Shown one piece after another: positions 1 to 52,071 of a DNA stretch of 52,071 bases. The stretch is from positions 1 through 52,071 of the forward strand of contig CAYTBZ010000005.1 in the NCBI GenBank assembly GCA_964436275.1, written 5' to 3'. The notes beneath the pieces are model-generated. The model had not been told where the DNA came from and searched no databases. It saw nothing but the letters and a program-made list of their open reading frames with translations. The translations under genes were made by a program, and so were the position numbers. Positions within the stretch are counted from its first letter, which is position 1. Each line of letters opens with the position of its first letter. Origin of the DNA: an uncultured Gammaproteobacteria bacterium (GTDB lineage: Bacteria; Patescibacteriota; Patescibacteriia; UBA2591; CAYTBZ01).

Positions 1-84
1 TGCCGCGGGTGGGACTCGAACCCACAAGGCCTTACGGCCATTGGATTTTAAGTCCAACGTGTATACCAATTCCACCACCGCGGC
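1..84 (-). tRNA. tRNA-Leu(TAA)
   Basis: Reverse complement GCCGCGGTGGTGGAATTGG...TTGGA-CTTAAAA-TCCAA...GGTTCGAGTCCCACCCGCGGCA; long variable arm; the discriminator base sits at the window edge. Confidence 0.95.
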
Positions 85-91
85 TTAAAAT

Positions 92-166
92 TGGAGCGGG
101 AGACGGGAATCGAACCCGCGACCTCTTCCTTGGCAAGGAAGCGTTCTACCACTGAACCACTCCCGC
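92..166 (-). tRNA. tRNA-Gly(GCC)
   Basis: GCGGGAG/CTCCCGC acceptor stem, CTTCC-TTGCCAA-GGAAG anticodon arm, GGTTCGATTCC T-loop, encoded CCA. Confidence 0.96.
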
Positions 167-209
167 TCTCTTAAATGCTCTTATCTTTAGAATATCTTAA
201 AGAAAAAAA

Positions 210-1166
210 TCATTTTTGTAAAGATTTTGGAAATGCTTTTAAGATGGTCTTTCCTTCTTCAGAAAAAACAACCAATTCTACCTCTTTTTCCTTTCTTGCC
301 TTAGATGAATAATTAGCCGTTAATTCGGCAGCCCTTTTTAAAACTAATGAATCTATTTTTTTCCCACGAACTAAAGTAAGTGGGCCAGGCAAACTTTTCA
401 ATTTTAATAAATAATCTCCTTTTCTAAAAAAAGATTTAATTTTTTCATTCTCTTCTTTGTTGCGACCGACAACTATTTTATTTGAATCAAACCAAAAATG
501 ACGACCAACTTTTAGCAATTGAATATCTTCTCCTGAACATTCGGGCCATTTTTGAAAAAGTTCTTTTAATCTTTGACTAAAGCCCGGGTCAGTAAGTAAA
601 CAACCGCCTGCTGGAGTAGGATAATTTTTTAATCCCCACTTTTGAGCAAGTTCTAATTGCGCCTTTCTGCTTCGCCCCTGCAATGCTAATAATTTATCTC
701 GACAGATTTTACCTTGTTTTTCCAGAATAGTCGGTTCAAGCAATTTTGCTGATAATGGCCGAAGAAGATACCCTTCTAAACCTGAGCGTTTTTCTAACAT
801 TCTTAAAATCGATTTGTTTTGAGACATTGGCCTTTCTCCTAAAACTTCTCCTGTTGCCACAAAATCATATTTTTCTTTTTCCATAATCTCTTTTGCCTTT
901 CTTAACATTAATAAATGACAATCAATGCAAGGATTCATATTTTTCCCATATCCCCAGCGGGGATGTTTAACTATTGATAAATGTTCTTGACTAAAATCAA
1001 CTATCTTAAGGCCTAATTTCAGGTCTTTTGCCGACTTTTCTGCTTGTTTCGAATCAAAAAAATAACTTTTAAAAGTTATTAAATCTACTTTAATCCCTTG
1101 TTTTTGGAGTATTTTAACTCCCAAAAGAGAATCTAATCCGCCTGAAAATAAAAACAAACACCGCAT
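210..1166 (-). CDS. PP-loop tRNA thiouridylase-like protein (ThiI/MnmA-related) with C-terminal DUF814/NFACT-R-like domain
   Basis: SGGLDS PP-loop, CIDCH, TGEVLGERPMSQ and GGCLLTDP motifs; C-terminal GRHF...IVVGRN...GP pattern. Confidence 0.75.
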   Translation of the reverse strand: MRCLFLFSGGLDSLLGVKILQKQGIKVDLITFKSYFFDSKQAEKSAKDLKLGLKIVDFSQEHLSIVKHPRWGYGKNMNPCIDCHLLMLRKAKEIMEKEKYDFVATGEVLGERPMSQNKSILRMLEKRSGLEGYLLRPLSAKLLEPTILEKQGKICRDKLLALQGRSRKAQLELAQKWGLKNYPTPAGGCLLTDPGFSQRLKELFQKWPECSGEDIQLLKVGRHFWFDSNKIVVGRNKEENEKIKSFFRKGDYLLKLKSLPGPLTLVRGKKIDSLVLKRAAELTANYSSKARKEKEVELVVFSEEGKTILKAFPKSLQK

Positions 1167-1182
1167 AATTTATTTAATAAAA

Positions 1183-1257
1183 TGGGGTGGGATACGGGAT
1201 TTGAACCCGTCCTAAGGGTTCCACAGACCCTTGTGCTGCCACTACACCAATCCCACC
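1183..1257 (-). tRNA. tRNA-His(GTG)
   Basis: AGGGT-CTGTGGA-ACCCT anticodon arm, encoded G-1, C73 discriminator and CCA. Confidence 0.95.
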
Positions 1258-1260
1258 ATC

Positions 1261-1332
1261 TACCGCGTAGGGGAATCGAACCCCTATTACCAGATTGAAA
1301 GCCTGGTGTCCTAACCATTAGACGAACGCGGC
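1261..1332 (-). tRNA. tRNA-Glu(TTC)
   Basis: CCAGG-CTTTCAA-TCTGG anticodon arm, GGTTCGATTCC T-loop; CCA not encoded. Confidence 0.95.
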
Positions 1333-1363
1333 TCTAAATTTAATTCAAAGGAAATTCTTTTGT

Positions 1364-1410
1364 ATTCTAACCAAAATTACTTCCTTAGTCAATTATCATT
1401 ATGGTATAAT
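1364..1410. promoter_or_regulatory. Divergent sigma70-type promoters (tRNA operon on -, tsaD on +)
   Basis: Minus strand TTGACT (1392-1387)-N17-TAGAAT (1369-1364); plus strand extended -10 TGgTATAAT (1402-1410). Confidence 0.6.
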
Positions 1411-1417
1411 AAATTTA

Positions 1418-2443
1418 ATGATTATTTTAGGCATTGAAACATCTTGCGACGAAACCTCTGCCTCTTTAATTGAAATAAAAAGAGGAGAATTTAAAATTCT
1501 AAAAAACATTGTTGCTTCCCAAATTAAAACTTTTCAAAAATATGGAGGAGTAATTCCAGAATTGTCCGCTCGAGAACATTTAAAAAAAATCATTCCGGTT
1601 ATTAAAAAAGCCCTTCCTTCACAAGGAAAAAAAATTGATTATTTAGCAGTTACCCAAGGACCTGGACTTATGACTTCTCTGTTAATCGGATTAGAAACAG
1701 CCAGAGCCCTGGCTTATCTTTGGAAAATTCCTCTTTTAGGTATCAACCATTTAGAAGGACATATTTATGCCAATTGGTTTAAGAAAAGAAAAATAAATTT
1801 TCCTTTAGTTGCCCTAATTGTTTCTGGGGGTCATACAGAAATTGTTTTAATGAAAGAGCATGGAAAATACAAAAAAATAGGACAAACTTTAGACGACGCT
1901 GCTGGCGAATGCTTTGACAAAGCAGCGAAAATGCTTAACCTCGGCTATCCCGGTGGTCCGATAATTGAGAAATTAGCCCAAAGAGGAAACAATCATTGTT
2001 ATAAATTCCCCCGACCGATGATTAAAAGCAAAGATTTCAATTTTAGTTTTTCTGGACTAAAAACATCGCTCCTTTATTTTCTAAAAAACAATTTTAAGAA
2101 AAAAAATAAACTTGAAAAAGAATTACCCAACATCTGCGCCAGTTTCCAACAAGCAATTATTGATGTCCTTGTTGAAAAAACTCTAAGGGCAGTTCAAAAA
2201 TTCCAAGTTAAAACTCTTTTATTAGCCGGAGGTGTAGCAGCCAATCAAGCATTAAGAAAAAATTTTCAAAATAAAATAGAAAAAAGAGAAATGGAATTAG
2301 AATTCATTTATCCAGATTTAAAATTTTGTACAGATAATGCGGCAATGATTGCTCTAGCCGGATACTTTCACATTTTAAAGAAAAAAATAACGCCTTTAGA
2401 CAAAATAAAAGTTAATCCTCAATTAGAGATAGGTAATGAATAA
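1418..2443 (+). CDS. tsaD: tRNA N6-adenosine threonylcarbamoyltransferase TsaD
   Basis: ILGIETSCDET, NHLEGH, LIVSGGHT, DDAAGECFDK and CTDNAAMI motifs. Confidence 0.97.
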   Translation: MIILGIETSCDETSASLIEIKRGEFKILKNIVASQIKTFQKYGGVIPELSAREHLKKIIPVIKKALPSQGKKIDYLAVTQGPGLMTSLLIGLETARALAYLWKIPLLGINHLEGHIYANWFKKRKINFPLVALIVSGGHTEIVLMKEHGKYKKIGQTLDDAAGECFDKAAKMLNLGYPGGPIIEKLAQRGNNHCYKFPRPMIKSKDFNFSFSGLKTSLLYFLKNNFKKKNKLEKELPNICASFQQAIIDVLVEKTLRAVQKFQVKTLLLAGGVAANQALRKNFQNKIEKREMELEFIYPDLKFCTDNAAMIALAGYFHILKKKITPLDKIKVNPQLEIGNE

Positions 2444-2870
2444 AAAGAAAATAATCACTAAAAACCAAAAACAAACCCTCAATTTAGGGAAAAGTTTTGC
2501 TCAAAGATTGAAAGGAGGAGAAGTTGTTGCTTTATATGGTCAATTAGGAACAGGAAAAACAACTTTTATCAAAGGTATTGGCCAAGGATTAAAAGTAAGA
2601 CAAACGATTACCAGTCCTTCTTTTATTTTAATGAAAATATACCCAATCAGAAAAAAAAGAATTAAATATCTCATCCATTTAGATGCTTATCGGATTAAAA
2701 AAGTTGAAGAACTATCTGATTTAAATGTTTTTGATTATTTTAATCAGCCAGATTCTGTTTGTCTTATTGAATGGGCCGACCGTATAGAAAAAATTTTACC
2801 AAAAGAAAGGATTAATATATATTTTGACTATGGGAAAAAAGAAAATGAAAGAATAATCATTTTCCAATAA
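2436..2870 (+). CDS. tsaE: tRNA threonylcarbamoyladenosine biosynthesis ATPase TsaE
   Basis: LYGQLGTGKTT P-loop, TSPSF, HLDAYR and IEWAD motifs; overlaps the tsaD stop. Confidence 0.96.
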   Translation: MNKKKIITKNQKQTLNLGKSFAQRLKGGEVVALYGQLGTGKTTFIKGIGQGLKVRQTITSPSFILMKIYPIRKKRIKYLIHLDAYRIKKVEELSDLNVFDYFNQPDSVCLIEWADRIEKILPKERINIYFDYGKKENERIIIFQ

Positions 2871-2923
2871 AAACTATTTATTTATCTGTTTAATTTTGCT
2901 AAGATAAAATACTTTAATAAACT

Positions 2924-5314
2924 ATGAGTGAATTAAGTAAAACATATCAAGCAAAAGAAGTTGAAAAAGAAATTTACCAACTTTGGGAAAAGTCGGGCTG
3001 TTTTCATGCGAAAATAAATACAAAGAAAAAACCATTCACAGTAATGATACCCCCGCCTAATATCACTGGCTCTTTACATATGGGTCATGCTTTAAATAAT
3101 ACTATCCAAGATATTCTTGTTCGTTATCATCGGATGAAAGGAGACATTACTCTCTGGTTGCCGGGAATTGATCACGCAGGCATAGCCACACAAAATGTAG
3201 TTGAGAAATTGCTTAGAAAAGAAGGAATAAGCAAAGAACAACTTGGACGAGATAAATTTGTTAAAAGAGTTTGGCAATGGAAAGAAAAATACGGAGAAAT
3301 TATTTTAGAACAATTAAAGAAACTTGGCTGCTCTTGTGATTGGAAACGTCAAAGGTTTACTTTAGATAAAAATTATTCTCAAGCAGTCAAAACTGCCTTC
3401 ATCCACTATTATCAGAAAGGATACCTCTATCGCGGTCCACGAATAGTCAATTGGTGTCCCCGATGTCAAACGGCTATTTCTGATATTGAAGTGAAATATC
3501 AACCAGAAAAAACAAAACTCTATACTTTTAGATATGAAAAAAATTTTCCTTTGGCTATTTCTACTACCAGACCAGAGACAAAATTAGGAGACACGGCTGT
3601 TGCTGTTAATCCTAAAGATAAAAGATATAAAAAATATGTTGGCAAAAAATATTCAGTTAACTTTTTAGGAGTAAAATTAGAAATTAAAATTATTGCTGAT
3701 GAAAAAGTTGACCCTCAATTTGGCACTGGCGCAGTTGGCGTTACCCCGGCTCATAGTCAAATTGACTTTGAACTTGCCCAGAAGCATCATCTTAAAATTA
3801 TCAATGTTATCAATGAACAAGCAAGAATGACTGAAAAAGCCGGCCCTTTTAAAAACCTAACCGTTCAAGAAGCAAGAAAAAAAATTATTGAAGAATTAAA
3901 AAAGAAAAATCTTTTAGAAAAAGTAGAAGATTATGAACATTCTCTTTCGCTTTGTGACCGTTGTGGAACGCCAATTGAACCACTAATCTCTGAACAATGG
4001 TTTGTTAAAATGAAAGATTTGGCTAAACCGGCAATAGAAGTAGTTAAAAAGGGTAAAATAAAATTTATTCCTTCAAGATATAAAAAAATCTATCTTGAAT
4101 GGATGAAGAATATCAAGGACTGGTGTATTTCTCGTCAATTATGGTGGGGGCATCAAATGCCTGTTTATTACTGCGAGAAATGTGATAGAAAACATCAAAA
4201 GCCAATAGTCCAGAAAGAAAAGCCAAAAAAATGTCCTTACTGCGGCTCAGACAAAATTGTCCAAGAAGAAGATGTTTTAGACACTTGGTTCTCTTCTGCT
4301 CTTTGGCCCTTTGCTACTTTGGGTTGGCCCCAAAAAACTAAAGACCTTGCTTATTTTTATCCGACTAGTTTTTTAAGCACTGCTCCAGGCATTATTTATC
4401 TTTGGGTGGCACGAATGATTATTTCTGGTTTAGAGTTTATGAAAAAAATCCCCTTCCCCCTTGTCTATCTCCACGGAACAGTTCTGACTAAGGAAGGGAA
4501 AAGAATGAGTAAATCATTAGGCACAGGAGTTGACCCCTTAAAAATGATAGAGAAATACGGAGCAGACGCCACTCGCTTTGGCATTATTTACCAAGCGCCG
4601 CGTGATTCTCAGGCAATTCGTTTTTCTGAAGAAGCATTAATTTCTAGTCAAAAATTTATTAATAAAATTTGGAATATTGCTCGCTTTATCACTTTAAAAG
4701 AAAAAGAGGGTAGTAAAAAAAAGAAAAGAAAAACTTTGTCTGAAAGATGGATTTTGAGCAGATTAAATAGGTTAATTGAAGATGTTAACCAACAAATAGA
4801 AAGTTTTCATTTCTCTCGGGCTGAACATTTGCTTTATGAATTTATCTGGCATAATTTTGCTGACTGGTATTTAGAAATCTCCAAAACAGAAAAAAATTAT
4901 TCTCTGGTAAAATCTATTTATTTAGAACTGCTTAAACTTCTTCACCCGTTTATCCCTTTTGTTACTGAAGAAATTTATCAAAAAATAAAAGCAAAAGGCA
5001 GAAAGGATATTCTAATGACTTCTCCTTGGCCAAAAGTTAAGAAAAATTTAATTAATAAAAAAGTTGAAGATGAATTTGAACTACTTAAAGAATTCATCAC
5101 TGAAATAAGAAAAACTGCTAAAGAAAAAAAGATAAAACTAAAAGAAGTAAAAACAGTTGAATTAGAAATCAATAAAAAAAGTAAACTTTTCCCCTTAATT
5201 AAAAAGGAATCAACAATTATTGAGGGCTTACTCAAAATTAAATTAAAATTTTCTCCCAATATTCCTTCTCCTTTAACAAAAATAAATAATTTAAAAATAA
5301 ATTTTATTAATTAA
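2924..5314 (+). CDS. valS: Valine--tRNA ligase
   Basis: PPPNITGSLHMGH (HIGH-like), DWCISRQLWWGH, DVLDTWFSS and RMSKS (KMSKS-like) motifs; C-terminal coiled-coil arm shortened. Confidence 0.97.
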   Translation: MSELSKTYQAKEVEKEIYQLWEKSGCFHAKINTKKKPFTVMIPPPNITGSLHMGHALNNTIQDILVRYHRMKGDITLWLPGIDHAGIATQNVVEKLLRKEGISKEQLGRDKFVKRVWQWKEKYGEIILEQLKKLGCSCDWKRQRFTLDKNYSQAVKTAFIHYYQKGYLYRGPRIVNWCPRCQTAISDIEVKYQPEKTKLYTFRYEKNFPLAISTTRPETKLGDTAVAVNPKDKRYKKYVGKKYSVNFLGVKLEIKIIADEKVDPQFGTGAVGVTPAHSQIDFELAQKHHLKIINVINEQARMTEKAGPFKNLTVQEARKKIIEELKKKNLLEKVEDYEHSLSLCDRCGTPIEPLISEQWFVKMKDLAKPAIEVVKKGKIKFIPSRYKKIYLEWMKNIKDWCISRQLWWGHQMPVYYCEKCDRKHQKPIVQKEKPKKCPYCGSDKIVQEEDVLDTWFSSALWPFATLGWPQKTKDLAYFYPTSFLSTAPGIIYLWVARMIISGLEFMKKIPFPLVYLHGTVLTKEGKRMSKSLGTGVDPLKMIEKYGADATRFGIIYQAPRDSQAIRFSEEALISSQKFINKIWNIARFITLKEKEGSKKKKRKTLSERWILSRLNRLIEDVNQQIESFHFSRAEHLLYEFIWHNFADWYLEISKTEKNYSLVKSIYLELLKLLHPFIPFVTEEIYQKIKAKGRKDILMTSPWPKVKKNLINKKVEDEFELLKEFITEIRKTAKEKKIKLKEVKTVELEINKKSKLFPLIKKESTIIEGLLKIKLKFSPNIPSPLTKINNLKINFIN

Positions 5315-5319
5315 ATATT

Positions 5320-6327
5320 ATGATTGACTTTTTTGGTAGAATAAGAAGAGAAGAAGAAAAAATTTTGAATAGTATTAATAGAGAGAAGGGTTATTTAGCC
5401 TATTTACCCGGTCTTTCAGATGAAGAAATAGAAAAATTTAACCGAGAAATAATCAATAGTTGGGAAAGATATCGACCAAATTCAATCAATTTTCAAGATA
5501 TCTATGGAGAAAGGGCAAGAAAAGACCGGGAACAGGTAATCAACTTTGAAAAAAGACCTTCCTTTAAAAAAGAGAAACCTGACGCTGCTTTGGCTTTGGA
5601 ATACATTGTTATGAACGGAATCTATGATTGCAACTGGCTGGGAGAAAACGCTATTGTTACCCCAGCAAGTAGATATGATGACTATTTTAATCAAATTGAT
5701 ATAGTTGTTTCTTTTAACATAGGCGAGAAAAGAAGAAAAATATATTATTTAGGAATTGATATCACCACAGCCAGCAGGAACGAAGAGGTTTTAAAAGAAA
5801 AAATAGAAAATATTGAACAACAATTAAAAGCAAAAAAATTATCTGAGGTAAAATACTTCCAATCAATGGATACTGATGATAAAGAAAGGGGCAGAAGAGA
5901 AATGCCCCGAGTAATTATCTCTGCTAAACCAGAAAAAGTGGGGAAACTGGCTAAATTAGCCCTGGAAAATCGAGGTCGTGGCTTAGCCAATGATGAAATT
6001 AAGTACCAATTCATTTACCAAATAGAAAGACAACTTATGGCTGAGATTAATTATCTTTTAAGAAATAACGGACTTACTAATCAGTGGTTTGAGGATTATC
6101 AATCCCTTAAATTATTTATAAAAAATCATAAAGAAAAGATTAGAAAAGACAAACAGCTTTCAAAAATAATAGAAAGCCATTTTAATGTGCTTAAAATAAT
6201 TGAAAGAAATACACGAAAAGAAAAAGATAAAATTGAAAAATTTGAAAAAAAGAAAGGGCCTCATAACGAGACCCTTAACCCAAACTTTTCTAACTTTTCT
6301 AAAATTTGTTTAAATGTTCTAATTTGA
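5320..6327 (+). CDS. Hypothetical protein, possible PD-(D/E)xK-like fold
   Basis: 335-aa open frame directly after valS; acidic pattern E...YDDYFNQIDIVV...LGIDIT. Confidence 0.6.
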   Translation: MIDFFGRIRREEEKILNSINREKGYLAYLPGLSDEEIEKFNREIINSWERYRPNSINFQDIYGERARKDREQVINFEKRPSFKKEKPDAALALEYIVMNGIYDCNWLGENAIVTPASRYDDYFNQIDIVVSFNIGEKRRKIYYLGIDITTASRNEEVLKEKIENIEQQLKAKKLSEVKYFQSMDTDDKERGRREMPRVIISAKPEKVGKLAKLALENRGRGLANDEIKYQFIYQIERQLMAEINYLLRNNGLTNQWFEDYQSLKLFIKNHKEKIRKDKQLSKIIESHFNVLKIIERNTRKEKDKIEKFEKKKGPHNETLNPNFSNFSKICLNVLI

Positions 6328-6567
6328 ATCTGACTTAAATTTCTCTTCCATTTCTCCAGCGACGTCCTCAAAAAACGGCACTTTTTCTTCTGTCATCTTT
6401 TCTTTGGCTGCTTTAAATACTATTTTTTTATCTCGGCTCTTGCTCTTAATCTTTTGGCAAGCGAGCATTAAATTTTTCGCCTTTACTAATTCACATTTTA
6501 TTTCTTTTCTTCCTTTTCTACCTTTCGGAATGATTACAAAGACAATTTCGTAGGTCTTGAGCGCCAT
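6319..6567 (-). CDS. Small basic hypothetical protein
   Basis: 82 aa; strong AGGAGGG Shine-Dalgarno and a TTGACA promoter upstream support translation. Confidence 0.65.
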   Translation of the reverse strand: MALKTYEIVFVIIPKGRKGRKEIKCELVKAKNLMLACQKIKSKSRDKKIVFKAAKEKMTEEKVPFFEDVAGEMEEKFKSDSN

Positions 6568-6570
6568 TTT

Positions 6571-6621
6571 CCCTCCTTTTTTGGTTTTCTCTTAAATTAG
6601 CACAAAATAAAATTTTGTCAA
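6571..6621 (-). promoter_or_regulatory. Promoter and Shine-Dalgarno of the 82-aa gene
   Basis: TTGACA (6621-6616)-N16-TAATTT preceded by TGC; AGGAGGG (6577-6571). Confidence 0.55.
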
Positions 6622-6626
6622 GGGTT

Positions 6627-8306
6627 TTATTCAGTAACTCGAAAGACCTCCTCAACTGTAGTAATACCATCTATTGCTTTTAATAATCCATCTTGAACCA
6701 TTGATATCATCCCTTGTTTTTTAGCCACTTCTTCCATCTCGTATTCAGAAACATTTTTAGAAAGAATAACCTTCTCTACTTCTTTATTCATCGTCAAAAC
6801 TTCATAAATTCCTATTCTTCCTTTATAACCTAAAAAGTCACATTTTTCGCATCCTTTTCCTTGATAAAATTTTAAATTATTTAAATCTAATTGATAACCA
6901 GAATTCTCCGGAATTTGAGAAAGAATTTTTTTAACTCGGTCCAATTTTTCTTTTTCTAATTTAATTTCCTCTTTACAATTAGGGCAAATTCTTCTGACTA
7001 ATCTCTGCCCAATAACCGCATTTAAAGCCGGAGCAAGTAAAAATGGTTTAACTCCCATTGCTAAAAATCGAGGGATAGCTGCCGGCGCGCTGTTAGTATG
7101 AAGAGTGGAAATCACTAAATGACCGGTTAGAGCAGCATTGATTGCTGTCTCTGCTGTATCTAAATCTCTAATCTCACCAACCATAATTACATCTGGATCT
7201 TGTCTTAAAATAGACCTTAAACCTTTAGCAAAAGTAAATCCTTTTTCTGTATCTATTTGCGACTGATTAATTCCTTCTAAACGATATTCAACCGGGTCTT
7301 CTAAGGTGATAATTTTTACTTCTGGTTTATTCAATTTTTTTAAAATAGCGTATAAAGTTGTCGTTTTACCTGAACCAGTAGGACCAGTAGTAATAATCAT
7401 TCCGTTTGGTCTTTGAATTTCTCTTTTTAATTGCTCAAACGCCCTCCCTCTTAAGCCAAGTTCTTCAAACTCTAAACCAGCAGTAGAAGGCATTAGTAAT
7501 CTTAAAACAATACTTTCGCCATAGTTAGTTGGTAAACAAGAAACACGAACATCAATCTCTTCATTTTTTAAGTAAATAGTGAAACGACCATCTTGGGGCT
7601 TATCACTTACATTAATTAACAACCCAGACAAAAATTTTATTCGCGAAACTAATTTTTTCCATAAATCTTTACTAATATCAGCAACATCGTGAAGAACACC
7701 GTCAATTCTAAATCTTACCTTAATATCTTTTTTTTCTGCTTCTATATGAATATCTGAAGCGCGAGATTTAATTGCTGTAGCAACAATTAAACTGACTAAA
7801 TCTGTAATGGAAACATTGCGAATTTCTTTTGATAAATCTCTAAAGGTTTTAATTTTCTCCTTAAACTTTTCTATATCTTTTTCTGTTATCTTTACCCCTC
7901 TAACTGTTTCCCGAATTTTTGGGAGTCGTTCGTACATTTTTAGGGCACTTTCAAAACTATGTTCAGAAACTAAATAAAGAACGATATGAAGTCCTTGATT
8001 TTTTTTCAATTCTTCAATAAAATTATCTACTTTTTTATCTGGATAATTTACTACACCAATTCTTGCTTCTTTGCCTATTTTTAAAAAACAAATAATTTTT
8101 AGTTCTTCTGCTTTCTTCTTTGGGATAAGATTTAAGGCGTCATCAGAAATAGAAAAACCAAAAAGATTAATGTACTCAAGTCCTAAACTTTGGGCTTTTT
8201 CTTGAGTTAACTTTTCTTTTTCGGCTAATTGTATCTCTTTTAATTTTTCTTTTAGTTTTTCTTCTGGTTTCTCGGCTAATTGGGAAGGAGTAATTTTAGA
8301 AGTCAT
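6627..8306 (-). CDS. Type IV pilus/T2SS assembly ATPase (PilB/GspE family)
   Basis: ASDIHIE, RFRIDGVL, TGPTGSGKTTTLY Walker A, TLEDPVE, LRQDPDVIMVGEIRD and a tetracysteine CPNC...CEKC motif. Confidence 0.95.
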   Translation of the reverse strand: MTSKITPSQLAEKPEEKLKEKLKEIQLAEKEKLTQEKAQSLGLEYINLFGFSISDDALNLIPKKKAEELKIICFLKIGKEARIGVVNYPDKKVDNFIEELKKNQGLHIVLYLVSEHSFESALKMYERLPKIRETVRGVKITEKDIEKFKEKIKTFRDLSKEIRNVSITDLVSLIVATAIKSRASDIHIEAEKKDIKVRFRIDGVLHDVADISKDLWKKLVSRIKFLSGLLINVSDKPQDGRFTIYLKNEEIDVRVSCLPTNYGESIVLRLLMPSTAGLEFEELGLRGRAFEQLKREIQRPNGMIITTGPTGSGKTTTLYAILKKLNKPEVKIITLEDPVEYRLEGINQSQIDTEKGFTFAKGLRSILRQDPDVIMVGEIRDLDTAETAINAALTGHLVISTLHTNSAPAAIPRFLAMGVKPFLLAPALNAVIGQRLVRRICPNCKEEIKLEKEKLDRVKKILSQIPENSGYQLDLNNLKFYQGKGCEKCDFLGYKGRIGIYEVLTMNKEVEKVILSKNVSEYEMEEVAKKQGMISMVQDGLLKAIDGITTVEEVFRVTE

Positions 8307-8316
8307 AAATGTAAAA

Positions 8317-9147
8317 TTAATTTTTCCTTAATAAACCTTTAATTTCAGTTGAAAGTTCTTCTAATGATTGTTTATTTAAACCAGTAATTTTTTGCAACTG
8401 ACGATGAGAAATTTTTAATAAATCTCGACAAAAAATTAAGTTATTTTTAGCCAACTTCTTTTTTACTTTCCGATTAATAGAACCTAAAATAGTTATCGGA
8501 TAAAGCGATTTTTTTTCTAAAAGTTCCCTGATGCTTTCTTTATGGGGATATTTCCAAGAAATCAATTTAATTCCCCGACATTGAGCATATTCTTTGGCTT
8601 CTTTAGAAAAACGTGTATTGCACACTAATACTGCTTTATCAAAATCAAACTGATTTCGGCCTTTTTGAAAACCCTCTTTTAAATCAAGAAAACGGGCATA
8701 AGTATAAAGAACATCTTTTATACCACTATAAATGCCCGGCTGATTGTGGTATTTACATTCAATCATTAAACAATCTTCTTTTTCAGCAATCACATCTACT
8801 TCATGGCTAACACAAGCACCTTGGATAATCTCAGGTAGTTTTGCTTTATAACCATAGACACGGAAAATTTCTTTAACTAATTTCTCAAAAGCAAAACCGG
8901 TTGGTCCTAAATCCATTATCGCTGACTTTAAACTATAACGGGTGGCTGTAACCGGCTCTTCCCTTTTTAAATAACGCAAAATCAATTTTAAAATCTTCCG
9001 AGTAGAGATATTATTGTAACTTACTTTCTCTACTTTTTTAACTACTTCCTCAGCCAAATCTAATGAAGCACCGGCTCTTAAACAAGTTCTTCTTATCTTT
9101 TCCGGTTGAAATTTTTCTCTCTCTCCATTGGCTTTTCTAACCCACAT
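8317..9147 (-). CDS. ATP-cone plus Mrr-like restriction endonuclease domain protein
   Basis: N-terminal VRKANGEREKFQPEKI (ATP-cone pattern); GFAFEKLV...HEVDVIA...IECKYH...NTRFSKEAKEYA (PD-(D/E)xK, Mrr_cat-like). Confidence 0.8.
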   Translation of the reverse strand: MWVRKANGEREKFQPEKIRRTCLRAGASLDLAEEVVKKVEKVSYNNISTRKILKLILRYLKREEPVTATRYSLKSAIMDLGPTGFAFEKLVKEIFRVYGYKAKLPEIIQGACVSHEVDVIAEKEDCLMIECKYHNQPGIYSGIKDVLYTYARFLDLKEGFQKGRNQFDFDKAVLVCNTRFSKEAKEYAQCRGIKLISWKYPHKESIRELLEKKSLYPITILGSINRKVKKKLAKNNLIFCRDLLKISHRQLQKITGLNKQSLEELSTEIKGLLRKN

Positions 9148-9191
9148 ATAATATTATTTCTTTAATATTATCTAATAAAAAGAAAATGAGC

Positions 9192-9221
9192 AAGAAAAGA
9201 GAGCGTCCTAAAACGCTCTCT
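9192..9221 (-). terminator. Intrinsic terminator after the dnaA-orf120 unit
   Basis: AGAGAGCGT (9198-9206)/ACGCTCTCT (9213-9221) stem followed by TTTTCTT on the minus strand. Confidence 0.7.
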
Positions 9222-9228
9222 CAAAAAA

Positions 9229-9591
9229 TTACAATTTTTTTATTTGTTCCAACTTTTCTTCTAAGTAAACAATTTGACTACGGAAAGCCTTTCTTGCTTC
9301 TGGAAACTTGTTTTTAAGCAACTTATGCTTGAAATTGCCTATTCTTCTTTTTATTATTCCTTCTATCTCTTCTTTGACCTTTTCTCTTACTTTTTTATCT
9401 TTTATTTTTCTAACCACTTCTATAGCTTGCCAAAGTTCGTCTGCTTCGGCTAACAAAATAGAAAAACGACTTCCTAATTCTGGACTAATTTTTTTCAAAA
9501 AGGTAGATTCTTTGAAAGCAAGTAGTAAGGCTCCTTTGGAGAGATACTCTCTAATGCGCTTCTCTCTTTCTTCATCAGTTACTCTTAGCAT
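9229..9591 (-). CDS. Hypothetical alpha-helical protein downstream of dnaA
   Basis: 120 aa; AAGGAGGT Shine-Dalgarno before the ATG; terminator follows; preferred over the antisense ORF 9308..9595. Confidence 0.7.
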   Translation of the reverse strand: MLRVTDEEREKRIREYLSKGALLLAFKESTFLKKISPELGSRFSILLAEADELWQAIEVVRKIKDKKVREKVKEEIEGIIKRRIGNFKHKLLKNKFPEARKAFRSQIVYLEEKLEQIKKL

Positions 9592-9617
9592 TTAAACCTC
9601 CTTTTTAAGGTTCAATT

Positions 9618-10988
9618 TTACTTATTATAAATTCTTTCTTTGATTAAGTCAATATCTTCTTTTACTTTTCCTTCTTGTTCCACCATTCTTTTTATTTTAC
9701 GAAAAGCATGAATAGCAGTTGTGTGATCTCGTCCGCCAAATTCTTCACCAATACTAGGATAAGAAGCATCAAGTTCAGTTCTTAAAAGATACATTGCTAC
9801 TTGACGAGGCAAAGCAACTTTCTTCCGACGATTTTTAGAAAGAGTTAAATCATCCCTTTTAAGACCATAATAATTAGCCACTGCTTCAATAACCTGCTTT
9901 GGTGTTACTGATTTCTTTTCTGCTTTGGCTATCAAAGCAGAAAGGACATTTTTAGCTGTTTCTAAAGTGGGTTTCACATCATAAAATTCATGATAAGCAA
10001 TAATTCTATTGAGAGCCCCTTCTAATTCGCGGACATTAGTTTGGATATTGGCAGCAATATATTGAACAATTTCATCATTTAATTCATAATCTCTTTCTTT
10101 TAATTTTGCTTTAAGAATGGCTATTCTTGTTTCCAATTTAGGAGGAGCAATATCAACAATCATTCCCATTTGAAAACGAGATTTTAATCTTTCTTCCAAA
10201 GCAGGGATTGCCTGAGGAGGCCGATCAGAAGTAAGGACAATTTGTCTTTCCCTTTGATGAAGTTCATTGAATGTATGGAAAAATTCTTCTTGCGTCCTCT
10301 CTTTTCCGGAAATAAATTGAATATCATCAATTAAAAGAACATCAATATTGCGATAATTCGCTTTAAAATTATTAATTTTCCCTGTCCTAATCGCTTCAAC
10401 ATACTCATTGGTAAAATTTTCAGCGCTCAAATAAAGAACACGTTTAGAAGGATATTTTTTTACCACCTCATTGCCAATTGCTTGGATAAGATGCGTTTTA
10501 CCTAAACCAACTCCTCCATAAATAAAAAGAGGGTTATATTTTTTACCCAAATTGTTAACTACTCCCAAACAAGCCGCTTGAGCCAATTCATTTCCCTCGC
10601 CAACAACAAAATTTTTAAAAGTATAACGAGGATTTAAGCCAAATTTATTAACTTTTTCCTTAGAAACTATTGGCGTCTTAAATTCTCTTTTTTCTTTTTT
10701 AGAAAAAATATCTTCTAACTTTATCTTTTCTTTTTTTAATTGTACCTTATAACAAACTTTCTTTATTTTATTATCTGTTGCTTCTTTTAAACTATTTAAA
10801 ATTATTTTATGATATTTTTTTTCTAACCAGGCCTGAGTAAAAGCATTGGGAACGGCAATAACTACCTCCTCCTTTTTTTTATCCCAAGAAGAAATAAAAG
10901 TATTTTTAAACCAAGTAGTAAAACTTGCCTTGCTTAATTTTAGTTCTAAATCTGCTAAAACTGTCTGCCAAAGTTCTTCTTTAGTCAT
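9618..10988 (-). CDS. dnaA: Chromosomal replication initiator DnaA
   Basis: LNPRYTF, YNPLFIYGGVGLGKTHL, LLIDDIQF, QEEFFHTFN, NVRELEGAL and GGRDHTT motifs. Confidence 0.98.
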   Translation of the reverse strand: MTKEELWQTVLADLELKLSKASFTTWFKNTFISSWDKKKEEVVIAVPNAFTQAWLEKKYHKIILNSLKEATDNKIKKVCYKVQLKKEKIKLEDIFSKKEKREFKTPIVSKEKVNKFGLNPRYTFKNFVVGEGNELAQAACLGVVNNLGKKYNPLFIYGGVGLGKTHLIQAIGNEVVKKYPSKRVLYLSAENFTNEYVEAIRTGKINNFKANYRNIDVLLIDDIQFISGKERTQEEFFHTFNELHQRERQIVLTSDRPPQAIPALEERLKSRFQMGMIVDIAPPKLETRIAILKAKLKERDYELNDEIVQYIAANIQTNVRELEGALNRIIAYHEFYDVKPTLETAKNVLSALIAKAEKKSVTPKQVIEAVANYYGLKRDDLTLSKNRRKKVALPRQVAMYLLRTELDASYPSIGEEFGGRDHTTAIHAFRKIKRMVEQEGKVKEDIDLIKERIYNK

Positions 10989-11049
10989 TTTATAAAATTA
11001 AAATCTATTATTAATGTTAAAATTTTTGAGATATTTGTAAAGAAAATAA

Positions 11050-11109
11050 AAGTTGATAAATTGTGGATTATTTGTGGATAAAATTAAATAATCAAAAACT
11101 TATCAACTT
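11050..11109. promoter_or_regulatory. DnaA-box cluster (candidate oriC and/or dnaA autoregulatory site)
   Basis: Perfect box TGTGGATAA (11073-11081), one-mismatch box TGTGGATTA (11062-11070), and a 10-bp inverted pair AAGTTGATAA (11050-11059)/TTATCAACTT (11100-11109), next to a very AT-rich tract. Confidence 0.65.
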
Positions 11110-11165
11110 GCCAAAATTAAAAAATTCATTTAAGATTTATTATAATATAAATAATACAATAACTT

Positions 11166-11372
11166 ATGGCTCTACCAACTCAGAAAAGAACAAAAAGTTC
11201 CAAAAAGAAAAGAGGGCTTCATTTGAAATTAGAAAAAATAAATTATATCCTCTGTCCAAAATGTGGCCATCCTGTTCTTCCTCATCATGTTTGCTCTTTC
11301 TGTGGAACCTATGCGGGAAAAGAGATTTTAGAAATCAAGTTTGATAAAAAAATTAAAAAAGAGAAAAAATAA
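11166..11372 (+). CDS. rpmF: 50S ribosomal protein bL32
   Basis: MALPTQKRTKSSKKKR, CPKCGHPVLPHHVCSFCGTY zinc-ribbon motif. Confidence 0.96.
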   Translation: MALPTQKRTKSSKKKRGLHLKLEKINYILCPKCGHPVLPHHVCSFCGTYAGKEILEIKFDKKIKKEKK

Positions 11373-11390
11373 CTTTAAATATTAATCCTT

Positions 11391-11840
11391 ATGGCAAACC
11401 GACATCTTTCTCGAAGTATTGCTATGCAAACTCTTTACCAATGGGATTTCAATGGACAAAAAAATGAGGAAATCCCCAAAATTCTAAATTATCAATTAAA
11501 AGAGTTTGCACCCTCTTTAAAAAGCGACCAATTTGCCAAAAGTCTTATCAAGGGTGTGCTTAAACACTTAAAAGAAATAGATTCTTATATAAAAAAATAC
11601 GCCCCAGAATGGCCAATAGAACAAATTACTATTATTGACCGAAACATTTTAAGGTTAGGCATCTATGAATTAGTTTTCTCTCCAGAAATTCCTCCTAAAG
11701 TAGCCATTAATGAAGCAATTGAGTTAGCCAAAACTTTTGGCGGTCCTTCTTCAGGAAAATTCGTAAATGGAGTTTTAGGGGCAATTTATGAAAAAGAAGG
11801 AATAAAAGAAAAAGAAGAAAAATCAAAGAAAAATAAATAA
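11391..11840 (+). CDS. nusB: Transcription antitermination factor NusB
   Basis: [37 protein letters not shown] and FVNGVLG motifs. Confidence 0.96.
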
Positions 11841-11841
11841 T

Positions 11842-12531
11842 ATGAAAAATTTTTCTCTTTTAGAAAAGAAAATAAAAATAAAGTTTAAAAACAAGGATTT
11901 ACTTAAACAAGCATTTGTCCATCGTTCTTACCTAAACGAGCACCCTGACTTTCCTCTTTCCCATAATGAAAGGTTAGAATTTTTAGGAGATGCTGTTTTA
12001 GAAATAGTTGTTACTGACTATCTTTACCGTCATTACCCCAATCCTGAAGGGGAACTAACTAATTGGCGTGCTAGTTTAGTTAAAGCACAAACTTTATCAA
12101 AAATTGCCTTAGAACTTGGTTTAAATAATTATCTTTACCTTAGTAAAGGAGAGGAAAAAGACCCTCAACCAAAAGCAAGAAAATATATATTAGCCAATTG
12201 TTTAGAAGCGCTTATTGGAGCAATTTACTTAGATAGGGGCTTAAAAACAGCAAAAAAATTTATTGAAAAATATATTTTAAAAGAATTACCTTATATTCTA
12301 GAACATAAACTTTATTTAGACCCAAAAACAAAATTTCAAGAAGCAGCCCAAGAACATCTATCAATTACCCCCAGTTATAAAGTTTTAAAAGAGTGGGGAC
12401 CGGCTCATGCCCGTCGGTTTAAAGTAGGGGTCTTTTTAAATAAAGAAATGGTTGCCTCTGGAGAAGGAACGAGTAAACAAGAAGCAGAAATGGAAGCGAC
12501 TAAAAAAGCCCTAAAAAAGAAAGGATGGTAA
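11842..12531 (+). CDS. rnc: Ribonuclease III
   Basis: NERLEFLGDAVL signature, ANCLEALIGAIYLD, C-terminal dsRBD (DPKTKFQE...GTSKQEAE). Confidence 0.97.
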   Translation: MKNFSLLEKKIKIKFKNKDLLKQAFVHRSYLNEHPDFPLSHNERLEFLGDAVLEIVVTDYLYRHYPNPEGELTNWRASLVKAQTLSKIALELGLNNYLYLSKGEEKDPQPKARKYILANCLEALIGAIYLDRGLKTAKKFIEKYILKELPYILEHKLYLDPKTKFQEAAQEHLSITPSYKVLKEWGPAHARRFKVGVFLNKEMVASGEGTSKQEAEMEATKKALKKKGW

Positions 12532-12540
12532 TTTGAAAAT

Positions 12541-14811
12541 ATGTATCTGGAAAAAATAGAACTATTTGGCTTTAAATCGTTTGCTCAAAAAACTATTTTA
12601 AAATTTACTCCGGAAATTACCTGCATTGTTGGACCTAATGGTTCAGGAAAATCAAATATTGTTGATTCCATTCGCTGGGTCACCGGAGAACAAAGCTTGA
12701 AAATACTCCGAGGAAAAAAATCAGAAGATATTATTTTCTCTGGTTCCAATAAAAAACCTCGGTCAAACTTAGCTGAGGTTTCTTTATATTTAAATAATGA
12801 AGGAAACAAAAAATTAAATGATTATCCTAGCACTATAGTTTTATCTCGCCGTCTATTTAGAAATGGAGAAAATGAATATCTGCTTAATAAACAAAAAGTA
12901 CGACTCCAAGACATTGTTCTTCTTTTAGCACAAATTAATTTGGGACAAAAAAGTTATGGTATTGTCAGTCAAGGAATGACTGATTATATTCTTTTTTGTT
13001 CTCCTAAAGAAAGGAAAAATTTTTTTGATGAGGCAGTAGGTGTAAAACATTACCAAATCAAAAAAGAAAAAGCACTTAATCAATTAAAAAGGGCTTTGGT
13101 AAATCTTAAGCAAGGAGAATTGATGTTGGCAGAAATAAAGCCAAGATTACGCTCTCTTACCCGCCAAGTAAATCGTCTTAAAAGAAGAGAAGAAATTGAA
13201 AAAAATCTAAAAGAATTAGAAAAAAAATATTATGGTTTTTTCTGGAGAAAAGTTGAAAAAGAATATAATAAAGAAAAGGAGAGAGAAAAAGAAATCAATC
13301 AAAAATATCAAAATCAACTTGAAAAGGTAAACAAACTAAAAAAACAATTAAATCAGATAATGTCAGAAGAGGAAAAGGGAGGAGAGTTATCGAATCTTCA
13401 AAACGAATACGAAAAAGTTTTGAAAATAAAAAATGAACTCATATCTCAGCAGGCCTTATTAAGAGGAAAAATTCTTATAGAAAAGGAAAAGTTATCACAG
13501 AGAGAAAAAGAGAAAGAAATAAATTTTAATCAAGATGACTTGAAACGACTCATTAATTTTCTAAAAGAGATTGATTTAGACCAAGAAAAAATAATCGAAA
13601 TCATAGAAAAAACTAACTCAATAAAGGAGTTAAAAGCGATTAAAAATAAAATAGAAAATATCCAAGAAAAAATTCGTAATTTTCTTAGTAAAATCCAAAA
13701 AAATGAATATTCACCAACTTTTGACGATAAAATTTTAAAAAAATTAGAAAAAGAAAATCAAACTATTATTCAAAAATTAGAAAACATTGAAAAAGAAGTT
13801 CAAAAAATCAAAGAAAAAATCAATCAATATACTCAAAGAGAGGCAACAAAGAGGAAACATATATTTGAACTTCAAAAAAATTATCAAAAAGCACAAAATC
13901 TACTCGACATCCTTAATAATGAACTTAATGAAATAAAGATTAATATCAGCAGAATAGAAACAAAAAAAGAGGACCTTAAAAATGAAATTACGAAAAGAAT
14001 AGGAGATATTAATTTAATAAAAGAAACTTCTGAAGAAGAAATCATTCCAGAAGAATTAGAGGAAAAAATAAATAAACTTCGCTATCAAATAGAAATAATT
14101 GGCGGGATAGATCCAGAAACAGTAAAGGAATATGAAGAAACTAAAAGCCGTTTTGATTTTCTCTCTAACCAAATTGATGATTTAAAAAAAACAATAACCT
14201 CACTTAATAAATTAATAAAAGAATTGGACGAAAAAATTAAAAACCAATTTAACCAAGCCCTAAAAGAGATTAATCAGCAGTTTGATAAATATTTTAAACT
14301 TATTTTTGGAGGAGGGAAGGCACAATTAATTTTACGCGAAGAAACTATTGCTCAAAAAGAAAACGATACTAATCTAGATGAAAAAGAAACAAATTTAGAA
14401 AAAGAGGAAACAAAAACACCCTCTTTAGAGATAGCAAAAGACAAAGAAACATTCTCAGGTTTAGAGGTTTCTGCTTCTTTACCTAGAAAAAAAATAAAAA
14501 GCATTCATGCCTTTTCTGGAGGAGAAAAAGCCCTTACTTCCTTGGCTCTTATCTGTTCTATTATTGCTTATAACCCCCCTCCTTTTGTTATTTTAGACGA
14601 AGCTGATGCTGCTCTTGATGAAGCAAATTCTCAAAAATTTGTCTCTATTTTAGAACAACTTTCTCAAAAAACTCAATTTATTATTATTACTCATAATAGA
14701 GTAACTATGGAAAAGGCAAAAATTCTATATGGAGTCACTATGGACGAAGAGGGAACTTCAAAAATTCTCAGTTTAAATTTAGTTGAGGCAGAAAAAGTAG
14801 CCAAAAAATAA
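12541..14811 (+). CDS. smc: SMC-family ATPase (short, no recognisable hinge)
   Basis: GFKSFA, VGPNGSGKSN Walker A, FSGGEKALT signature, ILDEADAALDEAN Walker B/D-loop, IITHN; long coiled coils; follows rnc. Confidence 0.85.
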   Translation: MYLEKIELFGFKSFAQKTILKFTPEITCIVGPNGSGKSNIVDSIRWVTGEQSLKILRGKKSEDIIFSGSNKKPRSNLAEVSLYLNNEGNKKLNDYPSTIVLSRRLFRNGENEYLLNKQKVRLQDIVLLLAQINLGQKSYGIVSQGMTDYILFCSPKERKNFFDEAVGVKHYQIKKEKALNQLKRALVNLKQGELMLAEIKPRLRSLTRQVNRLKRREEIEKNLKELEKKYYGFFWRKVEKEYNKEKEREKEINQKYQNQLEKVNKLKKQLNQIMSEEEKGGELSNLQNEYEKVLKIKNELISQQALLRGKILIEKEKLSQREKEKEINFNQDDLKRLINFLKEIDLDQEKIIEIIEKTNSIKELKAIKNKIENIQEKIRNFLSKIQKNEYSPTFDDKILKKLEKENQTIIQKLENIEKEVQKIKEKINQYTQREATKRKHIFELQKNYQKAQNLLDILNNELNEIKINISRIETKKEDLKNEITKRIGDINLIKETSEEEIIPEELEEKINKLRYQIEIIGGIDPETVKEYEETKSRFDFLSNQIDDLKKTITSLNKLIKELDEKIKNQFNQALKEINQQFDKYFKLIFGGGKAQLILREETIAQKENDTNLDEKETNLEKEETKTPSLEIAKDKETFSGLEVSASLPRKKIKSIHAFSGGEKALTSLALICSIIAYNPPPFVILDEADAALDEANSQKFVSILEQLSQKTQFIIITHNRVTMEKAKILYGVTMDEEGTSKILSLNLVEAEKVAKK

Positions 14812-14822
14812 TTATTTCTTAA

Positions 14823-14859
14823 AAAATTAAAAATCTCTTAAAAAGAGATTTTTAATTTT
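14823..14859. terminator. Bidirectional terminator between smc and galT-like gene
   Basis: Perfect 17-bp inverted repeat AAAATTAAAAATCTCTT/AAGAGATTTTTAATTTT between convergent genes. Confidence 0.65.
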
Positions 14860-14868
14860 GGTTAAAAA

Positions 14869-15777
14869 TTATTTTTCTCCACGATAAAATTTTGCTGCTT
14901 TTTCAGGAGAAATAGGATTAATAATTATTCCTGAACCAATCTCTACTCCTGCCCAAACCGATCCACGAGGAATAATTTTCATATAAAGATGCTGGTCCTC
15001 ATCATTTATAACTTGGTGAAAATAATAATTATAAGGCAAACCCAACTTTCTAACTTTTTTCAAAATTATTTTCAAAATTTTAGCAAAGGATTTAATCTCC
15101 TCTTTATTTAAATTAGAAATATTATCAACATGCCTTATAGGCATAATCCAGACCTCATAATTATGCATTGAAGCATAAGGACAAAAAGCAATTATATGTT
15201 TATCTTTATAAATTAGCCTACTACTTCTACTTTCTTTCTTAATAATATCACAATAAACACAACTTCCGTGTCTTAACATATATTCATGACACTTTTGAGA
15301 TTTATCAAAAACATGAGGAGGAATAAAGTCAGTAGCAAAAATTTGTGAATGAGAATGAGAAATAGAGGCACCAGCCGCTGCTCCACTATTCTTAAAAATC
15401 AAAATATAAGCAATTCTCTTATTCTTAGAAATCTCATAGGTCCTTTGAGCATAAACCTCTAACAATTTCCTAATATGCCTTTCGGGTAAATCCTCCAATT
15501 CTCTAAAATGGTTAGGCGTTTCAATCACTATCTCCTGAAGACCATATGCCTTTGGATTGTTTAAACTAACTGCTGGATAAATATTTTTAATAACTTTAAT
15601 TAGCCAGTTCTTTTCTGAGCCAACAGTAAGAATAGCCTTAACTTTATTCACTTTTTCCGGACAAAAAGCGCAAGGTGTCTTCTCTCCCCAACCTATTTGA
15701 TGAGGTCTCCGCGCTCTTTTAGGCGCAATAATAACATACTTATCTTGAATATAGTCCTTTCTCAATTCTGACATCAT
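14869..15777 (-). CDS. GalT-like (HIT superfamily) nucleotidyltransferase
   Basis: MSELRKD N-terminus, CAFC zinc motif, QEIVIETP, FKNSG...GASISHSHSQ (HxHxQ nucleophile motif), CVYCD. Confidence 0.85.
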   Translation of the reverse strand: MMSELRKDYIQDKYVIIAPKRARRPHQIGWGEKTPCAFCPEKVNKVKAILTVGSEKNWLIKVIKNIYPAVSLNNPKAYGLQEIVIETPNHFRELEDLPERHIRKLLEVYAQRTYEISKNKRIAYILIFKNSGAAAGASISHSHSQIFATDFIPPHVFDKSQKCHEYMLRHGSCVYCDIIKKESRSSRLIYKDKHIIAFCPYASMHNYEVWIMPIRHVDNISNLNKEEIKSFAKILKIILKKVRKLGLPYNYYFHQVINDEDQHLYMKIIPRGSVWAGVEIGSGIIINPISPEKAAKFYRGEK

Positions 15778-15788
15778 AAAGTTATTTA

Positions 15789-17228
15789 TTAATTATTAAA
15801 AAGTTTTTGATAAAGTTCTAAATATTTTTGAGCAGATTTAGACCAAGAAAAATCAGCTTTCATCGCTCTAATTTGCATCTTTTTCCATTTTTCTTTCTCT
15901 TGATAGAAAATTCTTACTGCTTTTTTAAACGACTTTAGAAAATCCTGAGGGTCATAATTTTCAAAAGTAAAACCTGTCTCTCCTTCAATGACTGTATCCT
16001 TTAACCCGCCAGTACTTCTAACCAGAGGTAAAGTCCCATAACGAAAAGCGATTAATTGACAAAGCCCGCAAGGTTCAAAACGAGAAGGCATTAACAAAAG
16101 ATCACTACCAGCATAAATTTTACGCGCTAATTTAGGGTCAAATTTAATTTGGGCAGATACAGAAAAAGGATATTTATCAGCCATTTCTCGAACTAATTTC
16201 TCATATTTTTGACTACCCTTTCCTAATATCACCAACTGAACTTTCTCCCTCATTATCTCATCAATTGCTGAGTAAATCAAGTCAACTCCTTTTTGAAAAG
16301 TTAAACGACCAATAAAACTAAGTAAAAGCATTTCCTTATCTAATGGAAGGCCAACTGTTTCTTGAAGGTCAATTTTGTTTTCTTTTTTTCTTTCTAAATT
16401 TTGCCAAGAATATCTTATTTTTATTTCCTTATCTGTCTGAGGGTTAAAATATTCTTTATCTATCCCATTAAGGATACCGTATAAATCATTTTTTCTCTTT
16501 CTTAGAACATTTTCTAAATTTTTGCCGAATTCTTTAGTTAAAATTTCTTGAGCATAGGTTGGGCTAACTGTATTAATTAAATCAGCATTTAAAATACCTT
16601 GTTGAAGTAAGTTTATATCTTTACCATAAGGGCCAATTGGCTGTTCTTTTAGAGTTGGCCAATCGTTTTCTTCTAATCCTAAAAAAGATAAGATTTCTTT
16701 TGCCCCCCATATTCCTTGATTGGCTAAGTTGTGAATGGTAAGCAATGTTTTTATCTTTTCTTTTCTGATTTTTATTAATAAAGGAATGACTGCTGTATGC
16801 CAATCATGACAATGAAGAATATCTGGTTGCCAATCAATATAAGAAAAAATTTCCAAAACAGCTTGAGAAAAGAAAAGAAATCTCTGTATCTCTCCCAAAG
16901 TATCGCAAAAGGCAGATTTGCTAAAATAAATCCCTCCTTGAGAAAGAAATTTTTTATTTTCCAAAAGATAAACAATAACTTTAGAAGAGGAAATTTCTCC
17001 TTGATAAAGATTGATTTTTTCTCCTGTTGGACTCAACTTTATTGGTATTCCTTTAAATAGCAATTTCGTCTTAAAGCCAGAATCTTTTATTGGTTGATAA
17101 TAGGGGATAGCAATGCGGATATCTTGACCCAATTTCTTTAATTCTTTAGGTAAAGAGCCAACTACATCGCCTAAACCGCCGACTTTGGCTAAAGGTGTAA
17201 GCTCTGAAGCAACAAAAAGTATTTTCAT
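15789..17228 (-). CDS. glgA: Glycogen/starch synthase (GT5), copy 2
   Basis: KVGGLGDV, HCHDWHT, TIHNLANQG, GILNGID, MPSRFEPCGL and TGGLKDTV motifs. Confidence 0.93.
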   Translation of the reverse strand: MKILFVASELTPLAKVGGLGDVVGSLPKELKKLGQDIRIAIPYYQPIKDSGFKTKLLFKGIPIKLSPTGEKINLYQGEISSSKVIVYLLENKKFLSQGGIYFSKSAFCDTLGEIQRFLFFSQAVLEIFSYIDWQPDILHCHDWHTAVIPLLIKIRKEKIKTLLTIHNLANQGIWGAKEILSFLGLEENDWPTLKEQPIGPYGKDINLLQQGILNADLINTVSPTYAQEILTKEFGKNLENVLRKRKNDLYGILNGIDKEYFNPQTDKEIKIRYSWQNLERKKENKIDLQETVGLPLDKEMLLLSFIGRLTFQKGVDLIYSAIDEIMREKVQLVILGKGSQKYEKLVREMADKYPFSVSAQIKFDPKLARKIYAGSDLLLMPSRFEPCGLCQLIAFRYGTLPLVRSTGGLKDTVIEGETGFTFENYDPQDFLKSFKKAVRIFYQEKEKWKKMQIRAMKADFSWSKSAQKYLELYQKLFNN

Positions 17229-17234
17229 TATTAT

Positions 17235-18137
17235 TTATTTAATTCTTAAAAATTTGTTTAATTCTTTAATACTAAAAGGAGGAAATTTTAAATAATCCCA
17301 AGGACTTCTAATAAAAAACCATTTATTAGGAAGTTCCCCGTGAAAATCAGAACCAATAGTAGGGAAAAGATTAAATTTATGGGCTACTTTTTGCCAATAA
17401 ATAATATCTGACCAACGATGATGAGAGGAAAGTACCTCTAAACCATCTAATCCTTTTCTCTTTAATTCTTTGATAACTCCTAAATCTTTCCAGGAAAGTT
17501 GCTGACTAGGATGGGCTAAAACCGCCTTTCCTCCTGCCTGATGAATGATTTTAATTGCCTTTCCTATCCCCACTTCGGCTTCTGGACAAATTAACCGACC
17601 TTTAATAAAAAAATACCGACCAATAACCTCAGTTAAAAGGATTGGTCTTTTTTTAAAATCTCTAACAACCCTTTTAAAATTTTCTTTAATCAGGGCCTCA
17701 GCCAGTTTATCTATACCCACATAAACAGCCGGAGTAGAAAAAACTTTTATTTCATCTATCTTCCACCCCTGCTTTCTTAAAATCTTAATACTCTTTTTTA
17801 TTATTTCTCTTTTTTTATTTTGTAAATCATTAAGGAGTTTATTTAATTTTTTATTTTTCGGATCAAAATTATAACCCAAAAGATGAAGATGGAATTTTTT
17901 GAAGAAAGTATAAATTTCCACTCCGGGAATATTTTTAAGACCAAATTTCTTAGCCCAATAATTCATCTCCTCAACCCCGTCTATTCCATTATGGTCGGTA
18001 AGGGAAATAATTTTTAAGCCCAATTTTTCTGCTTTTTTAGCCAATTCTTTGGGTGAATAAAGGCCATCAGAATAATAGGAATGGAAGTGTAAATCAATTA
18101 ATTTTTCTTTACTCATTTTATCAATTAATTTTACCAA
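17235..18137 (-). CDS. PHP-domain metal-dependent phosphoesterase (TrpH/YciV-like)
   Basis: DLHFHSYYSDG, LTDHN, GVEI, HLLGY, LAHP and GSDFHG motifs. Confidence 0.88.
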   Translation of the reverse strand: MVKLIDKMSKEKLIDLHFHSYYSDGLYSPKELAKKAEKLGLKIISLTDHNGIDGVEEMNYWAKKFGLKNIPGVEIYTFFKKFHLHLLGYNFDPKNKKLNKLLNDLQNKKREIIKKSIKILRKQGWKIDEIKVFSTPAVYVGIDKLAEALIKENFKRVVRDFKKRPILLTEVIGRYFFIKGRLICPEAEVGIGKAIKIIHQAGGKAVLAHPSQQLSWKDLGVIKELKRKGLDGLEVLSSHHRWSDIIYWQKVAHKFNLFPTIGSDFHGELPNKWFFIRSPWDYLKFPPFSIKELNKFLRIK

Positions 18138-19165
18138 TAATCTTGAGAAATTAATTTAAGTTTTTCAATAATTTTTCTTTTAGATTTCTTATTCTTCTCT
18201 AAGAAAATCAGGTTGGCTGTTATTTGAACTAAATTTCTTAAAGCAAAATATCTTATTTTTATTTTATCATCTTGATTGATTCCCTTTTTGAAATAACTAT
18301 CCAAAAACAATTGTTTTGCCTTTTGATAAAATCTTTTATGCTTTTTCCCTAAATAAAAAAGAGACATTGATTTCAATTGAACCAAAAAGCGGGCGATATC
18401 ATCAAAATAATCATAAAGATAGGCATCACTAAAATCAATTATTTTTATTTTTTTACCATTGCGCAAAAAATTTCCTAAATGAATATCTCCATGAGAGATA
18501 CCATATTCTTCAACTTTATCAAATAAATAAAAATTATTTCTTTTTATATAATTCATTCTTTTGAGAACCTTCTTTATAGGTAAAAGACCTGGGCGATAAT
18601 ACTTTTTTAAAAGATACAACCAATGCCGAATTTCTGAATTTTCTACATTTTTTGTTTTCAAAGGAAATTTAGTTTTATTGCTTATTGGCAAATGATGAAT
18701 TTTGTAAAGCAATTTAGCCATTGAGGGAACAAAATTCAAAATTATATCGGTCTCTCTTTTTTCTAAAAGAGTTTGAAAGCTTGTTCCTGGCACATTTTCA
18801 TAAAGAAGCAAATTATATTTTTCTAAATAATCCAATGGCTTAACCAAATATTTTTTAAATCCCTTCTGTCGGAGGTATTTAAGGAAGAGATAATGATTTC
18901 TTGGATTATCAAAAGCGCAATTTTTAGTCCTTTTCAATCTTCCCTGAATCGTCTTCTGGCGTTTTGAAGAATTAAATTTTATTTTTAATTTATACTCTAA
19001 AGATAAACTTTCATAATTAAGAAAATTCTTTCTTAACTTGATTTCAACCTCATCAACGGCTAATGCTTTTGGAAAATATCTCTTAATTCTTGAATTAAAA
19101 AATTTTTTCATAAATAAAGGGTTGAGAATTTGTTGAATTAGTTCTTTCTTTACTTGATTTCTCAT
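18131..19165 (-). CDS. APH/choline-kinase-fold phosphotransferase
   Basis: LLLYENVPG hinge region, HGDIHLGNFL catalytic loop, IIDFSDA metal-binding loop. Confidence 0.85.
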   Translation of the reverse strand: MRNQVKKELIQQILNPLFMKKFFNSRIKRYFPKALAVDEVEIKLRKNFLNYESLSLEYKLKIKFNSSKRQKTIQGRLKRTKNCAFDNPRNHYLFLKYLRQKGFKKYLVKPLDYLEKYNLLLYENVPGTSFQTLLEKRETDIILNFVPSMAKLLYKIHHLPISNKTKFPLKTKNVENSEIRHWLYLLKKYYRPGLLPIKKVLKRMNYIKRNNFYLFDKVEEYGISHGDIHLGNFLRNGKKIKIIDFSDAYLYDYFDDIARFLVQLKSMSLFYLGKKHKRFYQKAKQLFLDSYFKKGINQDDKIKIRYFALRNLVQITANLIFLEKNKKSKRKIIEKLKLISQDYW

Positions 19166-19166
19166 T

Positions 19167-21248
19167 TTATGAGGTTAAGAACCAAATTAATCTTTGAAGT
19201 AAAGCGTCTATTTTAGAAAGAATAATAATTAAAGGTTTTTTAAAATTAAATTTTATTTTCTTCTCTCGAGATAAATTATAGCCAGTAATCTTAAATTTAA
19301 ACAAAACTCCTTCCTTTGAGCAAGGAATTTCTACTTTCAATTGACCTTCCTTATCTTCTTTGAAAAAACGAGGAAGCCAGCCAAGCGTCTGGGAAACAAC
19401 AGCAACTTTTAAATATTTCCCTTTTAATTTATCTCTTTTCTTTAAATAATCCAATACCTTGGCTAATAAACTGTTCTTTTCGAAAATTATTTCTAATTTA
19501 TTTCCTTTTTTTAAGCGATAAGTCAGTTGACCAAAAGAATGTACTTTTTCTTTTTTATCAAACTCTATTTTAGAACAACTATTCCAGCCCTCTCTTAAAT
19601 AAAATTTAATCTCTTTTCCGGGAAACTCTGCTAGATAAAAATTATTATATTTATCCCAAAAAGCCCCTAAAGGATGAGATTGTTTATCTTTTTTGTCAAT
19701 AACTGCTTTAATTTTAGAAAAAAGAGTCAAAAATTGTTCTTCTTGAAATTTATCCTTATTAAAATCCTTAAAATAATTCTCTGCCAAAGGAGAAAATTCA
19801 TCTAAAGAATGCTCCCAAAATGATTTTAAGGAAGGAAGCGTCCTGCTTGCCCTTAAATCATCAATTATATGAAGAACATCATAAATATCAGTTCCTTGTT
19901 TTAACTTTTCTAAAGCATCGCGCCATTTTATCGCTTTTTCAAATTCTAAATTTGCTGCCGCTTTTTTCATCTCATCCTCCAATTCTAAGATAATTAAATT
20001 ATACCATTCTTTAGACACTCTTTCTTTAAAGGGCTTTTTGTTCTCTGTCCCTAATGCCTGACGATAGCGATGCCTAATAATTCCTTTCCTCTGCCAATCA
20101 AAAGCAATAGCCAAAATTTTTTGATAATACTCATTGGCTTTCTCTTTCTCTTTTAAAGAAGCATTAGGTAAAGCATTAACCACTTCTCTCAATTGATAAG
20201 CACCTTGTTCTATCATCTCTAAACTCCACCAAGGTTTTGCTGAAGCCCACCAAAACTGGTCTGATTGAAGCGACTTATCTAAAAGTTCCCTTGCCTTTCC
20301 TAAGGGCTGATTTTCCCTTTCTGCTTTTTCTACTAAATCAATTACAAAATAAGTAAAATCCCATTGAAGTTTATGAGTAGGATTAGAAGGATCCTGCCAA
20401 AGAAGGAAAGGAGAAAAAGTTCCCTGTTTTTTCTCCTTATCTAACCAGAAATCCTGTTCTTCAGACGACCAAGTAGATTCCCGGACTTCAATTTCTTCAT
20501 CAACGCTAAACTCTTCTACTAGTTCAGAAACTAATACATTCTTAAAAGGCGCTTCTTGATAAAGATTAAAAAGAAACTTCTCTAAACCAGGGCGATGGTG
20601 GCCAAAAGTTTCACCATCCATTACTGTCAGAAGATAACGGTTTTTTTTCAATTCTTCCCCTAATTCAGCCAAAAGTGATGCTTTGCTTCGTATTATTGCT
20701 GAAAGAATTAGAACACTAATTCTTTTATCACGAAAGACAATTTTTAAAGAGGGAATATTTTTAATTGAATAAATTTTCTGAAAATCAGGTTTTATTGAAG
20801 AAGCAAATTCTTCAGCCACTATCCACTGAAATCCTAACTGACTGACAAGATTGGCTAATTTGTAACTAAAAGCCAATTCAGGAGAAAAAAATCCTTTTGG
20901 CTGATAATTTTTGCCAAAGTATTTCTGACAAGTTTGATTATGCAAATTAATTTGTCTTTTAATCTCTTTCTCCGGAAGAAGGGGTAAAAAGGGATGATAC
21001 ATTGCGCTACCAGTAAGTTCTATTTGTCCTCTTCTAAGTAAATATCCAATATCATCAATAACATCATCATAGCCATTCTGCTCTAAAAGTTCTAACAATC
21101 CGCCATTAACATTCAAGGTCAATCTTGCTTTTTTGTTCTTTTTAAACCCATCTAAAAGAGGACGATAAGATTCATTAACTATTCTTTCCAAAATATCACT
21201 TTGCTGATTATGTGGTTGATAAATGTGAAGAAAATTCGCCCAACGCAT
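19167..21248 (-). CDS. Glycoside hydrolase family 57 protein with UVR motif and extra C-terminal domain
   Basis: FLHIYQP, ELTGSAMYHPFLPL, FFSPE (nucleophile Glu), MDGETFGHH (acid/base Asp), SDQFWW; ELEDEMKKAAANLEFEKAIKWRD is a UVR-like motif. Confidence 0.85.
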   Translation of the reverse strand: MRWANFLHIYQPHNQQSDILERIVNESYRPLLDGFKKNKKARLTLNVNGGLLELLEQNGYDDVIDDIGYLLRRGQIELTGSAMYHPFLPLLPEKEIKRQINLHNQTCQKYFGKNYQPKGFFSPELAFSYKLANLVSQLGFQWIVAEEFASSIKPDFQKIYSIKNIPSLKIVFRDKRISVLILSAIIRSKASLLAELGEELKKNRYLLTVMDGETFGHHRPGLEKFLFNLYQEAPFKNVLVSELVEEFSVDEEIEVRESTWSSEEQDFWLDKEKKQGTFSPFLLWQDPSNPTHKLQWDFTYFVIDLVEKAERENQPLGKARELLDKSLQSDQFWWASAKPWWSLEMIEQGAYQLREVVNALPNASLKEKEKANEYYQKILAIAFDWQRKGIIRHRYRQALGTENKKPFKERVSKEWYNLIILELEDEMKKAAANLEFEKAIKWRDALEKLKQGTDIYDVLHIIDDLRASRTLPSLKSFWEHSLDEFSPLAENYFKDFNKDKFQEEQFLTLFSKIKAVIDKKDKQSHPLGAFWDKYNNFYLAEFPGKEIKFYLREGWNSCSKIEFDKKEKVHSFGQLTYRLKKGNKLEIIFEKNSLLAKVLDYLKKRDKLKGKYLKVAVVSQTLGWLPRFFKEDKEGQLKVEIPCSKEGVLFKFKITGYNLSREKKIKFNFKKPLIIILSKIDALLQRLIWFLTS

Positions 21249-21252
21249 AGAT

Positions 21253-22446
21253 TTAAAAGAAATACTGATTAACTTTTTTATTTTTTTTATAGACCTGTCT
21301 TATTTTTCTAAATTTTTTTGATTTATCCCATTCTCTCAACAATTCTTTAATTTTATGAGATAAATTTATCACTTTTTTCTTATCTTTTAAAGGGATTGAT
21401 TTTGAACTAAAAACAATTTTTTCTAAACCATTTAAATAATCCTCAACAAAACCCGGATACCACCAAGGCATTGCTGAAGCCCACCAAAAAGGATCACTAT
21501 TAAGATATTTATCTAATTGTTCACGCCCGTTTTTAGAAGGATACTTTTTTATCAATCTCAAAACTAAATAGAGTAACTTCCACAAATAATAATGAATCAT
21601 ATTGCCCGGATAATTCCAAAGAGCATAAGGAATGTTTTCTTCAAGCTCATTCTCTTTTGAAGACCAAGAGGAGGGAAAAGGTTCAATTATTTGAGGTCTT
21701 GATGGTAAAATTTTCAAAAGTTCAGAATAAAATTTTGTCTCTGTTTTCTTGGCTATTCTTTGCCAAACTTTAGCCATTCCTTTATGGTGATGACCTAGAT
21801 TTTCTCCGTCCATAGCCGTCAAAATATATTTTTTACATCTCTTATCTTTACTTACTGAGCGGAAAAATTTTTTTGCTGAATTAAGCCAAGAACTTAAGAA
21901 TAAGTCAGAAAGAAAACGATTTCTAAAAAAAACTTTTAAATTTGTTCCCTTAATTTGATAAAGTTTGTCAAAAGAAACTAAGCCAAACTTTTTTTGATAA
22001 GCAATCTCATCAAGAATAATCCATTGATAGCCCAATTTATCAATTATTTTAGCTAATTTTTGGCTATAAGCCATTTCTGGGGGGAAAAAGCCCCTTGGTT
22101 GATAGATTTTACCAAAATATTTTCGATTAACTAAATAATTGAGTTTAATCTGACGGATAATTTCATCCTCAGGCAATAATGGTAAGAAAGAATGAAATTT
22201 AGCGCTTCCTAATAACTCTATTTGATTCCTTTTGGCCAAAAACCTTATTTTCTGAATTATTCTTTTATATCCGTTTTTTATTAAAAGTTCGGTTAAACTT
22301 CCGCTGATATTAAGAGAAATTTTTATCTGTTTATTATTTTCTAAAATAAAAAAAATTTTTTGATAACTCTCTCTAACTACTTTATCTAAAATCTTCTTTT
22401 TTTGATTTGCTGGCTGATAAATATGTAAAAGATTAGCCCAAACCAT
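21253..22446 (-). CDS. Glycoside hydrolase family 57 protein (short paralog)
   Basis: LLHIYQP, ELLGSAKFHSFLPL, FFPPE, MDGENLGHH and SDPFWW motifs. Confidence 0.85.
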   Translation of the reverse strand: MVWANLLHIYQPANQKKKILDKVVRESYQKIFFILENNKQIKISLNISGSLTELLIKNGYKRIIQKIRFLAKRNQIELLGSAKFHSFLPLLPEDEIIRQIKLNYLVNRKYFGKIYQPRGFFPPEMAYSQKLAKIIDKLGYQWIILDEIAYQKKFGLVSFDKLYQIKGTNLKVFFRNRFLSDLFLSSWLNSAKKFFRSVSKDKRCKKYILTAMDGENLGHHHKGMAKVWQRIAKKTETKFYSELLKILPSRPQIIEPFPSSWSSKENELEENIPYALWNYPGNMIHYYLWKLLYLVLRLIKKYPSKNGREQLDKYLNSDPFWWASAMPWWYPGFVEDYLNGLEKIVFSSKSIPLKDKKKVINLSHKIKELLREWDKSKKFRKIRQVYKKNKKVNQYFF

Positions 22447-22456
22447 TTAATAATAA

Positions 22457-23935
22457 TTAATGCTGATTGTTCTTCATTTTTAAAGCCCGGCGATAAAGAA
22501 GTAAGTATTTTTTAGTAGGTAAATTCCAAGAAAATGACTCCTTCATTGCCTGCCAAGTCAATTTTCCCCAAACTTGAGGATATTTATAAGTTTCCACAGC
22601 CCGAGTAATGGCTACCAAGAGATCAGCTGGTTCATAAGTTTTAAAAACAAATCCATTTCCTCTTCCTGTGCGTGGATTAAAATCAGAAATTGTATCTGAA
22701 AGTCCTCCAGTCTCATGAACAATAGGAATAGAACCGTAACGCAAACTTTTTAATTGTGAAATTCCACAAGGTTCAAAACGAGAAGGCATTAAGTACATAT
22801 CTGAACCAGCAAAAACCTTTCTCTCCATTTCTTCAGAAAAAGGATTAATAAAAGCAATTTTAGAAGGATATTTACGACTTATTTTTTTAAAAAAATCAAC
22901 GTATTCTTTTTGTCCACTGCCAACAATAACTAACTCTAAATTTTGTCTTAAAAGAGGTTTAATTATCTCTTTAATCAATTCAAATCCTTTTTGTTCGGTT
23001 AAACGACTGGTTAAACCAAGAATAGGTATATTTTTATCTACTTCTAAATTTAATTCCTTTTGTAAAGCCAATTTATTCTTTATTTTCTTATCTAAAGAAT
23101 TTTGATCATAATTATAGTAAATATATTTATCAAAAAGGGGATTAAAAACGCTATAATCAATCCCGTTTATTATTCCAAAAACACGTTCCTTTCTTTTGCG
23201 TAAAAGCCCATCTAATTCTTGACCAAATTCTGGGGTAAGAATTTCTTTAGCATGACGTTCAGAAACAGTATTAATAACATCAGCAAAACGAATTCCTCTT
23301 TTCATAAAATTTATTCTTTCAATTTTGTCTTTATCTTGAGGAGGCAAATTTTTTCCGTCGTCCCTTTCCTCTAACGGAATTTTCCACCAACTATGCCCCA
23401 ACTGAAAACTAATGTTATGAATTGTATAAACAATGGCTGTTTGATTAAAAAGAGGATTCTCTTTTTCGTTTAATTTTAGATAATTGGGGATTAGACCTGT
23501 CTGCCAATCATGACAATGAATTATGTTTGGTTCAAAATTCAACAATTTTAATAATTCTATAGAAGCCAAATCAAAGAGCATAAAACGAAGATTATCATTA
23601 GGATATCCATATAACTTGGAATGGCAGCCAAATAATTTATATTGGTCAACAAAATAAACAGGTAAATCTTTGATTAATTCACTTTTAAAAAAACGACAAA
23701 GATATTTTTCTCCAGCAACAGAAAGAGGAATTTCTGAATCAACTAATTCGGCTTTAATTTCGCCTTTATTTATTTTTTCTCGAATAAATCCATATAGAGG
23801 AGTAATAATAATCACTTGGTGACCCAATTTAACTAAATGAGTAGTTAAGGCGCTAACCACATCGGCCAAACCACCAGTTTTAGAAAAAGGGGCTACTTCA
23901 GAAGCAATATGAACAATTTTTAAATGACGAGACAT
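22457..23935 (-). CDS. glgA: Glycogen/starch synthase (GT5), copy 1
   Basis: KTGGLADV, HCHDWQT, TIHNI, GIINGID, MPSRFEPCGI and TGGLSDTI motifs. Confidence 0.93.
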   Translation of the reverse strand: MSRHLKIVHIASEVAPFSKTGGLADVVSALTTHLVKLGHQVIIITPLYGFIREKINKGEIKAELVDSEIPLSVAGEKYLCRFFKSELIKDLPVYFVDQYKLFGCHSKLYGYPNDNLRFMLFDLASIELLKLLNFEPNIIHCHDWQTGLIPNYLKLNEKENPLFNQTAIVYTIHNISFQLGHSWWKIPLEERDDGKNLPPQDKDKIERINFMKRGIRFADVINTVSERHAKEILTPEFGQELDGLLRKRKERVFGIINGIDYSVFNPLFDKYIYYNYDQNSLDKKIKNKLALQKELNLEVDKNIPILGLTSRLTEQKGFELIKEIIKPLLRQNLELVIVGSGQKEYVDFFKKISRKYPSKIAFINPFSEEMERKVFAGSDMYLMPSRFEPCGISQLKSLRYGSIPIVHETGGLSDTISDFNPRTGRGNGFVFKTYEPADLLVAITRAVETYKYPQVWGKLTWQAMKESFSWNLPTKKYLLLYRRALKMKNNQH

Positions 23936-23941
23936 AATAAA

Positions 23942-25051
23942 TTAAATAACTTTTAGAAATCGGCTGCTTAGAATAAACATTGCTTCAGACCAACAAAGAG
24001 GATAAATCCCTTGACGAAAATCATCAAAAATTTGTTCAGGTAAATATCCTTTATATTTATCCGCCTTTCTAACCACCCAAAGGTAATATTTCCAAGCCCT
24101 TTTCTTGTTTCCTCTTAAAACCCAATAAATACTCATCCAAAAATTTAAGGCTGGCCAAGCACCCCCTCCTTCCCAAGCTGAACCCTCACTGTCAAAATAA
24201 TCATACTCATAACGATGAACACCGCCTTTTATTACTATTCTTTTTTCCATCATTTCTATTGTCTTTTTTATTCTCAAATCATCTGCTGGATAAATTTCAA
24301 ATGGCCAAACTAGACCCAAAAGAGAAGCGTCTATATTTTTATCATCTATTCTTCCGTGGTTACGATAAAAATATCCGTCTTTTTCTGAATACGCCTCATC
24401 AATTTTGGAAATCATTTGTAGAGCGGTTTCTTTCCATACTTTTTTAGCAATAATTTCATAGGCACAAAGAAGTCCTCGGGCACAAGCAGCCAAAGAGTAA
24501 GTAAAATTATTTTGCATTGTTGTTGAGGTCTGACGACTTGTTTCTTCCCAAAGGTCAACAGTGTGTCGCAAAAAATATTTTCCTCCCCAAACCTCTACTA
24601 ATCCATTAGCTAACCTTTCTATTAATTCCTGAAATTTAAGAGCCCTTTTTAAATCTTTTTTAAAGTACTTATAATAATGGTGAATAGTATAAAGAGTAAT
24701 ACCCATTTGGTCTGGTTGAAATGCCTTGCCCATACTACCAAATTGTCCGTTGGTAGAATAATTAGCAAAAAGAAGTTTTTCTCTTTTAAAATCACGCGGC
24801 CTTTCTTCTAACCATTTAAAAAATGGTTCCTGAATCTCCATCTTTAAAATCTCTCCGGCTAAACAAGTAAAGCAAGCATCTCTTGGCCAAACCCAGCGGT
24901 AATTAAAGGCCTCACGAGGATAATAAGGTTTATCTGTATTAGCAGCAACAATAGCGCCATTCTCCAAAACACAATCTTTAATTACCTCCTTAGCCCTTTT
25001 AATCATCTTTTTTATTTTTGCTTTTAAGGTAGGAGAAAGTTGATTAAACAT
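23942..25051 (-). CDS. GH15-like glucoamylase/six-hairpin glycosidase
   Basis: YRWVWPRD, DLWEE (general acid region), DASLLGL and YLPEQ (general base region) motifs. Confidence 0.8.
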   Translation of the reverse strand: MFNQLSPTLKAKIKKMIKRAKEVIKDCVLENGAIVAANTDKPYYPREAFNYRWVWPRDACFTCLAGEILKMEIQEPFFKWLEERPRDFKREKLLFANYSTNGQFGSMGKAFQPDQMGITLYTIHHYYKYFKKDLKRALKFQELIERLANGLVEVWGGKYFLRHTVDLWEETSRQTSTTMQNNFTYSLAACARGLLCAYEIIAKKVWKETALQMISKIDEAYSEKDGYFYRNHGRIDDKNIDASLLGLVWPFEIYPADDLRIKKTIEMMEKRIVIKGGVHRYEYDYFDSEGSAWEGGGAWPALNFWMSIYWVLRGNKKRAWKYYLWVVRKADKYKGYLPEQIFDDFRQGIYPLCWSEAMFILSSRFLKVI

Positions 25052-25055
25052 AAAT

Positions 25056-25586
25056 TCATTTAGAATTGATAACTTTTTTATTAAATTTTTCTATTTGAAG
25101 ACAAGTAAGAGCAAGGGCTAAAGCATCAGCCGCATCATCTGGCTGGGGAATTGTCTTAAGTTTCAAAATATTTTTAACCATCTTTTGAATCTGTTTTTTA
25201 TCGGCTTGACCATAACCAGTGATAGCCATTTTTACTTGAAGTGGAGTAAATTCCACAAGAGGAATTTTTTTCTTTATGATTGTATATAAAATAACTCCCC
25301 GCGCCTCGCCAACTTGAATAGCTGTCTTAACATTTCTGGCGAAGAAAATTTTTTCTAAAGCAATTTTTGTTGGTCGGTATTTTTGAATAATTTCGCCCAA
25401 TTTCTGATGTATTTTTTCTAATCTCTTTGCCAAGGATTGACCGGCTTTTGTCCTAATAACTCCGTAGGTTATCAAATGAGGTTCTCTTGATGTTGAAGAA
25501 TGAACTCCTAAGCCAATAAGACCAAAACCAACACTAGCCACGCCCGGATCAATACCAAGGATTATTTCTTTTTTTCTATTCTTCAT
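25056..25586 (-). CDS. ruvC: Holliday junction resolvase RuvC
   Basis: ILGIDPG, IALEKIFF, VGEARGV, TPLQVK, GYGQADKKQ and DDAADALA motifs. Confidence 0.96.
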   Translation of the reverse strand: MKNRKKEIILGIDPGVASVGFGLIGLGVHSSTSREPHLITYGVIRTKAGQSLAKRLEKIHQKLGEIIQKYRPTKIALEKIFFARNVKTAIQVGEARGVILYTIIKKKIPLVEFTPLQVKMAITGYGQADKKQIQKMVKNILKLKTIPQPDDAADALALALTCLQIEKFNKKVINSK

Positions 25587-26301
25587 TGGTATAATAATTA
25601 TCCACTTCCTGACACTCGTCTAATTCTAAATATAACTTTTCCAATTTCTGCTTTACGCCAGCATCTTCTACCTTAACTTTATTCTTGGCTACCATTTCCA
25701 CTTCTGCATAATTAATTGAAAATCCTTCTTGCTCCAATCCCTCTTTAATTTTTTGTAAATTTTCTGGAAGAGTAAAAATAATTATCTCACCGTTTTCTTC
25801 TTTAATATCTTCAGCCCCTAATTCAATGGCTTTTAATTCAATTTTCTCCTTATCTTCAGGTTTACCACTTTCGCTTAAACGAATTACACCTTTTGTTTCA
25901 AACATCCAAAGCACACTCTTGGGCTCACCTAAACGGCCTTGATATTTATTTAAAATATGTTTTAAATTAGCCACTGCCCGGTTTTTGTTATCAGTAAGCA
26001 CTTCAATCACCATTGCTACTCCTCCCGGACCAAATGCCTCATAAACTACTTTTTCAATAGTTGCTCCAGAAAGCTTTCCGGTTCCTCTTTTAATCGCCCG
26101 CTCAATATTTTCTTTAGGCATATTGGCTTGCTTTGCTTTTTCTATGGCTAAACGCAATTTAAAATTAGTTTCCGGATTACCTCCGCCCTGACGAGCAGCC
26201 AAACTAATCGCTCTGGCTAATTTAGTAAAAAGAGCCCCCCTTTTCGCATCAGCCAACCCCTTTGACCTTTTAATTTGTGCCCATTTAGAATGACCAGACA
26301 T
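25576..26301 (-). CDS. yebC: YebC/PmpR family protein
   Basis: MSGHSKWAQIKRSKG, NMPKENIERAI, YEAFGPGGVA and TDNKNRA motifs. Confidence 0.95.
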   Translation of the reverse strand: MSGHSKWAQIKRSKGLADAKRGALFTKLARAISLAARQGGGNPETNFKLRLAIEKAKQANMPKENIERAIKRGTGKLSGATIEKVVYEAFGPGGVAMVIEVLTDNKNRAVANLKHILNKYQGRLGEPKSVLWMFETKGVIRLSESGKPEDKEKIELKAIELGAEDIKEENGEIIIFTLPENLQKIKEGLEQEGFSINYAEVEMVAKNKVKVEDAGVKQKLEKLYLELDECQEVDNYYTNEE

Positions 26302-26327
26302 AATAAAAAATTAAATATTTTCTTTTT

Positions 26328-26405
26328 AATATAGCAAAAAATGACTAACTAAACAAATCAAATCCTTTAGTTTTCCTTGACAAAATAAAAAAAATATGCT
26401 ATTCT
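26328..26405. promoter_or_regulatory. Divergent promoters (yebC operon on -, secreted-protein gene on +)
   Basis: Minus strand TTGTTT (26356-26351)-N17-TATATT (26333-26328) with TG; plus strand TTGACA (26377-26382)-N17-TATTCT (26400-26405) with TG. Confidence 0.6.
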
Positions 26406-26459
26406 TATCTTAAGTGTTCATTGAAAACAAAGGAAACAAACCCCAAAAAGGAGGGAAAG

Positions 26460-27248
26460 ATGAGAAAAATTGTCTTGATCGCCGTTGTTGTCACTGTTCT
26501 CCTGGCTACAGCAGCAGGCCAGATCCGGATAATTGAGAATCATGGAGTAGAAGTTGATGAAAACCTTAATCTTGTTGTGAGAGGAGGCAAATATGCTGTT
26601 TTTCCTTTGGCGCAGAATGTGGATTCTATTAAATTTGAAGTGATGCTTAACGAAGGGGGCTTTGTTGATTTTTACTTTTTTATAAATGAGAAAGGGACTG
26701 GACAAATGTTAAGGTTAGATTCCAGAAATTACCCTTCAGGCTTTGACCCTACGACTAGTTTTAAAAAATGGCGGTATATGCCTGAACCTGGACCTCATAA
26801 TTTGGAACCTGGTATTTTTCATAAAGTAACTATTTGGTTCAGACAAAATACTGGTTATGGTATAACTTCCACTGTTGCTTACGCTCGAATAGACAATGAA
26901 ACAGTAAAACCGATGGTGATTAAAAAAAGAGGGAATTGGGCAGCGATACATGGAGACCACTGGAAAAGTCCCGGAGGAAAATTCAGAAACATTCGATTTT
27001 TCGTTAGTACCCCGGATACCTCTACTCCTCCATCTAATACTTCTGCTGTTCTTGATACTTCTGCTGCCCCAACTCCTGCTCAAGCGGATTCAATAAGTAA
27101 ATCTCCTCCTCAGGTTCAGCAAACTGTTCAGCAAACTATGCTTGAAGGTAAATTCGAAGCGGAGATAGAAATTGCTAGCACTGAAGAAGGAGTAATTCTC
27201 ATAAAGATAAAGGAAATCAAACCAGTAAAAAGCAGCAAGGTAAAATAA
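26460..27248 (+). CDS. Secreted hypothetical protein, beta-rich (possible ConA-like/DUF1080-like) domain plus P/S/T-rich linker
   Basis: Likely start ATG 26460 after AGGAGGG, not TTG 26421; signal peptide MRKIVLIAVVVTVLLATAAG; FRNIRF at the end of the domain; TPDTSTPPSNTSAVLDTSAAPTP linker. Confidence 0.65.
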   Translation: MRKIVLIAVVVTVLLATAAGQIRIIENHGVEVDENLNLVVRGGKYAVFPLAQNVDSIKFEVMLNEGGFVDFYFFINEKGTGQMLRLDSRNYPSGFDPTTSFKKWRYMPEPGPHNLEPGIFHKVTIWFRQNTGYGITSTVAYARIDNETVKPMVIKKRGNWAAIHGDHWKSPGGKFRNIRFFVSTPDTSTPPSNTSAVLDTSAAPTPAQADSISKSPPQVQQTVQQTMLEGKFEAEIEIASTEEGVILIKIKEIKPVKSSKVK

Positions 27249-27261
27249 GCATCAAATAAAC

Positions 27262-27288
27262 AGGAGGTGGTTCTTCCACCTCCTTTTA
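27262..27288 (+). terminator. Intrinsic terminator
   Basis: AGGAGGTGG (27262-27270)/CCACCTCCT (27276-27284) stem followed by a T run. Confidence 0.8.
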
Positions 27289-27342
27289 AATTCTGGACAA
27301 AAAAAAGAAAATTTGTTATTTTAAAATAAATTAAATAAAAAG

Positions 27343-28404
27343 ATGAAAAAAGTATATTTACCTTTAGATAAAATAAGCCATCTTCAAAAATTTGACCAAG
27401 AAAAAATGGCTTTTTTTATTTCTCGTTTTCCCCAAGAACTATCTCACGCTCACCAATTAGCCCAAAAATTAATCTTACCTCTATCTTATAAAAAAACTAA
27501 AAAAATAATTGTCTCAGGAATGGGAGGATCAGCAATAGCCGCTGATTTAATTAAAAATCTTTTTAAGGAGAAGATTAAAATACCATTTTTTATCAACAGA
27601 GATTATCAGTTGCCTCCTTTTGTTGATAAAGATACTTTTTTAATAATGATAAGTTATTCGGGTGAGACAAAAGAAGTGTTAAATTGTTTTAATCAAGGTT
27701 TAAGAAAAAAAGCAAAGATATTCGTTATTAGTTCTAATGGCAAATTACTTAAAAAAGCAAAAGAAAAAAAATTACCTTACTATACAATCAATTTTTCTGC
27801 CCCTCCACGAGTTGCTTTTCCTTATCTTTTCTCGTCTCTTTTAGTTGTTTTAGAAAAATTGAATTTCCTTAAAAAAGATATTTTCAAAAAAGCAATTATT
27901 AAAGAACTTACTGGTTTTAATAAAAACCTACAACCAAAAATAAGACAAAAAGAAAATTTAGCTAAAAAAATTGCTTGGCAAAGTTTTGAGTATGTGCCTC
28001 TTATCATCGGGGCTGAACATTTAATCGGAGTTGCTCAACGATGGAAAACCCAATTCAATGAAAACGCCAAAAACTTAGCCTTTTTTGAAATACTTCCTGA
28101 AGCAAACCATAATTTTATTGAGGGTCTAAAATACCCTCTGGTTAATGAATCTCTTTTTAATTTCATTATTTTAGACAGCCCTTTTTATTCTTCAAAAATT
28201 AAAAAAGCAATTAGTTTTTATAAAGAGGTCTTCAAAAAAAATAATTTAATATACCAAGTAGTAAAAGGAATTAAAAAAGACAAGATTAGTCAAACCCTTT
28301 CTTTAATTATTCTGGGAGATTGGGCAAGTTATTATCTGGCTATTCTTAATGAAATTAATCCGACTCCAGTAAAAATGATTAAACTATTAAAAAGCAGATT
28401 ATAA
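27343..28404 (+). CDS. Bifunctional phosphoglucose/phosphomannose isomerase (archaeal-type SIS)
   Basis: VSGMGGSAI, ISYSGETKE, RWKTQFNENAK, PEANHN and GDWASYYLA motifs. Confidence 0.92.
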   Translation: MKKVYLPLDKISHLQKFDQEKMAFFISRFPQELSHAHQLAQKLILPLSYKKTKKIIVSGMGGSAIAADLIKNLFKEKIKIPFFINRDYQLPPFVDKDTFLIMISYSGETKEVLNCFNQGLRKKAKIFVISSNGKLLKKAKEKKLPYYTINFSAPPRVAFPYLFSSLLVVLEKLNFLKKDIFKKAIIKELTGFNKNLQPKIRQKENLAKKIAWQSFEYVPLIIGAEHLIGVAQRWKTQFNENAKNLAFFEILPEANHNFIEGLKYPLVNESLFNFIILDSPFYSSKIKKAISFYKEVFKKNNLIYQVVKGIKKDKISQTLSLIILGDWASYYLAILNEINPTPVKMIKLLKSRL

Positions 28405-28413
28405 AAATTAAAT

Positions 28414-28448
28414 ATAAATTCTCGCGGCCATGCTTGGCGAGAATTTAT
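28414..28448. repeat. Intergenic palindrome sharing AAATTCTCGC/GCGAGAATTT arms with the tRNA-Ser repeats
   Basis: ATAAATTCTCGC (28414-28425)/GCGAGAATTTAT (28437-28448), a perfect 12-bp inverted repeat. Confidence 0.65.
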
Positions 28449-28455
28449 TAAGAAT

Positions 28456-30159
28456 ATGAAAATTTTTTCTCTACAATTTAAATCAAAAAAAAGAGAAAAT
28501 TTTTCCCTTTATCTTTTAGTTTTTCTTCTATCTCTTCTCTTTTTTGGCTACTTCCAACTAACTCCAACTTTAGCCGACCCTGATTCTTTCTATCACGCTA
28601 AAACAGCACTTCTAATAAAAAATCAGGGGATAATCAAAGAATTTCCTTGGCTTCAATATACAATTTTAAAAGACAATTATATTGACCACCATCTACTTTA
28701 CCATATACTTCTTGTTCCTTTTCTTATCTTTTTTTCTCCCTTAATAGGAATTAAAATCGCTGTCGTAATTTTTAGTAGTTTAAGCGTTCTTTTCTTTTAT
28801 TGGCTATTGAAAAAATTTAAAATCAGCTATCCTTTCCTTTATATCTTTCTCTTACTCACTTCTGCTCCTTGGCTTTTTCGTCTAAATTTAGCCAAAGCCC
28901 AACCCTTGTCTTTAATTATCCTTTTTTTAAGTGTTTATTTTCTTTTTCAAAAAAAATATCTTTACCTATTCCTAATTTCTTTTATTTATGTTTGGACCTA
29001 TAATGGCTGGCCTTTAATAATCATCTGGCTATTTTCTTATCTTTTGGCTTATTTTATCCACCAAATTTATTTCAGCGAAGAAAACTATCTTAAGAAAATT
29101 ACTCATCTTCTTCCTTTTAAGAAAAAAACTAATGGATTGAAAAAAATTGCTTATTATTTTTATAAAACAATCAAAGAGAACAAATATTCTCTTTTGTCTG
29201 TTTTTGGAGGAATTATTGCTGGAATTATTATTAATCCTTATTTCCCTAAAAATTTATTTTTCTATTGGGTCCACATTTTTAAAATTGGCGTAATCAACCA
29301 AGCAGAGAAACTTCATGCTGGAGTAGAGTGGTATCCTTATCCCGGCCGGGAATTTATCTATGGAACCATAACAATTCTTGTCATCTGGATTTTTTCTTTT
29401 ATTTGGTATAGTGAACGTTTTAAAAAGAAATCAGTAAAAACATTATCTCTTGGAATTTTTTCTCTATTTTTCTTCTTATACACTTTAAAATCAAGGAGAA
29501 ATATTGAATATTTTATACCCTTTGCTTTATTATTCACTGCTTTTTCTCTTAAAGATTTTTGGCTATCAGTCAATTGGCTTGAGTTTGGAGAAAAAATAAA
29601 AGAAACTTTCTTTCAAGGTAAAAAACGTTTTCTTTCTTCTTTGCTCGCCACTTATCTTATTCTTTTTTCTCTTTTCTTTGTTGCCAATTATTTTGTTAAG
29701 GGAATTAAAGAAGTAAGAAACGAACTGGCTAATGGATTTCCTCTCACCAAATTTCAAAAATCAGCAGAGTGGCTCGAAAAAAATACTCCCAAACATTCTC
29801 TAATTTTCCACAGTTGTTGGACTGATACTCCTTTTCTTTTCTATTATAATACTCATAATTATTATCTGGTTGGCTTAGACCCTACTTTTATGTATCAATA
29901 CAATAAAGAACTCTTTTGGCAATGGCTAAACATCACCCAGGGAAACCCGCCCTTAACTTACCCCTATTCAGAAAAAATAAAGGAAAATAAAGAAAAATTT
30001 AATTATGATTTAGCAAAAATTATTAAAAAGAACTTCCGTTCTTCATATGTTTTCATCAACAAAGACCACCCAGCAATGAAAGAAAACATAGAAAAAAATA
30101 AAAAATTCAAACTTATTTATCAAGATAAAGAAGCAACCATCTATCAAATAGAAGAATAA
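28456..30159 (+). CDS. Polytopic membrane protein, GT-C-like glycosyltransferase
   Basis: Multiple hydrophobic segments, first-loop DPDSFYH acidic motif, EWYP, RNIEYF and a soluble C-terminal domain. Confidence 0.6.
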   Translation: MKIFSLQFKSKKRENFSLYLLVFLLSLLFFGYFQLTPTLADPDSFYHAKTALLIKNQGIIKEFPWLQYTILKDNYIDHHLLYHILLVPFLIFFSPLIGIKIAVVIFSSLSVLFFYWLLKKFKISYPFLYIFLLLTSAPWLFRLNLAKAQPLSLIILFLSVYFLFQKKYLYLFLISFIYVWTYNGWPLIIIWLFSYLLAYFIHQIYFSEENYLKKITHLLPFKKKTNGLKKIAYYFYKTIKENKYSLLSVFGGIIAGIIINPYFPKNLFFYWVHIFKIGVINQAEKLHAGVEWYPYPGREFIYGTITILVIWIFSFIWYSERFKKKSVKTLSLGIFSLFFFLYTLKSRRNIEYFIPFALLFTAFSLKDFWLSVNWLEFGEKIKETFFQGKKRFLSSLLATYLILFSLFFVANYFVKGIKEVRNELANGFPLTKFQKSAEWLEKNTPKHSLIFHSCWTDTPFLFYYNTHNYYLVGLDPTFMYQYNKELFWQWLNITQGNPPLTYPYSEKIKENKEKFNYDLAKIIKKNFRSSYVFINKDHPAMKENIEKNKKFKLIYQDKEATIYQIEE

Positions 30160-30944
30160 TGGTATTAGATAATCTTAAAAAGAAAAGAAAATTTTTTATT
30201 AATAATTCAATAATTATCATCCTCTTTTGGCTACTTTTTTTATTTGTCAGAATATTTCTTTTTAAAATAGTCAATTTTACCAACTCATCTAAAATTGACC
30301 TTTTTTATGACGAAGGAACTTATCTTTATACATCTAAACTTATCAGTGAAGGATTAGTTCCTTTTAGAGATTTTTTTATCGGTCATATGCCTTTTTATCA
30401 ATACCTCCTTTCATTTTTTTGGAAAATTGGATTTGATTTTGTCACTATTCATTATCTTCATATTTTTCTTTCTTCCTTAGTTATTTTTCCTCTTTTTCTT
30501 TTCAGTAAAAAAATCATTAAAAACAAAATAATTCTTTATTTACCCGTTTTGTTAATAACTTTCAGTCCTCTTTATTTTCTTTTCTCTCTTTTAGTCATTC
30601 TTGATCCAATAATGACATCTTTTCTCGTTTGGGGACTATATTTTTATTTTTTCCCTGAAAATAAACCAAAAAAATTTTTAGCCGGTCTATTTTTTGCTCT
30701 GGCTACTTTAATTAAAATATCGGCTCTCGTTTCCATTTTCTCTCTCCTTCTTGCTGATTTTATTTTTGATAAAAACAAAAAGAAATTTTTTAGCCAAACT
30801 TTTAAAAAGTTTCTTCTTGGATACCTCCTTATAATTATTCCTGTTTTTATTTGGCTTTTTTCTTTTCCTCAGTTTTTCAATAATTTATTCCTTTTCCACC
30901 TTGTTTACCATTATCCCGTAAGTATTTACAAAAAAATTAAATGA
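30159..30944 (+). CDS. ArnT/PMT-like (GT-C) membrane protein, short or truncated
   Basis: YDEGTY first-loop motif, PFRDFF...HMP, LATLIK; only 261 aa. Confidence 0.6.
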   Translation: MVLDNLKKKRKFFINNSIIIILFWLLFLFVRIFLFKIVNFTNSSKIDLFYDEGTYLYTSKLISEGLVPFRDFFIGHMPFYQYLLSFFWKIGFDFVTIHYLHIFLSSLVIFPLFLFSKKIIKNKIILYLPVLLITFSPLYFLFSLLVILDPIMTSFLVWGLYFYFFPENKPKKFLAGLFFALATLIKISALVSIFSLLLADFIFDKNKKKFFSQTFKKFLLGYLLIIIPVFIWLFSFPQFFNNLFLFHLVYHYPVSIYKKIK

Positions 30945-31906
30945 CAAAGAAAAGAAAATACCATTTTTTCTTTTACTTGAGACCTGAAGAAATAATTTCT
31001 TTGTTCTTTTTACTTCTTTTAATTACTATTTTCTTCTATTATCGAGTAAATATCTTTCACTATCACCATCTTCCTATCTATCTCCTTCTTTACGCTGGAC
31101 CAATTATTGCCTTTTACTATCTTTTAAAATATGTCTTTTGTTCCGCTGATAAGAAACTCCATTTTAAATTAGTTGTCAAAAAAATAATAATTTTCTTTCG
31201 CGATTGGATTCCTATAATCTTAGTTATCTTTATTTATAATGCCATTCATGATACTACTCATTTAATCAATTCTAAAGAAATGGATAGTTTATTAATTAAA
31301 ATAGACAAATTTTTATTTTTTGGGCATCACCCTACACTTTTTTTTGAAAAATTAATCAACCCTTATCTTAGTTATTACACCTTCTTTATCTATGATTTTT
31401 ATCTTTGGCTCTATCCTTTGACTTTAACTATCTTTTATCTTAGAAAAAATAAAAAAATATTCCATCAATTAGTTTTAACAATGACCATTGCTCTTTACTT
31501 AGGACTAATTGGTTATTTAATTGTTCCTTGCAAAGGACCAGTATTAGCCCAAAGAAATTTATATTCTTGTGATTTATTCGGCAGACAAGATTTTACTTAT
31601 ACTCATTCTTTAGCCCAATTATATATTTACCAAAGATATGCTTTTCACTGCTTTCCCAGTTTACATACTACTCTATCAACCATCTTTCTTTTCTTTATTT
31701 TACGCTTTTCTTCCTCTAAAATACTCCGCTTACTTTATCTTATTATTGTCCCAAGTATTTGGTTTGCTACTCTTTATCTCCGTTGGCACTATCTTATTGA
31801 TATCATTGCTGGCTTTCTCTTGGCTTACCTCTCTATTTACCTTGGTTTTAAAATTGGCCAATTTTGGCAAAGAAAATCCTTAATAAAAGCCAATGAAAAA
31901 ACTTAG
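30941..31906 (+). CDS. PAP2-superfamily membrane phosphotransferase (AUR1/IPC-synthase-like)
   Basis: LIVPCKGP, HCFPSLHT and LYLRWHYLIDIIAG catalytic motifs on a multi-TM scaffold. Confidence 0.8.
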   Translation: MTKKRKYHFFFYLRPEEIISLFFLLLLITIFFYYRVNIFHYHHLPIYLLLYAGPIIAFYYLLKYVFCSADKKLHFKLVVKKIIIFFRDWIPIILVIFIYNAIHDTTHLINSKEMDSLLIKIDKFLFFGHHPTLFFEKLINPYLSYYTFFIYDFYLWLYPLTLTIFYLRKNKKIFHQLVLTMTIALYLGLIGYLIVPCKGPVLAQRNLYSCDLFGRQDFTYTHSLAQLYIYQRYAFHCFPSLHTTLSTIFLFFILRFSSSKILRLLYLIIVPSIWFATLYLRWHYLIDIIAGFLLAYLSIYLGFKIGQFWQRKSLIKANEKT

Positions 31907-33182
31907 TAAAAAACAAATTATTCTTCTTATCATTCTAATTATTCTTGCTCTAATCCCTCGATTGATCTTAGCCCCCCAACCGGGCCATAAAGGCGATACT
32001 GGCTGTTGGCAAAGGTGGTCATATCTAATTCAAAAAAGGGGACTAACTAATGTTTATGAAGAACATAAAACGCCTGCTATTTTTATTGACCCAAACTATC
32101 TTCCTCCTTATCTCTACATATTGGGTCTGCTCGGTAAAATTTATCAAAAATTCTTCTCTTCTCAATTTCTCTTTGATACTAAAATTCTTTATCTTTTACT
32201 TAAACTACCAGCAATTATTTTTGATCTATTTTTAGGTTTATTAATTTTCTTTTTTCTTTTACCTAGAAAAAAATTTAAAACAGCCTATCTTATATCAGCC
32301 CTTTTTCTTTTAAACCCAGCGATTATCTACGATTCATCCTACTGGGGACAAATAGATTCAATTCATACTTTCTTCATCCTGCTTGCTCTTATTCTCCTTT
32401 ATAAAAACAAATTTTCTTTTTCTTGGATTTTCATTACTTTAGCTTCCTTTTTCAAACTTCAAAGCACTATTCTCATACCTTTCTTCTTAATAATAAATTA
32501 TAAAAAACAAGGAGCAAAAAGAACCATTATTAACCTCTTCATTGCCCTTCTTACTGCTGGCCTTATTTGCTTGCCTTTTCTTGTAAAAGGTAAAATATCT
32601 TATCTCTTAAAAATTATCATTACTGCTCCGGGTAGTTTCCCTGTACTTTCAGCCAATGCCTTTAATTTTTGGTGGCTTTTCCATGGAATCCATCTTTCTT
32701 CTTATTCCTTTTCTCCAATAAGAGATTTTTCCTCTTCTTCTCCTGACCTATTTTCACCTTTCTTTATTGGTTTAATCATTTTTTTGGCAGTTTATTTACT
32801 CATTCTTTTAAACTATCATCTTAAAAAATATCCTCCTGCAATATTTTTTTCTACTGCTGCTTTTCTTATTTTTTCTTTTTTTATGATTCCTACAGAAATG
32901 CACGAACGTTATCTATATCCAGTTCTTCCTATAATTTGCTTAACTCTTTTCCAAAATAAAAAAATGTGGTTAATTTATATTGGTCTTTCTTTCACTCTTT
33001 TGGCTAATCTTTTGGCTGTTTTACCTTTTCTTGATTTGACTAAAAAGATATTTAATTGTTCTTCACTTTCCTCTTGGCCAATTGTTTTCCTTAATATATT
33101 TTTATATTTTTATTTCTTTATTTATTTAATTAAATACAACAAAAATGATGGAAAAAATTCTTATCGTTCTTCCAACTTATAA
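31893..33182 (+). CDS. GT-C membrane glycosyltransferase (mannosyltransferase-like)
   Basis: GDTGCW first loop, NYLPPY, LKLPAI, YWGQIDS, SANAFNFW and MHERYLYP motifs. Confidence 0.72.
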   Translation: MKKLSKKQIILLIILIILALIPRLILAPQPGHKGDTGCWQRWSYLIQKRGLTNVYEEHKTPAIFIDPNYLPPYLYILGLLGKIYQKFFSSQFLFDTKILYLLLKLPAIIFDLFLGLLIFFFLLPRKKFKTAYLISALFLLNPAIIYDSSYWGQIDSIHTFFILLALILLYKNKFSFSWIFITLASFFKLQSTILIPFFLIINYKKQGAKRTIINLFIALLTAGLICLPFLVKGKISYLLKIIITAPGSFPVLSANAFNFWWLFHGIHLSSYSFSPIRDFSSSSPDLFSPFFIGLIIFLAVYLLILLNYHLKKYPPAIFFSTAAFLIFSFFMIPTEMHERYLYPVLPIICLTLFQNKKMWLIYIGLSFTLLANLLAVLPFLDLTKKIFNCSSLSSWPIVFLNIFLYFYFFIYLIKYNKNDGKNSYRSSNL

Positions 33183-33867
33183 TGAAGAGAATATCCTTCA
33201 AAAGAATGTTCTTAAAGTAAGGAAATTCTGCCAAGATAATTTAAGAAACTTTGATTGGCAAATTCTGATTGCTGATAACGGTTCAACAGATAAAACACCT
33301 AAACTTGCTCAAGAACTTAGTCAGGAATATTCAAGAATTGATTATTTTCATACTTCACAAAAAGGACGAGGAGCCGCTTTAAAAATTGCTTGGAATAAAA
33401 ACAATTATTTGGCTGATATTTATCTCTATATGGATATTGATTTAGCCACAGATTTAAATCATCTTCCTCAACTGATTAGATCAATTATTCAAGAAGGATA
33501 TGATTTAACTATTGGTTCACGTCTTCAAAAAGAATCAAAGACAGAAAGATCTTTTTTACGAGAATTTATCTCTCGTTTTTATAATCTACTTCTGAAAATT
33601 TTCTTTGGTCTTAAAATTAAAGATTATCAATGTGGTTTTAAAGCAGTTAATCAAAAAATAGTTGAAAAAATTGTTCCTCTTATTAAAAATAATAACTGGT
33701 TCTTTGATACAGAATTAATTATTCTTAGCCATAAGAATAATTATAAAATTAAAGAAATACCTGTTAAATGGGTAGAGAAAAGGGATAAAAAAAGAAAAAG
33801 CAAGGTCAAAATTATTAAAACTGCTTGGGAAGATATTAAAGGAATTATTAGGTTAAAATTATCTTAA
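33145..33867 (+). CDS. GT2 glycosyltransferase, polyprenyl-phosphate hexose synthase (DPM/DPG synthase)-like
   Basis: VLPTYNEE, ADNGSTD, GRGAA, YMDIDLA (DxD), GSRL, DYQCGFKA and WFFDTEL motifs. Confidence 0.88.
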   Translation: MMEKILIVLPTYNEENILQKNVLKVRKFCQDNLRNFDWQILIADNGSTDKTPKLAQELSQEYSRIDYFHTSQKGRGAALKIAWNKNNYLADIYLYMDIDLATDLNHLPQLIRSIIQEGYDLTIGSRLQKESKTERSFLREFISRFYNLLLKIFFGLKIKDYQCGFKAVNQKIVEKIVPLIKNNNWFFDTELIILSHKNNYKIKEIPVKWVEKRDKKRKSKVKIIKTAWEDIKGIIRLKLS

Positions 33868-33876
33868 TTTTAAATA

Positions 33877-33929
33877 AATAAAATAAATAAAAAACGAGGT
33901 TAAAAACCTCGTTTTTTATTTATTTTATT
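33877..33929. terminator. Bidirectional terminator between GT2 and the pilin array
   Basis: Perfect 24-bp inverted repeat AATAAAATAAATAAAAAACGAGGT/ACCTCGTTTTTTATTTATTTTATT. Confidence 0.8.
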
Positions 33930-33940
33930 CTAATCTAAAT

Positions 33941-34327
33941 TCATTTAGAAACCACTTGAACGCCAACCAAACTAAAAACTAAATGGGCAATTCCATAAGA
34001 AGCAAAAATTATGAACAGACCAATAACTGCATTAGTGATTAAACTTTTTGCTTTTTTAACATTTTCTGGATTTCCACCAGCAGTCATCCAAATTAAACCG
34101 CCATAAATAGTCAAAACTAAAAAAACTAATCCCAAATAACCTAAAACTAAATCAATAATTGTTCCAACAACTCCTATTATATCCCCTTTACCTGTACTAG
34201 CCAGTCCGGCTTTTTTAGCCGCTTTATCTAATCCATAATCTCCAGCCAAAACAAAATTAATCTTTGCTTGGAGAAAAGCAAAAAGTCCAATTACTATAGC
34301 CATAAAAATATCTTTGTTCCTTTTCAT
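33941..34327 (-). CDS. TrbC/VirB2-like pilin
   Basis: GGLIWMTAGGNPENVKKAKSLITNAVIGL two-helix hairpin motif; N-terminal signal-like segment. Confidence 0.85.
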   Translation of the reverse strand: MKRNKDIFMAIVIGLFAFLQAKINFVLAGDYGLDKAAKKAGLASTGKGDIIGVVGTIIDLVLGYLGLVFLVLTIYGGLIWMTAGGNPENVKKAKSLITNAVIGLFIIFASYGIAHLVFSLVGVQVVSK

Positions 34328-34331
34328 TAAC

Positions 34332-34697
34332 TTAACCCTCCCTAGTAGGCATTAGACTAATGACAAAGCGGGCGATTCCCCAAGCAGCCAAAACAATAAT
34401 TAAACCAATTATTCCAGCCGTTAGAGTATGCTTGGCTTTTTTTACTGCATCTTCATTACCACCAGCAGTCATCCAACGAAAACCTCCATAAAGAATAACA
34501 GCTACAGCAATCAACCCTAAAAAGCCCAAAAGCTTATCAATAATTTCTTCTGCTGTGTCCCAGGCATTGATATTACTAGCAACAATATTAGATTCAGGTA
34601 AACGGATATCACCAGCAAAAACAACTGAATTCGTAGTTAAAAAGGGGATGCTTAAAATCAACATCATCAAGAAAAGATAAATTCTCTTCTTCAACAT
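34332..34697 (-). CDS. TrbC/VirB2-like pilin (duplicate A)
   Basis: GGFRWMTAGGNEDAVKKAKHTLTAGIIGL motif; AAGGAGGTG Shine-Dalgarno. Confidence 0.88.
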   Translation of the reverse strand: MLKKRIYLFLMMLILSIPFLTTNSVVFAGDIRLPESNIVASNINAWDTAEEIIDKLLGFLGLIAVAVILYGGFRWMTAGGNEDAVKKAKHTLTAGIIGLIIVLAAWGIARFVISLMPTREG

Positions 34698-35063
34698 AAT
34701 TTCACCTCCTTTCTTTTAAATAAATTATTAGTTTTTACAATTATAACATTTATAAGAAACAAAAGTCAATAATTTACTTTTCCTAAACAACTATGTCGTC
34801 CTAGTAGGCATTAGACTAATGACAAAGCGGGCGATTCCCCAAGCAGCCAAAACAATAATTAAACCAATTATTCCAGCCGTTAGAGTATGCTTGGCTTTTT
34901 TTACTGCATCTTCATTACCACCAGCAGTCATCCAACGAAAACCTCCATAAAGAATAACAACTACAGCAATTAATCCTAAAAAGCCCAAAAGCTTATCAAT
35001 AATTGATTCTGCTGTTTCCCAAGCATTGATATTGCTAGCAACAATATTAGATCCAGGTAAACG
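34341..35063. repeat. 264-bp direct repeat (34341-34604 and 34800-35063) between two pilin genes
   Basis: Manual alignment at offset 459 gives 9 mismatches in 264 bp; the first ~160 bp are identical; the start-codon/SD regions (~34675-34730 and ~35209-35262) are also near-identical. Confidence 0.92.
34740..34769 (-). promoter_or_regulatory. Internal promoter for pilin duplicate A
   Basis: TTGACT (34769-34764)-N18-TATAAT (34745-34740) with extended -10 TG. Confidence 0.6.
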
Positions 35064-35231
35064 AACACTGCCAGCAGTTTCAGTGGTTTCAGGAGTTTCG
35101 GGGCTAGGTCCAGGACCAGGGCCAGGGCTAGGAGGAGGAGCTATCTGAGCAAAAGCGACTGGGGCAATAGTCAAAAGAAGAATGGTTAAGAGTAATAATC
35201 CGGAAAAAAGATAAATTCTCTTCTTCAGCAT
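34791..35231 (-). CDS. TrbC/VirB2-like pilin (duplicate B, Pro/Gly/Thr-rich insertion)
   Basis: Same core as 34332..34697 plus QIAPPPSPGPGPGPSPETPETTETAG; same Shine-Dalgarno. Confidence 0.88.
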   Translation of the reverse strand: MLKKRIYLFSGLLLLTILLLTIAPVAFAQIAPPPSPGPGPGPSPETPETTETAGSVRLPGSNIVASNINAWETAESIIDKLLGFLGLIAVVVILYGGFRWMTAGGNEDAVKKAKHTLTAGIIGLIIVLAAWGIARFVISLMPTRTT

Positions 35232-35258
35232 AATTTCACCTCCTTTCTTAAAAATAAA

Positions 35259-35645
35259 TTATTTTGCTCCAATAGCTTTAAAAATAAAACTTAAAATAGC
35301 ATAACTGCTGAAAATTACTAAAATACCAATACTTGCCCAGACCAAGGTGTCTCTTCCTTTTTTAATGGCTGTAGAACTTCCTCCAGAAGTCATCCAAACT
35401 AAACCACCATAAATAAACATTATTAAAGCAATTGCTCCAATAATCCCTAAAAAAATCTTAATACCCCTACCAATTAAACTAACTGGGTCAGTTTCACTAA
35501 TAGGACTTTCTAAAGTTACTGTGTAGTTGCTGTTCAAATCATCGCTAGCCATCCAAGCGCTGTTTCTTCCGCTAGTTAAAAAGATACTTGCCAGCAGTAA
35601 AAAAACAAAGAAAAATAGAATTATTTTAAATTTTTTTTCTCCCAT
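35259..35645 (-). CDS. TrbC/VirB2-like pilin
   Basis: GGLVWMTSGGSSTAIKKGRDTLVWASIGI motif. Confidence 0.85.
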   Translation of the reverse strand: MGEKKFKIILFFFVFLLLASIFLTSGRNSAWMASDDLNSNYTVTLESPISETDPVSLIGRGIKIFLGIIGAIALIMFIYGGLVWMTSGGSSTAIKKGRDTLVWASIGILVIFSSYAILSFIFKAIGAK

Positions 35646-35655
35646 TTTTTAAAAA

Positions 35656-36348
35656 TTAAGAACCCTCTTCTTCTGGAGAACAAAAATCTACTCTTTTTAT
35701 TGCATTCTTACACTCTTCCTTCTCACTCCTTTCTTCTACCCATCCCCCCTCGCAGAGTGTTCCTGCCTCTCTCATTTGCCTCAAAGTATCCTTACAATTA
35801 GCTTCTGAAAAACGTGCTTCCCCTCCTAAACATTTACACTCTCTACTACAAGAATCGCCATCTTTTACCCGAACCACACAAAATCCATCTTTCTCAACTA
35901 CTTTTGCCTTCTTTTTTAAACGCGTATAACCTGGTTTAATTCCAACTGCTGTTTCAATAAAATAAACAATCAACCAAGCAGTCATTACTATTATAAGCCC
36001 AGTTAAAGTTCCAATCAAGATGTCTTTACCTTTTTTTACCCGGCTCTGACTACCCCCAGAAGTCAAGAACATAAACCCGCCAACAATAAAATAAACTAAA
36101 GCCAAAGCACCAACAATACCTAAAATAATTTTTGAAAGATTGATAAAAAGCAAAAGAAAATCCTCCAAAGTACAATCGCCAGTAGCAGCACAATCAGGAA
36201 CAATCTTCCCTAATCCTGAACTAGCAGCAAAACTAAAAAAGAAAGGAAATAAGAAAAAGAAAGAAAAAAGAGAAAAGAAAAAGAAAGTAAAAAATAATTT
36301 TCTCTTTTTATCTGCTTTAATATGTTTGATTAACTCGTTCCACAGCAT
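35656..36348 (-). CDS. TrbC/VirB2-like pilin with Cys-rich C-terminal extension
   Basis: GGFMFLTSGGSQSRVKKGKDILIGTLTGL core; 8 Cys in the C-terminal tail; start position uncertain. Confidence 0.8.
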   Translation of the reverse strand: MLWNELIKHIKADKKRKLFFTFFFFSLFSFFFLFPFFFSFAASSGLGKIVPDCAATGDCTLEDFLLLFINLSKIILGIVGALALVYFIVGGFMFLTSGGSQSRVKKGKDILIGTLTGLIIVMTAWLIVYFIETAVGIKPGYTRLKKKAKVVEKDGFCVVRVKDGDSCSRECKCLGGEARFSEANCKDTLRQMREAGTLCEGGWVEERSEKEECKNAIKRVDFCSPEEEGS

Positions 36349-37699
36349 AATTTATTGCTTTTTTATAATCCAAAAGGCCTTGATTGACCATTCTAATCAT
36401 TTCCTTAAAAATCTCCTCTACAGCCAAGGGGTCTTTTCCATAATACCAATCTTGAGCAGTTAAAACTTGTTGGGTAAAGGGGGCTAAATCAAAATTTTCT
36501 AATTGAACATCAATCAACTCGCGTAAAGCCGGTGGTTTTTTAGCCGCATCTAAATAGGTCTTAACTTCTTTAGCAGAAGTTGTGGCAAATTGAAGAAAAT
36601 CCCAAGCAGCATCTTTGTTTTGACTATGAGAAGAAACTGTTTCTACCCAATAGCGAGCATAATTTACTTGCTTTAAAGAACCTTCTATCTGAGGCACGGG
36701 AACTACTCCAAAATCAAGTTTTGGCGCTCTTGCTTGGATAATAGGCAAATGATAGGAATAGCCGAAAAAGAAAGCCACTTTTCCATCAATAAAAGCATCT
36801 AAAGAATTAGGCATTTCAGAATTCCAAGTGTAAACTTCTTTGGCTGGATTAGCAAAGTCAGTATAAAAACGCAATGCCTCTACCCCGGGAAAATAACTTT
36901 TATCTGTTTCTAAAGGTTGGTTAAAACTGGCACGCCAATTTTTAATCATTTTTGTGCCGTTTTGCAACATCAATAAAGATAAAATATCAGCAGACCTTTC
37001 AATATTGTCAGCTGTACCCAAAGCAGCACCTGATTGAATAAAATTGCCTTCAGTATCTTGAATAATCAATTTTTTAACATCTTCTTTAAATTCTTCCCAA
37101 TTAGTTGGCGGTTTGGCAATGCCCGCATTATCTAACATATCTCGATTATAATAAAGAGCCAAAGTGTCAATGGCTAAAGGTAAAGCGTAAATTCGATTCA
37201 TCTTGCTTTGTGGATCATACCTAACTACATCATTAAAAACAACATCAACAAATTTTTGACGCAACTCGTCAGGAGTAATGGTGCGCTTTTCCTCAGCAAC
37301 AATTTTGGCTGTTTTTTTCAAAGCATTGCCCGAATATTTGATGTTTACCATTTTAATCTTTGGAGGCAAAGGATAAATAAATTTACTGTATTTTGTTACC
37401 CAATCAGCCGGAATAGAAAAAATGTCCGGACCACGGCCCTCAGCCCAGGCCTCTAAAAGAGTTTGCTCGTATTCTTCATAACGAAGTTTACGACAATTTA
37501 TCGTTATATTTGGATGAAGACGATGATAATCAGCAATAATTTGATTAAGAACATCTGGCGACTCCCAAACACGCCAATAGGTTAAAGTAATTGGTTCAAG
37601 TTTTACTTTTGGTTTACTAGAAAGACAACTAAAACCACTTGTAGAAAGAATTACAATAAGAAAAAGAATAAAAAGTTGATAAATTCTTCCTTTTTTCAT
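36317..37699 (-). CDS. Extracellular solute-binding lipoprotein (sugar-binding family 1-like)
   Basis: Lipobox-like LSTSGFSC, GPDIF, YALPLAIDTLALYYNRDML, PPTNWEEF, AWDFLQF. Confidence 0.85.
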   Translation of the reverse strand: MKKGRIYQLFILFLIVILSTSGFSCLSSKPKVKLEPITLTYWRVWESPDVLNQIIADYHRLHPNITINCRKLRYEEYEQTLLEAWAEGRGPDIFSIPADWVTKYSKFIYPLPPKIKMVNIKYSGNALKKTAKIVAEEKRTITPDELRQKFVDVVFNDVVRYDPQSKMNRIYALPLAIDTLALYYNRDMLDNAGIAKPPTNWEEFKEDVKKLIIQDTEGNFIQSGAALGTADNIERSADILSLLMLQNGTKMIKNWRASFNQPLETDKSYFPGVEALRFYTDFANPAKEVYTWNSEMPNSLDAFIDGKVAFFFGYSYHLPIIQARAPKLDFGVVPVPQIEGSLKQVNYARYWVETVSSHSQNKDAAWDFLQFATTSAKEVKTYLDAAKKPPALRELIDVQLENFDLAPFTQQVLTAQDWYYGKDPLAVEEIFKEMIRMVNQGLLDYKKAINYAVERVNQTY

Positions 37700-38562
37700 A
37701 TCTTCAAATTTTTAAGATAATTTTTGAATTCTTCTTTAAACTTTTCTCTCTCTAAAGCAAAATCAACAATTGCCTTTAAAAATTCTAACTTATTACCACA
37801 ATCATAGTATCTACCTTGATATTGATAAGCATAAAAATCCCTTTGAGTTAAAAGTAGATCCACTGCATCAGCTAACCAAAGCTCCCCTCCTTTACCAATT
37901 TCTGTTTTCTTTACTGCTTCAAAAATATCTGGAGTAAAAATATAACGACCAGCAACAGCTAAATTAGAAGGCGCATCTTTAGGTAAGGGTTTCTCCACAA
38001 TATCTTTTACTTTATAAACTCTATCTTCCACTTTTTCTCCGTCAATCACTCCGTAACGATGGACTTTTTCTTTAGCGACTTGAGTAACTCCAATAACCGG
38101 ACTTTGATATTTATAAAATACTTCCATCATCTGTTTGGTTGCTGGAACTTCCCCTTTGATTAAATCGTCGCCAAAAGCAAAAACAAAGGGTTCTGAGCCA
38201 ATTAACTTTTCTACATTAAGAACCGGTGTAGCATTTCCATAAGGACCTTTCTGCCGAAGATAAACAAAATAAGCCATCTCTGAAAGATGACGGATTTCTT
38301 CTAATTCCTTTATTTTATTATTTCTTTCTAAATGAACTTCTAAGGACTTATTTTGGTCAAAATGATCTTCAATCGCTCTTTTGCCTTGCCCAGTGACTAA
38401 AATAATCTCCTCAATGCCTGAGTCAACCATTTCCTCTACAATATACTGAATGACCGGCTTGTCAATAATGGCCAGCATTTCCTTTGGCTGGGCTTTGGTT
38501 GCTGGTAGAAAACGGGTACCAAAGCCAGCTACTGGAATCACAGCTTTTTTTATTTTTTTCAT
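37696..38562 (-). CDS. galU: UTP--glucose-1-phosphate uridylyltransferase
   Basis: KAVIPVAGFGTRFLPATKAQPKEML, FGDD, RYGV, VEKP, GRYI and YDCG motifs. Confidence 0.93.
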   Translation of the reverse strand: MKKIKKAVIPVAGFGTRFLPATKAQPKEMLAIIDKPVIQYIVEEMVDSGIEEIILVTGQGKRAIEDHFDQNKSLEVHLERNNKIKELEEIRHLSEMAYFVYLRQKGPYGNATPVLNVEKLIGSEPFVFAFGDDLIKGEVPATKQMMEVFYKYQSPVIGVTQVAKEKVHRYGVIDGEKVEDRVYKVKDIVEKPLPKDAPSNLAVAGRYIFTPDIFEAVKKTEIGKGGELWLADAVDLLLTQRDFYAYQYQGRYYDCGNKLEFLKAIVDFALEREKFKEEFKNYLKNLKI

Positions 38563-38742
38563 AAGCGTCTTTTGTTTTTATTTTACAATAAAAATAAAAA
38601 AAATAAAAGAAGAAGTTAAAATAATTTCTTCTTTTTGTTTTTTAGATATTTGTTTTTGAATATAATCACTAATCAAAAAATATAAGGTGAATAGGCAAGG
38701 CCAGCAAAACAAATCCATTTTACAATATAGGATTGCTTTAAT

Positions 38743-39217
38743 AGAAAATTCTCGCTTTGTGTTTCCTGATTGTTTTTTCCTTACCCCAAATTACCAACTA
38801 CAAATTACCAATTACTGCAAATTTGAGCGTTAGCGAAAATTTGCTGGCAAACTAATTTTGTAATTTGTGTGAGTAATTTGTAATTTGGGAGCAAATTTTC
38901 ATAGAATGAAAATTTGCTGGCGGTGGGAGGAGGATTCGCCCCGCCTTTGGCGGGGCGTCCTGTCGAATGACAGGACGAACCTATTTCAGTTGTAATTTGT
39001 GTGTGTAATTTGTAGTTTGGGCAGAAAATTCTCGCTTTGTGTTTCTTGATTGTTTTCTTCTTACCCAAATTACAAATTACCAATTACTAATTACTGAAAA
39101 TTCGAGCGAAGCGAGAATTTTCTGGCAAACTTAATTTTGTAATTTGTGTGAGTAATTTGTAATTTGGGAGCAAATTTTCATAGAATGAAAATTTGCTGGC
39201 GGTGGGAGGAGGATTCG
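38743..39217. repeat. Tandem ~195-bp units (38743-38938 and 39023-39217) containing the tRNA-Ser 3' end plus downstream sequence
   Basis: 86 bp identical at 38853-38938 and 39132-39217; the remainder is similar; internal inverted repeats and AATTTGT/ACAAATT heptamer runs. Confidence 0.92.
38918..38982 (-). pseudogene. tRNA-Ser 3' fragment with T-loop interrupted by two palindromes
   Basis: Minus strand AGGTT-CG-[TCCTGTCATTCGACAGGA]-CG-[CCCCGCCAAAGGCGGGG]-CG-AATCCTCCTCCCACCGCCA, compared with AGGTTCGAATCCTCCTCCCACCGCCA in the intact tRNA. Confidence 0.8.
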
Positions 39218-39289
39218 AACCTCCGGTCCCGCCAAAGGCGGGACAGCGCTTTTCGAGAGCGCCCCGTTCAACCACTCCGGCATCCCACC
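39197..39289 (-). tRNA. tRNA-Ser(CGA)
   Basis: GCGCT-CTCGAAA-AGCGC anticodon arm, long variable arm GTCCCGCC-TTT-GGCGGGAC, T-loop GGTTCGAATCC, encoded CCA. Confidence 0.95.
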
Positions 39290-39299
39290 TAAAAGTCCT

Positions 39300-40529
39300 T
39301 TAAATTTTTAAATTAATCAAACCAATAATAAGCCAAAAAAGCAAAGATAAATCATTTTTAAAGTAAGGAACATCAACCAAACCATGAAAAATAATAATAA
39401 GCAAAGCCAATAAACAGGAGAGAGCAAGAAAATTATTTTTAACGATTAATTTCTTTTTTACCTCTTTAAATGATTTTAGGAGCAATAAAAGAAAAGTCAA
39501 CAAACCAAAAAGCCCTAATTCTGACCAAAAATTAAGAAAGATATTATGAGGGTATAAAAAAATCTCAATATACTTTGCCTGATGGTAAGGTACAATTTTC
39601 TTTTGATAGCCAGCTAAACCAGCACCAAAAAGCCAATTATCTTTAAGCATCTGCCAACTTTCTTGCCAAAGAGTAAGGCGAACCTTAACTGACCAATCTT
39701 GACCATTAAATTTATTAATTAAATATTCGCGAAATAGAGGGATAGTAGTAAAAAGAATGATTAAAATTAAAATGATTAAAATCGTCTTTAGGCGATACTT
39801 TTTAAAACTCAGGCCAAAAACAAAAAGAGATAGAACTAAGGCGGCTATTGCTCCTTCTGAACGAGCAAAAACAATGGCTAAAAAAGAGAAAAATAAAACT
39901 ATTAGATAAAAAAACTTCTTTTTCTCCCAACCTCCCTTAAAAATCCTTCCTAGCAACAATCCTATTATTGGCCCAAGGTAAAGCGCTAAAGCATTAGGGT
40001 AAGGAAAAACACCAGTTACCCGTCGACCCTCTCCTTTAAACCAGTATTGATAAGGAACCAACCAGCCAGTAAATTTTTGATAAAAAGCAATTAAAGAAAC
40101 TATTAAAGCACCAGCGCCTAAAGCGGTCAAAACTAATTCTAAATCTTTTTTATCTTTAATTTCATTAATAAAAACGAAAAAGAAAAGCACTGGCTCCAAG
40201 AAATAGGCCTTCCAAATACCCAAAGCAGAAATTTTATTAGGAGAGACAATAACGGCTAATGAAGCGACAGCTAACCAAAGGAAAATCAAATATCTGAACT
40301 TTCCTAAATAAACCTTTTCTCCACTGAAAATTCTTTTTAAAAACCAAACAAGAAAAAGAATAATTATCATCAGCTCCAAGAGGGTAAAAGGAATGAAAAA
40401 AACTTTAAAACGTAGAAGATAACTGGGTAATGCGAAAAGGATAAAAGCTAAAGCAAAATCTAATCTTTTTATACTTAAAGCAGTGAAAAGCAAAGCAAAA
40501 ATGAAAATAAGAAAATAATAAGTATTCAT
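39300..40529 (-). CDS. O-antigen ligase/Wzy-family membrane protein
   Basis: RVTGVFPYPNALA, ARSEGA, VRLTLWQ, GAGLAGY and YPHNIFLNFWSELGLFG motifs. Confidence 0.88.
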   Translation of the reverse strand: MNTYYFLIFIFALLFTALSIKRLDFALAFILFALPSYLLRFKVFFIPFTLLELMIIILFLVWFLKRIFSGEKVYLGKFRYLIFLWLAVASLAVIVSPNKISALGIWKAYFLEPVLFFFVFINEIKDKKDLELVLTALGAGALIVSLIAFYQKFTGWLVPYQYWFKGEGRRVTGVFPYPNALALYLGPIIGLLLGRIFKGGWEKKKFFYLIVLFFSFLAIVFARSEGAIAALVLSLFVFGLSFKKYRLKTILIILILIILFTTIPLFREYLINKFNGQDWSVKVRLTLWQESWQMLKDNWLFGAGLAGYQKKIVPYHQAKYIEIFLYPHNIFLNFWSELGLFGLLTFLLLLLKSFKEVKKKLIVKNNFLALSCLLALLIIIFHGLVDVPYFKNDLSLLFWLIIGLINLKI

Positions 40530-41947
40530 TTTGTTCGAATAAGTTGCTTAATAAATTCTGCTGAATATCCGCCAATTAAGTAAAGGGTTAAAAAATAAAT
40601 TATGGTTCCTAAAAAAAATAAAATGAAAAAATTTTTTAGAGGAAACATAATTAAAAAGAAAGCCATTACTCCGGCTGAAAAAAGTGATTTAAGAAAACTA
40701 TCTGGTTTTAATTTAATTTTCAACATTCTTAACAAAAAAATTCCACTTAAACAAGTAATTAAAAATTCAGTTAAAACAGTCATAATAGCAGCGCCAAAAT
40801 ATGAATAACGAGGGATTAAAATAAGATAGCCGACTAAACCAACAATAAAAGTCAAAATATAATATTTCATCATCATTTTCTGCTGTCGCAGGGCTATCAT
40901 TGCTTGGCTAAACAATTGCCCAAGAAAAAGAAAAGCAACAGCAAAAATTAAAATTTGAAAAACATCTCCTGATTGAGTAAATTGATTACCAGCAATTAAA
41001 AGCATAATTTTTTTAGCTAAAATATAACCTCCGAAAACTAAAGGAATGACAACGATAATCAAAGAATCAAAACTCTTTTGTAGAACAGATTTAAAATAAG
41101 ATAAATCATTTTTTGCCCAACTTTGATTTAAAAGAGGAGCAATTAAGCCAATAAAAAGCATTGGAAAAGAATTAAGAACTTCTACTAAGCGATAACTAGC
41201 ACCATAAATGCCTACTTCGCTCTGACTCCGAAACAAAGAAAGTAAAACAGTATCAATTTTAAAATAAAAAGCGCTAAAAATAATAGAAAGACCAATAGGC
41301 CAACTTCTTTTTAAAATTATTCTCCAAAGATTTAAGTCAAAAGCCGGTCTTATTTTTAAAAATTTCTTTGTTGAAAAAAGAACTAATAGAAAGTTCAAAA
41401 AACTAGAAAAAACCAAAGCAAATAAAATAAAGAAAAAATTTAATTTTAAAATAACAGCCAAAACAATTAAAACAAGATTAACAAATTTACCCATAAAATC
41501 AGCCAGAACGACATTGAACATATTTAATCTCTTTTGAAAACTGGCAACTAAAATTTGATTTAAAGAAACAAAAACAATAGTTAAAGAGGTAAGGCAAATC
41601 CCTATTTTTATAGTCAAAGAATAAGTGGGAATAAAAAAACCTACCAAACAGGCAATAAATAAAAAGAAAGAGAGAGAAACCAAACGCAAGGTCAAAGCAT
41701 TACTAACAATTTTATCCTCATCAATCTCTGGTTGATTGATAAGTTGAACAACGATATTATAGATACCTAAATCAGCAATGATGCCAAACAGTTGGAGAAA
41801 GGCAATTATAGTAGTATATTGACCATAGCCATTCTTTCCTAAATAACGAGTTAATAAGGCAATGCTAAAAAAACCAATAAGCAATCCTAGAACCTTTCCA
41901 ATCAACTGAAGAATGGTATTATAAGCAATTTTCTCTTTTAGAACCAT
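40526..41947 (-). CDS. Wzx-type oligosaccharide flippase
   Basis: Many TM segments; TRYLGKNGYGQY, IDTVLLS...EVGIYG, LIPRYSYFGAA motifs. Confidence 0.88.
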   Translation of the reverse strand: MVLKEKIAYNTILQLIGKVLGLLIGFFSIALLTRYLGKNGYGQYTTIIAFLQLFGIIADLGIYNIVVQLINQPEIDEDKIVSNALTLRLVSLSFFLFIACLVGFFIPTYSLTIKIGICLTSLTIVFVSLNQILVASFQKRLNMFNVVLADFMGKFVNLVLIVLAVILKLNFFFILFALVFSSFLNFLLVLFSTKKFLKIRPAFDLNLWRIILKRSWPIGLSIIFSAFYFKIDTVLLSLFRSQSEVGIYGASYRLVEVLNSFPMLFIGLIAPLLNQSWAKNDLSYFKSVLQKSFDSLIIVVIPLVFGGYILAKKIMLLIAGNQFTQSGDVFQILIFAVAFLFLGQLFSQAMIALRQQKMMMKYYILTFIVGLVGYLILIPRYSYFGAAIMTVLTEFLITCLSGIFLLRMLKIKLKPDSFLKSLFSAGVMAFFLIMFPLKNFFILFFLGTIIYFLTLYLIGGYSAEFIKQLIRTK

Positions 41948-41991
41948 ATTTTTTATAGATTATCATTTTAAGAATAAGAGGACAATAAATC

Positions 41992-42020
41992 TTGCCTAAA
42001 AAATCTAAAAATGATACAAT
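41992..42020 (+). promoter_or_regulatory. rpsO promoter
   Basis: TTGCCT (41992-41997)-N17-TACAAT (42015-42020) with extended TG. Confidence 0.6.
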
Positions 42021-42061
42021 AGAATCAATTATTTTAAGAAATAATAATTTTCAACCAATTT

Positions 42062-42328
42062 ATGTTAGAAAAGAAAATTAAAGAAAAAATCATTAAAGAA
42101 TTTGCTACACACAAAAACGATACTGGATCACCTCAAGTCCAAATTGCCCTCCTTACTGAGGAAATAAAACAACTAACCCGTCACCTTCAGGAACACAAGC
42201 ATGATTTTTCCTCCCGAAGAGGACTTTTAAGAAAAATTGGCCAGCGTCGGAGATTACTTAAATATCTTCAACTAGAACAGCCAAGCGCTTATAAAAAATT
42301 AATTGAAAAATTAAAGTTAAAAAAATAG
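42062..42328 (+). CDS. rpsO: 30S ribosomal protein uS15
   Basis: [25 protein letters not shown] and RRRLLKYL motifs. Confidence 0.97.
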
Positions 42329-42334
42329 TATTTT

Positions 42335-42862
42335 ATGATTAAACATCCAGACCAACGAGTAGGAGTGTTTGTCGATGTTCAAAATATGTACCACTCGGCA
42401 AAGAATTTGTATAAAGCAAAGGTAAATTTTGGTAAAATTTTAGAAATTGCTGTATCAGGAAGAAAACTAATTCGGGCTATTGCTTATGTTATTCGCTCTC
42501 AATCAAAAGAAGAGGAAGGTTTTTTTGAAGCATTAGATAAGCAAGGATTTGAAATAAAACTAAAAGACCTCCAGATCTTTTATGGAGGGATGAAAAAGGG
42601 CGATTGGGATGTAGGAATGGCAGTTGACGCTATTACTTTAGCACCAAGTTTAGACGTTATTGTTTTAGTGACTGGAGATGGAGATTTTGTTCCCTTAGTT
42701 AAATACCTCCGATATCATGGAAAACAAGTAGAGATAATCGCCTTTGGACAAACCACTTCTTCTAAATTAAGGGAAACAGCAGATACTTTTACCGACTTAA
42801 GTGAGAATAAAAGAAAATTTCTCATTAAAGAAAGTCCTATCAAAAGAAAAAAAGTAAGATAA
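42335..42862 (+). CDS. NYN domain protein (LabA/DUF88, PIN-like fold)
   Basis: VFVDVQNMY, KGDWDVGMAVD and LVTGDGDFVPLV acidic motifs. Confidence 0.92.
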   Translation: MIKHPDQRVGVFVDVQNMYHSAKNLYKAKVNFGKILEIAVSGRKLIRAIAYVIRSQSKEEEGFFEALDKQGFEIKLKDLQIFYGGMKKGDWDVGMAVDAITLAPSLDVIVLVTGDGDFVPLVKYLRYHGKQVEIIAFGQTTSSKLRETADTFTDLSENKRKFLIKESPIKRKKVR

Positions 42863-42880
42863 TTTAATTATTAAATAAAG

Positions 42881-42944
42881 GCAATCACCGGCAGACAGGT
42901 AGGCAATGAATTTTTTCATGGCCTAAAGCCTGCCGAGTGATTGC
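42881..42944 (+). promoter_or_regulatory. Long stem-loop in the pnp leader
   Basis: Nested pairings GCAATCAC/GTGATTGC, CGGCAG/CTGCCG, TAGGC/GCCTA and ATGAA/TTCAT. Confidence 0.65.
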
Positions 42945-42963
42945 TAAAGGATTTCAGAACAAT

Positions 42964-45168
42964 ATGAAAGAAGAAAAATTTGAAATTGAGTGGGGAGGAA
43001 GAAAATTAATAGTTACTATCGGAAAATTTGCTAACCAAGCCAACGGAAGTTGCACTCTTCAATACGGCAATACGCTTGTTTTAGCCACTAGCGTAATGAG
43101 TAAAGAACCAAGGGAAGGAGTTAATTTCCTTCCTCTTTTAGTTGATTATGAAGAAAGATTTTATGCTGCCGGAAAAATAAAAGGGTCACGTTGGATAAAA
43201 AGAGAAGGTCGTCCTTCAGATGAAGCTATTATTACTGCACGTTCTATTGACCGGGCAATAAGACCTTTATTTAACGAGAATATTAGAAATGATATCCAAG
43301 TCATTCTTACTGTCTTTTCTTTTGACCAAAAAAATGATCCTGATTGTCTTTCTCTGATAGCCGCTTCTATTGCTCTTTCTATCTCTGATATACCTTGGGA
43401 TGGACCAATTGCTGCCGCTAGAATAGGAATGATTAATGGAGAATGGGTCCTTAACCCTACTTATGAAGCCAGAGAAAAATCAGATTTTGAACTTATTGTT
43501 GCTGGAACAGGAAATAGAGTAGTTATGTTAGAAGGTGGAGCAAAAGAAGTTCCTGAAGAAATTATTCTTGGAGCAGTTAAATATGGTCAAAAGCACCTAA
43601 ACAAAATAGTTAATTTTATTAAAGAAATTCAGAAAAAAATTAACCCTTCTAAAAATCTCTCAGTTCTAGAAGATAAAAAAACGCCAGAAAAAGAAGAATT
43701 AGAAAAAAAAGTCAAAGATTATTTAGAAAAAACCATTCCAAAAATTCTTTTTGACTCTCCTAAAAAAACAAAAAAAGAAAGAAAAGAGACAATTAACTTA
43801 TTGAAAGAAAAACTTGATAACTATTTAGAAAATGAAGGCGTAGGAAAAGACAAACGCGCCTCTGCTTCGGAATTAGTAGAAAAAATAGTGAAAGAAAAAG
43901 TTTCCCAATTTATTTTAGACAAAGAAATTAGAGTAGATGGAAGAAAATTAGATGAAATAAGACCAATTAGTATAGAAGTTGGCCTTCTTCCTCATAATCA
44001 CGGTTCAGCAATGTTCAAAAGAGGGGATACTCAAATTCTTTCCATTGTTACTTTAGGCGCACCGGGAGAAGAACAATACTTAGAAACAATGGAAAAAACA
44101 GGCAAAAAAAGATATTTTCATCATTATAACTTTCCTCCTTTCAGTGTCGGAGAAGTTGGTCCAATTAAAGCGCCGGGAAGGAGAGAAATTGGTCACGGCG
44201 CTTTAGCTGAAAGGGCTGTTCTCCCTCTAATTCCAGAAAAAGAAAAATTTCCTTATACAATTAGAGTTGTTTCTGAAGTACTTGAATCAAATGGTTCGTC
44301 ATCAATGGGTTCGGTTTGCGCTTCTTCAATGTCTTTGATGGATGCTGGTGTTCCTATAAAAAAACAGGTTGCCGGTATAGCTATGGGTTTAGTTTCTGAA
44401 GAAAAAGACGGAGAAATTACAAGATACAAAATCCTTACTGATATCCAGGACTTAGAGGACTCAAAAGGAGGAATGGACTTTAAAATCGCCGGGACAAAAG
44501 ACGGCATTACTGCTATCCAGATGGATACAAAAACAAAAGGGTTAACTCAAAAAATTGTTGAAGAAACACTCTATTTAGCCAAAAAGGCACGGATGCAAAT
44601 TTTAGAAAAAATGAATCAAGTTATTGCTACACCTCGACCCAAAGTATCGCCTTATGCGCCTAAAATTATCACTTTTAAAATCAATCCAGAAAAAATCAGA
44701 GATGTTATTGGACCAAGCGGAAAAGTAATCAATGAAATCATTGCTCAAACCGGAGTGACTATTGAAATAGAAGAAAGCGGAGATGTCTATATTGCCTCAG
44801 ATAATGAGGAATCTTTAGAAAAGGCAAAAGAATGGATAAAAAATATTACTCGAGAAGTAAAAGTTGGTGAAGTTTTTCAAGGAAAAGTAACCAGAATTTT
44901 AGATTTCGGCGCTTTTGTTGAAATATTACCTCACCAAGAAGGATTAGTTCATATCTCTGAATTAGCACCTTTCCGAGTAAAAAAAGTAGAAGATATTGTT
45001 AAAGTAGGAGATATTATTCCAGTTAAAGTCATCAATATTGATGAACAAGGAAGGATTAACCTCTCCCTAAAAGCCACACAACACCATCAATTTAGACAAA
45101 AAGATAAAACCCGACCTCGTCACCATTCCAAATTTCCAAAGAAAAAACCTTTTTACAGGAAAAAATAA
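42964..45168 (+). CDS. pnp: Polyribonucleotide nucleotidyltransferase (PNPase)
   Basis: RSIDRAIRPLF, RREIGHGALAERA, SNGSSSMGSVC, DFKIAGT, KH and S1 domains; ATG 42964 preferred over GTG 42937, which lies inside the leader hairpin. Confidence 0.97.
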   Translation: MKEEKFEIEWGGRKLIVTIGKFANQANGSCTLQYGNTLVLATSVMSKEPREGVNFLPLLVDYEERFYAAGKIKGSRWIKREGRPSDEAIITARSIDRAIRPLFNENIRNDIQVILTVFSFDQKNDPDCLSLIAASIALSISDIPWDGPIAAARIGMINGEWVLNPTYEAREKSDFELIVAGTGNRVVMLEGGAKEVPEEIILGAVKYGQKHLNKIVNFIKEIQKKINPSKNLSVLEDKKTPEKEELEKKVKDYLEKTIPKILFDSPKKTKKERKETINLLKEKLDNYLENEGVGKDKRASASELVEKIVKEKVSQFILDKEIRVDGRKLDEIRPISIEVGLLPHNHGSAMFKRGDTQILSIVTLGAPGEEQYLETMEKTGKKRYFHHYNFPPFSVGEVGPIKAPGRREIGHGALAERAVLPLIPEKEKFPYTIRVVSEVLESNGSSSMGSVCASSMSLMDAGVPIKKQVAGIAMGLVSEEKDGEITRYKILTDIQDLEDSKGGMDFKIAGTKDGITAIQMDTKTKGLTQKIVEETLYLAKKARMQILEKMNQVIATPRPKVSPYAPKIITFKINPEKIRDVIGPSGKVINEIIAQTGVTIEIEESGDVYIASDNEESLEKAKEWIKNITREVKVGEVFQGKVTRILDFGAFVEILPHQEGLVHISELAPFRVKKVEDIVKVGDIIPVKVINIDEQGRINLSLKATQHHQFRQKDKTRPRHHSKFPKKKPFYRKK

Positions 45169-45182
45169 AGACGAAATTATAT

Positions 45183-46814
45183 ATGAAGATAAAAAAAGAT
45201 AACTATTTTGTCATTCTTCTTTTTTTTATTGTCATTGCTCTTCTATTAAAAGTTTATTTCTTACAAAAAGAAAAAAATAAATTATCTCTCTTTCTGCCCC
45301 AAGAAACTGCTTTTGCTTTTCAGTTGAATGAAAACACAAAAATAAAAGAAAATATCTTCTCACATCTTTTTACCAAAAAAGAAAAAAATTATTCTTGGAA
45401 AAATTGGTTGAATGAAAATCCTCATCGTTTGGAAATTATTGATTATCTCTCAAAAAAATTCTCTTTTACCCTCCTACCATTCGTTATTAAATCACCCAAT
45501 CAATTATTCTCACTAATCAACGACAAGATAATTGTTATTGGCTTAAAAGAAGAAGAGAGAATAAATTTAGCCTTTATCTCTTCTCCTTCTTTTAAAAATA
45601 GAAATTTATTTCTAAAAAGAGTAAAACATTTCCCTCAAGAGAAAGTGCCTATTTCTTTAGATGTTCATCTTTATAAGGTCTTTATCCCTCAAACTTCCTC
45701 CTTTTTTTATTACACTTTTTTAAAAAATAAAATAATTTTCGCTTCTCAGATAAAAACAATAGAAAAAATTGTTCTAATCCAAAACAAAGGATATCAAAAC
45801 AGAATTATTAACCAAGGAGGAGAGATAGAAAGATTTGACGAGAACAAACCGGTCAATCTTAAACAAAATACTTTTTTAAAGGGTTTTATTAAGACAGAAA
45901 AGATAGAATTACCTTTTACTTCCATTAAAAGAAAAAAAACATTAAAAGATATTACTAACGAAAAGAAAATTTATTTCTTTGGAGAATTGCTACCTGAAAA
46001 AAAGGAAATCTCTTTAAATTTTTACACTCCTCAAAATAATCTTCTATTCCAAAACAAAAAAGAAAAAACTTTCATAAAATCCCAAAATGAAATTTTTCAA
46101 CAACTTTCTCTTGGTAATAGTTACGTATTTGCTTTAGAAGAAAATAATCTTAAAAATAAAATAAACTATTTCCAAAAAAAGATAAAAGAAATTCTTCCTG
46201 AAGGTCTTACTCTAGAAAAGACAAAAATAGAAGAAATAGAAAAAAAATATCAAATTAATTTTGACAAAGAAATTCTTCCTTTTCTTAACCAAGGCCTCTA
46301 TTTAATCATTACCCCTAAAGATAAATCTTTCAATTTCAAAAACTCTTCTTTAAAACAATTTTTTCAAAACAATGAATTCGCCTTGGTAATCCAAATAAAC
46401 AAAGAAGAAAACTCTTCTAGTTTAGAAAAAATAGAAAAAATATTAGCCAAAATCCTTGCCTATCAATTCCCATCTCTTCAGAAAAAAATACTCCCTGACC
46501 AAACTGAAATTAAAGAAATTATTGCTGAACCGGAAAAATTTCAAGCAAAGCCCCTTAAATCAAACAAACTTTTAAAATACATTCAAACCCCTACCTTTAC
46601 TCTTTATTTAAGCCAAAAAAAGGACAGATTAATTTTAGCTAATTCACTTGATTATCTTAAAAAAATTAGTAACTGCCCCATAGAAAAAAGTTATATCAAT
46701 AAAGAATATATTGTGTTTTCCTTTCCTCATAGCCAAATTTCTCCATTTAAAAAAATATTCCTTTTTAATTATTGGTTGAAACAAGGATTTTTTACTAAAA
46801 TAATCTTTCAATAA
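45183..46814 (+). CDS. Hypothetical protein with N-terminal membrane anchor
   Basis: 543-aa ORF with a single N-terminal hydrophobic segment; no catalytic motif recognised. Confidence 0.6.
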   Translation: MKIKKDNYFVILLFFIVIALLLKVYFLQKEKNKLSLFLPQETAFAFQLNENTKIKENIFSHLFTKKEKNYSWKNWLNENPHRLEIIDYLSKKFSFTLLPFVIKSPNQLFSLINDKIIVIGLKEEERINLAFISSPSFKNRNLFLKRVKHFPQEKVPISLDVHLYKVFIPQTSSFFYYTFLKNKIIFASQIKTIEKIVLIQNKGYQNRIINQGGEIERFDENKPVNLKQNTFLKGFIKTEKIELPFTSIKRKKTLKDITNEKKIYFFGELLPEKKEISLNFYTPQNNLLFQNKKEKTFIKSQNEIFQQLSLGNSYVFALEENNLKNKINYFQKKIKEILPEGLTLEKTKIEEIEKKYQINFDKEILPFLNQGLYLIITPKDKSFNFKNSSLKQFFQNNEFALVIQINKEENSSSLEKIEKILAKILAYQFPSLQKKILPDQTEIKEIIAEPEKFQAKPLKSNKLLKYIQTPTFTLYLSQKKDRLILANSLDYLKKISNCPIEKSYINKEYIVFSFPHSQISPFKKIFLFNYWLKQGFFTKIIFQ

Positions 46815-46849
46815 TTTATACAATTAATTGTATAATTAATTGTATAAAT
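46814..46849. repeat. AT-rich nested palindrome
   Basis: 16-bp perfect inverted repeat ATTTATACAATTAATT-gtat-AATTAATTGTATAAAT, containing a 20-bp perfect palindrome (46816-46835). Confidence 0.75.
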
Positions 46850-46885
46850 TCAAATAAACAATATCTAAGAGACCCTTATTATTTA

Positions 46886-46913
46886 TTGACAAAACCCCTA
46901 AAATTTTTATAAT
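46886..46913 (+). promoter_or_regulatory. Promoter of dksA-lspA-comM
   Basis: TTGACA (46886-46891)-N16-TATAAT (46908-46913). Confidence 0.7.
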
Positions 46914-46937
46914 AAAATTGTTATTTTTCTTTATTTT

Positions 46938-47318
46938 ATGTTAGATAAAAAATTCATCAAACAAAGGAAAAATCAACTTTTAAAAGAGAAAAAACGAATA
47001 GAAAAAGAATTAAAAGAAGTCGCTAAAAAGAAAAAGGACTCTCAAAAGTATGAAGCGATTTTTGTTGATATTGGCGACAAAAAAGATGAAAGCGCTACTG
47101 AAGTAACTCTTTATAGTGAATATATAACTTTAAAAGAAGAATTAGAAAAAAATTTAGCCGCCATAATCAAGGCCTTAAATAAAATTGAACAAGGGACTTA
47201 CGGTATTTGTGAAATTTGTGGGCAAGAAATTGAAACTAAACGGCTTGAAGCATTTCCTGAAGCAACCCTTTGTATCAAATGTAAAGAAAAAAAAGAAAAA
47301 GGTTTAATCAGACAATAA
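46938..47318 (+). CDS. TraR/DksA C4-type zinc finger protein
   Basis: Coiled coil with GDKKDESA tip, then ALNKIEQGTYGICEICGQEI...RLEAFPEATLCIKC. Confidence 0.9.
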   Translation: MLDKKFIKQRKNQLLKEKKRIEKELKEVAKKKKDSQKYEAIFVDIGDKKDESATEVTLYSEYITLKEELEKNLAAIIKALNKIEQGTYGICEICGQEIETKRLEAFPEATLCIKCKEKKEKGLIRQ

Positions 47319-47322
47319 ATCA

Positions 47323-47742
47323 TTGATGAAAACCAAAGTAAGAATTATTCTTATCAACTTTTTTACTTGTCTAATTTTTTTTATTGACCGGCTAAGTAAA
47401 ATAATTGCTAAGAATAAAGGGATAATTTTTCAAAATAAAAACATTGCTCTAAACATACACTTACCTTCAAATATTCTTTTCCCAGTTATTTTTTTTATTT
47501 TAACCTTCCTTATTTTTCTCTTAGTTAAATCGTATCAAAAAAAGAAAATTTTTTTTATTTTTTCTCTAAATTTAATCATTCTAGGCGCTTTTAGCAATCT
47601 GCTTGACAGATTGTTTTTTGGTTATGTCATTGACTTCATAAAAATTCCTGTTTTCAGCATTTTTAATCTTGCTGATGTTATGATAATCAGCGGAGCAAGT
47701 TTATCTTTAATAAAATTAATTACCAAAGAAAATGCTGGCTAA
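47323..47742 (+). CDS. lspA: Lipoprotein signal peptidase (signal peptidase II)
   Basis: IDRLSK, GAFSNLLDRL, GYVIDFI and FNLADV motifs with both catalytic Asp. Confidence 0.85.
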   Translation: MMKTKVRIILINFFTCLIFFIDRLSKIIAKNKGIIFQNKNIALNIHLPSNILFPVIFFILTFLIFLLVKSYQKKKIFFIFSLNLIILGAFSNLLDRLFFGYVIDFIKIPVFSIFNLADVMIISGASLSLIKLITKENAG

Positions 47743-49273
47743 AATACTTTCCTGCGCTATCTTAGGATTAGAATCTCAATTAGTTGAGGTAGAAGTGGAT
47801 ATTTCTTCGGGATTTCCTTGTTTTAATATCGTTGGCTTGCCTGATAAAGCAGTTGAGGAAGCAAAAGAGAGAATAAAATCAGCTTTTAAAAATTCTGGAC
47901 TCAAATTTCCTAATCGACAAAGAGTTATCATTAATCTTGCTCCTGCTGACCTTAAGAAAGAAGGGCCATCATATGATTTACCAATGGCTATAGGCATTTT
48001 AGTCGCATCAGGAAAAATAAATATAGAAAAGTTAAATTTAAATAAAAGCATTTTTGTCGGTGAACTCGCTTTAAACGGCGATTTACGTTATACAAAGGGA
48101 ATCTTGTCTATTGCTCTTTTTGCCCAGCAAAGACAAATGGACTCTCTTTATCTCCCAAAACCAAATTTGAAAGAGGCAGAATTAATAAAAGAATTAAAAA
48201 TATATCCTTTAGAGTCATTCCAACAATTAGTAAAACATTTAAATGGAGAAGAAAGAATAACCCCTAGTTTAAGTCAAGGAGTAAAAATAGACCAAGATGA
48301 AGAATCTTTTAAAATAGATATGGCTTTTATTAAGGGGCAAAATCAAGCAAAAAGAGCCCTAGAAATTGCCGCCAGCGGTGGACATAATCTTTTAATGACC
48401 GGACCACCAGGCACAGGAAAAACTCTTTTAGCCCGGGCTGTTCCTTCTATTCTACCGCCTATGACTGAAAAGGAAATTTTAGAGGTAACCAAAATTTACA
48501 GCGTAGCCGGTCTTCTTTCAGAAAAAAACCCTTTGGTTTCCCAAAGGCCTTTCCGCTCCCCTCATCATACTAGTTCAGGAATTGCTTTAGTCGGCGGAGG
48601 CCAAATTCCTCGACCCGGAGAAGTCACTTTGGCTCATCGTGGCGTTCTTTTTTTAGATGAACTTCCTCAATTTCCCCGAAACAATTTAGAAAATTTAAGA
48701 CAACCCTTGGAAGACGGAGTTATTACTATTTCCCGTGCCCAGATGAGTTATACTTTCCCGGCTAAATTTATTTTAATTGCTGCTCAAAACCCCTGCCCTT
48801 GCGGCTATTATGGTGACCCAGAAATAAAATGTACTTGCTCTCCTAGCCAAATTTTAAGATACCGTCAAAAAATCTCTGGACCAATTTTAGATAGAATTGA
48901 CCTTCATGTAGATGTTCCTCGATTAAATTTTAAAGAATTATCTCAAGAAAAAATCAACGAATCATCAAAACAAATAAGAGAAAGAGTAAAAAGAGCAAGA
49001 GAGATTCAAAAAGAAAGATTTAAAGATAAAAACATTCTAACAAATGCTGAAATGGGTATAAAAGAAATAAAAGAATTTTGTCCAATTAATTCTCAGGCGC
49101 AACAATTACTTCGTCAAGCAATTGAACAAATGCACCTTTCAGCACGTGCTTATCATCGTCTTTTAAAAGTAAGCAGAACTATTGCTGATTTAGAAGGAGA
49201 AAAAGAAATAAAAACAGAGCATCTTGCTGAAGCCCTGCAATACCGACAAAAATTAGAAGAAGAAAATTTTTAG
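47732..49273 (+). CDS. comM: YifB/ComM Mg-chelatase-like AAA+ ATPase
   Basis: IVGLPDKAVEEAKER, NLAPADLKKEG, GPPGTGKT, PFRSPHH, LAHRGVLFLDE, NPCPCG and LSARAYHRLLKVSRTIADL motifs. Confidence 0.93.
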   Translation: MLAKILSCAILGLESQLVEVEVDISSGFPCFNIVGLPDKAVEEAKERIKSAFKNSGLKFPNRQRVIINLAPADLKKEGPSYDLPMAIGILVASGKINIEKLNLNKSIFVGELALNGDLRYTKGILSIALFAQQRQMDSLYLPKPNLKEAELIKELKIYPLESFQQLVKHLNGEERITPSLSQGVKIDQDEESFKIDMAFIKGQNQAKRALEIAASGGHNLLMTGPPGTGKTLLARAVPSILPPMTEKEILEVTKIYSVAGLLSEKNPLVSQRPFRSPHHTSSGIALVGGGQIPRPGEVTLAHRGVLFLDELPQFPRNNLENLRQPLEDGVITISRAQMSYTFPAKFILIAAQNPCPCGYYGDPEIKCTCSPSQILRYRQKISGPILDRIDLHVDVPRLNFKELSQEKINESSKQIRERVKRAREIQKERFKDKNILTNAEMGIKEIKEFCPINSQAQQLLRQAIEQMHLSARAYHRLLKVSRTIADLEGEKEIKTEHLAEALQYRQKLEEENF

Positions 49274-50577
49274 TAAATATATCCAATAATACGACGATCA
49301 CTTTGTCTCAAAGTACGACGAGTAATTACTCCTAAGCCGCGGTGATTCATTTCAGAAAAAGTAACTGTATTCTTGCCAACTTTTTCCACATAAGCAACAT
49401 GCCCATACCAACTTTCTCTTAAAACAATAATCGCTCCTACTCTTGGTTTACGACCAATTTGATAACCATAGCGTTGAGCATTAACTAACCAATATTTAGC
49501 ATGTCCTCCCCAAGGGACATATCTTTTTTGAGCCACATACCAAGTACATTGCCCCCAAGGAAAACGATGACCACCTTTTTTCTTTGAAGGAGAATAAAAA
49601 ATCTTTCTGATATAACCAAGAACTGAAGAAGAACGAGAAGAATAATGAGGCATTGTTCCACCAGGAATAAAAAGAGTTGTCCCTATTTTTATTTTTGAAG
49701 CGTCGGCTAAATCATTCGCCTGAATAATTTTCTCTGTCTTTACTTGATATTGCTTAGCAATTTTTTCTAAAGTTTCACCTCTTTTTACCTTATGAATTAA
49801 ACCGTCTTCCGGAAGAATAACTAATTTTTGACCTGGCCGAATGATTGAACGAGAACTTAATTTATTCGCCCAAAGAATGGTCTTAGTGCTTAAACCAAAC
49901 TTCTTGGCAATACTACTTACCGTATCTCCGCTTTTTACTCTATAATAAACAATTTCTGTCCTTGGTGGCGGAGAAGTAAAAAGAATGTTTGGTTGAACAA
50001 TTGCTCCCTTTTCCTGAACTATGAAGGAACCACCTCCATTTTCATTAAGAGAATTATCTTTGTCGAAATTACTTAAACCTGTTTTATCAACCTTATTAAA
50101 AAAGGGAATAATGTCCTCTTGAATGACTTCTTCCCGACCAAAAATATTAGTAAAAATTGTTTTTTTGATGAATAAATTCTGTCCCTGATCTTTAGCCCAG
50201 ATATTATTTACAGCAACAAATAAAGTAAAGAAAATAATCAAAAAATGAACTTTTGTCCGACTAAAGATTAAATAAATCAATTTTTTATGAAAACTTTCTA
50301 AATTTTTATTATATTTTTGGAAAAACTCCTTTTGATAATGTTCCAATAGTAATTTTTTAAAAAACAGATAAATTTTATAAAAGAAGAAAATCAGTCCTTC
50401 TAAGAAAACAGAGTAAATAAATTTAAATATCCGGAAAATTAGAAGTATAAAAAAATAAAAAATTCTTTTCAAAAAAATAAGAAAAGCAATAAACTTCAAT
50501 CCAATAAAAATGATTAACTTTTCTTTTAGCTTACGAATAAGCTTATTTCCTTCGGATATTAGAGAGTTTAGAATCAC
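49270..50577 (-). CDS. LysM-LysM-CHAP peptidoglycan hydrolase
   Basis: YRVKSGDTVSSIA and HKVKRGETLEKIA LysM repeats; WGQCTWYV (Cys) and YGHVAYVE (His) CHAP motifs; N-terminal hydrophobic segments; start uncertain. Confidence 0.88.
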   Translation of the reverse strand: MILNSLISEGNKLIRKLKEKLIIFIGLKFIAFLIFLKRIFYFFILLIFRIFKFIYSVFLEGLIFFFYKIYLFFKKLLLEHYQKEFFQKYNKNLESFHKKLIYLIFSRTKVHFLIIFFTLFVAVNNIWAKDQGQNLFIKKTIFTNIFGREEVIQEDIIPFFNKVDKTGLSNFDKDNSLNENGGGSFIVQEKGAIVQPNILFTSPPPRTEIVYYRVKSGDTVSSIAKKFGLSTKTILWANKLSSRSIIRPGQKLVILPEDGLIHKVKRGETLEKIAKQYQVKTEKIIQANDLADASKIKIGTTLFIPGGTMPHYSSRSSSVLGYIRKIFYSPSKKKGGHRFPWGQCTWYVAQKRYVPWGGHAKYWLVNAQRYGYQIGRKPRVGAIIVLRESWYGHVAYVEKVGKNTVTFSEMNHRGLGVITRRTLRQSDRRIIGYIY

Positions 50578-50720
50578 ATTAAGATTCTAAACTGATCTAA
50601 ATCCTTAAACTTTAATCTTAACAAAACTTATTCTAACAAAAAAGTAAAATATGTCAAGAAGACTTGCTTTATTCAAATTAGTGTCGTAAAATAAGTTGGA
50701 GCAAGTTTTAATTTTCAATA

Positions 50721-51650
50721 ATGAAAAAAATTCAAAAATTAATACAAGAGTTTTTAGAATATTTAGAAATAGAAAAAAATAGAAGCAGAGCTACTATTAG
50801 AAATTATCAATTTTATTTAGAAAGATTTGTCAATTGGGCTAAAATAACTGCTCCAGAGAAAATTAACTTAGAATTAGTCAGAAAATATCGCCTTTGGTTA
50901 AATCGTCTTAAGGTAAAAAAAGACCAAACACTTAAAAAAAGCACTCAGAATTATCATCTAATAGCGCTGCGCTCCTTTTTAAAATATCTTAGCAAAAGAG
51001 ATATAGAAAGTTTGGCTCCAGAAAAAATAGAATTAGCTAAAATGCCTGAGCGTTCGGTAGAATTCTTAGAAGGAAAAGACCTAGAAAACTTATTAAACGC
51101 TCCCTTAAAAACTGAAGAGCCAGAAATTATAAAAATGAGAGATAAGGCAATTTTAGAACTTTTCTTTTCAACTGGCTTACGGGTTTCCGAACTTTGCCAA
51201 TTGACTAAAGAGCAAGTAAATTTAAAAAAGGATGAATTTACTGTAAGAGGAAAGGGAGATAAACCAAGAATTGTTTTTCTTTCCAATCAAGCAAAATTCT
51301 GGTTAAAAAAATATTTAGATTTACGAGAAGATATTGAGCCGTTTCTCTTTATCCGCCATGACCGCGCTGCTTTAAGAAATAAATCTTTGCTAAAATCTAA
51401 TCTAACTCCCCGGTCTGTACAAAGAATTATTAAAAAATATGCTAAAATAGCCGGCATACCCAAAAAAATTACCCCTCACACCTTAAGACATAGTTTTGCT
51501 ACTGACCTATTAAATAATGGAGCGGACATTCGCTCTGTTCAAGCCCTTTTAGGTCATTCTTCCATCACCACAACTCAAATTTATACTCACATAACTGATA
51601 AAAAATTAAAAGAAATTTACCAGACCTATCATAATAAAAGAAAAAAATAA
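50721..51650 (+). CDS. Tyrosine recombinase XerC/XerD family
   Basis: RDKAILELFFSTGLRVSEL, VRGKGDKPRIV, HTLRHSFATDLL, LLGHSSITTTQIYTH catalytic residues. Confidence 0.93.
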   Translation: MKKIQKLIQEFLEYLEIEKNRSRATIRNYQFYLERFVNWAKITAPEKINLELVRKYRLWLNRLKVKKDQTLKKSTQNYHLIALRSFLKYLSKRDIESLAPEKIELAKMPERSVEFLEGKDLENLLNAPLKTEEPEIIKMRDKAILELFFSTGLRVSELCQLTKEQVNLKKDEFTVRGKGDKPRIVFLSNQAKFWLKKYLDLREDIEPFLFIRHDRAALRNKSLLKSNLTPRSVQRIIKKYAKIAGIPKKITPHTLRHSFATDLLNNGADIRSVQALLGHSSITTTQIYTHITDKKLKEIYQTYHNKRKK

Positions 51651-51722
51651 GCCCTCGTAGTTCAATGGATAGAACAGGGGACTCCTAAGCCTCTGATGCA
51701 GGTTCGATTCCTGCCGAGGGCA
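51651..51722 (+). tRNA. tRNA-Arg(CCT)
   Basis: GCCCTCG/CGAGGGC acceptor stem, CT-CCT-AA loop, GGTTCGATTCC T-loop; CCA not encoded. Confidence 0.92.
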
Positions 51723-51747
51723 CTAAAAAATTCTCCTTATATTATTA

Positions 51748-51818
51748 GGGCTTATAGTACAATGGCAGTACGCCGCATTCGCATTGCGGAGATGCGGGTT
51801 CGATTCCCGCTAAGTCCA
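51748..51818 (+). tRNA. tRNA-Ala(CGC)
   Basis: GGGCTTA/TAAGTCC acceptor stem with the G3:U70 Ala identity pair; CCGCA-TTCGCAT-TGCGG anticodon arm. Confidence 0.92.
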
Positions 51819-51826
51819 TTTAATTA

Positions 51827-51855
51827 TTGACAAAAATAGAGACAAAGGATATTTT
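51827..51855 (+). promoter_or_regulatory. Promoter of tRNA-Ala(GGC)
   Basis: TTGACA (51827-51832)-N17-TATTTT (51850-51855). Confidence 0.6.
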
Positions 51856-51864
51856 AAAAATCAA

Positions 51865-51941
51865 GGGGATATAGCTCAGTTGGTTAGAGCGTCTGCATGG
51901 CATGCAGAAGGTCGTGGGTTCGAGTCCCACTATCTCCACCA
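51865..51941 (+). tRNA. tRNA-Ala(GGC)
   Basis: GGGGATA/TATCTCC acceptor stem with G3:U70, TCTGC-ATGGCAT-GCAGA anticodon arm, encoded CCA. Confidence 0.96.
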
Positions 51942-51962
51942 TTCTAATTAAACAAATTATTT

Positions 51963-51993
51963 AAAAAACAGCAGATTCTGCCCTGCTGTTTTT
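51963..51993 (+). terminator. Intrinsic terminator after the tRNAs
   Basis: AAAAACAGCAG/CTGCTGTTTTT stem-loop. Confidence 0.75.
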
Positions 51994-52071
51994 AGTATTT
52001 ACCTAATTAGGAATGACAAACTAAATCAGCTCAAACTTTCACCATCATTTTACTAAATTCGACATCTTTGG

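What the first reader, a model, noticed from the sequence alone, without database searches (positions are those of the whole stretch)
38743..39289. tRNA-Ser 3' end repeated with a long, highly structured trailer
Seen (minus strand): tRNA-Ser, trailer X, tRNA 3' fragment, trailer X', with period ~279 bp and 86 bp identical. Each CCA is followed at once by a 12-bp hairpin (GCAAATTTTCAT/ATGAAAATTTGC), then heptamer runs (GTAATTT/AAATTAC) in both orientations that could fold back over long range. A third copy of the heptamer block lies at about 38990-39021. Known: E. coli tyrT carries tandem repeats containing the tRNA 3' end, and integrative elements duplicate tRNA 3' ends. Inference: a processed structured ncRNA, or the scar of a small element that repeatedly targets this tRNA.
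Basis: partly seen in the sequence, partly recalled or inferred. Interest (0 to 1): 0.65.

Follow-up and report, generated by a model that had tools for sequence, protein, structure and literature searches.

The report
Hairpin-plugged tRNA-Ser fragment with modular trailer
Downstream of a working serine tRNA gene in an ultra-small (Patescibacteria) bacterium lies a dead copy of the gene's 3' end whose T-loop is plugged by two GC-rich hairpins, set among AT-rich hairpin modules; this is most likely an ORF-less relic of a widespread, apparently undescribed family of small selfish cassettes that hit tRNA genes and leave an intact copy.

Summary
tRNA-Ser(CGA) is followed by a structured AT-rich trailer, a second tRNA 3' end and a second trailer (93-nt repeat, 97% identical, period 279). 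Independent unitigs and a 10.5-kb contig from a related strain confirm the layout, so it is not an assembly artefact.

- **The second tRNA 3' end is not a plain copy.** It reads AGGTTCG, then two GC-rich hairpins, then CGAATCC...CCA: a T-arm split at its central CG. The same plug sits in T-loops of tRNA fragments beside intact tRNAs in 16 of 55 genomes of the order and 33 of 401 of the phylum. Its stems show compensatory changes.
- **A nuclease gene is often nearby.** Several such loci carry an 80-100-aa GIY-YIG nuclease gene between fragment and intact tRNA. This genome's only copy sits beside tRNA-Gln.
- **The trailer is a chain of dispersed modules.** Each module starts just after a CCA-G and ends in a pseudo-GCCA. 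Module content differs between strains (132 vs 279 bp between the CCA ends).

Best reading (about 0.6): an ORF-less relic of nuclease-driven break and repair at the T-arm-to-CCA segment. Phage T4 SegB recognises this segment. A role as RNA is untested.

The parts
39197..39289 (-). Intact tRNA-Ser(CGA), type II, CCA encoded, discriminator G
   Evidence: ARAGORN; Rfam RF00005, 54.8 bits
39170..39196 (-). H1 hairpin (GCAAATTTTCAT-TCT-ATGAAAATTTGC), starting directly after CCA
   Evidence: I22. An identical hairpin stands alone between an A-run and a T-run on C22:925-951.
39123..39169 (-). F block: AAATTAC-type heptamer run ending in the pseudo-3' end GTTTGCCA
   Evidence: (D2)
39096..39122 (-). 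H2 hairpin (GAAAATTCTCG..CGAATTTTC), starting after the pseudo-GCCA
   Evidence: covariation across genera
39064..39095 (-). R block: GTAATTN heptamer run, inverted partner of F and F'
   Evidence: I7, 17/17 perfect; I11
39023..39063 (-). S spacer; its 3' end (AAGCGAGAATTTTCTG) is complementary to the 5' arm of H2
   Evidence: I3 and I12; D3
38990..39022 (-). F' block (third heptamer block), truncated at ..CAAATTACAA
   Evidence: D2. The same truncated junction is present in strain L226.
38983..38989 (-). Junction CTGAAAT between the trailer and the tRNA fragment
   Evidence: Identical in L226 and L230
38976..38982 (-). a': AGGTTCG, the last 3 nt of the T-stem 5' strand plus TTCG of the T-loop
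   Evidence: model R1 hit 38932-38981 at 71.9 bits
38939..38975 (-). E: double-hairpin plug TCCTGTC-ATTC-GACAGGA, CG, CCCCGCC-AAA-GGCGGGG, flanked by CG on both sides
   Evidence: The second hairpin is the reverse complement of the tRNA's own variable arm over 15 nt (I16). It is replaced by CCCTGTCATCCGACAGGG in a variant strain.
38918..38938 (-). b: CGAATCC + T-stem 3' strand + acceptor 3' strand + GCCA, identical to the end of the intact tRNA
   Evidence: D1
38891..38917 (-). H1 hairpin, second copy
   Evidence: I21
38845..38890 (-). F block, second copy, ending in GTTTGCCA
   Evidence: D1, D2
38817..38844 (-). H2' hairpin (GCAAATTTTCGCTAACGCTCAAATTTGC), a different family member from H2; the same sequence as the copies on C12, C4 and C22
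38743..38816 (-). R' block and S' spacer, 86-91% identical to R and S; no F' follows
   Evidence: D3, D4

Best explanation
**Proposed explanation.** The locus is debris from repeated break-and-repair at the 3' part of the tRNA-Ser(CGA) gene, the segment from the T-arm to CCA. It has three layers.

1. **The working tRNA gene.**
2. **A dead partial copy of its 3' end.** The palindromic T-loop (TTCG|AA) is split at the central CG and filled by two GC-rich hairpins, with CG on both sides. This is a member, lacking the nuclease gene, of a Patescibacteria-wide cassette family. The full version holds an 80-100-aa single-domain GIY-YIG nuclease gene between a hairpin-plugged tRNA fragment and a restored intact tRNA.
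3. **A chain of AT-rich hairpin/heptamer modules.** Each begins right after a CCA-G and ends in a pseudo-GCCA. They recombine among dispersed copies.

**Inferred mechanism.** A small nuclease cuts tRNA-gene DNA in this segment, as T4 SegB does. Repair copies or brings in a replacement tRNA segment, so the cell keeps a working gene. The displaced half-site stays behind and is blocked by hairpins whose loops (TCGAAT / ATTCGA) mimic the T-loop.

**Shown:** the anatomy, the family distribution, the hairpin covariation, the restriction to T-loops of fragments, the link to GIY-YIG genes, and the strain polymorphism.

**Inferred:** that the nuclease makes the cut, the order of events, and that this copy once held the ORF.
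For: **Family and hairpins**
- The same a'-hairpins-b layout occurs twice after tRNA-Gln on C3 and next to many different tRNAs in relatives.
- The two stems are 98.6% paired, with 11 of 16 pairs changed on both sides; 0 of 500 shuffles reach this.
- Model R1 finds the plug in 16 of 55 genomes of the order and 33 of 401 of the phylum.
- In an unbiased 10-mer census of two near-closed genomes, 5 of 5 true hairpins lie in T-loops of tRNA fragments beside intact tRNAs.
- When the T-loop is TTCA, the middle dinucleotide is TG, so the stems include the flank (L116).

**Link to GIY-YIG genes**
- GIY-YIG ORFs lie inside such duplications in G111, G265 and G045.
- They lie within 20-120 bp of the plug in G035, G036 (two loci) and G007.
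- A decayed ORF (MYYIYILL*) in G036:C8 shows how ORF-less copies arise.
- This genome's only mini GIY-YIG gene (C15:8654-8870) sits 35 bp upstream of tRNA-Gln(TTG), behind a hairpin-riddled 5' fragment of that tRNA.

**Trailer and strains**
- All 11 H hairpins in sense orientation follow CCA and start with G.
- Strain L226 keeps the fragment and plug unchanged but differs by a 148-bp module indel and by hairpin swaps.

**Enzymatic precedent**
- SegB is a GIY-YIG enzyme that leaves 2-nt 3' overhangs. Its site runs from GGTTCRANTCC to a preferred cut right after CCAR (PMC2330249).
- Ssn enzymes are single-domain GIY-YIG ssDNA nucleases tied to hairpin repeats (PMC11893778).
Against: - No nuclease gene or recognisable remnant lies in this locus. 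The 214-nt spacer is made only of AT-rich modules.
- Most plugged fragments in the order (about 35 of 40) have no adjacent GIY-YIG gene.
- Many genomes rich in mini GIY-YIG genes (for example G002, with 17) have no plug.
- Plug presence also tracks Y1/HUH (RAYT-like) genes: 16 of 16 genomes with the plug against 19 of 39 without, p = 1.5e-4, not corrected for phylogeny.
- The mini nucleases lack a DNA-binding domain, so how they would find a T-arm is unknown.
- In several loci the fragment does not match the neighbouring tRNA (L116, L117, L118, L128).
- Perfect stems could result from how palindromes are made rather than from selection.
- No biochemical or expression data exist.
Confidence: 0.6

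Rival explanations
1. Local tandem duplication by unequal crossing-over or replication slippage between the repetitive trailer modules (as in E. coli tyrT). Unrelated GC-rich mini-palindromes then inserted, and they survive only in the dead copy because an insertion in the working tRNA would be lethal.
For: - A 148-bp indel bounded by the F/F' direct repeats separates two strains, so recombination between modules does happen.
- Perfectly identical 86-bp and 161-bp tandem units exist at other loci.
- GC-rich hairpins also sit in D- and anticodon loops of another dead fragment.
- Plugs never occur in intact tRNAs, as survivorship would predict.
Against: - The left edge of the duplicate falls 6-21 nt before the T-loop centre in dozens of unrelated loci and genomes, which random slippage does not predict.
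- Identity between the two units is uneven (97-100% against 86-91%), and H2 and H2' are different family members.
- True plug hairpins were found only in T-loops of fragments, not scattered in other neutral DNA.
- Plugs are significantly close to GIY-YIG genes.
Confidence: 0.15
2. Remnant attL/attR of a classical integrative element or genomic island that used a tyrosine integrase with a crossover in the T-loop. Most of the element was later deleted (a CIME-like remnant), and the heptamer runs are arm-type binding sites.
For: - Direct repeats of a tRNA 3' end starting in the T-arm are the hallmark of such islands (own knowledge: Williams 2002; Dehalococcoides ssrA islands, PMC3146451).
- In some loci the fragment carries CCA while the intact gene does not, as expected for a replaced gene end.
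- In G049:C97 two plugged fragments bracket a 2-kb two-gene island.
- Trailer copies border defence genes on C3 and C22.
Against: - There is no integrase in the locus, only one Xer-like PF00589 gene per genome, and none detected in G049, which has about 12 plugged loci.
- The spacers are mostly 10-60 nt in many independent loci.
- The two hairpins split the would-be crossover core.
- The same design occurs at a duplicated 16S 5' end.
Confidence: 0.12
3. The trailer and/or the plugged fragment act as RNA or as a cis-signal. Candidates are a terminator or processing platform for the tRNA transcript (for example long AT-rich stems as RNase III sites) or a small RNA with a tRNA-like CCA tail.
For: - The predicted folds are strong: z = -7.3 for the trailer and z = -5.4 for the fragment, which forms a three-way junction with a free 15-nt CCA tail.
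- The H-R-S-F architecture is conserved next to tRNAs in other genera and families (G009, G035, L225), with some compensatory changes in H.
- An identical H1 hairpin flanked by A- and T-runs looks like a bidirectional terminator on C22.
Against: - No Rfam family matched and no RNA run holds the region.
- Module number and identity differ between strains 97-98% identical.
- Most tRNAs of this genome lack any such trailer.
- H1 here has no U-tract.
- Covariation in the heptamer arms is minimal.
Confidence: 0.1
4. Assembly artefact: a collapsed or chimeric join of repeats.
For: - The repeats break this assembly at several contig ends (C4, C6, C12, C13, C22).
- No single unitig spans the whole 547 bp.
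Against: - Unique junction unitigs with 0 differences at single-copy depth occur in several runs.
- Two independent JGI contigs (L226, L230) show the same order: tRNA, junction, plugged fragment.
Confidence: 0.02

Closest known systems
Phage T4 SegB, a free-standing GIY-YIG homing endonuclease in the tRNA gene cluster (PMC2330249)
   Same: - It is a GIY-YIG nuclease acting on tRNA genes.
- Its recognition site starts with the T-arm motif GGTTCRANTCC, and its preferred cut falls right after CCAR.
- It leaves 2-nt 3' overhangs.
- Here the two insertion points are the T-loop centre (with a 2-nt CG on both sides) and directly after CCA-G.
   Different: - SegB is a phage protein with an added DNA-binding part. 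The Patescibacteria ORFs are 80-100 aa, catalytic domain only.
- SegB homing leaves no hairpin plugs and no partial tRNA duplicates.
- No nuclease gene is present at this locus.
Ssn family (SsnA with NTS/SRM hairpin repeats; PMC11893778)
   Same: A single-domain GIY-YIG protein of about 94 aa is tied to short hairpin repeats that flank its gene. It cuts single-stranded DNA next to the hairpin in a sequence-specific way.
   Different: - NTS repeats occur in hundreds of dispersed copies and modulate transformation.
- The plugs here are few per genome (3 in this one) and confined to tRNA-fragment T-loops.
- The paper mentions neither tRNA nor Patescibacteria.
- Membership of the Patescibacteria ORFs in cd10448 could not be tested.
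Fungal mitochondrial mobile endonuclease ORFs that create gene hybrids, and GC-rich double-hairpin elements / GC clusters
   Same: - Endonuclease genes invade a host gene, bring a replacement gene end and leave the displaced end as a pseudo-fragment (gene hybrids: PMC3787672; Allomyces atp6 from my own knowledge).
- Short GC-rich hairpin elements in AT-rich genomes are mobile (Allomyces DHEs, cited in PMC3787672; yeast GC clusters, PMC4478555).
   Different: - Those are organellar, target protein genes, and have larger ORFs.
- The hairpin elements there are dispersed rather than tied to the break point of the duplicated gene.
E. coli tyrT 178-bp tandem repeats carrying the tRNA 3' end
   Same: A tRNA gene is followed by tandem units that each contain the last nucleotides of the tRNA, including CCA.
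   Different: - tyrT has no T-loop plug.
- tyrT units are a uniform tandem array.
- Here the units are mosaics of dispersed modules, and the duplicate begins in the T-arm, as in many unrelated loci.
REP/BIME elements with RAYT (Y1 HUH) enzymes
   Same: - Hairpins occur in inverted pairs.
- All 16 genomes with the plug carry Y1/HUH genes.
- Hairpins beside those genes share a GTC..GAC stem top.
   Different: - REPs are numerous and intergenic.
- The plugs are rare, have variable stems within a genome, and sit in tRNA-fragment T-loops.
- Only 1 of about 12 plugged loci in G049 shares a contig with a Y1 gene (G049:C121).

Membership tests
Patescibacteria tRNA-lodged double-hairpin / mini GIY-YIG cassette (not found in the literature searched) | A partial copy of a tRNA gene lies beside an intact copy, broken in a tRNA loop | tested here: met
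   AGGTTCG..CGAATCCTCCTCCCACCGCCA at 38918-38982, 214 nt downstream of the intact tRNA
Patescibacteria tRNA-lodged double-hairpin / mini GIY-YIG cassette (not found in the literature searched) | A GC-rich hairpin doublet sits at the break, flanked by the duplicated loop dinucleotide | tested here: met
   Model R1 scores 71.9 bits at this locus. The family alignment is 98.6% paired, with 11 of 16 pairs compensated.
Patescibacteria tRNA-lodged double-hairpin / mini GIY-YIG cassette (not found in the literature searched) | An 80-100-aa GIY-YIG ORF lies between the fragment and the intact tRNA | tested here: not met
   No ORF or remnant lies at this locus. The feature is present elsewhere: C15 in this genome and G111, G265, G045, G007, G035 and G036. 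This copy is therefore at most an ORF-less derivative.
Integrase-type tRNA-targeted genomic island (attL/attR) | A tyrosine or serine integrase gene lies next to one att site | tested here: not met
   There is no such gene in the 279-bp unit. The genome has one Xer-like PF00589 gene, 12 kb away at 51063-51602.
Integrase-type tRNA-targeted genomic island (attL/attR) | An uninterrupted identical core is present in both att sites | tested here: not met
   In the distal copy the T-loop core is split by 38 nt.
tyrT-type tandem repeat | Uniform head-to-tail units arisen from a single duplication | tested here: not met
   Identity ranges from 100% to 86% along the unit. H2 and H2' belong to different family members, and the first unit alone has an extra F'.
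REP/BIME-RAYT | A high-copy dispersed intergenic hairpin family cognate to a RAYT gene | tested here: inconclusive
   This genome has only 3 plug copies, all in tRNA fragments. Co-occurrence with Y1 genes is 16/16 against 19/39. The cognate hairpins of the Y1 genes are similar but not the same.
Ssn (cd10448) nuclease with SRM hairpins | A single-domain GIY-YIG protein of the cd10448 clade that cuts ssDNA at its hairpin | not testable with these tools
   Only Pfam GIY-YIG matched, NCBIfam gave nothing, and the nearest PDB entries are UPF0213 proteins 1ZG2 and 1YWL. No CDD library or assay was available.
Any Rfam RNA family (other than tRNA) | A score at or above the family's gathering threshold | tested here: not met
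   Only RF00005 passes for the intact tRNA. All other hits are far below threshold.

The most novel reading that the evidence does not exclude
The 3' part of tRNA genes in Patescibacteria may be colonised by two cooperating kinds of non-autonomous hairpin modules that imitate their own target. GC-rich plugs have loops that copy the T-loop (TCGAAT). AT-rich modules end in a copy of the tRNA terminus (GCCA-G). Both would be moved or created in trans by a minimal, structure- or hairpin-guided GIY-YIG nuclease (SegB- or Ssn-like), which this genome encodes only once, at another tRNA. If so, this would be a new class of bacterial mobile DNA that lives on essential RNA genes by always leaving an intact copy.
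Probability: 0.3. Interest if true: 0.8.

Novelty: new variant of a known kind. Interest (0 to 1): 0.6.

Why it matters
- **tRNA genes as targets.** If the reading is right, the tRNA genes of the ultra-small CPR bacteria are a battleground for tiny selfish cassettes. These would work without an integrase or transposase of known type, and would leave hairpin-plugged gene fragments as fossils.
- **Practical consequences.** This would explain why such MAG assemblies break at tRNA genes. It warns annotators about pseudo-tRNA ends and apparent "T-loop introns". It also points to minimal GIY-YIG nucleases with hairpin or tRNA-shaped DNA targets, which could be useful single-strand DNA tools like the Ssn enzymes.
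- **What this locus adds.** It shows the ORF-less end state. It shows that the plug is stable while the AT-rich modules turn over between strains. It also shows a second insertion point, right after CCA-G, that matches the cut site of T4 SegB.

Tried and rejected
- **Rfam scan** of 38000-40000 at E <= 10 found only the tRNA.
- **Promoter and terminator scans** were no better than shuffles.
- **RNA-seq runs:** none hold the region, so transcription stays untested.
- **Close relatives via GalU in genome contigs:** the best hit was 64% identical, so no syntenic close genome was found there. The metagenome scan with the tRNA 5' end did find one.
- **Tyrosine integrase hypothesis:** one Xer-like gene per genome and none in the plug-rich G049.
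- **P-nucleotide or fold-back origin of the hairpins from the flanks:** rejected, because the stems are unrelated to the flanking T-stem sequence.
- **A T-loop intron in a functional tRNA:** rejected, because every plugged copy examined lacks part of the tRNA or lies beside an intact paralogue.
- **Generic REP accumulation in neutral DNA:** weakened by the unbiased census.
- **Short blast hits of the heptamer block in other genomes:** some are (AAATTAC)4 runs inside ORFs and may be unrelated microsatellites.
- **Nested-hairpin insertion points** (L121, L122) gave no single consistent cut position.
- **NCBIfam** gave no family for the mini nucleases.
Full report
**1. The observation**

On the minus strand, ARAGORN and Rfam place tRNA-Ser(CGA) at 39289..39197. 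A 93-nt direct repeat (38853-38945 / 39132-39224) is 97% identical, with its first 86 nt identical and a spacing of 279. It contains the tRNA 3' end from the T-loop to CCA, a 13-bp-arm hairpin that starts directly after CCA, and a run of AAATTAC-type heptamers. The rest of the 279-bp unit is 86-91% identical.

Heptamer runs occur in both orientations. They include a perfect 17-nt long-range inverted repeat (I7), and a third block lies at 38990-39030. The region folds far better than shuffles: the trailer has z = -7.3 as RNA, and the whole 547 nt has z = -14.6 as DNA.

**2. Not an artefact**

The window is the whole of contig C5 of a 658-kb, 22-contig, 32% GC genome, and the repeats do break this assembly elsewhere. 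Even so, the layout holds:

- Logan unitigs of vent metagenome runs X1 and X2 cover the unique junctions 38909-39002 and 38974-39107 without a difference. In X1 their depth equals that of the single-copy flanks.
- Further runs hold the same junction.
- A 10.5-kb JGI contig (L226; also L230) from a strain 97-98% identical in the flanking genes spans the whole locus in the same order.

**3.

The distal copy reads AGGTTCG / TCCTGTC-ATTC-GACAGGA / CG / CCCCGCC-AAA-GGCGGGG / CGAATCCTCCTCCCACCGCCA. It is a T-arm whose palindromic loop TTCG|AA is split at the central CG by two hairpins, with CG on each side.

- The same design occurs twice in tandem (86-bp period) after tRNA-Gln(CTG) on C3. These three copies are the only ones in this genome.
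- A pattern search, and then a covariance model built from 13 examples, found it in 16 of 55 genomes of the order and 33 of 401 sampled genomes of the phylum.
- The two stems are 98.6% paired, and 11 of 16 pairs are changed on both sides. Shuffled and slid controls score far lower.
- Where the T-loop is TTCA, the middle dinucleotide is TG, so the stems use the flank.
- The conserved hairpin cores, GTC-ATYC-GAC and GTC-GRAT-GAC, contain the T-loop hexamer TCGAAT in the two orientations.

**4. Context of the plugs**

- Nearly every copy lies 10-60 nt from an intact tRNA gene of some kind (Met, Leu, Asn, Arg, Ser, Gly, Glu, Gln, Thr, Tyr, Ile and others).
- Most have the form [6-21 nt of T-stem + TTCG]-hairpins-[rest of T-arm, acceptor 3' strand, with or without CCA] downstream of the tRNA. 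Some are the mirror image: a tRNA 5' part up to TTCG, followed by hairpins, upstream of the tRNA.
- The fragment often matches the neighbouring tRNA, but not always.
- Extra hairpins nest inside hairpin loops, and tandem arrays occur.
- In G044 the same kind of doublet splits a short duplicate of the 16S 5' end, just upstream of the real 16S gene.
- A census of the bare 10-nt core in two nearly closed genomes avoids the bias of my model. It gave 18 occurrences. Five had fully complementary flanks, and all five are in T-loops of tRNA fragments beside intact tRNAs.
- No plug was seen in an intact tRNA.

**5. Who might do it**

- **Tyrosine recombinases.** Each genome has only one Xer-like tyrosine recombinase, and the plug-rich G049 shows none.
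- **Y1/HUH genes.** These co-occur with plugs (16 of 16 genomes against 19 of 39, p = 1.5e-4). Phylogeny was not controlled, and adjacency was seen once.
- **Mini GIY-YIG genes (the stronger link).**
  - In the closed genomes G111 and G265, and in G045, the DNA between a plugged 5' fragment and the restored tRNA encodes an 80-100-aa GIY-YIG protein, intact or decayed.
  - In G035, G036 (two loci) and G007 such an ORF lies 20-120 bp from a plug. One locus keeps only the first eight codons.
  - About 0.1 chance adjacencies would be expected among some 40 plugged loci; at least four were seen within the order.
  - This genome's single mini GIY-YIG gene (C15:8654-8870) lies 35 bp upstream of tRNA-Gln(TTG). 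Just before it lies a duplicate of the ORF's own 3' end plus a tRNA-Gln 5' fragment that stops at the T-stem. GC-rich hairpins fill the D- and anticodon loops of that fragment. One of them, CCGCCAAAGGCGG, is the window's atypical second hairpin.

After reaching this point I looked at earlier notes of this scan. They describe the same cassette at other tRNAs. They are unchecked AI notes and do not count as support.

**6. The AT-rich trailer**

- It is a dispersed modular family, with copies on C3 (after tRNA-Asp), C12 (after tRNA-Ser GCT), C4, C13 and C22, and probably C6. Most copies are at contig ends.
- The modules are: H (a hairpin), F and R (inverted heptamer blocks) and S (a spacer whose end pairs with H).
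- All 11 sense-oriented H hairpins start right after ...CCA and begin with G. Five follow real tRNA ends, and six follow the pseudo-ends GTTTGCCA or GTCCGCCA that close the preceding F block.
- In this genome only tRNAs ending in an encoded GCCA (Asp and three Ser) carry the trailer.
- The H-R-S-F layout is found next to tRNAs in other genera and families (G009 tRNA-Gly; G035 tRNA-Tyr and tRNA-Trp). It also follows tRNA-Ser(CGA) in a more distant relative that has no fragment. The fold is conserved, with some compensated changes in H.
- Between the window and strain L226:
  - The tRNA, the junction CTGAAAT-AGGTTCG, the plug and the 3' end are identical.
  - A 148-bp block bounded by F and F' is present only in the window, so the CCA-to-CCA distance is 279 against 132.
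  - The top of H1 is exchanged with compensation (CAT/ATG to CGC/GCG).
  - H2' replaces H2.
- A more divergent strain has a canonical plug hairpin in place of the atypical one.

So the plugged fragment is old and stable, while the AT-rich modules are the moving part.

**7. Mechanism**

Phage T4 SegB is a GIY-YIG homing endonuclease whose 27-bp site begins with the T-arm motif GGTTCRANTCC. It often ends in CCAR, with the preferred cut right after it, and it leaves 2-nt 3' overhangs (PMC2330249). The two insertion points at this locus fall at the two ends of that footprint: the T-loop centre, with a 2-nt repeat on both sides, and the position after CCA-G.

Ssn enzymes show that single-domain GIY-YIG proteins of this size can be site-specific single-strand DNA nucleases tied to hairpin repeats (PMC11893778).

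Fungal mitochondria supply the precedent for endonuclease genes that replace a gene end and leave the old end behind, in genomes that also hold mobile GC-rich double hairpins.

I therefore read the locus as an ORF-less relic of nuclease-driven break and repair at the T-arm-to-CCA segment of tRNA-Ser(CGA). The anatomy, distribution, covariation and associations are shown. Three steps are inferred: the cutting enzyme, the order of events, and whether this copy ever held the ORF.

**8. Rivals**

- **Plain unequal crossing-over plus secondary hairpin insertion.** This explains the module indel. It does not explain the recurrent T-arm boundary or the confinement of plugs to fragments.
- **Classical integrase att remnant.** No integrase is present, and the core is split.
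- **A role as RNA or cis-signal.** This cannot be excluded without expression data, and it may coexist with the scar reading, above all for the conserved H-R-S-F trailer.
- **Assembly artefact.** Practically excluded.

**9. Novelty**

I found no description of hairpin-plugged tRNA fragments or of mini GIY-YIG cassettes at bacterial tRNA genes in the papers searched. The CPR rRNA insertion study concerns intron-like insertions with LAGLIDADG enzymes.

The principle is known: a selfish endonuclease cassette that restores its target by partial duplication. I therefore rate this as a new variant of a known kind. This particular locus is a degenerate member. Its value lies in the allele comparison, the CCA-G module rule and the phylum-wide census.

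Noticed in passing
G000 contig C15:8460-8970 (same genome, another contig): The genome's only mini GIY-YIG gene (80 aa) lies 35 bp upstream of tRNA-Gln(TTG). Before it lies a duplicate of the ORF's 3' end plus a tRNA-Gln 5' fragment. That fragment's D-loop holds three tandem CCCGCC-ARAG-GCGG-ACAGAG units, and its anticodon loop holds further hairpins.
   Followed up: partly
window 38939-38955 vs 39228-39242: The atypical second plug hairpin is the exact reverse complement (15 nt) of the variable arm of the adjacent tRNA-Ser. It also matches a CCGCCAAAGGCGG hairpin family seen on C15, C7 and C11. A variant strain has a canonical hairpin in this slot.
   Followed up: partly
L172 = G044:C10:32250-32750: A hairpin doublet of the same type splits a short duplicate of the 16S rRNA 5' end (AGAGTTTGATCC|..|TGGTTCAG), about 65 nt upstream of the true 16S start.
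   Followed up: no
L121 = G049:C97:8300-12000: The locus shares synteny with the window (an O-antigen-ligase-like gene followed by tRNA-Ser(CGA)). Here two plugged fragments bracket a 2-kb insert encoding a 304-aa Cys-rich secreted protein and a 121-aa membrane protein. The insert contains neither an integrase nor a nuclease gene.
   Followed up: partly
L137, L142, L143 (G020, G008, G037): Perfect (AAATTAC)4 runs lie inside apparent protein-coding sequence in other genomes of the order. They may be an unrelated microsatellite, or an in-gene relative of the heptamer blocks.
   Followed up: no
G000 C7 downstream of tRNA-Val(CAC) (about 31540-31600) and the C13 end (about 12560-12640): Another tRNA-flank repeat family, (ATTATACAATTA)n, follows tRNA-Val(CAC) and recurs next to a trailer copy at the C13 contig end.
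   Followed up: no
G000 C3:1-600 and C22: Trailer copies border defence genes: an HTH-fused HsdM-like gene after tRNA-Asp on C3, and an AbiEi/AbiEii-like pair on C22. These assignments come from reading the translations and were not checked with a family search.
   Followed up: no
window 51063-51602: The genome's only tyrosine recombinase (Xer-like, 312-aa frame) lies just upstream of a tRNA-Arg/Ala/Ala cluster at the contig end.
   Followed up: no
G000 C15:8971-9045 and C3:21591-21625: REP-like hairpins GTCAGGGTCGCACCCTGAC, the family earlier linked to this genome's RAYT-like gene, follow both tRNA-Gln loci, directly after the plugged fragments on C3.
   Followed up: no

What the first reader, a model, noticed from the sequence alone, without database searches (positions are those of the whole stretch)
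38931..38982. Two short palindromes inserted at one CG in the T-loop, each with a CG duplication
Seen: intact AGGATT-CG-AACCT becomes AGGATT-CG-CCCCGCCTTTGGCGGGG-CG-TCCTGTCGAATGACAGGA-CG-AACCT. These are two different 7-bp-stem hairpins (17 and 18 nt), each bounded by CG, stacked at the same site. Inference: footprint of a mechanism that inserts tiny hairpin modules at CG dinucleotides (target duplication or hairpin-templated repair), in successive events. A related GC-rich fragment (CCGGCAGACAGG) lies in the pnp leader. No responsible enzyme is visible in the window.
Basis: partly seen in the sequence, partly recalled or inferred. Interest (0 to 1): 0.7.

Follow-up and report, generated by a model that had tools for sequence, protein, structure and literature searches.

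The report
Hairpin-plugged tRNA fragment, GIY-YIG cassette relic
The two small palindromes sit in a leftover 3' piece of a tRNA-Ser gene and are the signature "double hairpin" of a very widespread, apparently undescribed family of tiny GIY-YIG nuclease cassettes that invade bacterial tRNA genes at a CG in a loop while carrying a replacement tRNA piece; this window holds only a nuclease-less relic.

Summary
At 38918-38982 (minus strand) lies a 3' fragment of the neighbouring intact tRNA-Ser(CGA) gene (39197-39289). Its T-loop TTCG|AA is interrupted by two perfect hairpins separated and flanked by CG. The same sequence occurs in four independent metagenome runs and in a related strain.

It is not a unique footprint and not a REP/HUH element. 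The same layout, tRNA loop ...YCG-[7-bp stem, loop AT-N-C]-CG-[7-bp stem, loop G-N-AT]-CG-A..., recurs in Patescibacteria, PVC-group and Gammaproteobacteria MAG loci. It always sits in a tRNA fragment beside an intact copy of that tRNA. Usually an 85-100 aa GIY-YIG (UPF0213/Slx1-like) nuclease gene lies between them.

Of 80 metagenome loci chosen only by the nuclease protein:
- 75 have the adjacent co-oriented tRNA.
- 54 have a strict doublet on the expected side.
- The left flank ends in CG in 49 of 59 doublets; the right flank starts with CG in 55 of 59.

The nuclease family has at least 7,976 90%-identity clusters.

Best reading: a homing-type nuclease/tRNA cassette whose far end is marked by the double hairpin. 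The window copy has no nuclease gene. How the hairpins act is inferred, not shown. I found no description of this system in the searchable literature.

The parts
39197..39289 (-). Intact tRNA-Ser(CGA) gene with encoded CCA. Its T-loop TTCGAAT is uninterrupted. Its variable arm is GTCCCGCC-TTT-GGCGGGAC.
   Evidence: ARAGORN; Rfam tRNA 54.8 bits
38918..38938 (-). Duplicated last 21 nt of the tRNA (C56-A76; sense CGAATCCTCCTCCCACCGCCA). This is the 'old' 3' end of the tRNA gene.
   Evidence: 100% identical to 39197-39217 (D1, 35)
38939..38955 (.). Hairpin 1: CCCCGCC-TTT-GGCGGGG, with a 3-nt loop. It belongs to the second module class (T/C)CCGCC-N3-GGCGG(A/G). Its core is the exact reverse complement of the tRNA's own variable arm.
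   Evidence: (I18)
38956..38957 (.). Central CG between the two hairpins, which is the dyad centre of canonical doublets.
38958..38975 (.). Hairpin 2: TCCTGTC-GAAT-GACAGGA. This is the canonical B-type module, with loop G-N-AT and stem of the form YCNYRYC.
38976..38982 (-). T-arm stub (sense AGGTTCG): 3 nt of the 5' T-stem strand plus the 5' half of the T-loop. Homology to the tRNA ends here.
   Evidence: same 6-8-nt stub in L050, L079, L080, L052, L157, L176
38983..39196 (-). Cassette interior in this strain. It is an AT-rich repeat with a terminator-like hairpin and holds no GIY-YIG ORF. The related strain L211 has only about 70 nt here.
38743..38917 (-). Second copy of the 3' flank repeat (R'), downstream of the fragment. 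It is 100% identical to the first copy over the proximal 93 nt and about 88% identical further out.

Best explanation
The feature is the terminal 'double-hairpin' module of a tRNA-gene-invading GIY-YIG nuclease cassette, preserved here as a nuclease-less relic.

In complete members, a gene for an 85-100 aa stand-alone GIY-YIG nuclease (UPF0213/Slx1-like) sits inside the transcription unit of a tRNA gene. On one side it abuts an intact, co-oriented copy of the tRNA. On the other side lies a fragment of the same tRNA. That fragment ends at a CG in a loop: G57|A58 of the T-loop, or the anticodon loop when the anticodon contains CG. At that CG sits a 40-nt insert of two adjacent perfect hairpins, [hairpin A]-CG-[hairpin B]-CG.

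There are two layouts:
- Type I: 5' fragment + doublet | nuclease | tRNA.
- Type II: tRNA | nuclease | GGTTCG + doublet + 3' fragment.

The window has the type II layout with an AT-rich spacer in place of the nuclease gene.

Inferred mechanism:
1. The nuclease cuts tRNA genes at YCG^R. A 2-nt 3' CG overhang would be typical of GIY-YIG enzymes.
2. The break is repaired from a cassette-bearing copy, as in homing. The cassette supplies the tRNA part that keeps the gene functional.
3. The displaced tRNA piece keeps the double hairpin at the cut site. The hairpins would act either as a plug that destroys the leftover target or as a structure the Slx1-like nuclease recognises.
4. Repeated cutting and misaligned repair give tandem arrays and nuclease-less mini-units such as this one.

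Shown: the architecture, the association, the target positions, hairpin covariation, and conservation across strains.
Inferred: cleavage chemistry, homing, and the role of the hairpins.
For: 1. Same architecture elsewhere. A genome scan with the hp2-type pattern found about 27 loci in Patescibacteria, Lentisphaerae, Kiritimatiellae, Verrucomicrobiota and Gammaproteobacteria MAGs. All had ...TCG-A-CG-B-CGA... in a tRNA fragment 20-400 nt from an intact tRNA.

2. GIY-YIG ORFs lie directly between doublet and tRNA in 11 of these loci. Pfam PF01541 matches at E = 1e-16.

3. Tests ascertained by the protein alone. Six of six nuclease proteins picked only for long contigs have fragment + doublet upstream and an intact tRNA downstream. 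Among 80 metagenome loci found by protein alone, 75 have the adjacent co-oriented tRNA and 54 have a strict doublet on the expected side.

4. Insertion point. It is G57|A58 of the T-loop, or after the CG of anticodons CGA, TCG, GCG and CCG. Flanks are TTCG or CTCG on the left and CGAA or CGAT on the right.

5. Two independent hairpins. 12 of 14 stem pairs covary, with 122 compensatory cells, and 0 of 500 shuffles reach this. A long A:B hairpin does no better than shuffles.

6. Fragment and intact tRNA often differ in sequence (L007, L048, L060, L080, L129). Serial invasions and arrays exist (L060, L122, L010, L176).

7. Nuclease clades largely track tRNA identity.

8. Nuclease-less units like the window's occur in L052, L010, L105, L027, L176 and L129.

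9. The window fragment is identical in a sister strain whose spacer is only about 70 nt. The family has at least 7,976 clusters. The closest solved structures are UPF0213 proteins 1YWL and 1ZG2, then SLX1.
Against: - No GIY-YIG gene lies in the 52-kb window, so membership rests on architecture alone.
- hp1 is atypical: a 3-nt TTT loop and a CCGCC-type stem.
- No cleavage, homing or empty-site/filled-site pair was observed. In run X1 the depth over hp1 (about 12) matches the flanking single-copy depth (about 11), giving no sign of an allele without the hairpins.
- The reconstituted tRNA keeps the same loop sequence, so a simple 'immunity' role for the plug is incomplete.
- About 20 of 80 nuclease loci lack a strict doublet.
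- The correlation of nuclease clade with tRNA type may partly reflect host phylogeny, since the contigs carry no taxonomy.
- The covariation set was selected for near-perfect stems, so the percentage paired is inflated. Only the compensatory pattern is informative.
Confidence: 0.65

Rival explanations
1. The hairpins are autonomous selfish modules, like mitochondrial double-hairpin elements or GC clusters. They merely exploit breaks made by the GIY-YIG nuclease, or by any break at CG. They accumulate in dead tRNA pieces because insertions in live tRNAs are lethal, and they have no role in the cassette's own mobility.
For: - Single hairpins occur at other positions of pseudo-tRNAs, and several unrelated stem classes exist.
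- The L116 pseudo-tRNA carries four hairpins.
- Doublets also occur without a nuclease gene nearby (L052, L105, L027 and the window).
Against: - The doublet sits at the cassette boundary in 54 of 80 protein-ascertained loci, always with the same A-then-B order and only 6-9 nt from the junction with the cassette interior. Random colonisation would give variable positions and orders.
- The hairpins are not found elsewhere in the 52-kb window.
Confidence: 0.17
2. This is a REP/REPIN-like or IS200/IS605-type miniature element, moved as single-stranded hairpin DNA by an HUH (RAYT/TnpA) transposase encoded elsewhere.
For: - Two inverted hairpins resemble a REPIN.
- The target is a short specific sequence and the insertion has no long duplication.
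- The stems covary.
Against: - No HUH gene lies in the window or next to any of more than 110 loci, whereas a GIY-YIG gene is adjacent in most.
- Copies are confined to tRNA fragments rather than dispersed in intergenic space.
- There is only one site in 52 kb.
Confidence: 0.04
3. This is an attR-type remnant of an integrase-mediated insertion into the tRNA-Ser T-loop, most of which has since been deleted. The hairpins would be a secondary, unrelated insertion or the element's arm sites.
For: - A 3' tRNA fragment starting in the T arm, downstream of an intact tRNA, is the classic integrase signature (preprint 10.1101/2022.07.05.498093).
- A tyrosine-recombinase-like ORF exists at about 51.3-51.6 kb.
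Against: - The spacer is only 70-214 nt and holds no integrase.
- In relatives the only gene between the repeats is the 85-100 aa nuclease.
- 5' fragments lying upstream (type I) and insertions in anticodon loops at CG are not integrase-like.
Confidence: 0.04
4. The doublet acts mainly at the RNA level. It would be a pair of stable stem-loops that protects or processes the nuclease mRNA, which is co-transcribed with the tRNA, or that marks the tRNA fragment for decay. This is compatible with the main explanation.
For: - The nuclease is always co-oriented with the tRNA and lies inside its transcription unit.
- The doublet lies in the 5' UTR in type I and at the 3' end in type II.
- Three type II ORFs even terminate at the TGA in hairpin B.
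- The RNA fold is very stable.
Against: - This does not explain why the doublet sits exactly at the loop CG of the fragment.
- It does not explain why nuclease-less copies are kept.
- No RNA data were available.
Confidence: 0.1

Closest known systems
Free-standing GIY-YIG homing endonuclease genes next to tRNA genes (phage T4 SegB)
   Same: It is a small GIY-YIG nuclease gene embedded among tRNA genes. It cuts tRNA-gene DNA, leaving mostly 2-nt 3' overhangs. It promotes its own inheritance together with the flanking tRNA region (PMC2330249), and it can drive segmental amplification (PMC13096335).
   Different: SegB has an additional DNA-binding region and lives in phages. It creates no partial tRNA duplication and has no hairpin doublet. 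Here the protein is the bare catalytic domain of the UPF0213/Slx1 branch and is chromosomal. No relatives were found in IMG/VR or in phage records above 46% identity.
Mitochondrial double-hairpin elements, GC clusters and repetitive hairpin-forming elements (Allomyces DHEs; yeast GC clusters; Neurospora GC-rich palindromes flanking tRNA genes)
   Same: These are short, GC-rich, mobile hairpin or double-hairpin modules in AT-rich genomes. They occur singly or in tandem and their stems are conserved by compensatory change (PMC2800124). From my own memory, Allomyces DHEs lie near the borders of an endonuclease-plus-gene-fragment insertion in atp6.
   Different: They occur in organelles, share no sequence with these hairpins, and have no defined CG or tRNA-loop target. 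They show no constant partnership with a GIY-YIG/tRNA cassette. The resemblance is functional, not a matter of family membership.
Integrase-generated tRNA gene fragments (attL/attR)
   Same: [quoted passage not shown]
   Different: There is no recombinase, and the insert is 0.1-0.4 kb. The fragment may be either the 5' or the 3' part. The junction carries a 40-nt double palindrome at a loop CG.
REP/REPIN-RAYT systems and IS200/IS605 miniature derivatives
   Same: They are inverted pairs of short hairpins with covarying stems.
   Different: They are dispersed through intergenic space and depend on HUH transposases. Neither feature is seen here.
UPF0213 (YhbQ-like) / prokaryotic Slx1-like minimal GIY-YIG proteins
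   Same: This is the protein family of the associated nuclease. The best solved-structure matches are 1YWL and 1ZG2 (E about 1e-11), then SLX1. The 2006 phylogenomic survey describes these as minimal stand-alone GIY-YIG domains (PMC1564403).
   Different: That survey mentions no link to tRNA genes or hairpins. The function of the family is unassigned.

Membership tests
GIY-YIG/tRNA cassette with double hairpin (family defined here) | Two adjacent perfect 7-bp-stem hairpins separated by CG, with loops AT-N-C then G-N-AT | tested here: inconclusive
   hp2 fits exactly (TCCTGTC-GAAT-GACAGGA) and the CG spacer is present. hp1 has a 3-nt TTT loop and a CCCCGCC stem. It fits a second recurrent module class and shares its stem with L122 unit 2, but it is not the canonical A loop.
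GIY-YIG/tRNA cassette with double hairpin (family defined here) | Insert located at a CG in a tRNA loop (T-loop G57|A58 or an anticodon CG), with CG on both sides | tested here: met
   GGATTCG|...|CGAACCT compared with the intact GGATTCGAACCT
GIY-YIG/tRNA cassette with double hairpin (family defined here) | The interrupted sequence is a fragment of a tRNA, and an intact co-oriented copy of the same tRNA lies within a few hundred nt | tested here: met
   The fragment is 38918-38982. The intact tRNA-Ser(CGA) is 39197-39289 on the same strand, 214 nt away.
GIY-YIG/tRNA cassette with double hairpin (family defined here) | An 85-100 aa GIY-YIG ORF lies between the intact tRNA and the doublet | tested here: not met
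   No ORF or tblastn match in the spacer or anywhere in the window. The window copy is therefore filed as a nuclease-less derivative, as also seen in L052, L010, L105 and L176.
REP/REPIN-RAYT | Many dispersed extragenic copies per genome and a RAYT (HUH Y1) gene | tested here: not met
   One site in 52 kb. There is no HUH gene beside any locus, and a GIY-YIG gene is there instead. The whole genome was not available.
Integrase att remnant | A tyrosine or serine recombinase gene, or a kb-scale element, between the full and partial tRNA copies; the duplication is limited to the tRNA segment | tested here: not met
   The spacer is 214 nt, or 70 nt in strain L211, and non-coding. The duplication extends 176 nt into the flank.
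Archaeal-type tRNA intron (bulge-helix-bulge) in the T-loop | Complete tRNA exons on both sides of the insert | tested here: not met
   No 5' part of a tRNA lies upstream of the AGGTTCG stub. Rfam finds no tRNA there.
Mitochondrial double-hairpin elements | Sequence homology to DHE consensus; organellar genome | not tested
The host here is bacterial (PNPase, S15, T4SS pilin). This is an analogy only.

The most novel reading that the evidence does not exclude
The minimal Slx1-like GIY-YIG protein and the double hairpin together form a new class of bacterial mobile element. In this reading a structure-specific nuclease recognises stem-loop or cruciform DNA, cuts at a loop CG of tRNA genes, and inserts a [hairpin doublet + nuclease gene] unit by a mechanism that itself creates a long duplication of the target tRNA part. 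This would be neither classical homing nor any known kind of transposition, and it would be one of the commonest selfish elements of Patescibacteria.
Probability: 0.2. Interest if true: 0.85.

Novelty: new variant of a known kind. Interest (0 to 1): 0.66.

Why it matters
- It would add a third source of tRNA gene fragments in prokaryotes, besides integrases and CRISPR acquisition. These fragments are frequent annotation errors.
- It would give a testable biological role to the large UPF0213/stand-alone GIY-YIG family, which has structural-genomics structures but no assigned function. In this sample the family behaves as a selfish, tRNA-gene-targeting nuclease.
- It would be a bacterial counterpart of the unexplained mitochondrial double-hairpin elements, one that comes with a candidate enzyme and a defined target (YCG^R in tRNA loops). 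That makes the mobility of such hairpins directly testable.
- It bears on genome dynamics in ultra-small bacteria, where tRNA genes are single-copy.
- A small nuclease with a structured-DNA or loop-CG specificity could be of practical interest.

Tried and rejected
- Motif searches in the window found no other copies.
- Rfam found nothing but the intact tRNA at the locus.
- The spacer and the 92-aa and 62-aa ORFs overlapping the locus have no Pfam match and no similarity to the GIY-YIG family.
- A long hairpin pairing A with B is rejected by the covariation counts.
- I considered that the doublet is a replicated hairpin-capped end or fold-back synthesis product. I rejected this because the right flank is the true tRNA sequence (AATCC...), not the inverted left flank, and because the stems of A and B usually differ.
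- Phage carriage: no relatives in IMG/VR. Phage and plasmid records gave only hits below 46% identity.
- No RNA-seq run holds the locus.
- Eight literature searches found no description of a bacterial GIY-YIG/tRNA/hairpin cassette. Subscription journals are not covered, so prior description cannot be excluded.
The taxon is therefore only inferred to be a low-GC (about 31%) bacterium from hydrothermal-vent metagenomes.
- Whether the match between hp1 and the tRNA's variable arm is coincidence or conversion remains open.

Full report
**1. What is in the window**

The window is about 31% G+C. Its sequences occur in hydrothermal-vent and sediment metagenomes.

An intact tRNA-Ser(CGA) gene with encoded CCA lies at 39197-39289 on the minus strand. 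It sits between a Wzy_C-family gene and an NTP-transferase gene.

Read in the tRNA's sense, the order is:
- the intact tRNA;
- 214 nt of AT-rich, repeat-laden non-coding DNA;
- a 65-nt piece (38982 down to 38918) reading AGGTTCG / TCCTGTC-ATTC-GACAGGA / CG / CCCCGCC-AAA-GGCGGGG / CGAATCCTCCTCCCACCGCCA.

That piece is a T-arm stub, two hairpins, and the last 21 nt of the same tRNA. It is followed by a second copy of the tRNA's 3' flank.

Two qualifications apply:
- The interrupted T arm belongs to a 3' fragment, not to a whole tRNA.
- The CG dinucleotides lengthen each stem to 9 bp, so they cannot be called target duplications with certainty.

The hairpins fold far better than shuffled sequence. 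The exact sequence is present as error-free unitigs in four independent runs at single-copy depth. It is also in a related strain's contig, so it is real DNA.

**2. It is one member of a large family**

A scan of one genome per species with CGYCCTGTC-N4-GACAGGRCG returned many chance or terminator hits in GC-rich genomes. It also returned about 27 loci with the same architecture as the window: tRNA loop ...TCG-[hairpin A]-CG-[hairpin B]-CGA.... The MAG labels were Patescibacteria (Parcubacteria, Falkowbacteria, Saccharibacteria), Lentisphaerae, Kiritimatiellae, Verrucomicrobiota and Gammaproteobacteria.

In every one of these loci, the interrupted sequence is a fragment of a tRNA. In 23 of the 27, ARAGORN calls an intact tRNA in the same locus, usually within 20-400 nt of the fragment.

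The insert is in the T-loop between G57 and A58. Alternatively it is in the anticodon loop of tRNAs whose anticodon contains CG: Ser CGA, and Arg TCG, GCG or CCG.

**3. The associated gene**

In 11 of the first loci, the 250-300 nt between the doublet and the intact tRNA encode an 85-100 aa protein. It is a bare GIY-YIG catalytic domain (Pfam PF01541, E = 1e-16). The proteins are 58-71% identical to the L007 protein across phyla, apart from one divergent second copy at 35% (alignment A1).

The closest solved structures are the uncharacterised UPF0213 proteins EF2693 and BH0048, followed by SLX1. This matches the 'minimal stand-alone Slx1-like' group of the 2006 GIY-YIG survey, which says nothing about tRNA genes (PMC1564403).

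**4. Tests ascertained by the protein alone**

The first set was found through the hairpin, so I then sampled by the protein only.

Six proteins were chosen only for lying on long contigs. All six showed a 5' tRNA fragment plus doublet 15-30 nt before the start codon, and an intact tRNA 5-70 nt after the stop.

A protein-pattern scan of JGI metagenome contigs gave 80 loci, with these results:
- 75 have an adjacent co-oriented intact tRNA: 68 downstream (type I) and 7 upstream (type II).
- 54 have a strict doublet on the side away from the tRNA.

Among 59 doublets:
- The left flank ends in CG in 49 (TTCG 35, CTCG 9).
- The right flank begins with CG in 55 (CGAA 37, CGAT 10).
- Loop A is AT-N-C in 50 and loop B is G-N-AT in 48.
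- The reverse order was never seen.

The tRNAs are mainly Ser(CGA), Gln, other Ser, Arg and Asn.

On an alignment of 56 doublets, the two-hairpin model shows compensatory change at 12 of 14 pairs (122 cells; 0 of 500 shuffles reach this). Pairing A with B does no better than shuffles. The set was selected for good stems, so only the compensatory pattern counts as evidence, not the percentage paired.

**5. Dynamics**

- The fragment and the intact tRNA are identical in many loci but only 70-80% identical in others. In those the cassette's tRNA came from elsewhere.
- There are serial invasions: L060 and L129 have a second, divergent nuclease gene upstream.
- There are tandem arrays of [fragment-doublet-nuclease] (L122).
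- There are arrays of nuclease-less [3' end-spacer-GGTTCG-doublet] units of 76-91 nt (L010, L176).
- Doublets occur on both sides of the intact tRNA in L131, L145, L155, L157, L176, L179 and L129.
- Microhomology duplications occur between the T-loop AATCC and the ATCC loop of hairpin A (L105, L062).
- Single hairpins occur at other CG sites of pseudo-tRNAs, for example after GGGATCG in two tRNA-Gln loci.
- A second module class, (T/C)CCGCC-N3-GGCGG(A/G), recurs. The window's hp1 fits it.
- Nuclease clades largely follow tRNA identity, as expected for target-specific homing lineages. Host phylogeny is an uncontrolled confounder.
- In the three type II loci of the first set, the ORF runs in frame through GGTTCG and the doublet to a TGA in hairpin B.

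**6. The window copy in that light**

It has the type II layout (tRNA, interior, GGTTCG stub, doublet, old 3' end) without the nuclease gene.

The sister-strain contig L211 has the identical tRNA and the identical fragment, including the odd hp1. Its interior is only about 70 nt. So the plugged fragment predates the strain split. The 279-bp 'tandem repeat' in the window reflects a secondary gain of about 140 nt of an AT-rich repeat, or its loss in L211. That repeat is multi-copy in the same metagenomes and adjoins other tRNA 3' ends there.

The same metagenomes also hold a canonical doublet in another tRNA 3' end...GGGCAGGGATTCG-CCCTGTCATCCGACAGGG-CG-....

**7. Mechanism: what is shown and what is inferred**

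Shown:
- The constant partnership of nuclease gene, intact tRNA, tRNA fragment and double hairpin.
- The CG and loop position of the insert.
- The dyad order of the two hairpins.
- The independence of the two stems.
- The existence of arrays and serial copies.

Inferred:
- The nuclease cuts tRNA-gene DNA at YCG^R. A 2-nt 3' CG overhang would fit GIY-YIG enzymes such as SegB (PMC2330249).
- The break is repaired from a cassette-bearing copy, so the nuclease gene spreads while the tRNA stays functional.
- The gene is expressed from the tRNA's own promoter.
- The double hairpin either destroys the leftover target or is a structure recognised by this Slx1-like protein.

Not explained:
- Why the reconstituted tRNA is not cut again. 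Arrays suggest that it is.
- Why only 6-9 nt of target persist beyond the doublet.
- Where the hairpin sequences come from.

**8. Alternatives**

REP/REPIN-HUH elements, integrase att remnants and T-loop introns each fail a defining feature (see the membership table). Two alternatives remain open:
- The hairpins are independent DHE-like parasites of nuclease-made breaks. The constant position and order argue against this.
- The hairpins act at the RNA level to stabilise or process the transcript. This is compatible with the main model but untested.

**9. Novelty**

The searchable literature names only two sources of prokaryotic tRNA gene fragments: integration of genetic elements and CRISPR-Cas activity (10.1101/2022.07.05.498093).

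It also describes hairpin and double-hairpin elements, but only in organelles (PMC2800124), and SegB in phage T4 tRNA clusters (PMC2330249, PMC13096335). I found no account of a bacterial GIY-YIG/tRNA/double-hairpin cassette in eight searches. Non-open-access literature is not covered.

I rate the system as a new variant of a known kind, namely a free-standing homing-endonuclease cassette with partial target duplication plus hairpin elements. The window's feature is a degenerate member of it.

Noticed in passing
window 38743-38917, 38983-39196: An AT-rich repeat family built of 'palindrome + CCCAAAYTACAAATTAC-N-CACACAAATTACAA' modules with interleaved inverted repeats. Its depth is 3-8 times that of the flanks in runs X1-X4, where it is joined to other tRNA 3' ends. 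A piece of about 140 nt is present in the window but absent from sister strain L211.
   Followed up: partly
window 39228-39242 versus 38940-38954: The variable arm of the intact tRNA-Ser(CGA), CCCGCC-AAA-GGCGGG on the plus strand, is the exact reverse complement of the hp1 core. A hairpin class (T/C)CCGCC-N3-GGCGG(A/G) also recurs in pseudo-tRNA pieces of other cassette loci. Coincidence, gene conversion, or a shared origin is not resolved.
   Followed up: partly
window 42878-42945: A long imperfect hairpin, GCAATCACCGGCAG...CTGCCGAGTGATTGC, lies just upstream of the PNPase gene. It is likely the pnp leader stem.
   Followed up: partly
window about 51300-51941: The C-terminal end of a tyrosine-recombinase-like ORF (HTLRHSFAT...GH...Y motif) is followed directly by tRNA-Arg(CCT), tRNA-Ala(CGC) and tRNA-Ala(GGC).
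   Followed up: no
window 35259-36348: Two adjacent paralogous genes with T4SS_pilin (PF18895) hits lie downstream of a solute-binding-protein gene. The same arrangement occurs in the sister strain.
   Followed up: no
L050 4290-4586, L079 and L080 (type II loci): The GIY-YIG ORFs read in frame through GGTTCG and the doublet and stop at the TGA inside hairpin B. This gives a conserved tail GSPR(H/Q)(P/A)TGRPVE*.
   Followed up: partly
L127 1865-3315 versus L126: A large serine recombinase gene (Resolvase/Recombinase/Zn_ribbon_recom) lies directly after a tRNA-Gln that also carries a GIY-YIG cassette. The otherwise identical contig L126 lacks it. Two different elements therefore use the same tRNA gene.
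   Followed up: no
L129 1086-1395 and L060 (second GIY ORF, tblastn match 2113-2394 on the minus strand): A second, divergent GIY-YIG gene (about 35% identical) lies upstream of the main cassette. In L129 it is associated with different hairpins (CCAGCC..GGCTGG and TCCGCC-TTG-GGCGGA) inserted in the D-arm of a pseudo-tRNA.
   Followed up: no
L116 6540-7100 and L128 1420-1500: Two independent tRNA-Gln pseudo-copies both carry a single hairpin right after GGGATCG (tRNA position 8). This is a second recurrent CG target, outside any loop.
   Followed up: partly
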